Translations under genes and position numbers: made by a program
The notes under the pieces: model-generated
Told to the model about the DNA's origin: nothing
The model's input: only the letters and a program-made list of their open reading frames with translations
The model's database searches: none
Shown: piece by piece, positions 1 to 64,000 of the stretch
Layout: every line of letters starts with the position of its first letter
Numbering within the stretch: position 1 is the first letter of the stretch
Source of the DNA: Trueperaceae bacterium
GTDB taxonomy: Bacteria; Deinococcota; Deinococci; Deinococcales; Trueperaceae
NCBI GenBank assembly: GCA_965215565.1
Contig: CBDCDZ010000004.1
Location: 3,584,001 to 3,648,000 of the forward strand
DNA length: 64,000 nucleotides
Direction: 5' to 3'

Positions 1-9724: not shown

Positions 9725-10687
9725 ATGTTTAGGGCAACCTTCAAGCTCTTTAGCCAAGCGGTGCAGGTGTGGCAGGCGCACAACGCGCCGCGCTTAGGTG
9801 CGGCGCTAGCGTTTTACACGGTTCTTTCGCTCGCGCCGCTCCTCATCGTTGCGGTCAGCGTCGCGGGCGTGTTCTTCAGTCAGATGGACGTGCAAGAGCG
9901 CATTATCGACCAGGTGCAGCTTTTGGTGGGTGAAAGCAACGTTCAGGTCGCGTCGCTTTTGCGCACGCTTTTTAGAAACGCCTTTGACGCTTATAGCGCC
10001 AGCGACGCCATCCTCCCCTCGCTCATCGGACTTGGGGCGCTCCTCTTCGGCGCGTCCATCGTCTTTAACGAGCTTCGCGCCGCCATGAACACCATCTGGG
10101 AAGTCAAAGGGCCCGACGCCTTTCGGGAGGGGGTGGTGCACCTGGTTAAAAACCGCCTCATCGCGCTGGCGATGGTGGCGGGCATCGGCTTCTTGCTACT
10201 CGTGTCGCTTGTCCTCAGCACGGGCGCAACCGCGTTCAGCAGTTTTTTAAGCGATCAGCTCGGCATCGCCGCGCCCTTCGTGAGCGCCTTTGACATCTTC
10301 GTAAGCATCACCATCGTGTCGCTGCTCTTTTCGCTCCTGTATAAGTACCTCCCTTCGGCGCGGGTGTCCTGGTGGGACACGTGGCTGGGCGCGGTGATCA
10401 CAGCGATTCTTTTCTCGGCGGGCAAGTGGCTCATCGGCATCTACCTGAGCCGGAGCGTGGTGGCGTCCGCATATGGGGCGGCGGGCTCTCTAGTAATCTT
10501 TCTCTTGTGGGTCTACTTTTCGGCGCAAATCTTCTTTTTCGGGGCGGCGTTTTGCCGAGCGTATGCGGAGCGTTACGGCTCGAGGTCCTTCAAATACATG
10601 GACACGAAAGCCAGAGCGAGAGCGAGGGCGAAGCAGAAAGCCAGAGAGAAGAGGGCTAAAGAGATTGAGCCTCAGGCTAAAGCGTGA
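9725..10687 (+). CDS. YihY/virulence factor BrkB family membrane protein
   Basis: GAALAFYTVLSLAPLL, AMNTIW, YKYLP, YGAAGSLVIFLLWVYFSAQIFFFGA. Confidence 0.93.
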   Translation: MFRATFKLFSQAVQVWQAHNAPRLGAALAFYTVLSLAPLLIVAVSVAGVFFSQMDVQERIIDQVQLLVGESNVQVASLLRTLFRNAFDAYSASDAILPSLIGLGALLFGASIVFNELRAAMNTIWEVKGPDAFREGVVHLVKNRLIALAMVAGIGFLLLVSLVLSTGATAFSSFLSDQLGIAAPFVSAFDIFVSITIVSLLFSLLYKYLPSARVSWWDTWLGAVITAILFSAGKWLIGIYLSRSVVASAYGAAGSLVIFLLWVYFSAQIFFFGAAFCRAYAERYGSRSFKYMDTKARARARAKQKAREKRAKEIEPQAKA

Positions 10688-10690
10688 GGT

Positions 10691-11002
10691 CTAAAGCGCG
10701 GTGTGCGCATTGAGCTTCGTCCAGCCCACTACGTCGTCAATCAGTTGATGGCTCGCTAGGTTGAGGGTGATAGTGGGCGGCTCGCGTTTCTCCTCCTCCA
10801 AATAGACCTCTGTAAGGTGCGCCTTGACGACGCGGCGGTAGGGCTCGAGCCCCAAGACCTCTTGTTCATTGACCTCTTGAGACGCCCACCGCGCCTCGAA
10901 ACCGCCGCGCTCACCGAGACCCATACCCTGCCTATCCAGGGTCACGACGACGATGCCGAGAGGTGCTTTGACGAGATGGACGAGGGGAGCGGTGCCAGCC
11001 AT
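10691..11002 (-). CDS. Hypothetical protein (103 aa)
   Basis: Fills the gap convergent to yihY; ATG 6 nt after GATAAT; no motif recognised. Confidence 0.6.
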   Translation of the reverse strand: MAGTAPLVHLVKAPLGIVVVTLDRQGMGLGERGGFEARWASQEVNEQEVLGLEPYRRVVKAHLTEVYLEEEKREPPTITLNLASHQLIDDVVGWTKLNAHTAL

Positions 11003-11046
11003 AGCGTTATTATCACCTATTCCTAGCAGTTGGTGGTTAGCTTCTA

Positions 11047-11157
11047 TAGCGGTTATCAGAAGTATTGGGCTGAAATAGCGCAGGTATCATCCGACAATGT
11101 GCGTGCTAGTCGTTGTTCTATCACGTGAGGCTGGCTCAAACCAGATGATACCTGCTA
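11047..11157 (+). mobile_element. MITE-like element family 1, copy B (111-bp core form)
   Basis: tagcgg...gcgcagg.atcatcc...tgtgcgtgcta...caaaccagatgatacctgcta. Confidence 0.75.
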
Positions 11158-11290
11158 TAAAGGCTAACCGTTAAGGACTTTTATGGGGCGAACTTGCACC
11201 AGAGCGTCTGTGACCAGATGCTACTTGCAAGGTGCGCTACACTGAACGTTAGGACCGAGCGAAACCATCATCAAACCAATGGAGCGTGTT

Positions 11291-12298
11291 ATGGCAATTC
11301 AGGAACCCACACAAGAAACGCCGCAAGAGGGTCAGCAAATAAGCCAAAACCAAGAGAGAAATCTAGGGACAGGATTGCAACTCGGTTGGCTCAGAAACGT
11401 GCAGGTGAATAGAAGTGCGGTAGAGCGTCGCGCGTTTACTTTAGCAGGACGACGGAGTATCAAAAAGGAGTGGCAAGCCGCCTGGCTCCTCAAGGCGATA
11501 AGCTGCATTGACCTTACGACTTTAGCGGGCGATGACACGCCGGGCAAGGTCAAGCGGCTCTGCGCTAAGGCGCGGCAACCTGTGCGGCAAGACCTTTTGA
11601 ACGAACTCGGCGTCGCCGATTTGGGACTCACCACGGGCGCGGTCTGCGTCTATCACGCGGTGGTGCCGACGGCTGTAGAGGCGCTAAAGGGCTCCAACGT
11701 ACCTGTCGCCGCCGTCTCAACGGGTTTCCCGGCGGGGCTATCTCCTTTCGAGCAGCGCGCCTCTGAGATTCACGCCTCGGTGGAGGCAGGTGCGAGCGAA
11801 ATCGACATCGTCATCACCCGTGCGCACGTTTTAACTGGAGACTGGGAAGCTCTGTTCGAAGAGGTCTCCACCTTCCGCGAAGCCTGCGGCGACGCGCACA
11901 TGAAAGCGATTCTGGCAACCGGCGAACTCGGTACACTCAGAAACGTCTACAAAGCCTCGATGGTGGCAATGATGGCAGGCGCGGACTTCGTCAAGACCTC
12001 GACGGGCAAGGAGAGCGAGAACGCCACCTTGCCTGTGAGCCTCGTCATGGTGCGTTCTATCCGTGACTACTTGGAGCGCACAGGCTATAAAATTGGCTTC
12101 AAACCCGCAGGCGGCATCCGCACGGCGAAAGAGGCGCTCTTGTGGCTCACGCTGATGAAAGAGGAGTTGGGGCGCGACTGGCTGGAGCCCGAGCTATTTC
12201 GCTTTGGAGCCTCGAGCCTCTTAGGAGACATCGAGCGGCAGTTGGAGCACTTCGTGACTGGGCGCTACTCGGCGTCGTTTCGGCATCCTTTGTCATAG
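11291..12298 (+). CDS. deoC: Deoxyribose-phosphate aldolase (long type)
   Basis: IDLTTLAGDDT, VSTGFPAG, EIDIVI, FVKTSTGK, GFKPAGGIR, FRFGASSLL; GGAG RBS. Confidence 0.95.
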   Translation: MAIQEPTQETPQEGQQISQNQERNLGTGLQLGWLRNVQVNRSAVERRAFTLAGRRSIKKEWQAAWLLKAISCIDLTTLAGDDTPGKVKRLCAKARQPVRQDLLNELGVADLGLTTGAVCVYHAVVPTAVEALKGSNVPVAAVSTGFPAGLSPFEQRASEIHASVEAGASEIDIVITRAHVLTGDWEALFEEVSTFREACGDAHMKAILATGELGTLRNVYKASMVAMMAGADFVKTSTGKESENATLPVSLVMVRSIRDYLERTGYKIGFKPAGGIRTAKEALLWLTLMKEELGRDWLEPELFRFGASSLLGDIERQLEHFVTGRYSASFRHPLS

Positions 12299-12397
12299 TA
12301 GAAATGAGACGTGCGGCGAGCATCAAGCGTTGAGAGCCGCGTCCAGCCGTGACCCGAAATGTCCGTTCACGCTTAGCGCCAATGAGAGAGGTACAAA

Positions 12398-13711
12398 GTG
12401 GTTTATCCCCCCGGACCTAGAGGGCAGCCGCTCCTAGGGAGCGCCCCCGCTTTTATAGCAGATACGCTCGGTTTTCTGGAGAGCTTGCGCGAACACGGCG
12501 ACGTCGCCTTTTTCCGCTTCGCGTGGCACCGCGACTACCTGGTCAACGCCCCGTCGCTCATCCGCGAGGTGTTGATCAGTAAAGCCAATCACTTCAGCAA
12601 AACAGCGCTTTTCAAGCGCGCGTCGTCACAGCCGACGCTCTTTACCAGCGACGGTGAGTTCTGGCGCAGCCAGCGCAAACTGCTGCAGCCCGCCTTTCAC
12701 ACGGGGCGCATCGGCGCGTACGCCGATGTGATGCAAGGCTACACCCGCGACTATATCCAAACTTGGCAGCCGGGCGAGACACGCCGCGTCAACGACGACA
12801 TGAGCGAGTTGACGCTCCGCATCTTTTCAAAAGCCCTTTTCGACGCCGACATGGAGGGCGAGTCTTACGGCGCGGCGCGCGCGCTCAACACGCTCGCGGG
12901 TCAGTTCAATGCGTTTTTGGCGGGCGGCTTCCTCCCGAGGTGGGTACCCACGCCGAACAACCGCAGGGTGAAAGAGGCTGAGGCAACCTTACAGCGCATC
13001 CTCACCGCGATGGTCCAGGAGCGCCGCGCTTCGGGTGAGGACCGGGGCGACCTGCTCTCCATGATGATGTTCGCCACCTACGAAGACGGCACGAAGATGA
13101 GCGACGAAGGGCTCTACGCCGAGGTCAGTGCGCTGTTTTTTGCAGGGCAAGAGGCGAACGCGGGCATGATTGCCTGGGCACTGGTCCTGCTGTCTCGGTA
13201 CCCCGAGCTGGCGCAGAGACTCTACGACGAGGTGGACGAAGTGTTGGCGGGACGTCCGGTGTGCCTGGCTGACCTCGCTCAGCTCACCTACACGGACATG
13301 TGGATCAAGGAGACGCTGCGGCTCTATCCGCTCGCGTACGCTTTCTCGAGAGACGTCGTCAAAGAGGTTGAGCTGGGCGGCTACACGCTCCCCGTCGGCG
13401 CGTCCGTCCACATCTCCCCGTGGGCGCTCCACCGCAACCCGAATATTTGGTCTGATCCCGAAACCTTTGACCCGGAGCGCTTCACTCCCGAACGCGGAAC
13501 AGTGCACGGCAAATACGACTACCTTCCCTTCGGCGGCGGTCCGCGGGTCTGCATCGGCAACCACTTCGCGCTGATGGAGGCTAAGGTGGTTTTGGTGACG
13601 CTCGCGCAGCACGTCCGCTTAGACCTCGCCCCCGGTTACACCGTCACGCCCGAGCGCCAATTCACGGTCTACCCGAGCCACGGGCTGCCGATGGTGGTGA
13701 GGGCGCGGTGA
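12398..13711 (+). CDS. Cytochrome P450
   Basis: PPGP, ETLRLYP (ExxR), FDPERF, PFGGGPRVCIG heme-Cys motif. Confidence 0.96.
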   Translation: MVYPPGPRGQPLLGSAPAFIADTLGFLESLREHGDVAFFRFAWHRDYLVNAPSLIREVLISKANHFSKTALFKRASSQPTLFTSDGEFWRSQRKLLQPAFHTGRIGAYADVMQGYTRDYIQTWQPGETRRVNDDMSELTLRIFSKALFDADMEGESYGAARALNTLAGQFNAFLAGGFLPRWVPTPNNRRVKEAEATLQRILTAMVQERRASGEDRGDLLSMMMFATYEDGTKMSDEGLYAEVSALFFAGQEANAGMIAWALVLLSRYPELAQRLYDEVDEVLAGRPVCLADLAQLTYTDMWIKETLRLYPLAYAFSRDVVKEVELGGYTLPVGASVHISPWALHRNPNIWSDPETFDPERFTPERGTVHGKYDYLPFGGGPRVCIGNHFALMEAKVVLVTLAQHVRLDLAPGYTVTPERQFTVYPSHGLPMVVRAR

Positions 13712-13742
13712 AGAAACTCGGGCTCGAGAATTGGGAAACGCC

Positions 13743-14183
13743 ATGACCGAACGCAACCTCGACATCACAGAGCTTTCCGAAGCCGACTTCGCCACCTCCT
13801 ATGAGGTCATGCGGGAGCTTAGACCTCACCTGACAAAAGAGGTTTACGCCGCGCGCGTCGGAGAGATGAAGGCTCGAGGCTACCGACTTCTCGCCCTAAA
13901 AGTTGACGGAGACATCGCCGCGCTCGCAGGCGTCACCTTCGACCTCAACCTCTACTGGGGGCGTCACCTCTTCGTCTACGATTTGATCACGGCGGAGGCG
14001 TACCGCTCACAAGGATACGGCAAGAGGATGTTGGGGTACATTCACACCTTGGCCCGGTCAGAAGATTGCGAAGCCGTCGCGCTTAGTTCTAGCTTTCCCC
14101 GCGAAGGGGCACACCGCTTCTATGAACGCGAGGGGTACAACCGGACGGGCTACGTGTTTTTGAAGAGGTTGGAAGATGTTTAG
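13743..14183 (+). CDS. GNAT N-acetyltransferase
   Basis: VYDLIT...RSQGYGK, AHRFYER. Confidence 0.88.
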   Translation: MTERNLDITELSEADFATSYEVMRELRPHLTKEVYAARVGEMKARGYRLLALKVDGDIAALAGVTFDLNLYWGRHLFVYDLITAEAYRSQGYGKRMLGYIHTLARSEDCEAVALSSSFPREGAHRFYEREGYNRTGYVFLKRLEDV

Positions 14184-14724
14184 CGCTCAAGTTGAGGAAG
14201 GGTTGGAGCTTCGTCTCTTGGAGCCCCGCCACACCGAGGCCTTATTCAATCTCGTTGACAGAAACCGTGACCATCTTGGCTACTGGTTTCCTTGGGTAGA
14301 GGACGCTACAATAGAAAATCCGCGTAAGTTTATCGCTTCTGGGATGGAGCAACTCGCGAAGGGCAACGGCTTTCAAACGGGTATTTGGACTGATAGTGAA
14401 CTCGCCGGTGTCATAGGACTCCATTACATCTCGTCACAATTCCGCAGTACTGAGATTGGCTACTGGTTAGGCGCTGAGCACGAGGGGCGTGGCCTTGTGA
14501 CCAAGGTATGCCGCTATCTCTGCACCTACCTCTTTGAAGAACTAGGGCTCAACCGTATCGAAATACGCTGCTCGGAGAAGAACTCGAGAAGCCGCGCCAT
14601 CCCCAAACGTTTGGGGTTTACTTTGGAGGGTACGCTGCGGCAGATGGGCTACACCAAAGATGGAATGACGGACTACCTCGTTTACGGTCTACTCAAGGAC
14701 GAATGGCAGAAAGGTCAACCATGA
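14176..14724 (+). CDS. RimJ/RimL-type GNAT acetyltransferase
   Basis: TEIGYWLG..HEGRGLVT, N.RSRAIPKRLGFTLEG. Confidence 0.9.
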   Translation: MFSAQVEEGLELRLLEPRHTEALFNLVDRNRDHLGYWFPWVEDATIENPRKFIASGMEQLAKGNGFQTGIWTDSELAGVIGLHYISSQFRSTEIGYWLGAEHEGRGLVTKVCRYLCTYLFEELGLNRIEIRCSEKNSRSRAIPKRLGFTLEGTLRQMGYTKDGMTDYLVYGLLKDEWQKGQP

Positions 14725-17135
14725 CAACAAACGCGACAGTAAAGGAAATCTTCGACACGATGGACTACGGACCCGCACCCGAAAGCAGCGAGACAGCGAA
14801 CGCTTGGCTAGAACGTCGTAAGCGCACCTTCGACCTCTTCGTGGGCGGCAAATTCGTCAAGCCGCGCTCGGGCGGGCGTTTCGACACGGTGAATCCGGCG
14901 AACGCGGAAGTCATCGCGAGCGTCGCGCAGGCAGGCGAAAAGGACGTGGACGCGGCGGTCAAGGCGGCGCGCAAGGCGCAGGGCGAGTGGGCGAAGCTCC
15001 CCGGTCACGCGCGGGCACGCTACCTCTACGCCATCGCGCGGCAGGTGCAGAAGCACTCGAGGCTCTTCTCCGTTTTAGAAACTTTGGACAACGGTAAGCC
15101 GCTTCGGGAGACGAGGGATATCGACATCCCTCTTGTTGCGCGGCACTTCTACCATCACGCGGGCTGGGCGCAGCTTATGGACGCTGAATTGCCAGGGTAT
15201 GAGCCTGTAGGCGTCTGCGGACAGATTATCCCCTGGAACTTTCCGCTTTTGATGCTTTCCTGGAAGGTCGCACCCGCACTGGCGATGGGTAACACGGTTG
15301 TGCTCAAACCCGCCGAATTCACGCCGCTGACAGCACTTCTCTTTGCTGAGGTGTGTCAAGAGGTCGGCTTGCCGCCGGGTGTAGTCAACATCATCACGGG
15401 CGACGGGGCGACGGGCGAGCTTATCGTAGGGCACGCGGATGTGGATAAAATCGCCTTTACGGGTTCAACCGAAGTCGGGCGCATCATCCGTGAGAAGACG
15501 GCGGGGAGCGGGAAGAAGTTATCTTTAGAATTAGGCGGCAAATCGCCTTTCGTGATTTTCGATGACGCCGATTTAGACAGCGCCGTTGAAGGCGTTGTGG
15601 ACGCGATTTGGTTCAACCAAGGACAAGTATGTTGTGCGGGCTCTCGCTTGTTGGTGCAAGAGAGCGTCGCGGACAAGCTCACGGAGAAGTTGAAGGCGCG
15701 GCTCGAGACCCTGCGCGTCGGCGACCCGCTGGATAAAGCCGTAGACATGGGCGCGATTATTGCGCCGGTGCAGTTACAGAAGATTGAGCAACTTGTCGAG
15801 CAAGGTAAGGCGGAAGGGACAACCTGTCATCAGCCCTCCTGGGCGGTGCCGCAAGAGGGATATTTCTATCCGCCGACGCTCTTCACCGATGTCGAGCCCG
15901 CTTCAGCGCTCGCTCAAGTCGAAATCTTCGGTCCCGTCATCGCTCAAATGTCTTTTCGCACGCCTGCCGAAGCAGTCGAACTCGCCAACAACACGCGCTA
16001 CGGTTTAGCCGCGTCCGTCTGGACGGAGAACATCAACCTCGCACTGGACGTTGCGCCAAAGATCAAAGCGGGCGTGGTGTGGATTAACTGCACAAACCAG
16101 TTCGATGCGGCGGCGGGCTTCGGCGGCTACCGCGAGAGCGGCTTCGGACGCGAGGGAGGCAAAGAGGGCTTGTTCGAGTATGTGGTGGCGAGTTGGGAGA
16201 AGGCGTTACCGCTCTATAAGGAGTCAGAATTCAGCGCTCAGAATTCAGTAGAGAGACCTCTAAACGGTTCCTCGAATTTTGACGTACCTGCGGTTGACCG
16301 CACCGCGAAGATGTACATCGGCGGCAAGCAGTCGCGTCCTGATTCGGGGTACAGCACCCCGGTTTTAGGCGCGGACGGCTCACTCCTGACGGAAGTCGGG
16401 CAGGGCAACCGCAAGGATATTCGTAATGCGGTGGAGGCGGCGCGCAAAGCGTCGGGGTGGAGCAAAGCCACGGCGCACAACCGGGCGCAGGTGTTGTACT
16501 ACTTGGCGGAGAACTTGGCGGCAAGGGCCCCAGAGTTCGAAGCGCGACTCACAGCGATGACGGGCGAGCGGCGCAAGAACGTAGCGCAAGAGGTCGAGAC
16601 CTCTATCGAACGCATCTTCACCTACGCAGCTTGGGCGGATAAATACGACGGCGCGGTTCACGGTGTGCCTGCGCGCAACGTCACGCTGGCGATGAACGAG
16701 CCTCTAGGTATTATGGGCGTTCTCTGCCCTGACGAAGCACCCCTTTTAGCGTTTATCTCTTTAGTCATCCCAGCCGTCGCGATGGGCAACCGCGTCGTCG
16801 TCGTTCCTTCACCGCGCTATCCGCTCGCCGCCACGGACCTCTACCAAGTACTGGATACCTCGGACGTGCCCGGCGGTGTTGTCAACATGGTGACAGGTGA
16901 GCGGGACGTGCTCGCAAAGACGTTAGCGGAGCATGACGAGGTGGCGGGGCTCTGGTACGTGGGCTCGGCAGCGGGGGGCGAAGAGGTCGAAAGAGCCTCA
17001 GCGGGCAATCTCAAACAGACGTGGAGCAATAACGGTAAAAAGCGGAACTGGTCGGACGCGACTCAGGGCGAAGGTTCCGAATTCTTGCGCCGGGCGGTGC
17101 AAGTCAAGAATATTTGGGTGCCGTACGGCGAATAG
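14721..17135 (+). CDS. Long aldehyde dehydrogenase (ALDH16-like, extra C-terminal domain)
   Basis: IIPWNFPL, FTGSTEVG, LELGGKSP, NQGQVCCAG, EIFGP, then a second NAD-binding-like domain; ATGA overlap with the upstream GNAT. Confidence 0.93.
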   Translation: MTTNATVKEIFDTMDYGPAPESSETANAWLERRKRTFDLFVGGKFVKPRSGGRFDTVNPANAEVIASVAQAGEKDVDAAVKAARKAQGEWAKLPGHARARYLYAIARQVQKHSRLFSVLETLDNGKPLRETRDIDIPLVARHFYHHAGWAQLMDAELPGYEPVGVCGQIIPWNFPLLMLSWKVAPALAMGNTVVLKPAEFTPLTALLFAEVCQEVGLPPGVVNIITGDGATGELIVGHADVDKIAFTGSTEVGRIIREKTAGSGKKLSLELGGKSPFVIFDDADLDSAVEGVVDAIWFNQGQVCCAGSRLLVQESVADKLTEKLKARLETLRVGDPLDKAVDMGAIIAPVQLQKIEQLVEQGKAEGTTCHQPSWAVPQEGYFYPPTLFTDVEPASALAQVEIFGPVIAQMSFRTPAEAVELANNTRYGLAASVWTENINLALDVAPKIKAGVVWINCTNQFDAAAGFGGYRESGFGREGGKEGLFEYVVASWEKALPLYKESEFSAQNSVERPLNGSSNFDVPAVDRTAKMYIGGKQSRPDSGYSTPVLGADGSLLTEVGQGNRKDIRNAVEAARKASGWSKATAHNRAQVLYYLAENLAARAPEFEARLTAMTGERRKNVAQEVETSIERIFTYAAWADKYDGAVHGVPARNVTLAMNEPLGIMGVLCPDEAPLLAFISLVIPAVAMGNRVVVVPSPRYPLAATDLYQVLDTSDVPGGVVNMVTGERDVLAKTLAEHDEVAGLWYVGSAAGGEEVERASAGNLKQTWSNNGKKRNWSDATQGEGSEFLRRAVQVKNIWVPYGE

Positions 17136-17142
17136 TATGCAA

Positions 17143-17281
17143 TAGCAGGCATCGTCTGATTTGAAGCACTCTCACGGCATGAAACATTGTTTAGCACGCA
17201 TGTTCGGGGATGAGGTTCCGTTCTCAAGCTCTGCGAGCTGAAATCTGCGCTCATCTATCTCAGTATCTCGCGGAACCACTT
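17143..17281 (-). mobile_element. MITE-like element family 1, copy C
   Basis: tagcaggcatcgtctgatttg...tagcacgca...atctgcgc...ggaaccact is the reverse complement of the family core. Confidence 0.65.
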
Positions 17282-17460
17282 TAAGTACGTGTGTACTGAG
17301 TACAGATTTGTTTAGCTGACGGTATTTTTGCCCCTATAGACTCTCATCTTCGCGCTTTTATGAAGTGAAAATGAATACTGTTGTACTACTTTTTGCGCGC
17401 TACATCACATGTGTATGATAGGCTTCCGTATACACTGACATCACGATTGGAGCTTACTTC

Positions 17461-18099
17461 ATGTTGAAAACAGACAAGAGCAACTTTTTCGGTGTGATGG
17501 CAGAGGCGCAGCGGCAGTGGTGGGAAAACTGGTTCGCCTTCGCGCAGGGCGCGAGCGCGAGCAACATGCGCTTCATCCAGCAGTCTACGCAGTCCGCGTT
17601 GGACGCGCAGCGTGCGTTCTACCCCTCGATGCCCAAAGCGCCGGAGCACCCCGACACGTTCGGCTCGCAGATGCTCGTGGACCCGGTCAAGCTCGAGCTA
17701 GGCGCGTCTGCCTCCCTGACTAAAACTGTCACCGACGACGACGTGGTGGCGTTCGCGGAAGTTTCCGGCGACAGAAACCCCGTCCACCTAGACGACGCCT
17801 ACGCCGCGCAGACCCGCTTCGGCGAGCGCATCGCCCACGGAATGCTCTCGGCGGGCTTTATTTCGGCGGTTTTAGGGACGAAGCTTCCCGGACCGGGCGC
17901 GGTCTACCTCTCGCAAACGTTAAAGTTCCGCGCGCCTGTCACCATCGGTGACGAGATCACCGCGACAGCGACGGTCGTGAGCGTCAAAGAAGGTAAGCCG
18001 ATTTTCACTTTAGAGACCATCTGCACGAACCAGAACGGTGAAAAGGTCTTAGAAGGCGAAGCGGTCATCCTTTTTGACCCAGTGATTCCGCAAGCGTAA
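17461..18099 (+). CDS. MaoC/PhaJ-type (R)-enoyl-CoA hydratase with N-terminal extension
   Basis: FAEVSGDRNPVHLD, RIAHGML, LPGPGAVYLSQTLKF.APV. Confidence 0.9.
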   Translation: MLKTDKSNFFGVMAEAQRQWWENWFAFAQGASASNMRFIQQSTQSALDAQRAFYPSMPKAPEHPDTFGSQMLVDPVKLELGASASLTKTVTDDDVVAFAEVSGDRNPVHLDDAYAAQTRFGERIAHGMLSAGFISAVLGTKLPGPGAVYLSQTLKFRAPVTIGDEITATATVVSVKEGKPIFTLETICTNQNGEKVLEGEAVILFDPVIPQA

Positions 18100-18122
18100 G
18101 TCTAAAGTTCGCGCAAAAAATT

Positions 18123-18156
18123 AAAACCTCTTCAGTACTTCGCTGAAGAGGTTTTT
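18123..18156. terminator. Bidirectional terminator
   Basis: aaaacctcttcag...ctgaagaggttttt between convergent genes. Confidence 0.8.
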
Positions 18157-18215
18157 CTAAGGATGATTCTTGCGTTGACCTTTTCTCGTGAAGCTGAAAA
18201 AAGGTCAAAAAGTTT

Positions 18216-21209
18216 TTAGTCTGCCGCCTCTTGCAGCGCGGGCTCCTCCTGCGGCTGCTCCTCTAACGCCTCCGCCATCAACTCCGCGATGTGCTTGGAC
18301 CTCTTGCCCGTGCCGTCTTTGATCTGATGCCGACAGCTAAACCCGCACGCCGCCACCTCGCCTTCGTGCCCTCTTACTGCTGGAAAGAGCCGCTGCTCGC
18401 CAATTTGCATGGATACGTCAAAGTGGTTGTAGCCGAACGAGCCCGCCATGCCGCAGCAGCCCGAATCCACCTCGTGAACGTTCTCGGACAGCCATTCCAA
18501 AACAGACTTGCTGGCGCTCGAGCCGATGACCGCCTTTTGCTGGCAGTGGGCGTGCAGCATGATGGGCGTACCGTTTTTATGGAACGCTTTTTGGGGCTCG
18601 AGCTTTCCTTCGGTCCACTCCTTCGCTAAAAATTGGTCCAACATCTTGACGTTGTCGCCGACTTTATCCGTATCTTCACTCGGAACGAGATCGCGGTAGT
18701 CGTCGCTAAACGCCGTGACGCACGAGGGCTCCAAGCCGACGACGGGCACGCCTCTGTCCACGTAAGGTTTAAGCGCCGTCACATTTTTCTTAGCCAGCTT
18801 CTTCGCGTCGCGCAAGAGCCCTTTCGAGAGCTGTGGGCGTCCGCAGCAGCCGTAACTCACGTGCTCGACGTTGTAGCCTAACGCCTCCAACACCTTCGTC
18901 GCGGCGACGCCGACTTCGGGCTCGTTGTACATCGTCCAAGTGTCGGCGAAGAGCGCGACGGTAGGTTTCTCTTCGTCCGCTGATGCTTCCGACGCGCCAT
19001 TCCGGTTCCGCTTCACCCACTGGTGAAAGGATTCGTGTGCGTACTCGGGCATCACGCGGCGCTTGTCCACGCCCGCAGTTTTCTCCGCTAACCAACGCAC
19101 CGGCTTGAGGGGCAGCATCGCGTTGGCGATGGGCGCGAGAGCGCGTCCGATCGGCGCAACCGTCGCCGCGTTGCCCAGTGCCCGCGCTGCGACAGGTGTG
19201 CCGTGCTCGTCGTAGTAGTGCTGCAAGAACTCGTATTTGATCTTCGCCATGTCCACCTGGCTGGGGCACTCCGACTTGCAGGCTTTACAGCTCAAGCAGA
19301 GGTCCAGGGCGTCGTAGACCTCTTGACTTGCCAGACCGCCCGAGAGCCGCCCGTTCATCGCGTCGCGCAAGAGGTTGGCGCGTCCGCGCGTGGAGTGGTC
19401 CTCGTCGCGCGTGACCATAAACGAGGGGCACATCGTCCCCGTGGTGGTCTTGCGGCAGTGCCCGACGCCCGTACACGCTTCGATAGCGCCCATGAAGCCG
19501 CCGTCCGAGGAGAAGTCGAAGTGCGTGTCCACGTGTTGCACGTTATAGGGTGTGCCGTAGCGCAGGTTCTCGGTCATCGGCGGCGCGTCTACGATTTTAC
19601 CGGGGTTCATGAGACCCTTTGGGTCGAAAGCGCGTTTGATGTTGCGGAAGTCTTCGTACAGGGTCTCGCCGAAAAGGTTCTTGTTCTGATACGAACGGAT
19701 GAGCCCGTCGCCGTGCTCACCGGACCAGGAGCCGCCGTACTTCTTGACTAACTCGAAGGTCTCTTCGCTGATTTTCTGGAACGTCTCGATGCCCTCGTCC
19801 GTCTTGAGGTCTAAATGCGGTCTTATGTGGATGACGCCCACCGAAGCGTGCGCGTAGATGACCGCCTTCACGTCGTACTTCTCGCAGACCGCCAGGACTT
19901 CGGGGATGTAGTCAGCGAGGTGCTCGACGGGGATGGACGAATCCTCAATGAAGGGCGTCGGCTTGTGGCGTCCCTTGACGGTTGCGTAAATCCCTAAACC
20001 GCCCTTGCGAAACTCCCAGGCGTTCTTCTGCTCCTCGTGACCGTAAGCAACGTACGTGTGGTAGACGAGGTCTTTGACATTGGGGTCGTCCTCTAAGCCC
20101 TCGACGCCTTTCAGCATCTCCTCCTCGGTCTGACCGTCGAACTCCACCATTAAAACGGCAGCGGGCTCGCCCTCGAGCCATCCCAAAAGCGGTCTCAACG
20201 CCGGGTTCTGTTTGCCCAACTCGAAGAGGTGGTCATCTAAAATTTCCACCGCTGCCGGGTTGTGCTTGTTGATATGTTGCACCGCGCTGAGCGCGTTGAC
20301 GAGCGAGTCGAAGTGGAGGAGTGCTAAACACTTGTGTTTGGGGTTGGGCTCGAGCTGAATCGTCACGTCTAAGATGATGGCGAGCGTGCCTTCGGAGCCT
20401 GCCACGAGCTTGGCGAGGTTGAAGGGCTGACCTTCGGTGAACTCGTCTAGGTTATAGCCGCCCACGCGCCTCATCACCTTGGGGAAGCGCTCTTTGATGA
20501 GGTCTTTGTGCTCGGTGACGACGTGGTGAACAGTGCGGTAGATGTCGCCTTCGATGCCGTCTAAAGATTTTTTGGTCTCGAGTTCCTCCGCCGAGACCGC
20601 TTTAATCTCCGTAATCGTTCCGTCTGCCAGCATCACCGTCATCGCAATCGTCGCGTCCACCGACTTGCCGTACTTGATGCTCCTCGTCCCCGCCGAGTTG
20701 TTCGCCACCATCCCGCCGATGTTCGAGCGCGAGGTTGTGGACACGTCGGGCGTGAACTGCAAGTTATCCGAGGCTATCGCCGTGTTGAGGTTATCGCGAA
20801 TGACGCCCGGTTGCACCTTGACCCAGCGCTCCTCGGGGTTGTACTCCAAGACCTTGTCCATGTACTTGGAAAAGTCGATGACGATGGCTTCGCCGACAGT
20901 CTGCCCCGCCAAGCTCGTACCGCCGCCGCGCGGCAAGACGGGTAAGCCGTACTGGTTTGCCACTTCGACGACGTGCTTGACATCCTCAACCGTTTTCGGC
21001 AGCACCACGCCGTGCGGTTTGATTTCGTAGGGGCTAGCGTCCGTCGCCCAGAGGATGCGCGCGGCTTCATCGAAGCGCACCTCGCCCTCAACTTTCCACT
21101 TGAGTTCGTTCTCAACTTTGCGTAAGAGGTCAGCGTCAGCGGGGGGCGGCGTACCGGAGGCGCTGCCTACATTGTAGGGCGGTTCAGACTTTATTGCAGT
21201 GTCGCTCAT
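18216..21209 (-). CDS. FAD-linked oxidase / Fe-S / CCG-domain protein (YdiJ/GlcD-F fusion, 2-hydroxyacid dehydrogenase-like)
   Basis: PRGGGTSLAGQ, GSEGTL, SGEHGDG, CTGVGHC, CLSCKACKSECP, CCG motifs. Confidence 0.92.
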   Translation of the reverse strand: MSDTAIKSEPPYNVGSASGTPPPADADLLRKVENELKWKVEGEVRFDEAARILWATDASPYEIKPHGVVLPKTVEDVKHVVEVANQYGLPVLPRGGGTSLAGQTVGEAIVIDFSKYMDKVLEYNPEERWVKVQPGVIRDNLNTAIASDNLQFTPDVSTTSRSNIGGMVANNSAGTRSIKYGKSVDATIAMTVMLADGTITEIKAVSAEELETKKSLDGIEGDIYRTVHHVVTEHKDLIKERFPKVMRRVGGYNLDEFTEGQPFNLAKLVAGSEGTLAIILDVTIQLEPNPKHKCLALLHFDSLVNALSAVQHINKHNPAAVEILDDHLFELGKQNPALRPLLGWLEGEPAAVLMVEFDGQTEEEMLKGVEGLEDDPNVKDLVYHTYVAYGHEEQKNAWEFRKGGLGIYATVKGRHKPTPFIEDSSIPVEHLADYIPEVLAVCEKYDVKAVIYAHASVGVIHIRPHLDLKTDEGIETFQKISEETFELVKKYGGSWSGEHGDGLIRSYQNKNLFGETLYEDFRNIKRAFDPKGLMNPGKIVDAPPMTENLRYGTPYNVQHVDTHFDFSSDGGFMGAIEACTGVGHCRKTTTGTMCPSFMVTRDEDHSTRGRANLLRDAMNGRLSGGLASQEVYDALDLCLSCKACKSECPSQVDMAKIKYEFLQHYYDEHGTPVAARALGNAATVAPIGRALAPIANAMLPLKPVRWLAEKTAGVDKRRVMPEYAHESFHQWVKRNRNGASEASADEEKPTVALFADTWTMYNEPEVGVAATKVLEALGYNVEHVSYGCCGRPQLSKGLLRDAKKLAKKNVTALKPYVDRGVPVVGLEPSCVTAFSDDYRDLVPSEDTDKVGDNVKMLDQFLAKEWTEGKLEPQKAFHKNGTPIMLHAHCQQKAVIGSSASKSVLEWLSENVHEVDSGCCGMAGSFGYNHFDVSMQIGEQRLFPAVRGHEGEVAACGFSCRHQIKDGTGKRSKHIAELMAEALEEQPQEEPALQEAAD

Positions 21210-21415
21210 ACTTTATTATGCCACAGCTCAGGGATAGAAAAGAGCAATTGGAGGGCACGAAGCGGAGGTTTTAGCAGCGTATTCGCGACATTCGTAATTT
21301 TTTGTGCTTATACTAAAGTGAAGTTTAGATATCGTACTTTTGACATCTAAACCGCGCGGAAAAGAGCCTTTAGCTGGGCGTATTATGCCGTTATCGACGC
21401 GCGTTGATTCAAAGA

Positions 21416-21480
21416 TGCAGTCGCGTGGTCCCGCTCCCGCTAGACCTCTGGCTAAGGGCTTCTCAGCGCGTACCCTCAGA
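21416..21480 (+). repeat. Dispersed repeat family 2 (GCAGTCGCGTGG...CGCTCCCGCTAG)
   Basis: Related copies at 28441-28499 (minus) and 62002-62080. Confidence 0.6.
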
Positions 21481-21532
21481 CGCTCTCAATTTACGACATC
21501 CTTGAATCAGGTTAGTATTACATTTATCTTAC

Positions 21533-21760
21533 TAGCAGTTCCAAGACATACTGAGACGGATGAGCGCAGATCTCTGTCCGTAAGGACTAGCGTTACGGGC
21601 AGGCCGCCCTGCCGTTGCGGGATTTCATCTCCGAATGTGCGTGCTAGTTACGCAGTTTTCCGCAGGAAACACCGCTTTGCATAGTGAGAGTGTTGCTTCG
21701 CATCGCTTCGCGCACTCAAACCAGCTCCGAGCTTTGCGAGACAGACTTTGATACCTGCTA
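21533..21760 (+). mobile_element. MITE-like element family 1, copy D
   Basis: TAGCAG...CTGCTA ends; highly similar to the reverse complement of 9371-9596. Confidence 0.8.
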
Positions 21761-21859
21761 CACGTTGCAATAGTCCGACTTCGCGCTTATGACCTCATTC
21801 TGTTGGGTAGGCTCGAGCCACCGGGCGTGCGACAAGACCCACTGCAAGGCTCGACTCGC

Positions 21860-22024
21860 TGGCACCTCCACATCCGGCAGCACGCCGTGCCCGTCGCCAA
21901 AGCCGCTCGGACGGACGAAGTACTTGTAGGAGGCGCGCAGCTCGAGCCCCGTTTTAGGTAGTCCAAATCCAAAGGTAATGAAGTCACCTAAGTTCGTGGG
22001 TAAGCCACCCACCTCTTCCCCTAC
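21860..22024 (-). pseudogene. C-terminal remnant of an S41-family peptidase
   Basis: Reads VGEEVGGLPTNLGD...LPKTGLELRASYKYFVRPSG...GVLPDVEV directly at the recJ stop; catalytic N-terminal part absent. Confidence 0.6.
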
Positions 22025-24228
22025 TCAGCCCCGAAGAGCGTCACCACTGTCCGCGCAAACGAGGCTTCATCCAACGCGCGGTACGCATTGATAAAGGTCT
22101 GCAACTTGTAGTGCTCCGTCAACCCTCTGAGCAGCGTGTCCGAGCTGTACGGGTCGCGCTTTTGTCCTACCAACACGCGCCCCTTGTCGTCTAAAAGTTC
22201 TAACTCCATCAAGCAGGTGCGGCATAACTCACCCTTTTTACCGCCGAAGGGGACGCAGTTCTGCCGCTGCAAGCCGACAAAGGCGCGACGCAAATCGAGC
22301 ACAGAAGGAAAGAGGGGAAGGAAGTTCTCGAGCCTCACCAGTTCCACCTCTGAAAGAACAAAGTAGAGGTGCGCGTCTGACTGAACGAGCGTTTCCACCG
22401 GGCGCAAGAGGTCGAGCGGTCGGTCTTGCTCCAGAGGCAGCGCGCGGATGAAGAGGTGCGCGGGTATCTCCTGTCCGGGCTGCCACTCACCCCTATTTCT
22501 GTCCACCTCGCGGCTCGGATTTCCTCTATGAACGCGCCTAGCTTCCGCACTCTTCTCACCAAAACTGAGCGGCGCAGCCACGCGGACCTCTTCGGCGACG
22601 AACTCCACAGACTTGCGCCCTTGCCACTCGTTCTCGCGCAGGCTCGCCACTGCATTGACCGTCGGCTTACCTGCTAACTCTTGAGCCTCTTCCCCTTTGT
22701 TCCAAGAGATGCCCTTAACGCCGCCCACGCGCAGTTGCAGGTGCTTACCAGACTGCCCGACACCCCTCACCATATCGAGTGAGCCCGTCAGCGCGAAGAG
22801 AGGGGACTCGTGCCCCTGACCGTAGGGTTCCAGAGCGTTGATCGCGGCTAAAAGGTCGGCGTCTACTTGCGCGGGGTCCAAGAGCGCGTCGGCGACGACT
22901 TCGGGCTGAGAGGGTGGATGCTTAGCGACGTACTCCAAGACCTTTTCCTTGAACGCTCCAATATTCCCATCGCGGATCGCAAAGCCCGCCGCCTGCGAGT
23001 GACCGCCGAAACGTTCCAACGTCTCTGCGGCATATTCCAGACCCTCCACCGCCGAAATATCCCGCGTCGAACGCACCGAGCCTTTGCCCTTAGCGATAAT
23101 GAAGACGGGTTTATAAAAGCGCTCTAAGAGCTTGCTCGCCACGATGCCCATCACGCCAGGATGCCAGCCGAGGTCATCCAGGATGAGCGCAGGGGCGCTG
23201 GGGTCGGCTTTCTCCAACGCTTCCGCTAACATCGCGTCTTGCACCTTGCGGCGGTCGTTGTTGCGAGCGTCTAGGTACGCGGCTAACTCCTTCGCGCGGC
23301 GCTCCGAAGGGGTGATGAGCAGCTCGAGCCCCAAATCCGCCTCGCCTAACCGTCCGGCGGCGTTGAGGCGCGGGGCGATGCCAAAGGCGACATCCCTTGC
23401 GGTCGGATTGCCCGAGTTGAGCGCCCGCGCCAGCACCGCTCTGAGCCCGTGCCACCTCGAGTCACGTAGCTTCGCCAGTCCTTCATTGACTAGCGCCCGG
23501 TTCTCCCCCAACAAGGGCGCAACGTCGGCGATGGTGCCGATGGCGGCTAAGTCGCTGTAGTCGGTAGGCGCTTCCAAACCTAGGCGCTCGTGCAGCGCCC
23601 ATAAGAGGTGATACGCAACGCCCGCCCCGGTGAGTTCGGGCAAGCCCTTTTTCGCGGAGGGCGAGAGCGACGGATGGACAACGAGACATTCCGGCGTCTC
23701 CTGCCCCGGATGGTGGTGGTCGGTGACGATGACCTCGACGCCTCTTGCTTGCAGGTCTGCAACCTCTTGCAGATTGCTGATGCCGCAGTCCACCGTTACG
23801 AAGAGGTCCGCGCGTCCGGCGTGCTCCTCGACGCGCTGCGGCGCTATGCCGTAGCCGTCCGTGAGGCGGTTGGGGATGAAGGGCGTGACGTTGCCGCCTA
23901 GCGCCCGCAGCCCGAGCGTCAAAACAGACGTGCCGCTGATGCCGTCGGCGTCGTAGTCGCCGTGAATAAGGATGCGGCGTTTGTTTTTAAGGGCGTGCTC
24001 TAACCGCTCTGCCGCCTCGTTCAACTCTGGAATCGGCGTAAGTGCCAAAGGCGGTTGGAGCCAAGAGGTCGAGGCGTCCCGGAAGCCTCTCGCGTAGAGG
24101 ATGCTGGCGAGAAGCGGAGGGATACGGAGGTCTTTGGAAAGTTGCGCAACCTCTTGCGGCGGCGCAGCCGGGCGCACCATCCAGCGTGTTGCCAGAGGTG
24201 TGATGTCCTGGGTTAGCGTAGCGTCCAT
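22021..24228 (-). CDS. recJ: ssDNA-specific exonuclease RecJ
   Basis: GDYDADG, PNRLTDGYG, VTDHH, GTIADV, PRLNAAGR, GGHSQAAG. Confidence 0.97.
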   Translation of the reverse strand: MDATLTQDITPLATRWMVRPAAPPQEVAQLSKDLRIPPLLASILYARGFRDASTSWLQPPLALTPIPELNEAAERLEHALKNKRRILIHGDYDADGISGTSVLTLGLRALGGNVTPFIPNRLTDGYGIAPQRVEEHAGRADLFVTVDCGISNLQEVADLQARGVEVIVTDHHHPGQETPECLVVHPSLSPSAKKGLPELTGAGVAYHLLWALHERLGLEAPTDYSDLAAIGTIADVAPLLGENRALVNEGLAKLRDSRWHGLRAVLARALNSGNPTARDVAFGIAPRLNAAGRLGEADLGLELLITPSERRAKELAAYLDARNNDRRKVQDAMLAEALEKADPSAPALILDDLGWHPGVMGIVASKLLERFYKPVFIIAKGKGSVRSTRDISAVEGLEYAAETLERFGGHSQAAGFAIRDGNIGAFKEKVLEYVAKHPPSQPEVVADALLDPAQVDADLLAAINALEPYGQGHESPLFALTGSLDMVRGVGQSGKHLQLRVGGVKGISWNKGEEAQELAGKPTVNAVASLRENEWQGRKSVEFVAEEVRVAAPLSFGEKSAEARRVHRGNPSREVDRNRGEWQPGQEIPAHLFIRALPLEQDRPLDLLRPVETLVQSDAHLYFVLSEVELVRLENFLPLFPSVLDLRRAFVGLQRQNCVPFGGKKGELCRTCLMELELLDDKGRVLVGQKRDPYSSDTLLRGLTEHYKLQTFINAYRALDEASFARTVVTLFGAE

Positions 24229-24594
24229 CTAGGCGCGGCGTCTGGGGTCAGGTAAGCGCTTCTTCTTGTCTCTTCTATTATCATCTCTATTGCTGTCGTC
24301 ATCCTTTGCGTCGTCCGTGCGGTCAGGAATGACGGGCGTTTCGGGCTCCTCGCCCAACTCAATCAGACGACGCTCCAGCTTCCGATTCTCGCGGCTGAGC
24401 GTCCAAATCCGCCCGAACGACGCGCCCCACCCTGCCAAAAAGCTGAGGATAATCGTGACGGCAAGGACGAGCGCCGTCGGTAATGGCAGCAAGAAGGGCA
24501 GTATGATCGTCTGCGGGTTGATGTTGTGTAGAATCAGCAGATAAGCGATCAGCGCGAGCACCAAGATAAGCTGAACGATTCGAATGACTTTCAA
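24229..24594 (-). CDS. Small membrane protein, LapA/DUF1049-like
   Basis: Two hydrophobic segments flanking N.PQ, then a coiled/charged tail; abuts recJ. Confidence 0.7.
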   Translation of the reverse strand: MKVIRIVQLILVLALIAYLLILHNINPQTIILPFLLPLPTALVLAVTIILSFLAGWGASFGRIWTLSRENRKLERRLIELGEEPETPVIPDRTDDAKDDDSNRDDNRRDKKKRLPDPRRRA

Positions 24595-24654
24595 GACGAA
24601 CCTCCGTTACGCTAGTTTAGCGCACCTTAGCGCTTAGCGGGAGGGAATCAGTAC

Positions 24655-24722
24655 GAAGAGAGAGGAAAGAGAAAAGAACTGAGGTTAAAGATTTTCTCTT
24701 TTCTCTCAGCCCTTTTCTCTTT
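24655..24722. repeat. Heptamer-periodic purine/pyrimidine inverted repeat
   Basis: agagagg/aaagaga/aaagaac arm and ttttctc/ttttctc...ttttctc arm. Confidence 0.55.
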
Positions 24723-24731
24723 GACCTGCTT

Positions 24732-26294
24732 CTACCGTCTCGCTTCCGCCCGCCCTCTTGACCTCCGTCTATTCGGTTTGCCCTGCGGTTTACTTCTCGG
24801 TTTCGTGAGGGGCGCTCTAGCTTTGCTGACCTCTAAGGTGTCAACATCGAGGTCCGCTTTGTCGGGGCGAACGTCTGCGTATGCGCCTTTGACAGTCAGC
24901 TCGATGCGTCCAAGCTCGCCCGCGTCGGCGTCTTTGAGTTGGCGCACGACGTGACCCACCGTGCCGATGTTGCCTTCTAAACCGAGTGTCACCCAGCCCT
25001 CTTCGCCTGTGAGGAGGCTCTTGGGTGCGGGTGCGCCGCCTAAGAGAAGGGCGAAAAGTCCGGCTAACGTCTCGCTGTCGCCGCTCTCGAGTAGTTCCTC
25101 CGCCGTCTCGCGCCAGAAGGTTTTGTCCTCTTCGGATTGTGACTGGGCGTTGCTGAGAAGACGCTCGAGTTTAAGGTCTTGCACCCGCTCGGGCGTCGGC
25201 GCAGCGGTTTTAGTGAACTTGCGGGCGACGGCACGCTCGAGGAGCGCCAAGTCGCGCTTCTCGCGGGTTCCGTAGAGAAGGACGACGGTGCCCTCACGCC
25301 CCGCCCGCCCGGTGCGCCCGGAGCGGTGCTGATAGGCGTCCGTGTCGCTCGGGATGCGGTAGTGGACGACTAAATCCACCTCGGGAATGTCCAAGCCTCG
25401 CGCCGCAACGTTCGTGCCGATGAGCGCGTTGACTTGTCCCGAACGAAACCGCGCCAGGACGCGCTCGCGCTGGGTCTGGTTGAGGTCGCCGTGGATGGCT
25501 TCCGCGCCGTGCCCGTTCGCGTTCAGCTCTTTGGCGAGTTTGTCAACCTCGGCTTTAGTGTGCGTGAAGATAATCGTCTTCTCGCCGTGGTGCGCGTGCA
25601 AGAGGTCGGACAAGATGCCGAGGCGCTGGTTGACGTTCGCCTCGATCGCCAACTCCTCATAGCTGACCTCTTCTTCGCGCATGAGGTCGGCGTGCTCGGG
25701 GTCTACAAGGTGCTTTTTTGCCAAGTTCTTCGCCCAACGCGGTAGCGTCGCGGAGAAGAACATGGTTTGGCGCTCGCTCGGCGTGGCGGCAAGAAGCGTT
25801 TCCACGTCCTCTTCGAAGCCCATCGAGAGCATTTCATCCGCTTCATCTAGGACGACGAATTGGACGCCCCCGAGGTCCAGCACGCCCCGCTGCATGTAGT
25901 CGATCGCCCGCCCCGGCGTCGCTACGACGATGTCACAGCCGCGCTTGAGGTCTGAGGCTTGCTTGCCGTAACCCGTGCCGCCGTAGACCGTCACGACGCT
26001 GAGATGCGGGGCAACCCACTCGAGTTCGCCCGCGACTTGCAGCGCTAACTCGCGCGTCGGCGTGAGAATAAAGGCTCTGGGCGCACGCCCTTTAGTTCTG
26101 TCGGTCTCTAAGCCGCTCGCCATCGGGAGACCGAACGCCAAGGTTTTGCCCGTCCCTGTGCGGGCTTGCCCTAAGATGTCGCGCCCGGCTAAGGAGTGAG
26201 GCAGCGTCGCCGCTTGAATCGGCGTGGGCGTGGTGAAGCCTTTGTTTTGAAGGGTTTTGAGGACGTTTTCGGATAGGGTGTAGTCAGTAAACAT
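24732..26294 (-). CDS. DEAD-box RNA helicase (Hera-like)
   Basis: GQARTGTGKT, PTRELA, DEAD, SAT, ARGLD, HRSGRTGRAG; GAP..SLLTG.EGW C-terminal region. Confidence 0.96.
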   Translation of the reverse strand: MFTDYTLSENVLKTLQNKGFTTPTPIQAATLPHSLAGRDILGQARTGTGKTLAFGLPMASGLETDRTKGRAPRAFILTPTRELALQVAGELEWVAPHLSVVTVYGGTGYGKQASDLKRGCDIVVATPGRAIDYMQRGVLDLGGVQFVVLDEADEMLSMGFEEDVETLLAATPSERQTMFFSATLPRWAKNLAKKHLVDPEHADLMREEEVSYEELAIEANVNQRLGILSDLLHAHHGEKTIIFTHTKAEVDKLAKELNANGHGAEAIHGDLNQTQRERVLARFRSGQVNALIGTNVAARGLDIPEVDLVVHYRIPSDTDAYQHRSGRTGRAGREGTVVLLYGTREKRDLALLERAVARKFTKTAAPTPERVQDLKLERLLSNAQSQSEEDKTFWRETAEELLESGDSETLAGLFALLLGGAPAPKSLLTGEEGWVTLGLEGNIGTVGHVVRQLKDADAGELGRIELTVKGAYADVRPDKADLDVDTLEVSKARAPLTKPRSKPQGKPNRRRSRGRAEARR

Positions 26295-26927
26295 AGATGA
26301 CCTTTCATGTCATGCCCCGACGTGTTAGTCGGAAATCCTAGTCGAGCACAACCGTAGAGGGCGTCGCGCTATAACCGTGAAGGTACGGTTTACGCACAAC
26401 GTAAAGCTAAGTTGCAAAGACTAAATTGATATCGGTTAAGTAAGGGAAAAAAGAGTGAAGGGCGGAAGAGTTGAGTTGAACCGGGGGCAGAGAATACGTG
26501 TGCGCTCCCTCGTCCCGTAACTACAGGTCTTACGCGCCTTGCATCCTCGAGATACCGTTTGGAAAAATAAAAACCAGCATCTAAAATTGCCACTGAAAAT
26601 GTGCTTCTCGGTCAACCATTCGCGCTGACCTCTTAGAAGCGTAACACAGAAATAGGAGGGTCATGTGTTCTTGCTTATCCCGCGTTCTTATACCGAGATT
26701 TGATGTTGGATTTTAATGTCGGAATTTGATACCAGGGCCGGTCACAGCACCTTAACTCAACTTGGCAAAAGCCAACGTGCTACGTTTACGACTGCGAAGC
26801 GTTGCGCCCCAACTCTGTGAGTATGCCTTTCGCTCAAAGATGAAGAATACGTTTGGACTTGAACACACGCGACGCCTATCGCTTAGATGAGACCCTGCAA
26901 AGCGCTCGAGTCCTCCCAGGAGCTTTT

Positions 26928-27857
26928 ATGATGGTACAGCGCCGCCCCCTCACCCTAGACCTCGACGTGATCAATATCGCCCTTATCGCCCTAGCCGCCG
27001 CGCTAGCGTACTGGGCTCCGTTCGCAACCTTTTTACTCGCTTACGCAGTTCTCGGTCCACTTCATTACCTTACAGAAATCTCTTGGTTACACGAACGGCG
27101 CTACTTCTCGAGTCGCCTCGGCGTACTGCTACCCTTGGGTCTAGCCCTATGTACCTTCTTTGTAGGTGGAGAGTTGCGCACCTTCTTCATGGTTTGCGCG
27201 TTCGGTTGTGCGTACGCGATCACGTGCAAGTCGCTCTCTTCGCGCCTCGCAGCTTTTTCTATCGTTCCCGTCGCCGCGTTTTTACTCATGCACATCAGTT
27301 TGGCGCAAACCCTTTTTCTGGTACTTCTGCCGACGCTTATTCACGTGAGCGTTTTCACCCTCGTGTTTATGCTCGTGGGAGCAAAGCGCTCAAAGAAAGT
27401 GAGCGCCGCCGCCGCGCCCCTTTGCTACGGCGTCGCGGCGGTGGCGCTCGGACTTATCACGGTGGGCGGCAACTATACGGTGAGCAGCTTCGTCAGCGAG
27501 GCTTACGTTGCGTTCGAAGGTCTCAACCTCGAGGTGATGAACTTAGTAGGTATCCGCAACCCAGACCGTCACGCGGCTATCTACGCCTCGAGCGCCGGGC
27601 TCGCCGTCATGCGCATCATCGCTTTTGCCTACACCTATCACTACTTCAACTGGTTCTCAAAAACCCGCGTCATCGGCTGGCATGAGGTGTCCGGGCGGCG
27701 CATCTTCGCTATTCTGGTCCTCTGGCTGGGATCAGTTGCCTTTTATCTGTACGATTACGTGACCGGAACCTATATGCTCCTCCTACTCTCTTTCGGACAC
27801 GTTATTCTGGAATTTCCCCTCAACCACCTTACGTTCAAGTCGCTGCTGAGCCGTTAG
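26928..27857 (+). CDS. Uncharacterised polytopic membrane protein with His-containing motifs
   Basis: Many TM segments; LGPLHYLTEISWLH, PTLIHV, YTYHYFNWFSKT, GWH, GHVILEFPLNH. Start uncertain (26853-26931). Confidence 0.75.
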   Translation: MMVQRRPLTLDLDVINIALIALAAALAYWAPFATFLLAYAVLGPLHYLTEISWLHERRYFSSRLGVLLPLGLALCTFFVGGELRTFFMVCAFGCAYAITCKSLSSRLAAFSIVPVAAFLLMHISLAQTLFLVLLPTLIHVSVFTLVFMLVGAKRSKKVSAAAAPLCYGVAAVALGLITVGGNYTVSSFVSEAYVAFEGLNLEVMNLVGIRNPDRHAAIYASSAGLAVMRIIAFAYTYHYFNWFSKTRVIGWHEVSGRRIFAILVLWLGSVAFYLYDYVTGTYMLLLLSFGHVILEFPLNHLTFKSLLSR

Positions 27858-27880
27858 GGAGGCTAGGGGCGTCGAGACTA

Positions 27881-27991
27881 AAGCGGTTATCATAAACATT
27901 GAGTTGAAATGGCGCAGATATCATCCCCTAAAGTGCGTGCTAAACAATGTTCTCTTTAGTGAGATTGGCTCAAACCAGATGCTACCTGCTA
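27881..27991 (+). mobile_element. MITE-like element family 1, copy E (111-bp core form)
   Basis: Colinear with copy B and the same length; ends caaaccagatgctacctgcta. Confidence 0.75.
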
Positions 27992-28168
27992 CATAAGAAA
28001 CCATGTTCCAGTATTACACAAGTCAAGCGTCCTGCTCTATTGTCAGCGCAATGACCGGGAGCCTGGTACTTTTTGGTAAGTACATTTATGTCTCATGTAG
28101 GACTACCGGTCAGCCAGTACATTTGCGTCTCGCGAGAGTTCTATGAAGATGGTTAAGATAAAAGGGTC

Positions 28169-28315
28169 ATGGATTCCTTTGCTGCTGCTACAACAGGTTT
28201 AATTTTAGGTTTATTTATCGGTATCTCTATCGGCTTCTTCGAGATTGCACCTTTCTTCGCTCTGGGCGGTGGGGTAGCAGGATTCACCTTCGTAAACAGA
28301 TTGAAGACACGTTGA
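28169..28315 (+). CDS. Possible 48-aa hydrophobic protein or pseudogene
   Basis: MDSFAAATTGLILGLFIGISIGFFEIAPFFALGGGVAGFTFVNRLKTR; TAAGAT upstream; the frame stays open past TGA to 28444. Confidence 0.35.
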   Translation: MDSFAAATTGLILGLFIGISIGFFEIAPFFALGGGVAGFTFVNRLKTR

Positions 28316-28440
28316 GAAGTTGGCGTTAGTCCGTTTGCCCTAGCCGCTTTTAGCGCCTATATCATCGCAAAAATTACGAGAGGTCAGCGGCCTCTCGTTT
28401 CATTTATAGTAGACCTCTTACAAAAGTACCGCTTTATCCA

Positions 28441-28499
28441 CTGAGCGCGTCCCTTCGCCTAGCGGGAGCGTATGCGACAGCGAGACCGCGCGACTTCAC
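28441..28499 (-). repeat. Dispersed repeat family 2 copy
   Basis: Reverse complement reads gaagtcgcgcgg...cgctcccgctag. Confidence 0.55.
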
Positions 28500-28652
28500 T
28501 TTGTGCACTACTCATGCCCGCAGGACTTACGCCAGACCGCGTGAACTGCTCGGCAAAAGCAAGAGCCGGGAAGAACACCCGCCGCCCACTTTCGCAAGTC
28601 TAGTTATGCAGCTAGAAACGTTATCTTTAGATAGTTGTTAAACTGATTGATT

Positions 28653-29771
28653 GTGAGTACGGTTTATCCCAACCTAGAAGCGATGAATCAACTTAGCGCA
28701 GACGCTCCCAAAGTCCTCTGCGCGATGTCGGGCGGTGTGGACTCGTCTGTCGCGACCTCTCTACTCCAAGAGAGAGGCTTCGAGGTGGTGGGCTCCATGC
28801 TGCGCTTCTGGCCCGATGACCGTCCGCGCGGGTCCTTCGACCTCTGCTGCAGCCCCGGCGCAGCTTATGACGCGCGACGCATCGCGGATAAGATCGATGT
28901 GCCCTTTTACCTTTTGGACTACCGCGACAAGTTCGACGAAATCGTTATCGACCCCTTTATCCCGACCTATCAGAAAGGGGAGACGCCCAACCCCTGTGTC
29001 TGGTGCAACCGCGACATCAAGTTCGGCTCGTTCGTGAAGCGGGCGCAGATGCTCGGCTGCGAGTTCATGGCAACGGGTCACTACGTGCGCCGCGTGGACG
29101 GACCGAATGGCGTTGAACTCCACCGTGGGCGCGATGACTCCAAGGACCAAACCTACTTTTTGTGGGCGTTGCCCCGCGAGATTTTGCCGTACCTCTTGTT
29201 TCCATTAGGTGAACTCACTAAAGATGAGGTGCGCGAGATGGCTTCTGAACGCGACTTCATGGTGGCGGAGAAGAAGTCCTCGAGCGGCCTATGCTTCATC
29301 ACCTCTTCGGTCAAGAACTACCTCGCAGAGTTCAGCGAGCCCAACCCTGGTCCGATTCTTGATGCTTTAGATGGTTATAAAGAGATCGGTCAGCATAACG
29401 GCGTCCAGTTCTACACCATCGGGCAACGCAAAGGCCTAGGGCTTTATCACTCGCACTTGGAGCGCTTCGTCGTGGATATTCGCGGTGAAGATAATACCAT
29501 CGTCGTCGGTAGTAGAGAGATGTGCTACGCCGACAAACTCCGCGCTCACAAGGCGAGCTTTTTGACCGATGTCGATAAGCTGCCAACTCGAGTGATGGCG
29601 CAAACACGCTATAGACAAAAACCTGTGGGGGCGCGGCTCGAGCTGTTAGGCGACACCTCTTTTGAGCTTCACTTTGACGAGCCCACCTTTGCGATTACCA
29701 AAGGGCAGTCGGCGGTGGTGTATGACGGGGAGAGGTTGTTGGGTGGTGGGGTGATTCAGGAGCGGTTGTAG
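28653..29771 (+). CDS. mnmA: tRNA 2-thiouridylase MnmA
   Basis: AMSGGVDSSV, TPNPCVWCN, ATGHY, KDQTYFL, YTIGQRKGLG, GQSAVVY. Confidence 0.97.
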   Translation: MSTVYPNLEAMNQLSADAPKVLCAMSGGVDSSVATSLLQERGFEVVGSMLRFWPDDRPRGSFDLCCSPGAAYDARRIADKIDVPFYLLDYRDKFDEIVIDPFIPTYQKGETPNPCVWCNRDIKFGSFVKRAQMLGCEFMATGHYVRRVDGPNGVELHRGRDDSKDQTYFLWALPREILPYLLFPLGELTKDEVREMASERDFMVAEKKSSSGLCFITSSVKNYLAEFSEPNPGPILDALDGYKEIGQHNGVQFYTIGQRKGLGLYHSHLERFVVDIRGEDNTIVVGSREMCYADKLRAHKASFLTDVDKLPTRVMAQTRYRQKPVGARLELLGDTSFELHFDEPTFAITKGQSAVVYDGERLLGGGVIQERL

Positions 29772-29855
29772 ATTCAGAAGCTGACAAAAGCGCATCCGAG
29801 AAGAGGTGCGCTTTTTTTGCACAACCTCTCATCTCTTTTTGAGATACAATGTGAT

Positions 29856-30143
29856 GTGCATGTCCTCAGCAAAAGAGCGCTTGTCGCTTTTTGGAAGAAA
29901 CATCCTAAGAGCGAAGCTCCGCTCGAGCGGTGGTACAAAGTTGTTAGCAAAACTGACTTCAAGACGTTCAGCGAGTTGCGCAAAGCATTTCCTAGCGTAG
30001 ATAAAGTAGGGGATTTGTTCGTCTTCAACATCGGCGGCAACAACTATCGGCTCATCGCGGCGATACATTTTGACCGAGGCAAACTTTTCATTCGTCACGT
30101 TTTGACGCACAGAGAGTACGATGAAGAAAGGTGGAAGACATGA
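29856..30143 (+). CDS. higB: HigB-family toxin
   Basis: MHVLSK, FPSVDKVG, VFNIGGNNYRLI, VLTHREYD; GTG 5 nt after TACAAT. Confidence 0.92.
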   Translation: MHVLSKRALVAFWKKHPKSEAPLERWYKVVSKTDFKTFSELRKAFPSVDKVGDLFVFNIGGNNYRLIAAIHFDRGKLFIRHVLTHREYDEERWKT

Positions 30144-30532
30144 GTATTGCAGAGCTAGAAACGCACTGGTCAGCCGTTCGACCTCTTCTCTCGGTTCACA
30201 CCGAAGAAGACTACGATAGAGCAGTTGTCTATCTCAATGAGCTTATTGATGAAGTCGGCATGGATGAGACTCACCCTCTTTACGACCTTTTAGACACACT
30301 TGGCACGGTTTTACACAGCTACGAAGAGGTGCACTACAAAATCCCTGATGTTTCTGGACGAGAGATGCTCCGGTATTTTATGGAAGAGCACGACCTTACT
30401 CAGTCCGATTTGCCTGAAGTCGGTTCTCAAGGCGTGGTATCTGAGCTATTAAGCGGCAAACGTGAACTCAATGCGCGGCACATGCGGGTGTTGGCTGAGC
30501 GGTTTGGTGTGTCGCCAGCGGTGTTTCTCTAA
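30140..30532 (+). CDS. higA: HigA-family antitoxin with C-terminal HTH
   Basis: EEDYDRA, YEE.HY, LTQSDLPEVGSQGVVSELLSGKRELN; ATGA overlap with higB. Confidence 0.92.
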   Translation: MSIAELETHWSAVRPLLSVHTEEDYDRAVVYLNELIDEVGMDETHPLYDLLDTLGTVLHSYEEVHYKIPDVSGREMLRYFMEEHDLTQSDLPEVGSQGVVSELLSGKRELNARHMRVLAERFGVSPAVFL

Positions 30533-30672
30533 AAAGTGAATTACTTCGGTGAGCAAATTGATAGCCGCTCAACTGACTCATCGCTTATACTGTAGGCAAC
30601 GGTTAAGAATCTAGTTACTGATTCACCTACTTGACAGACCTTGTAGAATAACGTTACTGAAAGGAGGTTAGA

Positions 30673-31089
30673 GTGAGCACACCGTCACTCCTCCAACCAC
30701 GACAGGTTAAACAACTCGCTTCGCCTCATTCTGCTAAGCCTCCGCACCTGTATCACTTAGCACAGAGAGCCGAGAGGTTAGCCGTGCTCGTTGAAGAGGA
30801 TTGGGATTCGCTTTCGGATGAGATGAAGCATCTGCTGACATGTCTTGCTTATGATTCGCTCGAGCAGCCTCGCTTCTCGCTCAAGCACCTCTTCTTACGT
30901 CTGCGCTGGTCTTGGATGGTTGCGTTCGATGATGAAGAAGCATTGTTACAATACCGCGCGTCCTTCATGAGGTTGAGGAATGCCGTACTGGACACCATTG
31001 AAAGCGAGAATGAGGACTACCAGGCTGACTTAGCGGAAGCGTTGTCGTCTTTGAGCTTTGATCCTAACGCTGGTAGAAGAGTTAGATAG
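30673..31089 (+). CDS. Hypothetical helical protein (possible antitoxin)
   Basis: Strong AAGGAGGT RBS; acidic helical C-terminus; convergent with the RelE-like gene. Confidence 0.7.
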   Translation: MSTPSLLQPRQVKQLASPHSAKPPHLYHLAQRAERLAVLVEEDWDSLSDEMKHLLTCLAYDSLEQPRFSLKHLFLRLRWSWMVAFDDEEALLQYRASFMRLRNAVLDTIESENEDYQADLAEALSSLSFDPNAGRRVR

Positions 31090-31092
31090 TCG

Positions 31093-31524
31093 TTAGGTGA
31101 TAGAGCGTATTATCCGAGCAATTTCTGCGTCACTAGGTCTTTTTGGATACTCTGCATGAGTGTAAATCCAAAACGGCTGAACGACTTTGTGAGTTTCGCT
31201 GATAAGATACATAATTCTGCCAAGTCGAGCTGGTTTCTCTAATTCAGGAACCTGAAAGTAGAATTTCCAAAATTCCCAGTCAGTCTGCTGGATATTTGCG
31301 GGTAAAGGTTCGGGTTCTAACCTTTGGATGTCTCTGATGACTTCGCGTGCTCGAGGTGGATTTTCTTTGGGAGCATAGGCTAGGACGGTGTAAATGTTTT
31401 CCAACAGCTCATCAAATTTCTCTTTACCTTTAGCATTTTTTCTATAGTGAGTTTTGACGAGCCTCTCATACGTTCTGTCAAAGTGTGGTTGTATGTTGAC
31501 GCGGTAAGGAGGGTCACTGCTCAC
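31093..31524 (-). CDS. RelE/ParE-superfamily-like toxin
   Basis: YRV...HFDR.YERL N-terminus; FWKFYF...GRIMYLI...PFWIYTHAEY C-terminal strands; GAGGT RBS. Confidence 0.65.
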   Translation of the reverse strand: MSSDPPYRVNIQPHFDRTYERLVKTHYRKNAKGKEKFDELLENIYTVLAYAPKENPPRAREVIRDIQRLEPEPLPANIQQTDWEFWKFYFQVPELEKPARLGRIMYLISETHKVVQPFWIYTHAEYPKRPSDAEIARIIRSIT

Positions 31525-31567
31525 AACTATTTACCTCAAGGGAAAGAAAGGCGCTAAAATACCCGCC

Positions 31568-32425
31568 TTAGCAAAATTTACACTTGCCTAATTGGAGGTC
31601 ATCCGCAAGCCAACTATGAGTGGCAGTAGCTACCTCATTTGGGTTGGCTATATCAACTTCTTTGTATAGCCGCCCAACGAAATCAGTTGGGAGTTGCTCA
31701 ATCGTCTTGTCTTTCAAAAGAGCGCACCTACGACCCGTCATAAGCATTGCCCCAACTTCTATGATGAGGTTGTGATTGAGTCCTCTTTCTACGGTATCTT
31801 CGAAAATACCGATTCCATACTGGCAAGCCCATATGTGAGCAGCAACGTTGCCGTGTAAGTCGTCGTCAATCTGGCGGTCTGACGCCATGTGAAATACAAG
31901 ACCGTGTTGATCTACAACCTCTCGTATGGTGTCAACCGCGCCACGAACGGGGTCATTTGTTTTTGAAGGATATCGCGTCATACAAAAGACGTTATGCTCA
32001 AAGGGAAATTCTTGTAAAAATCTAGCGATGCCTGGTGTCCACTTCGCGGGGGCAAAAAACGGAGCTACAACAGAGTGAAGAGCTTGTCCAAATTCGCTAC
32101 CTGGTGAACCTATCAGTTCAACCTCGATAGCCCCAATATCTAATTCTTCCACAAGCTCCTCTGCGGTTTGTTTACCAAGAGGAGAAAGAGACCAGCCCTT
32201 ACTATTCTTCTGCTTCAGCGTGAGTTCTTCTTTAGCAAGTGCTTGAAGTTCGCGAGGAATATTTGCAGGTTGTGGGATATAAAGTGCTTCGAAGAGGCTA
32301 CCAAGTTCCGATGGGCTAAACCAGCCGGAGCTTTTTCGAAGCTCGAGAACCCGTCCAATCACAAGCACCTTGTCTCTCGCTCGAGGTAGCTGCTGAATCG
32401 CTAGGGCTATGTTTGTCCGGCTCAG
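31568..32425 (-). CDS. N-terminal winged helix + C-terminal TIR/NDT-like nucleotide-binding protein
   Basis: WSLSPLG wing; NVFCMTRY, CQYGIGIF, NHNLIIEVG, LPTDFVG..Y. ORF track start is 32368; the frame is open to a CTG at 32425. Confidence 0.7.
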   Translation of the reverse strand: MSRTNIALAIQQLPRARDKVLVIGRVLELRKSSGWFSPSELGSLFEALYIPQPANIPRELQALAKEELTLKQKNSKGWSLSPLGKQTAEELVEELDIGAIEVELIGSPGSEFGQALHSVVAPFFAPAKWTPGIARFLQEFPFEHNVFCMTRYPSKTNDPVRGAVDTIREVVDQHGLVFHMASDRQIDDDLHGNVAAHIWACQYGIGIFEDTVERGLNHNLIIEVGAMLMTGRRCALLKDKTIEQLPTDFVGRLYKEVDIANPNEVATATHSWLADDLQLGKCKFC

Positions 32426-33024
32426 GATTCTTCTCCCGAAGATAATCTTCTGACCAAGTCTTTAGCTTCTTCAAGAGCTGAGCGCGGAGCTTTAAGCTCT
32501 CTTTTTTGTCCTGAACCCTTGAAACGAAGAGAATTTATTGATGTAATCGCTTTGGAGAAATTTGGTGCGTCAAACGGTCCTAAATTGATACACGCTTCGC
32601 GGACTTCACTAATAGGTGTCCATTCCTCGAGATTAGAGTACTGGCGTGCCACAGTAACGAGTAAAGCAATCTCTTTCATTGCACCTGCTGTGGATTTATC
32701 AAGTTGCCGGGGGCTGATGATTAGTTCTAAATGCTCGCCGTCAAAGTCAAATACCTCTTTAACTTGCTCCAGGGAAACTTCCAAAGAATCGGCTAGCTGA
32801 GAGAGAGGTGTATCATTTCCACCCCGATTGGGTTGTGATTTGGAGGTAGAGAAAGCATTATTCTGTGTATCGTTGGTTGAGCTTATGCTTGCTCCTTGAT
32901 AAAGAATGTCTATAGTTTTTGTAAAGGCGACATCCCGCAAATCTTTCGGGATTTTCTCCTCTTCAATTAGCTCTCCAACCAGCGTAGAAGCTTCGATTAG
33001 CAGCTCCTTAATATTAGTATTCAT
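32422..33024 (-). CDS. Hypothetical protein with probable C-terminal winged helix
   Basis: N-terminal helical DLRDVAFTK block, linker, then W.PISEVREAC...D.PNFSKAI. Confidence 0.75.
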   Translation of the reverse strand: MNTNIKELLIEASTLVGELIEEEKIPKDLRDVAFTKTIDILYQGASISSTNDTQNNAFSTSKSQPNRGGNDTPLSQLADSLEVSLEQVKEVFDFDGEHLELIISPRQLDKSTAGAMKEIALLVTVARQYSNLEEWTPISEVREACINLGPFDAPNFSKAITSINSLRFKGSGQKRELKAPRSALEEAKDLVRRLSSGEES

Positions 33025-33415
33025 ATTTTTTGCTATCCCTTCGTAAATTAGAGTAGGCTTATTTCTTGCTTCCAGATAGGATTTTTAGGTTTTTAGAAGA
33101 TAAGAAGAGCGTAGTTACTAAAATTTATTATAATTTTTCATGCGCAATCTATTTCATCAGATTCTTTTCACTTCAAGCAATTTCAAGGAAAATACTTAGT
33201 TAAAGTTGAATAGAGGCGCAAAAGTCCTTGCATTTGACCATCTAATCTCAAATTCTCCGATATTTAAGTTGAAATCCTTCTGAGCTTGTTTACCTCCTAC
33301 ACACAATCGCTAAGAGCAAACCTAAATAATCCCTCAGAAGATATTAGCACTTCTACACATATTAATCAATACGCAGCTTGGCTCGTCAATCTTTACTAAT
33401 CTAAAATCGATACGA

Positions 33416-35095
33416 CTAATTAGCCCATTTTGGAAAAACGAGCTTGCTAGCTTGGACGTGTTTATCAGCAGGGTAGGCTACCAATTTTAATCTTCTCAGA
33501 TTTGCCAACGCTCGGCTAAACGCACTCGAGTCCTCCGAACGGTCAACGCGCTTCGCAAGTCCTCTGCGGCTTAGGGAGGAGGGATGCACTTCGATAAGCT
33601 CTTCTAAGAGCTGGCGTTCGTATGAGCGCAAGTAGGAGAACCAGCGTTCGTGCAAGTCTGCTAACGTTGCTGGTTTGCTAGGCGCGGGTATGCTGGCTCG
33701 TCCTTGCTCAGTGAGCGCGACTTGTCCCCCTGAAGGATAGACAACGAAACCGTCGCTATGCAGAGATGCGATGTGTCGACTGAACGCGCTCGATTTTGGG
33801 CTTTGCTCAGAGAGCACCGCGAGTGTAGAGCGGTCAAGGCTAGGAACATCTAAAAGTTCCATCTCTGCGAGAACATGCAAGATACGGCGTCGAGGATCGT
33901 CCGAGACTTGCTTAGCTACTGCTGAATTAGTTGGAACTGAAGCTATCCCTATTTGGTGTTTGCTCTGATGATCCGAAGTAGGCAAGCCTCGAGCAACTTC
34001 ACTGTCAGCTCTACCCAAGCGAGAGTCTTGTGAGATGTGAGCTGGTACAAGCTGCGCCGATTCCACGATAACGTTGTCTGCAAGTATTCGAATCTGCTCT
34101 AAAGTACTCTCTATATTCGTGGGGAGAGGTTTGACGGCTCTCTCCATCTCACGCTTCTCCGCCTTTTGTAGAGCGCGAGACTGGGCAGGGGCTCGAACTT
34201 TCTCATTGACCTCTTCCTCGGACGGCGCATCCTGATAACCGAGTCGGAGGTGCTCCAAAAGGTCGCCTAACTTTCTACTTGCGGGCGGTGTTGGGGGGGT
34301 AAGTTGCCCCGGCGCAGGGTGCGTACTTTTAGTGGCAACCGAACGAACTTTGACAACCTCTTGACTGAGCGCAGGACCGAAGGCGAAAAATTCTCCTGGC
34401 TCGAGGGTTTTCAGCTGCCGCCTTTCCTGCATGTTAAAACCAAGCTCCTCCGAAGCGCGTTTCATATCGTTGCCTAAAGTGGTGAGTCCGATAAGGCGAT
34501 TTGAACACATAGCGAGAAGGTTTTTGTTTAAGAGAGCTAGACGCTGAGTCGCCACAACAAGCCCGAAACCTCGTTTGCGACCACGCATCGCTAAGTCAGT
34601 CAGAGTATCAAGGGATGCACTGCCCGTATTAACTTGAGGCGCTAATGTCTGTGCCTCGTCAACGATAACGAGAACGTATCGCCAAGCATCTCGAGAAAGG
34701 CTCATGAGCCCGCGAATCACAGCCGCGCAGATGAAATCGCGCTCTTCGCCTCCAAATTCGCTCAAATCCAGTATGATACTGACGCCTTCAGCGATAAGGA
34801 GACGTGCGGTATTCTCTGCATTTTCTGGCGCGATATCTAAATCTCCGTCTCGCGCCTCGAGAATAATGTAATCATCGAAGACTTCGCGAAGTGTACGGAA
34901 CTCCCCTTCGGGGTCGATGATCAGGTGCTGTACATGTCCGTGAGTGCCCTCAATGAGCGTCCTAAGCAACCAAGACTTACCACTACCAGAGTTGCCTTGT
35001 ATTGCCAATCTGTGTGCTAAAAGACCCTCAAGATTTGCGACAACACCTTTCTTATCATTTGGGTCAAACGATAAAGTAGGTGTAGTGCCTTTCAT
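33416..35095 (-). CDS. HerA/DUF87-like P-loop ATPase with tandem C-terminal winged helices
   Basis: GNSGSGKS Walker A, IIDPEGEF, IVDEAQ Walker B, RGRKRG Arg finger, ATQR; two repeats S.S.AFSR..A.L...G.V.YP; GAGGTG RBS. Confidence 0.85.
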   Translation of the reverse strand: MKGTTPTLSFDPNDKKGVVANLEGLLAHRLAIQGNSGSGKSWLLRTLIEGTHGHVQHLIIDPEGEFRTLREVFDDYIILEARDGDLDIAPENAENTARLLIAEGVSIILDLSEFGGEERDFICAAVIRGLMSLSRDAWRYVLVIVDEAQTLAPQVNTGSASLDTLTDLAMRGRKRGFGLVVATQRLALLNKNLLAMCSNRLIGLTTLGNDMKRASEELGFNMQERRQLKTLEPGEFFAFGPALSQEVVKVRSVATKSTHPAPGQLTPPTPPASRKLGDLLEHLRLGYQDAPSEEEVNEKVRAPAQSRALQKAEKREMERAVKPLPTNIESTLEQIRILADNVIVESAQLVPAHISQDSRLGRADSEVARGLPTSDHQSKHQIGIASVPTNSAVAKQVSDDPRRRILHVLAEMELLDVPSLDRSTLAVLSEQSPKSSAFSRHIASLHSDGFVVYPSGGQVALTEQGRASIPAPSKPATLADLHERWFSYLRSYERQLLEELIEVHPSSLSRRGLAKRVDRSEDSSAFSRALANLRRLKLVAYPADKHVQASKLVFPKWAN

Positions 35096-35193
35096 GTGCT
35101 CACCTCAACTTATACAAGTCTAGCACGATATTTGGGCGATTTACAGTTCATGCATAACTCCAAACATCGTTTCTTTCAGAGAAACTATCCACA

Positions 35194-35231
35194 GAAAAAG
35201 ACCCCCACTCGAGCCTCGAGCAGGGGTCTCA
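35194..35231 (-). terminator. rpsA terminator
   Basis: aaaaagacccc...ggggtctc hairpin with a U-run on the minus strand. Confidence 0.7.
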
Positions 35232-35253
35232 ATATTAAACTAGTTACTAGAGC

Positions 35254-37692
35254 TTACGCCTCAGAAGTCTCCTTCTCAGCTTCTTCTGTTTGCTCTCGCT
35301 CCTCTTGCTGCGCCGGACGCCTCCCCTGACGGAACGCAGCGGTCAGCATCGCAGCGGCTTCGGCAGCGTCAATAGCGTTCTCAGGGTCCTCTTCAGTCTC
35401 TTCAGAAGAGGTCTGCTCGGCTTGAGGTTGAGCGTCGGCTTGTTGCGCGGGTTCAGCTTGCGCTTCGGTCTCTTGCGTATCGGCTTGCGCGGGAACTTGC
35501 TCTTCAAGCTCCTGCTCATTTACCTCGGCAACCTCTTCGACCTCAGCGGTCAAGGGCTCGGCGCTCGGCTGCGTGTCGGGCGCGGAGGTCTGCTCTTGCG
35601 CCTGCGGACCTTCTTCGCTCTTCTGCTCTTCAGAGCCGCCCGTGTCGCCTAAGCCGAACTGCGCGAAGAGGTCGGCGTAGACGTCGCCCAACTTGGTGGT
35701 AGTCTTCGCGCCTGAATCAGAAGCGGCGTAGGAGTAATCGTAGTCGATACCCTGGCTGCGACGTCCACCCCGGCGACCTTTGCGTCCGCCACGGTTCGAA
35801 GGTGCGCCTGAGGGAGCGCCCATGCCCATGTCGTCGCCAGCAGAGAAGGGCAGGAGGCGTTTACGCGACAAGCTGGCGCGTTGCTCGATGGGATCGATGT
35901 TGAGGATCACAGCGGTAACTTCATCACCACGGCTGAAGTGCTGCGAGACGTCGTCGATGTGCTCGTGCGCCAGCTCGCTGATGTGGACCAAGCCCTCAAT
36001 GCCCTCTTCTATTTCCATAAAGACGCCGAACTCGGTCATACCCGTGATAGGTCCGGTGATTTCGGTACCGGGCGGGAAGCGGTCGGGCAGGCTGCTCCAG
36101 GGATCGGGTTGTGTCTGGCGCAAACCTAGTGAGATGCGCTGCTGCGCGACGTCTATTTTGAGGATCATCGCCTCGACGTCTTGACCCTCTTCTAAGACCT
36201 CTTTCGGGTGGCGGATGCGCTTCGTCCAGCTCATCTCGGAGACGTGGATGAGTCCTTCTAGACCCGACTCGATCTCGACGAACGCGCCGAAAGGCGTGAG
36301 GTTCGTGACTTTGCCCTCGATCCTTTGACCGATGCTGAAGTTCGCCAGCACGTTCTCCCAGGGGTCAGCGCGTAAGGACTTCATGGACAAGTTGATGCGC
36401 TCGCGTTCCAAGTCCATGTCTAAAACTTCGACGCGGACCTTCTGACCGACTTCTAAGACCTCTTTGGGGTGATTGAAGCGTCCGTAGGAGATTTCACTGC
36501 GGTGGACTAAACCGTCGATGCCGCCCAAGTTGACAAACGCGCCGAAGTCGGTGATTTCGACAACTTCGCCCTCGAGCTTCGCGCCCGGCTCCAACTTGCG
36601 AAGCGTCTCCTCTTTTTGCCCCGCGACCTCTTCTTCGATGATGCTGCGACGCGAGATAATGACGCGGTTGCGCTTGCGGTTCAGCTCGATGATGCGCACC
36701 TTGAGGCGCTTGCCGACGAAGGGCGCTAAATCGTTGACGCGGCGCACGTCCACCTGGCTTGCAGGCAAGAACGCACGCACGCCCAAGTTCGCGACTAAGC
36801 CGCCGCGCACCTTCTCGACGATTTCAACCTCGACGGGCATTCCTTTATCGTAAATGTCCTGCAAGAGGTTCCAAGCGCGTTCTTGATCGGCGCGTTTTTT
36901 GGACAAGATAATGGTGTTGTTCGGAATGTCCACGCGGATGGCGTAAACTTGCAGTTCGTCGCCGGCTTTGAAATACTTGGCAGCTTCTTCGGCGTTCGCT
37001 TCGAACTCGAAAAGCTGGTTGTAGGGAACCAGACCCTCGATCTTCGCACCGACGTCCACGACGAGACCATCTTGCGACAACATGATGACGGTGCCGTTGG
37101 TCAGCGTGCCTCTATGGATGGGTTTGCGAGCGAGCTGCTCATCGCTCGCTGCCATGACCTCTTCCATCGTCATGTTGTTGCCACTATCATCTATGGTGTC
37201 GTCTATACCGTCGTCTGCGCCGGTATTCTCAGCGGTATCCGTGGTCTCACCGGCAGTGCTGTCGGTTGCGCTCAAGACTTGTTCAGCAGCGCCTTCTACG
37301 CCTGCCGAGGTCTCCGAGGTGGCGGCGCTTCCCTCTCCGTCTGAATGCGGCGCAACGTCGCTTGTAATGCGGACGCTCCCGGTGCCAGGGTCCGCTTCGG
37401 TTTGCGCTGTATCTTGCTGCGCCGCGTCCTGCTGCGCTGTGTCTTGTTGTGCCGTATCTTGCACACCTGTATCTTGTACGGAGGCTTCGTCAAGTCCGGT
37501 TACGGCTTCAGCGGTCTCGTCGAGCGCACTTTCAGAGCGTTCGCTTTGAGTATCGGTTTGAGCCACTGCCTCGCTTGCACCCTGCTCAGCATCCGCAGAT
37601 GGGGTCTGTTCAGAACGGTCGCTCGTGGCTTGAGAGGTGGTGGAGACGCCTTCTAGGGTGCTGTCTCCAGCCTGGTTTAATTTATCGTCCAT
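35254..37692 (-). CDS. rpsA: 30S ribosomal protein S1 with long acidic terminal extensions
   Basis: Five S1 repeats ([54 protein letters not shown]); AGGAGG RBS. Confidence 0.96.
37402..37476 (-). repeat. 5 x 15-bp tandem repeat encoding QDTAQ-like units in S1
   Basis: [25 protein letters not shown]. Confidence 0.85.
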
Positions 37693-37994
37693 TATGTGGG
37701 GTTTCCTCCTTGCCTGGTAAAGAGCAACGCTTTATCTAATCTCGAGCGGGGTGAAAACGCATTGTCACAGAGTAATGAAGATGTTTTGCCCAGCCCCGGC
37801 GTCGTTGATTAGCACAGCATTGGCTCGCCCAGGTGAATACCTTTTATTATATACCCTTCATGCGCCTCTAGTAAAGGGCTCGCAGCGCGAAAGATAAAGT
37901 GTGAGGTTCATGCGTCGGTTGTAGCAGCAGGGCGAAGAGGTGCTTGGGGAGGGCTCGAGCAACCCATTCAAACCTGATTTAGCCAATATTTAGG

Positions 37995-39188
37995 TCAGCC
38001 GACGTAGCCCTGTAAGAGCGACACGCGCAGCCCGCCGTTACGAAATTCTAAGGCGGAGGTCAGAGGAAGCCTCACCCACGTCGGCTCCGGTGTGACGAGC
38101 GCGACGTGCCAGCCTCCCGCTCGGCGGAGGCGTCCGCTCAGCGCCTCGTAGAGAGCACTGACCTCTTGCGCGCCGCCCATCCGCTTGCCGTAAGGTGGAT
38201 TGGTGACGAGCAGCGCGCGCTCACCCTCCGCCCTAAATGCGCCGTAGTCAAGCCTGCGCGCGTCCGCTTGGAAGAGGTGAATATCGTCCGCTACGCCTGC
38301 GCGTTCGGCGTTCACCCGCGCCGCCGCCAGCACGTTTTCGTCAATGTCGCAGCCGACGAGTTTGGTGGGGCTCTCGGGGAGAGAGGCGCTCTGCGCTTCT
38401 GACTTGAGCCGCGCCCATTTGCTCTCCTGGAAACTCGGGAGATGTTCGAACGCAAAGTGGCGGTGCAAACCGGGAGCGAGCTTGCGCTTTAGCAACGCCG
38501 CTTCGATGAGAAACGTGCCCGTGCCGCACATCGGGTCTAAGATGAGGTCGTATTCCTCCGCGCGGCTCGCTTGCAGGATGCTCGCCGCCAGCGTTTCGCG
38601 CAGCGGGGCTTCGTTCACGTCTCTGCGGTAGCCGCGTCTATGCAGATGCTCGCCGCTCGTGTTGAGACTTAGGGTGCAGCGGTCTCTAAACATGCGGGCG
38701 TACAGCTCGAGCTTCGCCTCGTCCTCTAACTTGGGCTGAAGCCCTAAAGGTTCCAAAGAGGTCGAGATGGCGTCGTGAAGCGTCGTGGCAATATTCTTGT
38801 GATGCCGCAGCCGTGACCTCTTCGCGCTCACGTTGATACTCAAGGCTTCCTCAAACCCTACATAGAGTTCCCAAGCGGTGCGCCTCGTTCGGCTGAAGAG
38901 GACGGGGTAAGACTGCGCCAGAAAATCGTCTATCCGCAGGAGGACGCGGTGCGCGGTGCGCAGGCGCAAGTTGGCGTGGTACACCGCGCCCAGAGGTCCG
39001 CTGAATTCAACCCCGCCGCGCACGTTTTGAACCTCTTTAATATCGGGCAACGCCCGAACCTCTTCCTCTAAACAAGGTTCGAAGCCGGGTGCACATACCG
39101 CCAAAAAACGCTGCTCAGCTTTGAGGAAATAGCGTTTTAGGCGGCGCTCTAACGCCCGTTGACTGAGTGTAGAGGTAGACGCGGGCAC
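37995..39188 (-). CDS. THUMP-domain class I SAM RNA methyltransferase (RlmL-like)
   Basis: SGEHLHRRGYR, APLRETLAA, DPMCGTGT, TNPPYG. Confidence 0.9.
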   Translation of the reverse strand: MPASTSTLSQRALERRLKRYFLKAEQRFLAVCAPGFEPCLEEEVRALPDIKEVQNVRGGVEFSGPLGAVYHANLRLRTAHRVLLRIDDFLAQSYPVLFSRTRRTAWELYVGFEEALSINVSAKRSRLRHHKNIATTLHDAISTSLEPLGLQPKLEDEAKLELYARMFRDRCTLSLNTSGEHLHRRGYRRDVNEAPLRETLAASILQASRAEEYDLILDPMCGTGTFLIEAALLKRKLAPGLHRHFAFEHLPSFQESKWARLKSEAQSASLPESPTKLVGCDIDENVLAAARVNAERAGVADDIHLFQADARRLDYGAFRAEGERALLVTNPPYGKRMGGAQEVSALYEALSGRLRRAGGWHVALVTPEPTWVRLPLTSALEFRNGGLRVSLLQGYVG

Positions 39189-39220
39189 CCCTTCACCTTA
39201 GCAGGTCGTAAAATCAAGCG

Positions 39221-39724
39221 GTGTCTGACCTCATCATTACGACGATACAGCTCGCTGATTGGACTAAAGTAAGCGAAATTTACGCGGAGGGTATCGCGAC
39301 TCGCTTAGCGACGTTTGAGACTCACGTGCCGACTTGGGAACAGTGGGATAAAACGCACCTCCCGGGTGCACGCCTGCTCGCTAAGTTAGATGAAACTATC
39401 GTCGGGTGGGCGGCGCTCAGTCCGGTCTCGGCGCGTCCGGCTTACGCGGGCGTGGCGGAAGTGAGCCTCTATATCGCTGAAGAGGCGAGAGGTTGCGGGG
39501 TGGGCAAGAGGCTACTGAGCGCGCTGATTCAGGAATCCGAACGGGCGGGATTATGGACGCTGCAAGCGGTAACGTTCAAAGAAAATATAGCGAGTATTAC
39601 GCTCCACAAAAAGTGCGGCTTTAGGGAGATAGGCGTGCGGGAGAAGATCGCGCGGCTTGACGGGGTGTGGCGGGATACGGTCTTGCTCGAGCGGCGTAGC
39701 CGAGAGGTTGGGACTCAAGGTTAG
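39221..39724 (+). CDS. Phosphinothricin-acetyltransferase-like GNAT
   Basis: IYAEGI...ATFE, SARPAYAGVAEVSLY, ENIASI.LH, GVWRDT. Confidence 0.9.
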   Translation: MSDLIITTIQLADWTKVSEIYAEGIATRLATFETHVPTWEQWDKTHLPGARLLAKLDETIVGWAALSPVSARPAYAGVAEVSLYIAEEARGCGVGKRLLSALIQESERAGLWTLQAVTFKENIASITLHKKCGFREIGVREKIARLDGVWRDTVLLERRSREVGTQG

Positions 39725-39757
39725 CTTGAAGTGCTCGAGGTTTCTTCGCAAGACGCT

Positions 39758-40444
39758 TTATCCGTAGGCTGCATTACTACACATAAACTTAGGGCGGTAG
39801 GGTATCCGAATAGGAGGGTCACGCATCAAAATGCACCCCGTTATGGGCAGAGGTGGTGGCGCAAACCAACCTCCTACCTCTTCGTAGGTTGCAGGTCTCT
39901 CTCTAAATAGCTGTTTAGCGCTATATCGTACTGACTCGCGGCCCGATCCGTAGTTGAGCCTAGTGTCTTCAAGCTGCTCCTCTGTACCAACAACAAAGGT
40001 TTCTATTAAATAGTCTGCATTTCTATATCCTATGCTAGGTGACCAGATCATTGAATCATCACGGCGTGGGATGAAAAGTCTAAGAGGTGTACGAACGCCT
40101 TCATCATCGAGATAGTAGTATGAACCGCCTTCTGGTACTGGTATACGGCCAGACTGAAGTAATGAGGACGTTTGTAGGCGACCGTTCATCGGTATGAAGA
40201 AGTGGCGTAGATTGTCCTTGACTGGCAGCGGCGGTGCGCCCTGAATACCATACTCAATGACGACCTCGCCCACATAACCTTGCGGTATGAGGTATATCTC
40301 TGGTATGCCCGGCTCCCGGGTCAAGGTTCGTTCGTACGTCTCTTCACCTGGAAAGGTCAGCGCCCAGAAAAACAATCCTACGCTTAGAAAAAAGGATGCC
40401 CCAAAAAGGATTGCTATAAAGGCGCGCTGCGGCTCTCTTACCAT
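39758..40444 (-). CDS. Membrane-anchored hypothetical protein (DUF6843-like)
   Basis: N-terminal TM; EIYLIPQGYVGEVVIEY motif. Confidence 0.6.
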   Translation of the reverse strand: MVREPQRAFIAILFGASFFLSVGLFFWALTFPGEETYERTLTREPGIPEIYLIPQGYVGEVVIEYGIQGAPPLPVKDNLRHFFIPMNGRLQTSSLLQSGRIPVPEGGSYYYLDDEGVRTPLRLFIPRRDDSMIWSPSIGYRNADYLIETFVVGTEEQLEDTRLNYGSGRESVRYSAKQLFRERPATYEEVGGWFAPPPLPITGCILMRDPPIRIPYRPKFMCSNAAYG

Positions 40445-40463
40445 TCTTCAAATATGGCACATA

Positions 40464-40639
40464 TAGCAAGTATCATTTGGTTTGAAACGCTCTCACGATG
40501 TAGAACACCGTTTCGCTTTGCGAAAACTTCGTAAGCAGCACGCACATTTGAGAATGAAATCCCGCTCTCAGGCGAAGCCTAGCGGGATGGCTACGGCTGA
40601 GACTTGCGCTATTCCAATCAGTACTTATGTTAATTGCTA
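40464..40639 (-). mobile_element. MITE-like element family 1, copy F
   Basis: tagcaagtatcatttggtttg...agcacgcacat...gaaatcccgc...ttgcgc...ttgcta. Confidence 0.7.
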
Positions 40640-40742
40640 TGCTGGATTTAGCCGCGTAGCTAAGCTATCTGACCCCTTGGTCATTCTCAGATGCCCTCCT
40701 CATTGACATCGGTTTAAGTCTTGTGGCGATTCCAAAACTGCG

Positions 40743-41357
40743 TCACTGCTCCGTCAACGCAAGCCGAATCCCGAGCCCCGCAAACGCCGCCGCAAAGGAG
40801 CGTCTGAGCCAGAGGATGACTTGAGGTGAATTCACAACGTACTTGCGAACGCTGCTCGCTAAGATGCCATACAGAACGAAGATGATTAACGTAAGCGCCA
40901 TAAAGATAGTGCTCAGCATAACCATATCGGTAATCGGAGAAGAGGTGGCAGGCGAAATAAAAAGTGGCAAAAACGCGAAGAAGAAAACCGTCAGCTTAGG
41001 GTTCAAGAGGTTGAGTAACACAGCTTTGCCTGCGACACGCGGGGCGCTAGCTTGAGGTGACGCCGCGCCGAAGCTCAAGCCACCCGTATCACGCCACATC
41101 ACCCGGGCGAGGTGGAGCAGGTAGAGAGCGCCTGCGAATTTGATGCTCTGGAACACTACCGCGCTCATATGAAGGATAAAGGAGAGCCCTAAAATGCTCG
41201 CCAAGAGGTGTGGGAGGATGCCTGCGGCGCAGCCTATAGCGGCGGCGAGGCTTAGACGCCAGCCGTGAAAGAGCCCGGCAGAAACGGTGTAAATCACGCC
41301 CGTACCGGGGACGAGAACCACGATGAGCGAGGTCAGCAAAAACTCGGCGCTAAACAT
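40743..41357 (-). CDS. LysE/RhtB-family exporter
   Basis: PGTGVIYTV, KFAGALYL, NLLNPK...FFFAFLP; ATG at 41357. Confidence 0.92.
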   Translation of the reverse strand: MFSAEFLLTSLIVVLVPGTGVIYTVSAGLFHGWRLSLAAAIGCAAGILPHLLASILGLSFILHMSAVVFQSIKFAGALYLLHLARVMWRDTGGLSFGAASPQASAPRVAGKAVLLNLLNPKLTVFFFAFLPLFISPATSSPITDMVMLSTIFMALTLIIFVLYGILASSVRKYVVNSPQVILWLRRSFAAAFAGLGIRLALTEQ

Positions 41358-42039
41358 CTGCTCCCGCCGTATAAACTTCGAGTTTTTCGACCTTAGCGCC
41401 CGGTGCGAAGAGCAGGACGTTCTCGCGGACAGCCCCAAGTTGCCTCATCACCTCTTCTTGGGGTACACCCGCAGGCGCGTAAGCCACGTAAAGCGCCCGC
41501 CGCGTCTGCACAGAGATAGGCGTGCGCCTATCTTGCCCGTAGAGAATTGTGCAGATGATCCCTTCGGCGTCGGACATCGTCGTGTCGCCAAATTTCAGAG
41601 ACTTTCGCGAACCGTTCATCTGCGTGAAACTTTCGCTGCCCTGCGCCGCGTCGATGCTGAGAGGTGGTCTGAGCAAAGCCGCGTCGTGCCCAGCCGTTAA
41701 GATGAACGTCTCGAGTTCAGCGGCGAAGTTGGCGTCTACGAGTGGGCTCACAGTGGGTAGCGGTTTACCTTCCACGACGGACTCGAGCTGCCCCTGCACG
41801 TGATAGGTGTTGCCGAACCTCTTGTAGAAGTCGCGGTACGCTCTGAGAGCCGCGAGTTCAAGAAAGTTATCCCTAGAAAATCCTGCGAACTTCTTCCTAA
41901 GCTTCGCTTCAACCTCTCGCTTTCGTGCGTCTAAAGGCGTGCTGCGCTTCGTGTTATCTACACTGCCAATAAGCAGCGCGCCGACGTGTCCACCAGGAAA
42001 GGTTTCGTGCCAGCGCTCAGTCGTTTCGATGTGTAGCAC
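41350..42039 (-). CDS. Stand-alone B3/B4 (PheRS-beta editing-like) domain protein
   Basis: AYRDFYKRFG, LPTVSPLVD, TAGHD, GD..M.D.EG pattern. Confidence 0.8.
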   Translation of the reverse strand: MLHIETTERWHETFPGGHVGALLIGSVDNTKRSTPLDARKREVEAKLRKKFAGFSRDNFLELAALRAYRDFYKRFGNTYHVQGQLESVVEGKPLPTVSPLVDANFAAELETFILTAGHDAALLRPPLSIDAAQGSESFTQMNGSRKSLKFGDTTMSDAEGIICTILYGQDRRTPISVQTRRALYVAYAPAGVPQEEVMRQLGAVRENVLLFAPGAKVEKLEVYTAGADV

Positions 42040-42106
42040 TTTCAGGCTCCTTTGTGACTCGCAGCAAGAGCGTCGTCCTGCAAATCATCTGTAGAGCCTA
42101 TATCGT

Positions 42107-42976
42107 CTAGTCCAGGGTGTCTTGTACGCTATGACGGTGCTGGATTGCCTTGACTGAGGTGCGATATTGCCCCGGCGTAAAGCCCCAGAGCCGCCCCATC
42201 CAGCGCGTAAGGTGGCTCTGATCGGTGAAGCCGGTCTCGAGCGCGACCTCGGCGACAGGCTGACCCGCCGCTAAGCGCTCCTTTGCACGCTCGACGCGCA
42301 CCTGCCGCAAGTAAGCGTGCGGGGGTACGCCCACTGTTTCGCGGAAACTCTGCACGAGGTAGCCGCGGCTGAGTCCGGTGAGGTGCACCAAATCGTCCAG
42401 CGAGACGGGTTCAGCGTAGTGGTTCTCGAGGTGACGTTTCACCTGCGTCACCGCCTGTGTTTCTCGTCTCGGCTTAAATGTAGGCAACGGTTCGTCGGCG
42501 TAGCGCCCGATAAGCTGAGTCAGCACGCTCAGGAGGAGGCTGTCCTGCTCGAGCCTAGACGCTGTACCCTGCTCCAAACGAATATGCAGAGCGCGAAAGA
42601 GTGTCGTCAGCGCGTCGTCGGCAATCACGCCTGACTGGAAAAAGGGAAGGCTGCGCGGTCTGTCCGCCATCTCGGAGGTGAGCGTCTCGAGAAACGAGGT
42701 CTCGAAGTAAAACATCCGGTACGCCCAGCCCATGTCCGCGGCAGGTTGACCCGTGTGCGCTTCGCCGGGGATACACAAGCTGATGTCGCCGGACGCAGCC
42801 ACGACGTTCTCGCCGCGGTAGTGAAACCCTAGTGCGCCCGCCTCGATCACGCCGATAGCGTAGCGCTCATGGGTGTGACGCGGGAAAGATTGGGTTTGGT
42901 GCGCCGCGCGGAGCAGCTCTAAGTCGCCTAAGCTAGGCACGCGCCACACCTTTGTTTTGGCAAAACTCGACTTCAT
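42107..42976 (-). CDS. AraC-family transcriptional regulator
   Basis: FPRHTH cupin, PGEAHTG; VALETGFTDQSHLTR...GFTPGQY. Confidence 0.95.
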   Translation of the reverse strand: MKSSFAKTKVWRVPSLGDLELLRAAHQTQSFPRHTHERYAIGVIEAGALGFHYRGENVVAASGDISLCIPGEAHTGQPAADMGWAYRMFYFETSFLETLTSEMADRPRSLPFFQSGVIADDALTTLFRALHIRLEQGTASRLEQDSLLLSVLTQLIGRYADEPLPTFKPRRETQAVTQVKRHLENHYAEPVSLDDLVHLTGLSRGYLVQSFRETVGVPPHAYLRQVRVERAKERLAAGQPVAEVALETGFTDQSHLTRWMGRLWGFTPGQYRTSVKAIQHRHSVQDTLD

Positions 42977-43010
42977 AAGCCGCCTTAGCTGTTGCCCAGT
43001 GGCGCTTCGC

Positions 43011-45518
43011 TCAACCTTTCACCACGATATTGACCAACCGCCCCGGCACGACGATCTCCCGCACGATGTTGACGCCTTCTACATACCGCGCCACATTTGG
43101 CTCAGCTTTCGCCGCGTTGAGGATGGCGTCCTTATCTGCGCCTTTAGGCACGTCCACCTCACCGCGCCGCTTGCCATTAACTTGCACGGCGATGGTGAGC
43201 GTATTTTGCTCTAAGGCGCTTTCGTCGTACTCGGGCCAAGACTGCGCGTGAACAGAACCTTCGAATCCCGAACGTTCCCACAACTCCTCAGCGATATGCG
43301 GCGCGAAAGGTGCCACTAAGCGGAGGAGCATTTCACGCGCCTCTTGCCACTCGTCCGCTTGTGCTACTCCGCTATTTTTCGCCTTGCTCATCACGTTCAC
43401 TAAGGTCATCAACTCTGCAATCGCGGTGTTGAACTGAAACCCCTCCAAGTCCTCTGTGACCTCTTTGATGGCGGTATGAACGGCGTGGCGTAAATCCTTG
43501 CGAGCGGCTTCGTCTGGGTTGCTGTCGCTCGAGACCTCATCGGTGATGAGCGCCCACACCCGGTTCAAAAACCGCGCCACGCCCTCGATGCCCGACGAGT
43601 TCCAGGGGCCACCCTGTTCCCACGGACCGATGAACATGAGGTACGCTCGCACCGTATCCGCGCCGTATTCGTCTACCAAAGCGTCCGGGTTGACGGTGTT
43701 GCCTCTCGACTTGGACATCTTTTCGCTGTCTTCACCTAAGATGATGCCCTGATTGCGGAGCTTTTTGAAGGGTTCGCTCGAGTCAATCAAACCCAAGTCA
43801 CGCATGACTTTGGTAAAGAAGCGAGCGTACAAGAGGTGCAAAATCGCGTGCTCGATGCCGCCCGTGTAGAGGTCAACGGGCGTCCACGCTCTGACGAGTT
43901 CCTTGTCTACAGGCGCGTCCTCTTTATGCGGCGAGAGGTAGCGAAACCAGTACCACGACGAATCCATAAAGGTGTCCATCGTATCGGTCTCGCGTTTCGC
44001 CGCGCCGCTGCACTCGGGGCAGGTCGCGTTCAAGAAGCCTTCGTGATGCTTCAAGGGCGACTCGCCCGTGGGCATAAAGGCGACATCTTCGGGCAAGCGG
44101 ACGGGTAAGTTCTCCTCTTTCTCCGCGACGATGCCGCATTCGTCGCAGTAGAGCATAGGGATAGGTGTGCCCCAATAGCGCTGACGCGAGATGAGCCAGT
44201 CGCGCAAGCGGTAGGTGATTTTGCCTTCGCCTATGCTATGTTCCTCGAGATAATCAATCGCCGCCGCAATCGCCGGGTTGTTGCGCCCCTTCTCGCCGTT
44301 GTTGAGTTTTCCGTCTATTGGACCGCTGTTGACGAGCACGCCCGGACCCGCGTAGGCTTCACTCATCGTCTCGGCGTCGAAAGGTTCTTCATCTTCGGGC
44401 TGCACCACCGGCACGATATCCAATTCAAACTTCCGCGCAAACTCGAAGTCGCGCTGGTCGCCAAAAGGAACCGCCATAATCGCGCCCGTGCCGTAACCCA
44501 TCATCACGTAATCCGCAATCCAGATGGGGATGCGCTCGTCATTCACCGGATTGACAGCATATGCGCCGATGAACTCGCCCGTTTTCTCCTTACCCTCGGC
44601 TTGGCGGTCGATTTCGCTCATGCTCGAGACTTTCTGCTTGTAAGCCTCAACCGCCTCGTTCTTGTCCGCCGTCGTCAGCTTCTCTACTAATGGATGCTCC
44701 GGCGCTAACACCATAAAGGTCGCGCCCCAGAGCGTGTCGGGTCGGGTCGTAAACACGGTGATGTCGTCGTCCTCTTCACTCTTAAAGGTGACGTTCGCGC
44801 CCTCGGAGCGCCCTATCCAGTTGGTCTGCATGAGGCGCACGCGCTCGGGCCAGTCTACGCTCGAGAAATCCAATAACTCATCTGCATAGTCTGTAATCTT
44901 AAAGTGCCACTGGGGCATCAAACGCCGTTCAATCAATGCCCCCGAACGGTCCCCGCGCCCGTCAATGACTTGCTCGTTCGCCAACACGGTCTGGTCCACC
45001 GGGTCCCAATTGACGAACGACTCCTTGCGGTACGCCAAACCCCGCTTGAACATCTGCACGAAGAACCACTGGTTCCACCTGTAATATTCAGGATCAGAGG
45101 TGACGACTTTTTTAGACCAGTCGAAAATCGCGCCCATCTGCTTGAACTGCCCTTCCATAAAGGCGATGCGCTCATACGTCAAACGCGCCGGATGGACCTC
45201 TTTACCCTCCCGCGCCGCCTTGATAGCCGCGTTCTCTGCTGGCAAGCCAAATGCATCGAAGCCCATCGGGAAGAGGACATTTTTGCCGCGCATCCGCTGA
45301 AAGCGGGCGTAGGCGTCCGGCACAGCGAAGGCGTACCAGTGACCGACGTGCAAGTCGCCCGAGGGGTAGGGGTACATCGTCAAGTAGTAAAACTTGTCCT
45401 GGTCCGCGTGTAAGTCAACCTCATACGCACCCGCCTCTTCCCAACTCTGCTGCCACTTGGGTTCGATTTCATGCGGGTTGTATTTTTCGCTTTTGTAGTC
45501 GGCTACGGTGTCAGCCAT
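43011..45518 (-). CDS. leuS: Leucine--tRNA ligase
   Basis: MYPYPSGDLHVGH, GFDAFGLPAENAA, WLISRQRYWG, GGIEHAILHL, KMSKS, VQVNGK. Confidence 0.98.
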   Translation of the reverse strand: MADTVADYKSEKYNPHEIEPKWQQSWEEAGAYEVDLHADQDKFYYLTMYPYPSGDLHVGHWYAFAVPDAYARFQRMRGKNVLFPMGFDAFGLPAENAAIKAAREGKEVHPARLTYERIAFMEGQFKQMGAIFDWSKKVVTSDPEYYRWNQWFFVQMFKRGLAYRKESFVNWDPVDQTVLANEQVIDGRGDRSGALIERRLMPQWHFKITDYADELLDFSSVDWPERVRLMQTNWIGRSEGANVTFKSEEDDDITVFTTRPDTLWGATFMVLAPEHPLVEKLTTADKNEAVEAYKQKVSSMSEIDRQAEGKEKTGEFIGAYAVNPVNDERIPIWIADYVMMGYGTGAIMAVPFGDQRDFEFARKFELDIVPVVQPEDEEPFDAETMSEAYAGPGVLVNSGPIDGKLNNGEKGRNNPAIAAAIDYLEEHSIGEGKITYRLRDWLISRQRYWGTPIPMLYCDECGIVAEKEENLPVRLPEDVAFMPTGESPLKHHEGFLNATCPECSGAAKRETDTMDTFMDSSWYWFRYLSPHKEDAPVDKELVRAWTPVDLYTGGIEHAILHLLYARFFTKVMRDLGLIDSSEPFKKLRNQGIILGEDSEKMSKSRGNTVNPDALVDEYGADTVRAYLMFIGPWEQGGPWNSSGIEGVARFLNRVWALITDEVSSDSNPDEAARKDLRHAVHTAIKEVTEDLEGFQFNTAIAELMTLVNVMSKAKNSGVAQADEWQEAREMLLRLVAPFAPHIAEELWERSGFEGSVHAQSWPEYDESALEQNTLTIAVQVNGKRRGEVDVPKGADKDAILNAAKAEPNVARYVEGVNIVREIVVPGRLVNIVVKG

Positions 45519-45615
45519 TGTTAGAACTCCTTGTGAAAAACTTTTAGGTATTAGCGCCTAGCTATTCGCTTTTATATGGTATCAGCTAACGGCTATTTGT
45601 TCTGAAAACCAAAGG

Positions 45616-45643
45616 AAAACCCCAACCATTCAAGAGGTCGGGG
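45616..45643 (-). terminator. Attenuator terminator in the leuS leader
   Basis: mRNA ccccgacc-ucuugaau-gguugggg-uuuu. Confidence 0.75.
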
Positions 45644-45671
45644 AGGCAGAGCAAGAGCGGCTAAGAGGGCG

Positions 45672-45722
45672 CTAGTGTGTAGAGCCTCCTAGTAGTAGTA
45701 AATGGGTGAAGGGGTGAATCAT
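45672..45722 (-). CDS. leuS leader peptide MIHPFTHLLLLGGSTH
   Basis: ATG 45722; tandem Leu codons TTA CTA CTA CTA; TAG; followed by alternative pairing and a terminator. Confidence 0.8.
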   Translation of the reverse strand: MIHPFTHLLLLGGSTH

Positions 45723-45751
45723 CTTGGGAATATGGTAGCGCTAAACGACAT

Positions 45752-46397
45752 CTATGTCAACGATGACTCCGCTACTTCTTTCATTGTTTTGGCTATTATC
45801 GTATGGTTTTCACTGACGAGTAACATAGCATTACTCAGGATTTCCAATTCGTCATCCAACACAGTGATTTCATCTAAATTTTTAGGATGTGTAATTCTAT
45901 CTCTAATTTTCAGAGATTCTAAAAAGCTCTGCCAACCGTTTCCGCCGAAGTCGAGGAGATAGCCCGTCGCCATCCTCTCGTGAAATAAGGAAAGTGAGAA
46001 TCTAAAGTTATCGGCTGTTCTTAGTTTCATCTTTTGAACACTAATCTTGCCGTTATTCTTGAGTCCGTAGCTCTTTTCCTCTAAGATAGTTAATTCAGGT
46101 AAAGATAGTTCTATTATTCCAGCTTGGGAATAGTACATTAAATTCTGCCTAACAGCGTGCGTTAATAGCTCAGTAGAGGCAAACAAAGTTCTTACCATTG
46201 TTCTGCGCCAAAACTGAGATTGAATATCTTTCTCGAGGGCATTCGAGCAGTAACTAAAATCTTGTGCTAGCTCTAAGGACGCTTCAGCTATGCTAAAGAT
46301 AGCTACTAAAATCTTGTGCTAGCTCTAAGGACGCTTCAGCTATGCTAAAGATAGCTATCGCTTTCTCTTCTAAATTTCCTACTTCTTCCGTATCCAT
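45752..46397 (-). pseudogene. HEPN-like protein frameshifted by a 52-bp tandem duplication
   Basis: Removing one copy restores a 197-aa ORF from ATG 46397 with an RDRITH (RxxxxH) motif. Confidence 0.75.
46253..46356. repeat. Exact 52-bp tandem duplication
   Basis: actaaaatcttgtgctagctctaaggacgcttcagctatgctaaagatagct at 46253 and 46305. Confidence 0.95.
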
Positions 46398-46437
46398 GTG
46401 AATATACTAGCCTTCTTTTTTGGAAGACTCGAGCCTC

Positions 46438-46659
46438 CTATCCCAACTCCGCCACATGTTCATCCTCATACCGCTCAATCAGCACCCCAATCACTTCCAT
46501 GAGCGACGCGAGCGGATGCGTTTCATCTTCACCAACCTCATCAATAAGTTGGTCAAGCATCCGAACAAGTTCGTCGTAATCCTCTTCGGTGTGAGGGACG
46601 ACAACCTTATCTGACAGAGGTAGCCAGGCATTGAGAGTTTCAGAAACACTTAGCTGCAC
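46438..46659 (-). CDS. Short HigA-like antitoxin without HTH
   Basis: HTEEDYD...LIDEVGEDETHPL matches the N-half of 30140-30532; stops before the HTH. Confidence 0.75.
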   Translation of the reverse strand: MQLSVSETLNAWLPLSDKVVVPHTEEDYDELVRMLDQLIDEVGEDETHPLASLMEVIGVLIERYEDEHVAELG

Positions 46660-46662
46660 CGT

Positions 46663-46950
46663 TTACTCCTTCCACGCCCCTCTATCATACTCCTCGTGCG
46701 TAAGAATGGCGCGAATATAAACCTTCTGGCGGTCGTAGTGAATAGCGGCGATGAGCCGCGCTTTGTTGCCACCGAGGTTGAAAACTGTGAGTTTGCCGAC
46801 TTGGTCGGCGGCAGAAAAATCACTGCGCAACTCGGCGAAGTTGCTGTAACGCTTACGTTTGACGAGCCTGTACCAGTGCGTTAGTGCGGCGTTGGCTTCG
46901 GGATGTTTGGCGGCATACTCGTTGAGGCGTTTTCTCGTGATGACGTGCAT
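46663..46950 (-). CDS. higB: HigB-family toxin (second copy)
   Basis: MHVITRK, ADQVG, VFNLGGNK.RLI, ILTHEEYD. Confidence 0.92.
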   Translation of the reverse strand: MHVITRKRLNEYAAKHPEANAALTHWYRLVKRKRYSNFAELRSDFSAADQVGKLTVFNLGGNKARLIAAIHYDRQKVYIRAILTHEEYDRGAWKE

Positions 46951-46980
46951 GAGATGGGGTAACTATACCAGATTCGAGCC

Positions 46981-47586
46981 TCACCAAATCTCTGCCAGCT
47001 CGAGCCTGAATCCCTCCAACACACCCGTTCCTACAACCTCTTGGGGCTGCCCTAGTTCTTCCACACCCTCAGCCGTATAGATGTAAAACTTTCCTTCAAT
47101 GGGGTCGATGAGCCAGCCAAGTTCTGCGCCGTTTTCCATATACTCGCGCATTTTCTCTTCAACGACTTCCAAACGATTCGTGTGCGAGCGAAGCTCTAGG
47201 ACAAACTCGGGACAGAAGGGCGGAAACTTATCCATTTGCTCGTCTGTTAGTTTGGCTATCTTCTCCTCACTTACCCACGACACATCAGGGGAGCGAACTG
47301 CGCCGTTGGGCAGATGAAATCCCGTGGAGGAACCAAAGACTGTACCTCTTCTATGTTGCTGATTCCAAACTGAGAATTGATAGGTGAGGTCTGAGTTGCG
47401 AATCCCGGTCCCTCCGCCAGTAGGTGGTAGAAGAATAAGGTTCCCCTCGGCGCTGAGTTCCATGCGGAGGTCTTTGTTTAACGAGGCAATGTGCAAAAAG
47501 GTATCGGCGTCGAGATGCATAAAGGGATCAAGACGCATGGTGAGGGGAAGAAATTCGTCTGCGGGAACAGATTCAACAGCCATCAT
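46981..47586 (-). CDS. Uma2-family endonuclease
   Basis: GFHLPNGAVRSPDVSW, CPEFVLELRS, KMREYMENG..LGWLIDP. Confidence 0.93.
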   Translation of the reverse strand: MMAVESVPADEFLPLTMRLDPFMHLDADTFLHIASLNKDLRMELSAEGNLILLPPTGGGTGIRNSDLTYQFSVWNQQHRRGTVFGSSTGFHLPNGAVRSPDVSWVSEEKIAKLTDEQMDKFPPFCPEFVLELRSHTNRLEVVEEKMREYMENGAELGWLIDPIEGKFYIYTAEGVEELGQPQEVVGTGVLEGFRLELAEIW

Positions 47587-47699
47587 GACTCCTAATGCGC
47601 TTATTCTAGCACTCCTGATTTTAGAGCCCCAAAGAATCTTAGCTCGAGCCCGGCGTCACACCTCTTCACGCTACACGAACTGAGATGCGCCCGCACAAT

Positions 47700-48851
47700 C
47701 TATTTCAGCTCATCTGAAGAGCGCTCGAGCTTCACCCAGCTTCGCGTAGCCGCCGGGGTGGACGCCTCTACCCGCTTAGGAAACACCACGCTAAAGCGGC
47801 TCCCCCTACCCGTCGCGGGGTTGGGCGACTCGCAGCGCACCCAGCCGTTCATCGCCTCGGTCAAGGACTTGACGAGGTGCAGCCCTAAGCCGACGCCCGT
47901 AGACTCGCGGGTCAACTCGTTACCGACGCGGTAGAACTTGTCAAAGACGCGCCGCGCCTCTTGCAGGTCCAAGCCGACGCCCTCGTCCTCGACGTGAATG
48001 GCGGCGACGTGCCGCTTCGCCTCGAGCCGCACGCGCACCGTTCTATCTGCGCCGGAGCTATACTTTGCGGCGTTGTCCAAGAGGTTGTTGAGGATGATGC
48101 TGAGCGCGTCCAGGTCGAGAGAAACGGGAATAGGCGCGTCGGTATAAGCGGTCTCGAGCCTTACCCCCCGCGCCTCCAAGCTGCTGCGCGACTGATTGAC
48201 GATACTCCGCACAGCGCTGCTAAGGTCGGCGGCTTGAAGAGGTTGAGTGGTGTGTTGCTCTAACCTAGCCGACGCCAAGACCTGCTCACTCGTTGCTTCT
48301 AAACGGGTCAATTCGCGCTCCATGCGCTCCAAGTAGTCGCGCTGCTTCTCAGGTTTGAGGGAGCGGTAGAGCGCCGTTTCAACCAGTAAACGGAGCGTAC
48401 TTAAAGGCGTTTTGAACTCGTGACTGACTGCGTTCAAGAAGTTCTGCTGCCGCTGTTTGAGTTCGCGCTCCGTCCGTAAACTTTTAGCGATGATAAAAAG
48501 ACCTGTTAGAACGACGAGGCTAAAAAACGGTCCTTCAAACGCGAACATGCGGATGTAACCGCGCTGCTCGCTGGTAAAGGTTTGCACAGCGCGTCTATCC
48601 AGCACGAAGCGTCCGTCTTGAAGTTGCAAATGCGGATAGTCCCGCTGGACCTCTTCAGTGAGCGCGGCATCCTCGGGTGAACGCTCGAGTAAGGCATTGA
48701 CGGCGGCTGCGTCCTGCCGCCAATTCGCCAGCGTCGCCTCCGTCACGCCGCCGATATAGCGCGCCTGAAAGATAATCCACCAGACGACTTGCGCCAACAC
48801 AAAGACGATGATGACGCCAAAAGCGATGCGGGTGACGCGGCGGGAGGTCAT
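47700..48851 (-). CDS. Membrane sensor histidine kinase
   Basis: Two TMs, VSHEFKTPL H-box, NLLDNAAKY, DEGVG, GVGLGL. Confidence 0.94.
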   Translation of the reverse strand: MTSRRVTRIAFGVIIVFVLAQVVWWIIFQARYIGGVTEATLANWRQDAAAVNALLERSPEDAALTEEVQRDYPHLQLQDGRFVLDRRAVQTFTSEQRGYIRMFAFEGPFFSLVVLTGLFIIAKSLRTERELKQRQQNFLNAVSHEFKTPLSTLRLLVETALYRSLKPEKQRDYLERMERELTRLEATSEQVLASARLEQHTTQPLQAADLSSAVRSIVNQSRSSLEARGVRLETAYTDAPIPVSLDLDALSIILNNLLDNAAKYSSGADRTVRVRLEAKRHVAAIHVEDEGVGLDLQEARRVFDKFYRVGNELTRESTGVGLGLHLVKSLTEAMNGWVRCESPNPATGRGSRFSVVFPKRVEASTPAATRSWVKLERSSDELK

Positions 48852-48859
48852 AAAAGTGA

Positions 48860-48961
48860 GTAGCGAGCAACGAGCAATGAGCAACGAGTGAAGGTCAAAA
48901 GCTTTTTACTCATTGCTCACCGTTCGTCCAGCTTGACTGGATTGCTTTGAACTCATTGCTC
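48860..48961. repeat. Heptamer-periodic inverted repeat element, second copy
   Basis: gagcaac gagcaat gagcaac gagtgaa...ctcattg ctcaccg; shares blocks with 1112-1233. Confidence 0.75.
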
Positions 48962-48963
48962 CC

Positions 48964-50001
48964 CTACACCCACCCCTTCTCAACCGCGTCTAACGCATGG
49001 TAGCTGATGATGAGGTCCGCCCCCGCCCGCCGAATCGAGAGCAAGCTCTCGCGCACCGCCGCCGCTTCGTCGAGCGCGCCTGCCGCCGCCGCCGCTTTGA
49101 GCATGGCGTACTCGCCCGAGACGTTGTAGGCGACGACCGGCAAGGTGGTTTGTTTGCGGAGTTGAGCGAGCACGTCTAAGTAAGGAAGCGCAGGTTTAAC
49201 CATGAGCATGTCCGCGCCTTCGGCTTCGTCTAGCGCGGCTTCGCGGACGGCTTCGCGAAGGTTGCGTGAGTCCATCTGGTAGCCTTGCCGGGTTTTGGGC
49301 GGCGACTTCTCGCCCGTGACCTCTTTGGGTGCAGAGCCCGCCGCTTCTCTAAAGGGTCCATAGAAGGCGGAGGCGTACTTGACCGCGTAGGAGAGGATAC
49401 CAACCTCTTCGTGTCCAGCGTTGTCTAAGGCTTGCCGGATGTAGCCGACGCGCCCGTCCATCATGTCCGAAGGTGAAACCATGTCCGCGCCCGCTTCCGC
49501 GTGAACTAGAGACATTTCGGCTAAAACGGGGAGGCTCGAGTCATTGTCCACCCTCAACCCTCTCGGCGTCTCTTTCAGAAGTCCGCAGTGTCCGTGATCG
49601 GTGTAGCCGCATAAGCACACGTCTGTGATGAGCACTAAGTCGTCCCCAAAGGCGCGGCGGGCGGCGCGTAAAGCGTCGGGGACGGGTCCGTGCGGGGAGT
49701 AGGCGGCTTTGCCGGAAGAGGTTTTCTCATCCTGCGGGACGACGCCGAAAAGGACAGCGGATTTGATGCCCGCGTTTAAGGTGCGCTCGAGCTGCCCCAA
49801 AAGCATATCCACGCTGTAACGCGATACGCCGGGAAGTGCGCCGATCGGCTGCTCCTCACCCTTACCCGGCACGACGAAAAAGGGCACGATGAAGTGCTCG
49901 GGGCGCAAGAACGTCTCCGCGACGAGTTCGCGCATGGCGGCGCTTTGGCGCAAGCGGCGCGGACGCTCTTTGAGGTGTACTTTTCCCTTGTCTAGAATCA
50001 T
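48964..50001 (-). CDS. hemB: Porphobilinogen synthase
   Basis: RPRRLR, DVCLCGYTDHGHCG, SPSDMMDG, FYGPFREA, MVKPA, AYNVSGEY. Confidence 0.98.
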   Translation of the reverse strand: MILDKGKVHLKERPRRLRQSAAMRELVAETFLRPEHFIVPFFVVPGKGEEQPIGALPGVSRYSVDMLLGQLERTLNAGIKSAVLFGVVPQDEKTSSGKAAYSPHGPVPDALRAARRAFGDDLVLITDVCLCGYTDHGHCGLLKETPRGLRVDNDSSLPVLAEMSLVHAEAGADMVSPSDMMDGRVGYIRQALDNAGHEEVGILSYAVKYASAFYGPFREAAGSAPKEVTGEKSPPKTRQGYQMDSRNLREAVREAALDEAEGADMLMVKPALPYLDVLAQLRKQTTLPVVAYNVSGEYAMLKAAAAAGALDEAAAVRESLLSIRRAGADLIISYHALDAVEKGWV

Positions 50002-50696
50002 TACGCTACCTCTTCTTTTTCTTCACGCTCGAACATTTTTAAGATAGCTTTGGTACTCGGTGTTTCTGCCTGTATGCAGCGCCAACCGCGCAGCGCTACC
50101 GCTTGGCTCGTGCTCGGTCCTATTGAAGTCAGTTTAGCGTGCTTTCCAACCTCTTCAGGTAGCGCTTGGACAGCAGATGGGCTCGCCAAGACAACCGCGT
50201 CCACCTCACCCGCTTGCCAGTCACACGTCAGCGTTTGATAGATTGTTACAGGCGAAGTTTTGACGCCCCCAGCCCCCAACCTCTCCTGCAAGATTTTAAG
50301 GGAACGGTTGCCCTGGGGCAGTCCCACAGTTCCTTTGACCTCTTGCTGTTTCAAAAAGAGGTCAGCCAAACCCTCAGCATGTTGCGGTTCACCTACCAAT
50401 GAAACGTCACCACCCAACTTACCTATCGCCCGAGCCGTCTTCTCGCCCACCACGCCAATTCGAGGATTGATGCCGCGTAGAGAGAGTCCTAAAGCGTGCC
50501 ACGCTTCTACAGCGTTTGGGCTGGTAAAGAGGAGCCAAGAACATCCGAGAAGTTCTTCTGCCTGACCTCTCACCTCTTCGCTCAATATCGGCTCCGTTCG
50601 GATAAGAGGTTGGCGAATGACCTCATGCCCGCGCTCAGTAAGCGCTTCCGCCAAGCCCGCCAAACGTCCTTCCGACTGCGTGAGTGCAACTTTCAT
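50001..50696 (-). CDS. hemD: Uroporphyrinogen-III synthase
   Basis: FTSPNAV, VGEKTA, IYQT, ASPSAV, IGPST; hem operon context. Confidence 0.9.
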   Translation of the reverse strand: MKVALTQSEGRLAGLAEALTERGHEVIRQPLIRTEPILSEEVRGQAEELLGCSWLLFTSPNAVEAWHALGLSLRGINPRIGVVGEKTARAIGKLGGDVSLVGEPQHAEGLADLFLKQQEVKGTVGLPQGNRSLKILQERLGAGGVKTSPVTIYQTLTCDWQAGEVDAVVLASPSAVQALPEEVGKHAKLTSIGPSTSQAVALRGWRCIQAETPSTKAILKMFEREEKEEVA

Positions 50697-50700
50697 CCTG

Positions 50701-51609
50701 CTAAGAGGTCAGTTTAGGCGCGGGACGTCCTAACGCTTCGTAAGCGAGAAATGCTGCACCTTCGGACGACGGATGTGAAACGGTGACGCGCTCGCCTTCG
50801 TACCAAGCGGTGAGTTCGATTTCACCGTTTTTGAGAACACCGTGTGCGCCGAGTGCGAGTTGACAGCCGCCCTGAAGCATCGCCATCAAACCGCGCTCCG
50901 CCGCCACCACTTTGTACGCCTCTACCGAGTGAAGCTCGGTCAGTACCGAGGCCAACTCGAAGTCGTCGCGGCGGCACTCGAGCGCCAACACCCCTTGCGC
51001 GGGCGCAGGCGCGAAGAGGTTGGGCGATAAAAAGTGGATTTCTAAGCCTTGGAGGTCAAGCTGCAACCGCGCCAACCCTGCGGCAGCCAAAACGATGGCG
51101 TCATAGCGTCCATCACGAAGCTTTTGCACCCGTGTGGGCACGTTACCTCTTAGTTCTTGTACCTCTAAGTCCGGGCGGAGGTGTAAAAGTTGCGCTTGTC
51201 GGCGGGCTGCGCTCGTACCGACTTTTGCGCCTTGTTTAAGAGGTAAGTTATCGCCATCTATATCAAACGCTTCTGGACGGACGAGGAGGACATCTCGAGG
51301 GTCTTCGCGCCCACTTATCGCGGCGACTTCTAGCCCCGGCATCGGCGCACTCGGCAGGTCTTTATGCGAGTGAACTGCAACGTCCGCCTCTTGCGCAAGC
51401 ACCGCATCTTGCACCGCTTTGGTGAAAAACCCTTGCCCCTGCATCAGCTTAAAGGCGTCTTGCTCGCGGTCTCCTTGCGTTTCGATGAGGACGAGTTCGG
51501 TGGTGTGACTGAGGGACTCGAGCCTGTCCTTGACCCAGTTCGCTTGCCAGAGCGCCAGGTCACTTTTGCGCGTGGCGATACGCACATGTCTACTCGCAGT
51601 CTTACTCAC
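50701..51609 (-). CDS. hemC: Hydroxymethylbilane synthase
   Basis: ATRKSDLALWQA, VHSHKDLP, GTSAARR, RGNVPTR, PAPAQG, GGC. Confidence 0.97.
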   Translation of the reverse strand: MSKTASRHVRIATRKSDLALWQANWVKDRLESLSHTTELVLIETQGDREQDAFKLMQGQGFFTKAVQDAVLAQEADVAVHSHKDLPSAPMPGLEVAAISGREDPRDVLLVRPEAFDIDGDNLPLKQGAKVGTSAARRQAQLLHLRPDLEVQELRGNVPTRVQKLRDGRYDAIVLAAAGLARLQLDLQGLEIHFLSPNLFAPAPAQGVLALECRRDDFELASVLTELHSVEAYKVVAAERGLMAMLQGGCQLALGAHGVLKNGEIELTAWYEGERVTVSHPSSEGAAFLAYEALGRPAPKLTS

Positions 51610-52783
51610 GGTGCGCCGCTTCCCCTAAGCCGGCTTCCGTCAAAAAGGTCTTTGCCGCCTCTAAGCCGTGCTCTCTCGCAACGGCTCGGAGCCCTTTGAT
51701 CGGTACGTGTGCGAACTTGTGCGCTAGTCTCTCCGCCTCCTCTTGCGGAAGGGAGTCGCCAATCGTAGCTAGGTACATCTCGCGGAGCCGCTTGATGGAA
51801 GGTCCCAGTTGCCGCTCGGTCCAGTTCGTGAGGGCTGCCTCTAACTCACGTTGGACGATCCCCTCCGCCTCTGCGAACTTTTCCGCGAGTTCGCCGCGCC
51901 GCCCCCTTCCCACGCTCTGCAAGGTGTCTACGTTTAGAACGAAGAGGTCACAGGCTTTCGCTGCCGCGCGGTTCACGTTGCGCGGAATGCCTAAATCGAC
52001 GGCGATGGTGAGGTTGGGAAGGTTCGCCAACAAGGTCTCGTTCACCAAATCTTTGACGGGCGTCGCGCAGATGAGGGCGTCCACGTCGGGCGGATGCGCT
52101 AAGAAGTCAGCTAGGGAGAGGCTCGAGATCGCTCGGTTAGGGCTCCCCAGGTGCTTGGCGATCTGCTGCGCCCTCTCAGGTGTGCGGTTCACGATGATGA
52201 GGTCCGTGTTTTCGCGGCTCGCCAGCGTCTTCGCGGCGAGCGTGCCCATCTCGCCCGCGCCGACGACGGCGACGCTCGCACGGTGCGGAAGCCGCTTTTC
52301 CAGTTCGGGGCGTGCCAGGCTGAATAGGGAGGTGTTTAGGGGCGCGAGCGCCACCTCTCGGCGCACCTTTTTGGCGGTGCGTAGCGCCATGTTGAACGCG
52401 AACGAGGTTCGCGGTCCGGTTGTGCCTGCCTCTTGCGCTGCCGAAAATGCCCCCCTTACCTGCGCCATGATCTGATCCTCGCCGGGGTTGAGCGAATCGA
52501 GCGACGCCGCGATGCGCGTGATTTGCTCCAGCGCGCCGTCTTCGACGTAAGCGTAAGGGCGTACGTGCTGACCTTCCGGGGTGAGGGCGTCTCGCGCACC
52601 GCTCAAGGACATGTCGCCGGGTAAAACGGCGACTAAGTCCCAGCGGTTACAGGTGACGATGGCAACGTGCTCCGCAAAACCCAGCCCCGCCAAAACCTCT
52701 GGGGTAAAGGTAGTTTGCCACGCCTCGAGCGCCGCCGCGCCGCCGCGCCGGTGTGAGACGCCTATGAGTGCGAGTCTGTTCAC
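51602..52783 (-). CDS. hemA: Glutamyl-tRNA reductase
   Basis: TCNR, SLDSLNPGEDQI..QVR, GAGEMG, DLGIPRNV. Confidence 0.93.
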   Translation of the reverse strand: MNRLALIGVSHRRGGAAALEAWQTTFTPEVLAGLGFAEHVAIVTCNRWDLVAVLPGDMSLSGARDALTPEGQHVRPYAYVEDGALEQITRIAASLDSLNPGEDQIMAQVRGAFSAAQEAGTTGPRTSFAFNMALRTAKKVRREVALAPLNTSLFSLARPELEKRLPHRASVAVVGAGEMGTLAAKTLASRENTDLIIVNRTPERAQQIAKHLGSPNRAISSLSLADFLAHPPDVDALICATPVKDLVNETLLANLPNLTIAVDLGIPRNVNRAAAKACDLFVLNVDTLQSVGRGRRGELAEKFAEAEGIVQRELEAALTNWTERQLGPSIKRLREMYLATIGDSLPQEEAERLAHKFAHVPIKGLRAVAREHGLEAAKTFLTEAGLGEAAHRE

Positions 52784-52967
52784 ACCTTTTATCTTAATCG
52801 GAATGGTTCTGAAAGAGTGTCATGGGGGTGTCACAGAGAGGTCTCAGCCGTCAGGCTAGCGGGATGTCATCTTTCAACAGACGCAACCAGTTGAAAACGC
52901 GCCGCAGCATCAGGAAGCATTTCAGCCTGTCAGCAGGTCAGGAAAACCCAAAAACCTGAGCGGCTGA

Positions 52968-53561
52968 CTAACTGAAAACCTCTCTACCCCTCGCCCACTC
53001 GAGCAACCTCTTCGCCGCTCGCCCCCTATGACTCACGCGCCGCTTCTCCTCACTCGTCGCCTCGGCGAAGCCCTTCTCTAAGTCGTGGCTGTAGAAGACG
53101 GGGTCGTAGCCGAAGCCTCCTCGACCTCTTGGTAAAAAGAGAATCTCACCCTCACAGACGCCTTCAAACGAGTTGACCTCTCCTCTTGGCGAAATCAGCA
53201 CGAGGCTGCAAACGAAGCGTGCGCCGCGCTCGCCCTCGGGTACGTCACGCAGGTTGTCGAGGAGATAGGTGACGCGCTCCTCCGAGGAGAGAGTGCCGCC
53301 GAACCTAGCGGAGTAGAGCCCTGGCTCACCGTTCAAGGCGTCTACTTCTAAGCCGGAATCGTCAGCCAGCGCAAAAGCGTCGGTTTGACCTGCGACGTGC
53401 TCGGCTTTAATGAGGGCGTTTTCCCTGTAGCTGTGACCCGTCTCTTCGGGAAAATCCGTCACGCCCACCTCTTTCGCGGAGATGACTCCCGTACCAAGTT
53501 CAGCCAGTATCTCCCGAAACTCCGCGACTTTCCCCTCGTTGCCCGTCGCTAAAACGATCAC
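52968..53561 (-). CDS. rdgB: dITP/XTP pyrophosphatase
   Basis: ATGNEGK, ADDSGL, PGLYSAR, GFGYDPVF, SHRG. Confidence 0.96.
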   Translation of the reverse strand: MIVLATGNEGKVAEFREILAELGTGVISAKEVGVTDFPEETGHSYRENALIKAEHVAGQTDAFALADDSGLEVDALNGEPGLYSARFGGTLSSEERVTYLLDNLRDVPEGERGARFVCSLVLISPRGEVNSFEGVCEGEILFLPRGRGGFGYDPVFYSHDLEKGFAEATSEEKRRVSHRGRAAKRLLEWARGREVFS

Positions 53562-54301
53562 CCTAAGTCCCCGCGGATAGACGCAAAGATGTGTTGCACG
53601 GCGGTGATGCCCGAGGCGACGAGTTGCACGTACGTTTCAGCGGGAATCGGCTTCTCTTCGCCGCCGCCTTGCACCTCAACGAGTTGCCCGTCGGCGGTGG
53701 CGACGACGTTTAAGTCCACCTCGGCGCGGCTGTCTTCGGCGTACTCTAAGTCGACGAGTGAAACCCCCTCGACGACGCCGACGCTCACAGCGCCGAGTTC
53801 GTGCGTGAGGGGCCACTCGTCTAAGCTCCCTTTGCGGATGAGCTTATTCGCCGCGTCGTGCAGCGCGGCGTAGCCCGCTAGGATGCCTGCGCAGCGCGTG
53901 CCGCCGTCCGCTTCGATCACGTCGATATCCACTGTCAGAGTTTTGCCGTTGAAGAGTGAAAGGTCTGTTACACTGCGCAGCGAACGTCCGATGAGCCGCT
54001 GAATCTCTTGGGTGCGCCCGCCCGAATAGAGGCGTTCGCGCTGTACTCGCTCGGGCGTGCTGCGCGGCAAGAGGGCGTACTCGGCGTTGAGCCAGCCGCT
54101 TTTATTGCCCTTGCCACGCAGGTGCGGCGGCAACTTGCTCTCCACCGTCACGGTAGCGAGCACGCGGTTATGTCCCCATTCGATCAGCGCGGAGCCCTCA
54201 GCGTGGCGGCTATAGCTGGGCGTGAGCACGATATCGCGGAGTTGTTGCGGACCTCTGTCCGGGCGCACGGTGCGCGCTCGTTCGGTTCCTTTTGTGGTCA
54301 T
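53558..54301 (-). CDS. rph: Ribonuclease PH
   Basis: AEGS, EYALLP.ST, GRTQEIQRLIGRSLR, ADGGTR, DLEYAEDS. Confidence 0.96.
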   Translation of the reverse strand: MTTKGTERARTVRPDRGPQQLRDIVLTPSYSRHAEGSALIEWGHNRVLATVTVESKLPPHLRGKGNKSGWLNAEYALLPRSTPERVQRERLYSGGRTQEIQRLIGRSLRSVTDLSLFNGKTLTVDIDVIEADGGTRCAGILAGYAALHDAANKLIRKGSLDEWPLTHELGAVSVGVVEGVSLVDLEYAEDSRAEVDLNVVATADGQLVEVQGGGEEKPIPAETYVQLVASGITAVQHIFASIRGDLG

Positions 54302-54568
54302 CGCGCTGCCAACCTAATCATCCGAGCTACTAACCTATCTGTCGGTCTATAGCGGAACGCTAGCAGATATGAAGGGCGGAGAGGCTGAGGCTCCGACAAT
54401 GTCAGAGTACATAAAGCGTACATGGTCTTAGCCTATCACTTGAAGGTTCATCTTTAGCTCGGCGCACTTCCCTTCTCGGGTAGTGGCTCCGTCTGGAATG
54501 ACACGGACGTCAAAGCAAGGGGTTTCAACCCCTCAGTCGGCGCGTTAAGGCGGCGGAAGGACTAGGCG

Positions 54569-54699
54569 TAGCACTTTCAGAATATATTGAGAAAAATAGA
54601 CGCGGATCTCAGCGAAGCTAGCGGGATTTCATCTCATGATGTGCGTGTTAGGCGGTGTTTGTTACAGCGAGAGCGTCTCTGATCAGATGATACCTACTA
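54569..54699 (+). mobile_element. MITE-like element family 1, copy G
   Basis: tagcac...cgcggatctc...gcgggatttcatctc...tgtgcgtgtta...cagatgatacctacta. Confidence 0.65.
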
Positions 54700-54925
54700 G
54701 CGGTAGCATTCGAATTAAAACCACTACCCTTTCCTGAAAATTGAATTAAAACTCTGTGTGACAAATTACCCAAGTTCTCAAACGTTAAAAAGGTAACTTT
54801 GGGACTAGGAAAACGTGCTGTGTGCGTTTTTTCGCTGCGCCACTGAGGGCGTAGAGAGCATGGCGCTACGAGAATACACAGCGCATGGCGCGATTAGAGA
54901 CCGCAACTATCAGGGGAGAACCGTT

Positions 54926-56230
54926 ATGAAATCCTTTTTGAAACCCTCAACCTTTAAGCTTGCCCTCGTTACGCTTAGCTTCGTTCTACTCGCTGCTTGC
55001 AGCAGCGTCCAATCCACGCTGCCAGAAGCCACCTCACCAACTACCCCGATGACAGATGTGTATACGCACTCACTCAGTGTCGATATTGACGCCTCGAGCC
55101 TCAAAGAAAACGTCGAAGCGCGCTACAGCGGCGACGTTATCGTGTGGCGTCCCGAAGCGGGCTTTACCGTTTTGGGGCTCAGCGAGATGAGCATACTCAG
55201 CGCGCAATCTTTAGAGGGGATAGTAGTCGAACCCAACCAGGACGAAGTTGCTGCGCCCGAGGCGGAGGTGGCGGCCTCGAGCGTGTGGGGCGAGGGAAAA
55301 AATGCTTGGTCGGGAGGTAAAAACGCTTGGTCAGGCGGAGCAGGCATCACTTTAGAACCTACCCTGTCCTGGCAGAACGCCGATGCCTGGTGGCAGATTG
55401 ACCTCAAAGGCGGCTCCTCATTAGCGCCGCGCAAAGGGGCAGGCATCAAAGTCGCTGTAATCGACAGCGGTCTCGATCTAAACCATCCCGCTTTCGCCAA
55501 CCACCTCGCGCCCGAAAGCGAATGGAAAGATTTCGTTGACGGCGATACCTACCCCCAAGAGGAGCGCTCAGAGGATGGCGACAACAGCAACTATGGTCAC
55601 GGTACGGGCGTCGCGGGTGTAGTGCTGCAAGTTGCGCCCAACGCGACGATTCTGCCCTTGCGCGTGCTCGACGCTGAGGGGCTCGGTGACATCACCGACG
55701 TAGCAGCGGCGATAGACCACGCGGTTGCGGCTGGCGCAGATGTCATCAACCTCTCGCTCGGTACGGACGAAGACTCCGAAGCGCTCAACCAGATGATCGC
55801 CTACGCCGCTGAGAAGAGGATTTTTGTTATCGCTTCATCGGGCAATACGGGCGACAAAAATATCACCTATCCCGCTCGCAATGCCAAAGAGCCGAGCAAG
55901 ATGGGAGAGTACTTGCTGAGCGTCGGCAGTGCTAAGACCTACTGGGGAATACTGTCGTCCGTACTGTCTCAATTTTCCACCTACGGAGACGCTTTAGAAA
56001 TGACAGCGCCAGGTGAATATATCTATACGGCTTTTCCCGACAATCAAGTCGGTTACTGGAGTGGCACGTCGTTCTCCGCGCCGATGGTGTCGGGTACGCT
56101 CGCGCTGATGCTAGGTGAGGAAGAGGATGAAAGCCGCATCGCTGACAAGCTAGACAGTGTCGTGAGCGAAGCGAATCTGAGCTATCTGCCTCTACACGTC
56201 AAGGGGTTCGTTGACTGGGCGCTGGACTAA
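54926..56230 (+). CDS. S8 (subtilisin-like) serine peptidase, lipoprotein
   Basis: LLAAC lipobox; VIDSG, GHGTGVAG, GTSFSAP catalytic triad; GGGGAG RBS. Confidence 0.94.
   Translation: MKSFLKPSTFKLALVTLSFVLLAACSSVQSTLPEATSPTTPMTDVYTHSLSVDIDASSLKENVEARYSGDVIVWRPEAGFTVLGLSEMSILSAQSLEGIVVEPNQDEVAAPEAEVAASSVWGEGKNAWSGGKNAWSGGAGITLEPTLSWQNADAWWQIDLKGGSSLAPRKGAGIKVAVIDSGLDLNHPAFANHLAPESEWKDFVDGDTYPQEERSEDGDNSNYGHGTGVAGVVLQVAPNATILPLRVLDAEGLGDITDVAAAIDHAVAAGADVINLSLGTDEDSEALNQMIAYAAEKRIFVIASSGNTGDKNITYPARNAKEPSKMGEYLLSVGSAKTYWGILSSVLSQFSTYGDALEMTAPGEYIYTAFPDNQVGYWSGTSFSAPMVSGTLALMLGEEEDESRIADKLDSVVSEANLSYLPLHVKGFVDWALD
55277..55339 (+). repeat. Heptapeptide repeats SSVWGEG-KNAWSGG-KNAWSGG in the S8 pro-region
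   Basis: 21-nt period; the two KNAWSGG copies differ at four synonymous positions. Confidence 0.85.
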
Positions 56231-58047
56231 CACTTGATTTGGTTTTTGCCGCTCCGCTTAGCCTCGTACATCTTATCGTCTGCGAAGCTGAGCATCTTTT
56301 CGTAGTCGAGCACCTTGATGTCGTCGGTGAGCCCGATGCTCGTGGTCACGCTCAAGTTGGGGTGAACGCTCTGCCAAGGATAGTCCACGACGGCTCGCCA
56401 GATTCGTTCGCAGATAAGTTTGGCGTCGCTCGCCGAGGTTTCAGGGAAGTAACCGACGAACTCCTCGCCGCCGTAACGCGCAACCGTGTCGATTTCGCGA
56501 ACGCTATCGCGCAGAAGCCGCGCTACAACTCTCAGTACCTCGTCGCCTACGCGGTGTGAGAACCTGTCGTTGATTTTCTTGAAGTTATCGAGATCGCAAA
56601 TCATCACGCTGAGGTTGAGACCGAAGCGGCGCGTGCGGGCGAACTCCTGAGCGAGTTGGATGTCGAAGTGGCGGCGGTTGTAGAGACCCGTTAGGGCGTC
56701 TTCTCGCGCTTGGCGCTCGAGCTGCTTTAGGAGTTGCGACTTCTGGTGGTTGGCGCGTTGCAGTGACTCTGTTAGGGTTCTAAGTCCCTCGTTTGCCTGC
56801 GCCAACTCGACGTTTCTGAGCCGATAAATTTCAGTTTCTTTTTCGGCTTGCTCAATCTCAAACTGGACGCGCAGACCCTGAAGCCTGAGGTCCGAACTTT
56901 CGTTGAAAACTTTGTCTTTCACTTCAATGTACTGTTGCAGGTGCTCGAACGCTTCACGAAACGCTTCTTTGTACCAGTAAGCTTCAGAGAGCGTCTCATG
57001 AGTTTTATATATGTCGGCCTGGCTGCCTACTCGTTGCGCGTTTGTGAGCGCTTCACGTAGCGTTGTGATAGCTTCATCATAGCGCCTCTCTCGTAGACGT
57101 AGCTGCGCCAGAAAAACCTGGGTTTCTGCTTTATCCTTCAGATCGCCGACTTCTTCTTTAATGACTAAGCTCTGTTCAAAAGACGCTTCAGCCTCGCGAA
57201 ACTGATACAGCTCGAGCTGCGTCAAACCTAGGTGAGTAAGAACGTTGCTCACGCCGAGACGGTCTCCCATATCGTTCATGTGCTCTAGGCTTTTGCTACC
57301 ATAGCTGCGTGCCTGCTCATAACTGCCAAGCTTGAGATAGGTGCGCCCAGTGTGGAACAGGCTAAGAGCCTGTGTGTACCTCTCTTGCATCGCCTCACTA
57401 ATCTTCAGACTTTGCAGAAAGTACTCGAGTGCTTCGCTGTAGCGCCTACGTTCGTAGTAAACTGCGCCTACATTGATGAGCGCCTCAACCTCACCCCTGC
57501 GATTGTCAAGTGCTCTAAAAAAACGCAGACTTCGTAAATGATAATCTAAGGCGTTGGCATAATCACCGATAAACGCATAAATCGTACCTATATTATTGAG
57601 TGTACCTGCCTCGCCTTGCCTATCACCCAGTTCAGCGCAGAGCTTCTGCGCCTCTAAAAAGACTTTGAGCGCCCCCAAGAGGTCGCCCGAGTCGCCGTAG
57701 ATGATGCCTAAGGTATTGAGCGAGCGTTGCAACCCCTCTCTATCCCCAAGCTGCTCAAAAAAGGCTCGAGCCTCCGCCACATTTGCAAGCGCCTCGTCGA
57801 GTTCCGAGAGGCGCATCTGGCAGTAGCCTTTGGTGAGGAGACTGTGGGCGAGACCGTGCGTGTGCCGCAATTCCCTGGCTAGCGCGTGCGCCTCTTCGCT
57901 CAGCCCTAAGGCCCGCCTCGTGTCCACGCGCCGCAACTCCCAAGCGAGTTCACCGAGGAGGTCTAGGCGAGTCGCAGAGCTTTCCTCTGCGACTTGCGCT
58001 AGGCTGATCTCTAGGTTCTTGACGCGCTCGACTTGCTCGGCATTCAT
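56227..58047 (-). CDS. TPR-repeat diguanylate cyclase
   Basis: Multiple TPRs (LNTLG, LNNIG, LINVG), coiled coil, DALTGLYNRR, ARYGGEEF; ATG 58047 with GAGGGG RBS. Confidence 0.94.
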   Translation of the reverse strand: MNAEQVERVKNLEISLAQVAEESSATRLDLLGELAWELRRVDTRRALGLSEEAHALARELRHTHGLAHSLLTKGYCQMRLSELDEALANVAEARAFFEQLGDREGLQRSLNTLGIIYGDSGDLLGALKVFLEAQKLCAELGDRQGEAGTLNNIGTIYAFIGDYANALDYHLRSLRFFRALDNRRGEVEALINVGAVYYERRRYSEALEYFLQSLKISEAMQERYTQALSLFHTGRTYLKLGSYEQARSYGSKSLEHMNDMGDRLGVSNVLTHLGLTQLELYQFREAEASFEQSLVIKEEVGDLKDKAETQVFLAQLRLRERRYDEAITTLREALTNAQRVGSQADIYKTHETLSEAYWYKEAFREAFEHLQQYIEVKDKVFNESSDLRLQGLRVQFEIEQAEKETEIYRLRNVELAQANEGLRTLTESLQRANHQKSQLLKQLERQAREDALTGLYNRRHFDIQLAQEFARTRRFGLNLSVMICDLDNFKKINDRFSHRVGDEVLRVVARLLRDSVREIDTVARYGGEEFVGYFPETSASDAKLICERIWRAVVDYPWQSVHPNLSVTTSIGLTDDIKVLDYEKMLSFADDKMYEAKRSGKNQIKC

Positions 58048-58321
58048 GTGGTATTCATTGCCCCTCACTCCACAGTGTATCTCGCTTTGCGCAAGAATGA
58101 AAGCTCGAAAACTCGGGTGCTGCGCAAGGTCCAACATCGGATCAGAAAGAAGAGGTGAGTAGGCTCGTCCGACGTTTAAGGCAAAGCTCCGCTGCCCCCC
58201 TTACTCCCTTACTTAACGTTCTAGCTCGAGATGTTCCTTCCAACAGCCTCAATGGGTCTACACCGGTTTACGATGTACCTGACCGCTTGACAGAGACACA
58301 CATCGTTATCTATACTGAGCT

Positions 58322-58340
58322 TACCTTAATAAATAAGGTA
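58322..58340. promoter_or_regulatory. Palindrome upstream of the LexA-like gene (candidate operator)
   Basis: tacctta-ataaa-taaggta. Confidence 0.45.
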
Positions 58341-58379
58341 GTCAATGATGAGACCAAAGAGGGAGAGTAGAAACGAGCT

Positions 58380-58994
58380 ATGACCCAGTTACCCAAGATG
58401 CAGCGCAAGGTCTACGAGCGAATCTGCGAGCACAAGTCGCGAACAGGCACGTGCCCTGAACTCGCCGTTTTCGCGCGTGAGCTTAACATCCACTACGTGT
58501 CGCTCAAGCAGCATCTCGAGGCGCTCCACAAAAAGGGTTATCTGGTCTTCGAAAGCCGGGGTAGAGGGCAGTCGCCGAGGCTCGAGCTGCCTGCCAGAGC
58601 CACGGGCGTGCCCGTCTTAGGTAGCATCCCTGCAGGTCCTTTGAGCGAGGCGTTAGCCGAGCCTGAGGGTTACTTGCCGCTCCACGACGGACAGAGTAAC
58701 TTCGCCCTGCGCGTTTCGGGCGACTCGATGGCTGACCTTATTCAAGACGGTGACGTGGTGGTCTTCAAGAAAGGCGTGCCTATGCGCAGCGGCGAAATCT
58801 GCGCGGTGCGCGTCGGCAACAGCGAGGTTACGCTAAAGTACCTCGACAAGCTCGACCCTAAAACTGTGGCGCTGAGACCTCACAATCCGCGGTACCCGAC
58901 GCTTTCGGTGGACGCGCGAGAGGTGCATATCGAAGGGATTTACTTGGGTCTTGTGCGCGGTGAACTGCTCAGTTCGCTCTATGAGGAGGTGTGA
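58380..58994 (+). CDS. LexA-family repressor (S24 peptidase)
   Basis: N-terminal wHTH (HLEALHKKGYL), IPAG cleavage site, VSGDSM Ser, TLKY Lys. Confidence 0.9.
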   Translation: MTQLPKMQRKVYERICEHKSRTGTCPELAVFARELNIHYVSLKQHLEALHKKGYLVFESRGRGQSPRLELPARATGVPVLGSIPAGPLSEALAEPEGYLPLHDGQSNFALRVSGDSMADLIQDGDVVVFKKGVPMRSGEICAVRVGNSEVTLKYLDKLDPKTVALRPHNPRYPTLSVDAREVHIEGIYLGLVRGELLSSLYEEV

Positions 58995-59099
58995 ATTGGC
59001 GTAAAACCGTTTTGAAGAGCGCAGATATCCTCACCGAATGAACGAGCCAACGCAACACTTCACTGAGTGAGATCGTCGGTAATCAGATAATACCCGCTG
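58990..59099 (+). mobile_element. MITE-like element family 1, degenerate copy H
   Basis: gcgcagatatcc...gtgagat...atcagataatacccgctg. Confidence 0.5.
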
Positions 59100-59246
59100 C
59101 GTATGTAGAGATTCCTCTCAAAAGCGGATTTCCAAAGCTCAAGCCCGCGCCCCATCCGCCAAGAGTTGCGCGAGCCCACGCCTTGTCAATCTAGCTCACA
59201 CCCGTTGTCACGAGTTGTTGTAACGGGACTAAAGGAGAACTAGCTC

Positions 59247-59618
59247 ATGAACTATCCTGCACGTATCTTTAGGGATTTGTCAAGTGTTTGGCAAAGGGAC
59301 GCCGCAAGTGGGCGCGTCGACAGCTTAGCCGCTGAACTCACCGCTTGCGTCGCCGCGCAAGGCGCGCTCTGCTTAGGTGTCATCCGCGCCGAGGCGGTAC
59401 CCAAATATTACGGTCTCGTTTACCTCTTAGACAGCTACGGCATCTTGCTGCGCAAGCGTCATAGAAAAGAGGGGGGCGTGCTCGTCTTCGCTGAGGTCAA
59501 GCAAGAGGTAGCGTCCGAATTTGCAGGCGCGGTGGTCTTCGAGCGCACCTTAGCACCCTCTGAAGCTGCCGTAACGCTCAGCCAGAGCACCGAGAGAGAA
59601 TTCGCGCAGGCCGCGTAG
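59247..59618 (+). CDS. Hypothetical protein
   Basis: AAGGAG RBS; first gene of the downstream operon; ends AQAA. Confidence 0.7.
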   Translation: MNYPARIFRDLSSVWQRDAASGRVDSLAAELTACVAAQGALCLGVIRAEAVPKYYGLVYLLDSYGILLRKRHRKEGGVLVFAEVKQEVASEFAGAVVFERTLAPSEAAVTLSQSTEREFAQAA

Positions 59619-59629
59619 GGAGGGTTGAG

Positions 59630-60310
59630 ATGAATATGAGCACAGACTTGACCTGGGAAACATTGTTAGAAAAACTTGCGCAACCCTTCCCGGCGTCTTC
59701 CATCTACTGGCGGGCGGGCGTCGTGAGCCGTGACAAAAAGCGGGCGCAAGCGCTGCCTTACGCCGAGCCGCGCGTGTACGAAGACCGCCTCAACAGCGTC
59801 TGTCCCGGTCTCTGGAGCGTGTCGTTTCGTCCCTGGGGGGAGTCGCGCATCATCTGTGACCTTTCTATTGGCGAGCTGACGCGCGCGTCAACAGGTGAAG
59901 AAAACGAGGGTTTCGCGCCCGGCACAGCGGCGGAGGCGCAGGCGTTCAAGCGGGCCTGCGTGAAGTTCGGTCTAGGGCGCTACCTCTACGACGTGCCGAT
60001 CATCTGGGTGCCTTACGACGAGAAGGCGCGCAAACTCTCCGAAACGCCGTCGCTACCCGAAAAGTTTTTGCCCCGGAGCAAACAGAGCGCGCCGCACACC
60101 CTCTCCGAAGGACGCGCCGTCGCCATGCGCCGCGAACTGGAGAAGCTAGGGCTGAAGGAGCGCGAGCAGTACCGGCTCGCCGCCGACGTGCTCGGTCATG
60201 ATATAGCGGCGTTCACCGCGCTCACCGAAGCCGAGGCGCTAGAGGTCTGGAACGTCGCCAAGCGTGCGCACGTGGCGCGAAACGGTATGTCGGCGCAGCG
60301 AGCGGCGTGA
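59630..60310 (+). CDS. Rad52/Rad22-family single-strand annealing protein (DdrA-like)
   Basis: LAQPFP...W, DRLNSVCP..W, AFKRACVKFGLGRYLY. Confidence 0.88.
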   Translation: MNMSTDLTWETLLEKLAQPFPASSIYWRAGVVSRDKKRAQALPYAEPRVYEDRLNSVCPGLWSVSFRPWGESRIICDLSIGELTRASTGEENEGFAPGTAAEAQAFKRACVKFGLGRYLYDVPIIWVPYDEKARKLSETPSLPEKFLPRSKQSAPHTLSEGRAVAMRRELEKLGLKEREQYRLAADVLGHDIAAFTALTEAEALEVWNVAKRAHVARNGMSAQRAA

Positions 60311-60477
60311 CGGGCACCCTTACGGCTGAACCTCACGAGCGCGAATACCTCTACCGGTGCCCCAAGTGCAAACGGCGCGTAACGGTGCTACTCGAGAACG
60401 TCGCCGTGAGTTGTAGCCGCTGCGGTCGGGTGATGAAGTGCGTCGACACTCGAGCTGAGCGGAGACATATAGCTTAG
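60307..60477 (+). CDS. 56-aa zinc-ribbon protein (absent from the ORF track)
   Basis: GTGA overlap with the upstream stop; YRCPKC...CSRCGRVM. Confidence 0.7.
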   Translation: MTGTLTAEPHEREYLYRCPKCKRRVTVLLENVAVSCSRCGRVMKCVDTRAERRHIA

Positions 60478-60621
60478 CTACTGACCAGGAAGAAGCGTAT
60501 CAGCTACAAGGCTAATGGGTGGATAGAGGAGAGGCTCGAGCGGCGCACCGTTAAAGCTCGAGCCTCTTTCAACCGACACCCTGTAAAGACGGAGTTAAAC
60601 AACATTAATGGGAAGGACGGC

Positions 60622-60885
60622 GTGAATACCGGACTTATTCTTATAACCTGCCCGCACTGTGACGGCGAAGGGGGCGAGGAGTACGCGGCGGGTCCAGGCT
60701 ACCGGGCGCATCATTCTGGCGGCTATCTCCCCTTCGAACACACCCATTTGTGCGAGGTGTGCGAGGGCGCGGGCGAAGTAGAGGCGTGCGCCTACTGTTT
60801 GGAACCTTTAGAGGTCTTGCGCGGCGAAGAGGTATGCGGCTGCGCCGCGCTGAGCGTAGCGGCGGACGTGCGGCGAGCTGCGTAG
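60622..60885 (+). CDS. Cys-rich zinc-finger protein
   Basis: CPHCDGEG, CEVCEGAG (DnaJ-type CxxCxGxG), CAYC, CGC; AAGGA RBS. Confidence 0.75.
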   Translation: MNTGLILITCPHCDGEGGEEYAAGPGYRAHHSGGYLPFEHTHLCEVCEGAGEVEACAYCLEPLEVLRGEEVCGCAALSVAADVRRAA

Positions 60886-60890
60886 AAGCA

Positions 60891-61745
60891 TTAGGGCGCG
60901 CGCTGCTTGAGCTGGTCTGAGACGTCTTGGGCTAGCTCGCGCCCTAGCTCTGCCGCCTCGCTCGCCTCGCCTGCAATCTCTGCCTGAATGACGAGGTCGC
61001 CCGTCATATCGGTCACTGCGCCGAAGAGGTTTAGATCGCCCTCCGGGGTGACGCTGGCGAGGGCACCTAGCGCGTAGGACGAGGCGCTCTCCAGTGCTCC
61101 GACAAAGCTCCGCTCGGCGCGGACGCGGTCGAAGCTGGGGCGGTGCTGGAGGGTGTAGGCGAGGTCGACTGCAAGGTCATCGTCCTCTTTGACCACCAAA
61201 CCGAGCGAACCCTGCCCGGCGGCTGGCGCGAAGATGGCGGGCTCTAAGAGCGCGTTGATGCGTTCTCTGCGCTCGAGTTGCAGCAGATTTGCGCTCGCCA
61301 TGACGAGCGCGTCTACCTCGCCTGTGGCGAGCAGCGACAACGTCGTGTCGACGTCGCCGGAGACTATCTTGACCTCGATATCTTTACGGTTAGCGAGTAA
61401 AAAGGCGCGGTCACGCGGGGCGTGAACGCCCACCACGCTACCCGCTGCTAGCGACGCTAAATCCCTGCCTACCCGGTTGACTAAGGCGGCGCGGGGCTCG
61501 AGCCTCTTCGTCACGGCGGCGAGCATGAGACCGCCCGGCAGAGTTGGCGGCAGTCCTTCCAAACTTTGCAAGGCGATGTTGATGCGTCCGGCTGAAAGCG
61601 CGTTTAGAAGGTCATTCACGCCGCCCTGTACGGTCTTTTGGATGATGTTGACGTCAGGCCAGCCCTCGCTCAGCTCGGCGAGGACCCCCCGCGCTTGCGG
61701 CAGCGCTAAGATGCCACCCCGGTTGCCCAGAACGATTCTAGGCAT
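60891..61745 (-). CDS. Divergent HemC paralogue lacking catalytic residues
   Basis: Colinear with hemC (PAAGQG.L, AER) but QSLEGLP replaces HSHKDLP and there is no GGC Cys. Confidence 0.8.
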   Translation of the reverse strand: MPRIVLGNRGGILALPQARGVLAELSEGWPDVNIIQKTVQGGVNDLLNALSAGRINIALQSLEGLPPTLPGGLMLAAVTKRLEPRAALVNRVGRDLASLAAGSVVGVHAPRDRAFLLANRKDIEVKIVSGDVDTTLSLLATGEVDALVMASANLLQLERRERINALLEPAIFAPAAGQGSLGLVVKEDDDLAVDLAYTLQHRPSFDRVRAERSFVGALESASSYALGALASVTPEGDLNLFGAVTDMTGDLVIQAEIAGEASEAAELGRELAQDVSDQLKQRAP

Positions 61746-62001
61746 GGGGTGTCGAGGTTTTGTAGTGTTGTGACTGGTGAGGCGCTCTGTCAGATACATG
61801 AGTAAACGTATAGCTAAACACACAGCATTTTACAGCAAATGCGCGGCAGGCGCTACAGACCGTCACTTCGCGAGATGTCCCTCAAAGCCTTGTGATAACG
61901 TTTCCGGTTAATTCCTTTAGGAATTAACCCGAGTAAAGAGTTTTCAACCGATGGTAACATCAACGAATAGCCAGTACGAGCCGTTTACAATGGCATGATA
62001 C

Positions 62002-62080
62002 GCAGTCGCGTGGACCCTAGAACGGGCAAAGCCCGCCCCGTTGGGGCTAGTTCGCTCCCGCTAGCGGTTGAGGACTCTCT
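62002..62080 (+). repeat. Dispersed repeat family 2 copy with internal hairpin insert
   Basis: gcagtcgcgtgg-[insert]-cgctcccgctag. Confidence 0.55.
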
Positions 62081-62169
62081 AACGAGTTAAAAAAACTACG
62101 GATTCCGATGATTACGGAAGAAACGAAGGAGTTCAGGTAGTAATTAATCGGAATCCGTATGACCTCTTG

Positions 62170-63213
62170 CTAACCCGTGAAATAGAGCAGCGCGAATGAG
62201 CCGAAGTAGAGCGCTAGCGTTAGGAAACTCTCGAACCCGATGTTGCCGATGCCCTGTTTTTCGCGCCGCAAAAGCCCTAAAAGCAGAATGCCCGTCATCA
62301 GGATGGTCAGCGCGATGATAAAAACTTGCTGGTTGGTGATGGCGTGGTAGATGGACCCGTCTCTGTAGGCGAAGTCCGAGAAGGCGACGAAGAGCGTGTC
62401 GAAGGCGTTGCCGCCGATGACGCCGCCCACCGCCAAGGTCAGCGCGCCGCGCCGCACGGCGGCGATGGTGGTGACAAGCTCGGGCAGCGAGGTGGCGATG
62501 GCGGTGAGCAGCCCGCCGACGATGGTCGCGGAGATGCCGGTTTGCTCTGCGATCTGCACCCCCGTTCTGGCGACGACGAAGCCCGCGACGCCTAAGAGGA
62601 GTGACAGCGCGAAGAAGCTCATCCACAGGCGCGTGAGGCTGGTCTGCTTGGCCTCCTCTTCCGACTCGTCAGGGTCGTCCTCTTTCGTTTCAGGGGTGCG
62701 GTAGGGGTCCCACATCGGGTCCTCTTCCGCCTGAGCGATAAGATAGATGCCGAACCCGTAGGCGAGAATCAAAATAATCGAAGCGGGGTGAATACCGAAG
62801 TAGCTCACATCAGGACCGGCGAGCGCCATGATGGGAATCGCGAGCAGCGTGGCAAGAAGCGTGCCTTGCATCAAGTTGGCGATCGAAGCGGCGGCGTGCT
62901 CCAAGTTGATGTTGCGGTAGCTCATATCCGCCACCGCCAGAAAGACCGTTTGCGCCGCGACGCCGCCAAGCGCGTTGCTGATGGCGAGTTCTGCCGCGCC
63001 GCCCGCCGCCGCCGTCACCGAGGTGACGATGCCCGAGAGCGAGGTAGCCGCGCCCAGCATGACCGCGCCGACGATCGCTTCGCCGAGCCCCGTTTTATCC
63101 GCTAAGAGGTCGGCAACTTTGGTGAGGCGCGTGCCGACGAGCGCGATGACAACGGCTGCTGCGGTGAAGAGGATGAAGATGATGGGTAGGGAAAACGCAG
63201 AGAAATCGACCAT
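62170..63213 (-). CDS. Sodium:calcium antiporter (CaCA family)
   Basis: Two alpha repeats: GAATSLSG..SNALG and AIATSLPE..GGNAF. Confidence 0.92.
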   Translation of the reverse strand: MVDFSAFSLPIIFILFTAAAVVIALVGTRLTKVADLLADKTGLGEAIVGAVMLGAATSLSGIVTSVTAAAGGAAELAISNALGGVAAQTVFLAVADMSYRNINLEHAAASIANLMQGTLLATLLAIPIMALAGPDVSYFGIHPASIILILAYGFGIYLIAQAEEDPMWDPYRTPETKEDDPDESEEEAKQTSLTRLWMSFFALSLLLGVAGFVVARTGVQIAEQTGISATIVGGLLTAIATSLPELVTTIAAVRRGALTLAVGGVIGGNAFDTLFVAFSDFAYRDGSIYHAITNQQVFIIALTILMTGILLLGLLRREKQGIGNIGFESFLTLALYFGSFALLYFTG

Positions 63214-63225
63214 GAGTAGCTTAGT

Positions 63226-64000
63226 TTACCTTTTTGTAGTGGCTACCTCTGCGCCACTCGTACCTTTGTCGCTGGCTTCGTCAACTCGCTCAGATTTGTC
63301 CGCGCGCTGCCGCCGCCGGAAGAGGTCCCACACGCAGAGAACGAGCGCGAGCGCGATCATCACCTGGATGAAGGTGAACATGTCGTGCAAGCCGCCGATT
63401 TGCGCCTCCACGGGTGCGTTTGTCGCGTCGCCCCCTACTTGACTCGGCGCGCGCGCCGCCACACGCGCCGCCCACAGCGTTCCCAAAATGGCGATGCCGC
63501 TAGTTTGTCCGAGCGCCCGCGTTTCCGATAAGAGCCCGCCCGCCACGCCGGACTTCTCCCTCGGCACCGAGCCCATAATAGCGCTGTTGTTCGGCGACTG
63601 GAACACGCCCATGCCCAAGCCGACTGGCAAAAAGAGCAGCACGTAGCTGAGCGCGGTGGTGTTCGCGTCGAGCGTGCCGATAGCGAGGTAACCCGCCAAG
63701 ACGAGCACCAGCCCGATAACCGTGATAGGTCTCGCGCCGAACCTGTCCGACAAGCTGCCCGCGACGGGTGCGATAAAAACCAGCACGATGGGCACGATAG
63801 CCATGAGTAAGCCGACGTTGCGCGGCGCGTAGCCGAGGATGTTCTCCAGATAAAAGGGCATCAGAAAGATCGTTCCTGCAATAGCGACAAACGTCGCAAA
63901 ACCCGTGACTAAGCCGATGCTCAGGTCCGCATTCTTGAAGAGGCGCAAGTCAATAACGGGGTCTTCGACGCGCAGCTCGAGCCACACGAAAACGGTGAGC
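63226..64000 (-). CDS. MFS transporter (DHA2-like), 3' part; start lies outside the window
   Basis: P.IDLRLF, MPFYLE, GSLSDRFG.R, FQSPNNSAIM. Confidence 0.92.
   Translation of the reverse strand, partial: LTVFVWLELRVEDPVIDLRLFKNADLSIGLVTGFATFVAIAGTIFLMPFYLENILGYAPRNVGLLMAIVPIVLVFIAPVAGSLSDRFGARPITVIGLVLVLAGYLAIGTLDANTTALSYVLLFLPVGLGMGVFQSPNNSAIMGSVPREKSGVAGGLLSETRALGQTSGIAILGTLWAARVAARAPSQVGGDATNAPVEAQIGGLHDMFTFIQVMIALALVLCVWDLFRRRQRADKSERVDEASDKGTSGAEVATTKR

What the first reader, a model, noticed from the sequence alone, without database searches (positions are those of the whole stretch)
31093..35095. Candidate new anti-phage operon: HerA-wHTH ATPase, wHTH protein, wHTH-TIR/NDT-like effector and RelE-like toxin
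Seen: four co-oriented minus-strand genes in a visibly AT-richer block between mnmA and the rpsA terminator, next to a HigBA pair. The ATPase has intact Walker A/B and Arg-finger motifs plus two C-terminal repeats. The third protein has a Rossmann-like C-terminus with N.NLIIEVG. Established: HerA ATPases (Sir2-HerA, DUF4297-HerA) and TIR/NDT-fold enzymes with a Glu in this position (Thoeris, CBASS Cap12, Pycsar, retron effectors) act in defence. Inference: three winged-helix-bearing proteins form a DNA-sensing complex that triggers NAD+/nucleotide cleavage or RelE toxicity. I do not recognise this combination as a named system. A 390-bp gap separates the ATPase from the other three, so its membership is less certain.
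Basis: partly seen in the sequence, partly recalled or inferred. Interest (0 to 1): 0.85.

Follow-up and report, generated by a model that had tools for sequence, protein, structure and literature searches.

The report
Winged-helix pair with swappable toxic enzyme
Two of the four genes form a widespread pair, a fast-changing winged-helix protein and a related winged-helix protein fused to an enzyme-like domain predicted to cut NAD+ or another nucleotide, which likely defends bacteria against viruses or plasmids, while the neighbouring ATPase and toxin-like gene are probably passengers of the same foreign DNA block.

Summary
The four minus-strand genes, the low G+C, the ATPase motifs and the TIR/NDT fold are confirmed. 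The four-gene system is not. The conserved unit is two genes: B (32422-33024; helical hairpin plus winged helix) and C (31568-32425; related winged helix plus TIR/NDT-fold domain, Glu204 invariant in 76 of 76). A small winged-helix gene precedes C in 61 of 68 homologous loci; the ATPase occurs in 1 of 68, the RelE-like gene in 0 of 68. The same small proteins precede HEPN-motif effectors in 14 of 20 other genomes inspected, or stand alone. This fits the 'poly-wHTH systems' predicted computationally in an October 2026 preprint, which already lists TIR as an effector; identity with its wHTH family could not be tested. All five genes travel together in one other genus, so an optional ATPase role remains open. 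Likely mechanism (inferred): co-assembly on invader DNA clusters the enzyme domain and triggers nucleotide depletion. No experimental test found in print.

The parts
32422..33024 (-). Gene B, core: 200-aa small winged-helix protein; N-terminal helical hairpin (3-45), disordered linker (48-68), small helix-helix-strand-strand module (73-101), C-terminal wHTH (103-199). Fast-evolving putative sensor.
31568..32425 (-). Gene C, core: wHTH fused to a TIR/NDT (TIR-DrHyd-SLOG class) Rossmannoid domain; predicted N-glycosidase effector. Start at CTG 32425 inferred (first GTG at 32368). Glu204 (266-aa numbering) at about 31757-31759.
33025..33415 (.). 391-bp AT-rich spacer (33% G+C), likely holding the promoter of B-C
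   Evidence: not alignable to the 346-bp spacer of G071 while flanking genes align at 74%; no minus-strand sigma-70-like site or terminator was called in it, so the promoter is inferred.
33416..35095 (-). HerA/FtsK-superfamily ATPase (DUF87 core starting near residue 20, no N-terminal extra domain) with two C-terminal repeats, probably wHTH. Cassette passenger or optional component.
   Evidence: weak ArsR-type HTH hit at 392-458, E 0.0023; HHalign to C's wHTH only 48%; 202 viral contigs encode relatives. Not folded.
31093..31524 (-). 143-aa putative RelE/ParE-like toxin (label recalled, not confirmed by any library); partner of the 138-aa ORF, here tail-to-tail with it
   Evidence: In 4 other family genomes its homologue follows a co-oriented, overlapping or abutting ORF that aligns loosely (19-25% identity) with the 138-aa ORF; absent from 68 of 68 C loci.
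30673..31089 (+).
   Evidence: Conserved in G002 (87% nt, without the toxin gene beside it) and G071 (78% aa, same tail-to-tail layout).
31075..35247 (.). Exchangeable slot at the 3' end of rpsA: in same-genus G002 it holds an unrelated three-gene cassette with a HEPN-like gene
   Evidence: Alignment to G002 ends at 31074 and resumes at 35248; HEPN Pfam E 0.0069, below cut-off.
29817..30532 (+). higBA toxin-antitoxin pair, neighbour, not part of the module
   Evidence: shared with G002 outside the exchanged slot.
35198..35230 (-). Terminator-like hairpin after rpsA, bounding the cassette
   Evidence: 15-pair stem with T-run.

Best explanation
Genes B and C form a conserved, often overlapping pair of related winged-helix proteins that is likely a poly-wHTH-type defence module, in which the fast-evolving B would bind invading DNA and the TIR/NDT-fold domain of C is predicted to cut NAD+ or another nucleotide once clustered, while the ATPase and the RelE-like gene are probably passengers of the same mobile cassette. 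Shown: the folds (predicted models), the kinship of the two wHTH domains, the gene pairing, the exchange of C for HEPN-motif proteins behind the same small genes, the patchy distribution and foreign composition. Inferred: B oligomerises through its N-terminal hairpin and coats phage or plasmid DNA; C joins through its own wHTH; crowding of C's domains completes the active site around Glu204, as is known for filament-forming TIR effectors (recalled); N-glycosidic cleavage drains NAD+ or a nucleotide pool and stops the infected cell. The substrate (NAD+ versus a nucleoside monophosphate) is open: TIR and NDT matches are tied.
For: Pairing: small wHTH gene nearest upstream on the same strand in 61 of 68 C loci (41 B family, 13+3+2+1 of four other families, 1 assigned by hand); of the 7 without, 3 are cut by contig ends, 2 match only the TIR part, 2 truly lack one. 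20 of the 61 junctions overlap by 4 or 1 nt. Reverse test: all 4 B hits among 401 genomes of one class are followed by C (one is the seed genome). One wHTH family: HHalign B vs C 90.7%, other small proteins vs C 96.8%. Effector exchange: of 20 further genomes inspected, 14 have a HEPN-motif protein behind the small genes, 1 a C-like TIR/NDT protein, 4 none evident, 1 unassigned; a B profile built only from C loci finds B orthologues at E<=5e-37 in 7 of the HEPN genomes, and the window's B matches 5 of 5 tested at E 1e-12 to 1e-23; the same swap in L272 and L225. Variable sensor, conserved effector: column conservation 0.71 in the enzyme domain vs 0.53 in C's wHTH; B 61% vs C 81% identical to G071, MnmA 75%. 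Mobile/defence context: C in 1 of 127 other family genomes; tRNA/tmRNA in 24 of 59 loci scanned vs 5.8 +/- 2.3 expected from the own genome's density; a tyrosine-integrase-like cluster in 14 of 68 loci (one member confirmed by Pfam); neighbours include Cap12 TIR, TIR_2, SRA-HNH, Mrr_cat, Eco57I, MmeI, Abi_alpha, PIN, MazF, HigB, Fic. [quoted passage not shown]
Against: No biochemical or phage data. DNA binding is inferred from fold alone; wHTH domains also mediate protein contacts. Most flanking genes of C loci are housekeeping or unassigned, so defence-island context is moderate; the tRNA control comes from a different genome and several loci are kin. The HEPN label rests on an invariant R-x2-R-x3-H (R-x6-H) or R-x4-H motif: Pfam gives no HEPN hit for 16 of 16 non-TIR effectors scanned, PDB only MarR-type wHTH, PADLOC one weak PD-T7-3 hit. 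The broad wHTH profile was seeded partly with two HEPN loci. No ParA Walker motif was found in any locus, so the tie to the preprint's founding ParA-Tox-RelA context is not shown. At least 8 of 68 C homologues appear frameshifted or split. C's enzyme domain also occurs without any wHTH gene on small enterobacterial plasmids. All five cassette genes are kept together in G071, which a pure passenger model explains only by shared history.
Confidence: 0.6

Rival explanations
1. B-C is a toxin-antitoxin or guard pair: B binds C and keeps it inactive; loss of B, or its capture by a phage protein, frees the enzyme. DNA binding serves autoregulation, and the module may act as an addiction module of integrated elements.
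For: Upstream small gene, downstream enzyme, stop/start overlap in 20 of 61 loci; location near integrases and tRNA genes; TA neighbours.
Against: One to three small wHTH genes per locus with several unrelated N-terminal extensions; the same B orthologues serve unrelated effectors; 4 of 20 loci have wHTH genes with no effector. A dedicated antitoxin would track its toxin.
Confidence: 0.2
2. C makes a diffusible signal (an ADPR isomer or a released base) for an effector encoded elsewhere, as Thoeris ThsB does, and is not itself the killer.
For: TIR/DrHyd domains include signal generators (PMC9503650 passages); structural matches include signalling TIRs; TIR genes lie nearby in L007 and L014.
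Against: No conserved receptor gene in the 68 loci: no cluster beyond the wHTH families and integrase recurs with a defence function; C occupies the slot that HEPN-motif proteins fill elsewhere.
Confidence: 0.1
3. One reading: ATPase, B, C and the RelE-like toxin are one four-part system, the ATPase loading or remodelling the wHTH complex on DNA and the toxin as second effector.
For: Same order and orientation in G071, another genus, at a different chromosomal site beside tRNA-Ser, with protein identities (61-81%) like MnmA's (75%). Identical longest-contig lengths suggest ATPase+C or ATPase+B on three more contigs (34,114; 788,675; 10,022; inferred, DNA not seen). In L060 (another phylum) a distant ATPase, 27% identical, lies upstream of a small wHTH gene and C in the same orientation.
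Against: ATPase in 1 of 68, RelE-like in 0 of 68 C loci. None of 80 viral ATPase loci (of 202) has B or C, apart from two weak hits at E about 0.005; 1 of 80 metagenome loci (of 453) has a B-like gene, convergent. ATPase G+C 51% vs 43-47%. The RelE-like gene follows a 138-aa-like partner in 4 of 4 more distant genomes.
Confidence: 0.08

Closest known systems
Poly-wHTH (PRA-wHTH) systems, Li, Burroughs and Aravind, bioRxiv 10.64898/2026.10.19.760177 (computational; seen: abstract, outline, section 16, passages incl. the section on poly-wHTH systems; figures and supplements not available)
   Same: Rapidly evolving wHTH genes, single, repeated or tandem in one chain, with several distinct N-terminal extensions, upstream of interchangeable effectors, most commonly HEPN, also TIR; some without effector. 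All of these traits were found for B's relatives.
   Different: Here the effector is a TIR/NDT-intermediate domain fused to its own wHTH of the same family; only one small wHTH gene; a HerA-like ATPase, not ParA, sits upstream. The text read mentions HerA 0 times. Sequence identity with PRA-wHTH not testable.
Cap12/Pycsar-type TIR effectors (PF10137) and nucleoside deoxyribosyltransferases / MilB / Rcl (PF05014)
   Different: C itself matches neither Pfam model; no STING, SAVED or cNMP sensor and no cyclase gene; a wHTH takes the sensor's place.
Retron Ec86-type NDT + winged-helix effectors (PMC7736814, search listing only; architecture recalled)
   Same: NDT-fold enzyme joined to a winged helix in a defence locus.
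   Different: No reverse transcriptase or ncRNA recurs in the 68 loci; domain order recalled as reversed.
Sir2-HerA / DUF4297-HerA and 'HerA/FtsK capture' systems (PMC10853773 and PMC12839542, passages)
   Same: HerA/FtsK ATPase near fast-evolving wHTH proteins and an effector.
   Different: Matches to defence HerA models cover only the ATPase core and score far below cut-off (NF042943 28.9 vs 800); no Sir2, Orc/Cdc6 ATPase or REase gene; the ATPase is not conserved with the module.
Thoeris ThsB
   Same: TIR-class fold.
   Different: No ThsA partner in the window; the only locus with ThsA/ThsB (L068) matches just the TIR part.

Membership tests
Poly-wHTH systems | Rapidly evolving wHTH protein encoded upstream of an effector | tested here: met
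   B wHTH model; 2,284 clusters at 50% identity; 61 of 68 loci.
Poly-wHTH systems | Multiple wHTH copies as separate genes or tandem domains in related loci | tested here: met
   Up to 3 small genes per locus; tandem wHTH in L036, L041, L046, L225, L274. The window has one small gene plus the wHTH in C.
Poly-wHTH systems | At least four distinct N-terminal extensions | tested here: met
   Helical hairpins of two kinds and strand-rich extensions of two kinds on one wHTH (read from alignments).
Poly-wHTH systems | Interchangeable effectors, mostly HEPN, also TIR; some loci without effector | tested here: met
   14 HEPN-motif, 1 TIR/NDT-like, 4 none, 1 unassigned of 20 genomes; HEPN by motif only.
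Poly-wHTH systems | wHTH homologous to PRA-wHTH / found before ParA-Tox-RelA | tested here: inconclusive
   No sequences or accessions in the text read; supplements closed; no ParA motif in the loci held, which are few and short.
TIR-DrHyd-SLOG class enzyme | Rossmannoid fold with conserved polar residues after strand 1 and in the loop/helix after strand 3 | tested here: met
   R132 after strand 1; N198, N200, E204 after strand 3, invariant in 76 of 76; definition from PMC9503650.
TIR-DrHyd-SLOG class enzyme | N-glycosidase / NADase activity | not testable with these tools
   Needs assay.
CBASS/Pycsar Cap12 TIR effector | Cyclic-nucleotide sensor domain and linked cyclase | tested here: not met
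   C holds only wHTH + enzyme domain; no cyclase cluster in the loci.
Sir2-HerA / DUF4297-HerA | Full-length defence HerA with obligatory adjacent Sir2 or nuclease partner | tested here: not met
   Scores far below NCBIfam cut-offs; no conserved partner in 80 viral loci, the commonest neighbour cluster being in 12 of 80.
RelE/ParE toxin superfamily | RelE fold or profile match | tested here: inconclusive
   No library match; weak HigB_toxin hit E 0.21 in 1 of 5 members; not folded.

The most novel reading that the evidence does not exclude
The phage-type HerA-wHTH-wHTH ATPase is an optional motor of poly-wHTH immunity, taking the place that ParA holds in the described systems: a captured viral DNA translocase that loads or strips the wHTH coat and so gates a DNA-triggered TIR/NDT enzyme. 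It recurs beside the module in two genera of the host family, probably three more contigs, an unrelated phylum (L060) and, convergently, beside a HEPN version (L225).
Probability: 0.15. Interest if true: 0.75.

Novelty: new member of a known kind. Interest (0 to 1): 0.45.

Why it matters
Poly-wHTH systems were predicted only in October 2026 and, in the searches run here, have no experimental test. This locus offers about the smallest testable version: two genes of 200 and about 285 aa in a nearly complete genome, with one invariant candidate catalytic residue and a natural effector swap (TIR/NDT versus HEPN motif) behind orthologous sensors. If right, it would show how a non-nuclease enzyme is switched on by winged-helix coating of foreign DNA, and would define a wHTH-fused TIR/NDT family (490 proteins found) that Pfam, NCBIfam and PADLOC do not model. 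It also corrects the annotation: the striking four-gene layout is a mosaic.

Full report
Observation. The four minus-strand ORFs, their coordinates, the flanks (mnmA, higBA, rpsA terminator) and the 391-bp gap are as described. The block has 46.5% G+C against 58.1% for the genome, and none of 1098 4-kb tiles of the chromosome is as low; within it the ATPase (51%) differs from B, C and the RelE-like gene (43-47%). The ATPase has intact Walker A, Walker B and arginine-rich motifs, invariant in 60 aligned homologues, and two C-terminal repeats. Two corrections: C probably begins at a CTG overlapping B's stop (32425; inferred), and a 138-aa plus-strand ORF at 30673-31089 meets the RelE-like gene tail to tail.

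What is conserved. Of 68 loci of C homologues in species-representative genomes (mostly Actinomycetota, also Verrucomicrobiota, Chloroflexota and others by record title), 61 have a small wHTH gene as nearest upstream member on the same strand, all ending within about 300 nt of the C ORF: 41 of B's family, 19 of four other families and one assigned by hand. Three of the other seven are cut by contig ends, two match only the enzyme domain, two lack such a gene. The other small families carry the same wHTH (96.8% to C's) behind different N-terminal extensions, and some have two wHTH in one chain. Twenty junctions overlap by 4 or 1 nt. In contrast the ATPase is in 1 of 68 loci and the RelE-like gene in none. 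B's family is large and divergent (2,284 clusters), and only 2 relatives were found by word-indexed search.

Effector exchange. A profile of the shared wHTH (56 domains) hit 36 of 381 and 16 of 381 genomes in two phylum samples. I inspected the ten best non-seed genomes of each (22 loci, 20 genomes; weaker hits were left out): 14 have behind the small genes a protein with a HEPN-type motif fused to a wHTH, one a C-like TIR/NDT protein, four no evident effector, one unassigned. The HEPN label rests on the motif; libraries did not confirm it. The profile included seeds from two HEPN loci, but a profile made only from B genes of C loci finds orthologues at E<=5e-37 in seven of these genomes, and the window's B matches five of five tested directly. 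L272 and L225 show the same swap, L274 a tandem wHTH with no effector seen.

The ATPase. Its family is large (1,517 hits) and common on viral contigs (202), where the 80 loci read show phage-type neighbours and no B or C; two weak hits at E about 0.005 include a Cap12-type TIR gene downstream in L150. Of 80 metagenome loci read (of 453), one has a B-like gene with a HEPN-motif partner, convergent to the ATPase; 70 and 37 of these two sets have at least 2.5 kb downstream. Within the host family it was found in 2 of 127 genomes. For linkage: G071 keeps all five genes in the same layout at another site, next to tRNA-Ser and a higA remnant, with identities close to MnmA's; equal contig lengths hint at three more cases (DNA not seen); L060 has a distant ATPase upstream of a small wHTH gene and C. 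Shared residence on mobile DNA explains these, but an optional role is not excluded.

The RelE-like gene. The label is recalled from sequence pattern and no library confirms it. Homologues occur in 5 of 127 family genomes; in the four distant ones it follows a co-oriented ORF loosely like the 138-aa ORF. It therefore has its own partner; in this lineage it lies flipped, at the end of the B-C unit.

The site. In same-genus G002 the DNA matches up to 31074 and again from 35248; between lies an unrelated three-gene cassette with a HEPN-like gene; G001 carries other accessory genes after rpsA; G004 has a single other ORF between rpsA and mnmA. The slot is a hotspot. Across C loci, 24 of 59 scanned (of 68) hold a tRNA or tmRNA against 5.8 +/- 2.3 expected (control from the own genome, loci partly kin), 14 of 68 an integrase-like gene, and restriction, TIR, Abi and toxin-antitoxin genes appear among the 236 flanking ORFs scanned, most of which are housekeeping or unassigned.

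Mechanism. Most likely (0.6) B oligomerises and coats invader DNA, C is recruited through its related wHTH, and clustering activates cleavage of NAD+ or another nucleotide at Glu204, arresting the cell. All of these steps are inferred. Rivals: B as antitoxin or guard (0.2), C as signal generator (0.1), a true four-gene system (0.08).

Comparison. The preprint 10.64898/2026.10.19.760177 (abstract, outline, section 16 and passages read) defines poly-wHTH systems by the traits found here and lists TIR among effectors. It is not CBASS/Pycsar, Thoeris, a retron or Sir2-HerA. 'HerA/FtsK capture' systems (PMC10853773, PMC12839542; passages) need Orc/Cdc6 and nuclease genes that are absent. Seven literature searches found no experimental study.

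Verdict. A real, widespread, experimentally untested two-gene module that works like, and probably belongs to, a recently predicted class; the four-gene operon is a mosaic. New member of a known kind; interest 0.45.

Noticed in passing
window 30673-31524; L167 7368-8219: A putative toxin and its putative antitoxin lie tail to tail, 3 nt apart, in two genera, whereas four other genomes have them head to tail; G002 keeps only the putative antitoxin. The toxin may now be read from the B-C promoter.
   Followed up: partly
L268 1597-2586 (NZ_OW967268.1), also L269, L270: C's enzyme domain (31% identity over residues 59-256) with an unrelated N-terminal domain is the main cargo of small Col-type plasmids in Citrobacter, Salmonella and Klebsiella (10 records); a candidate single-gene defence protein annotated as hypothetical.
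   Followed up: partly
L081 3376-5052 (G002): The same slot holds an unnamed three-gene cassette (229, 180, 147 aa), the last with a weak HEPN match, and an insertion-sequence-like ORF between higA and the 138-aa ORF.
   Followed up: partly
L084 3867-8520 (G001): Downstream of rpsA in G001 lie other accessory genes that look like restriction and toxin-antitoxin genes (labels recalled, not scanned), next to a housekeeping HerA gene.
   Followed up: no
L087-L166, L177-L256: The DUF87 + double-repeat ATPase is a large phage/prophage family without a described role in two searches; no conserved partner gene was found.
   Followed up: partly
L150 8503-9684: A Cap12/Pycsar-type TIR gene lies downstream of an ATPase-family gene on a viral contig.
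   Followed up: no
L047, L054-L058, L061-L064: Several C homologues are frameshifted or split at differing positions; decay or assembly error.
   Followed up: partly
L067 272-1387: C-like TIR domain fused to a low-molecular-weight phosphatase/arsenate-reductase domain.
   Followed up: no
window 46456-46950 (G000:C4:3630456-3630950): A second higB-higA-like pair, the higA part matching only its N-terminal half; a third pair lies elsewhere on the chromosome.
   Followed up: no
window 27858-28646: About 790 bp upstream of mnmA with no ORF of 50 aa or more called; part of it (28078-28311) is conserved at about 79% in both same-genus genomes.
   Followed up: no
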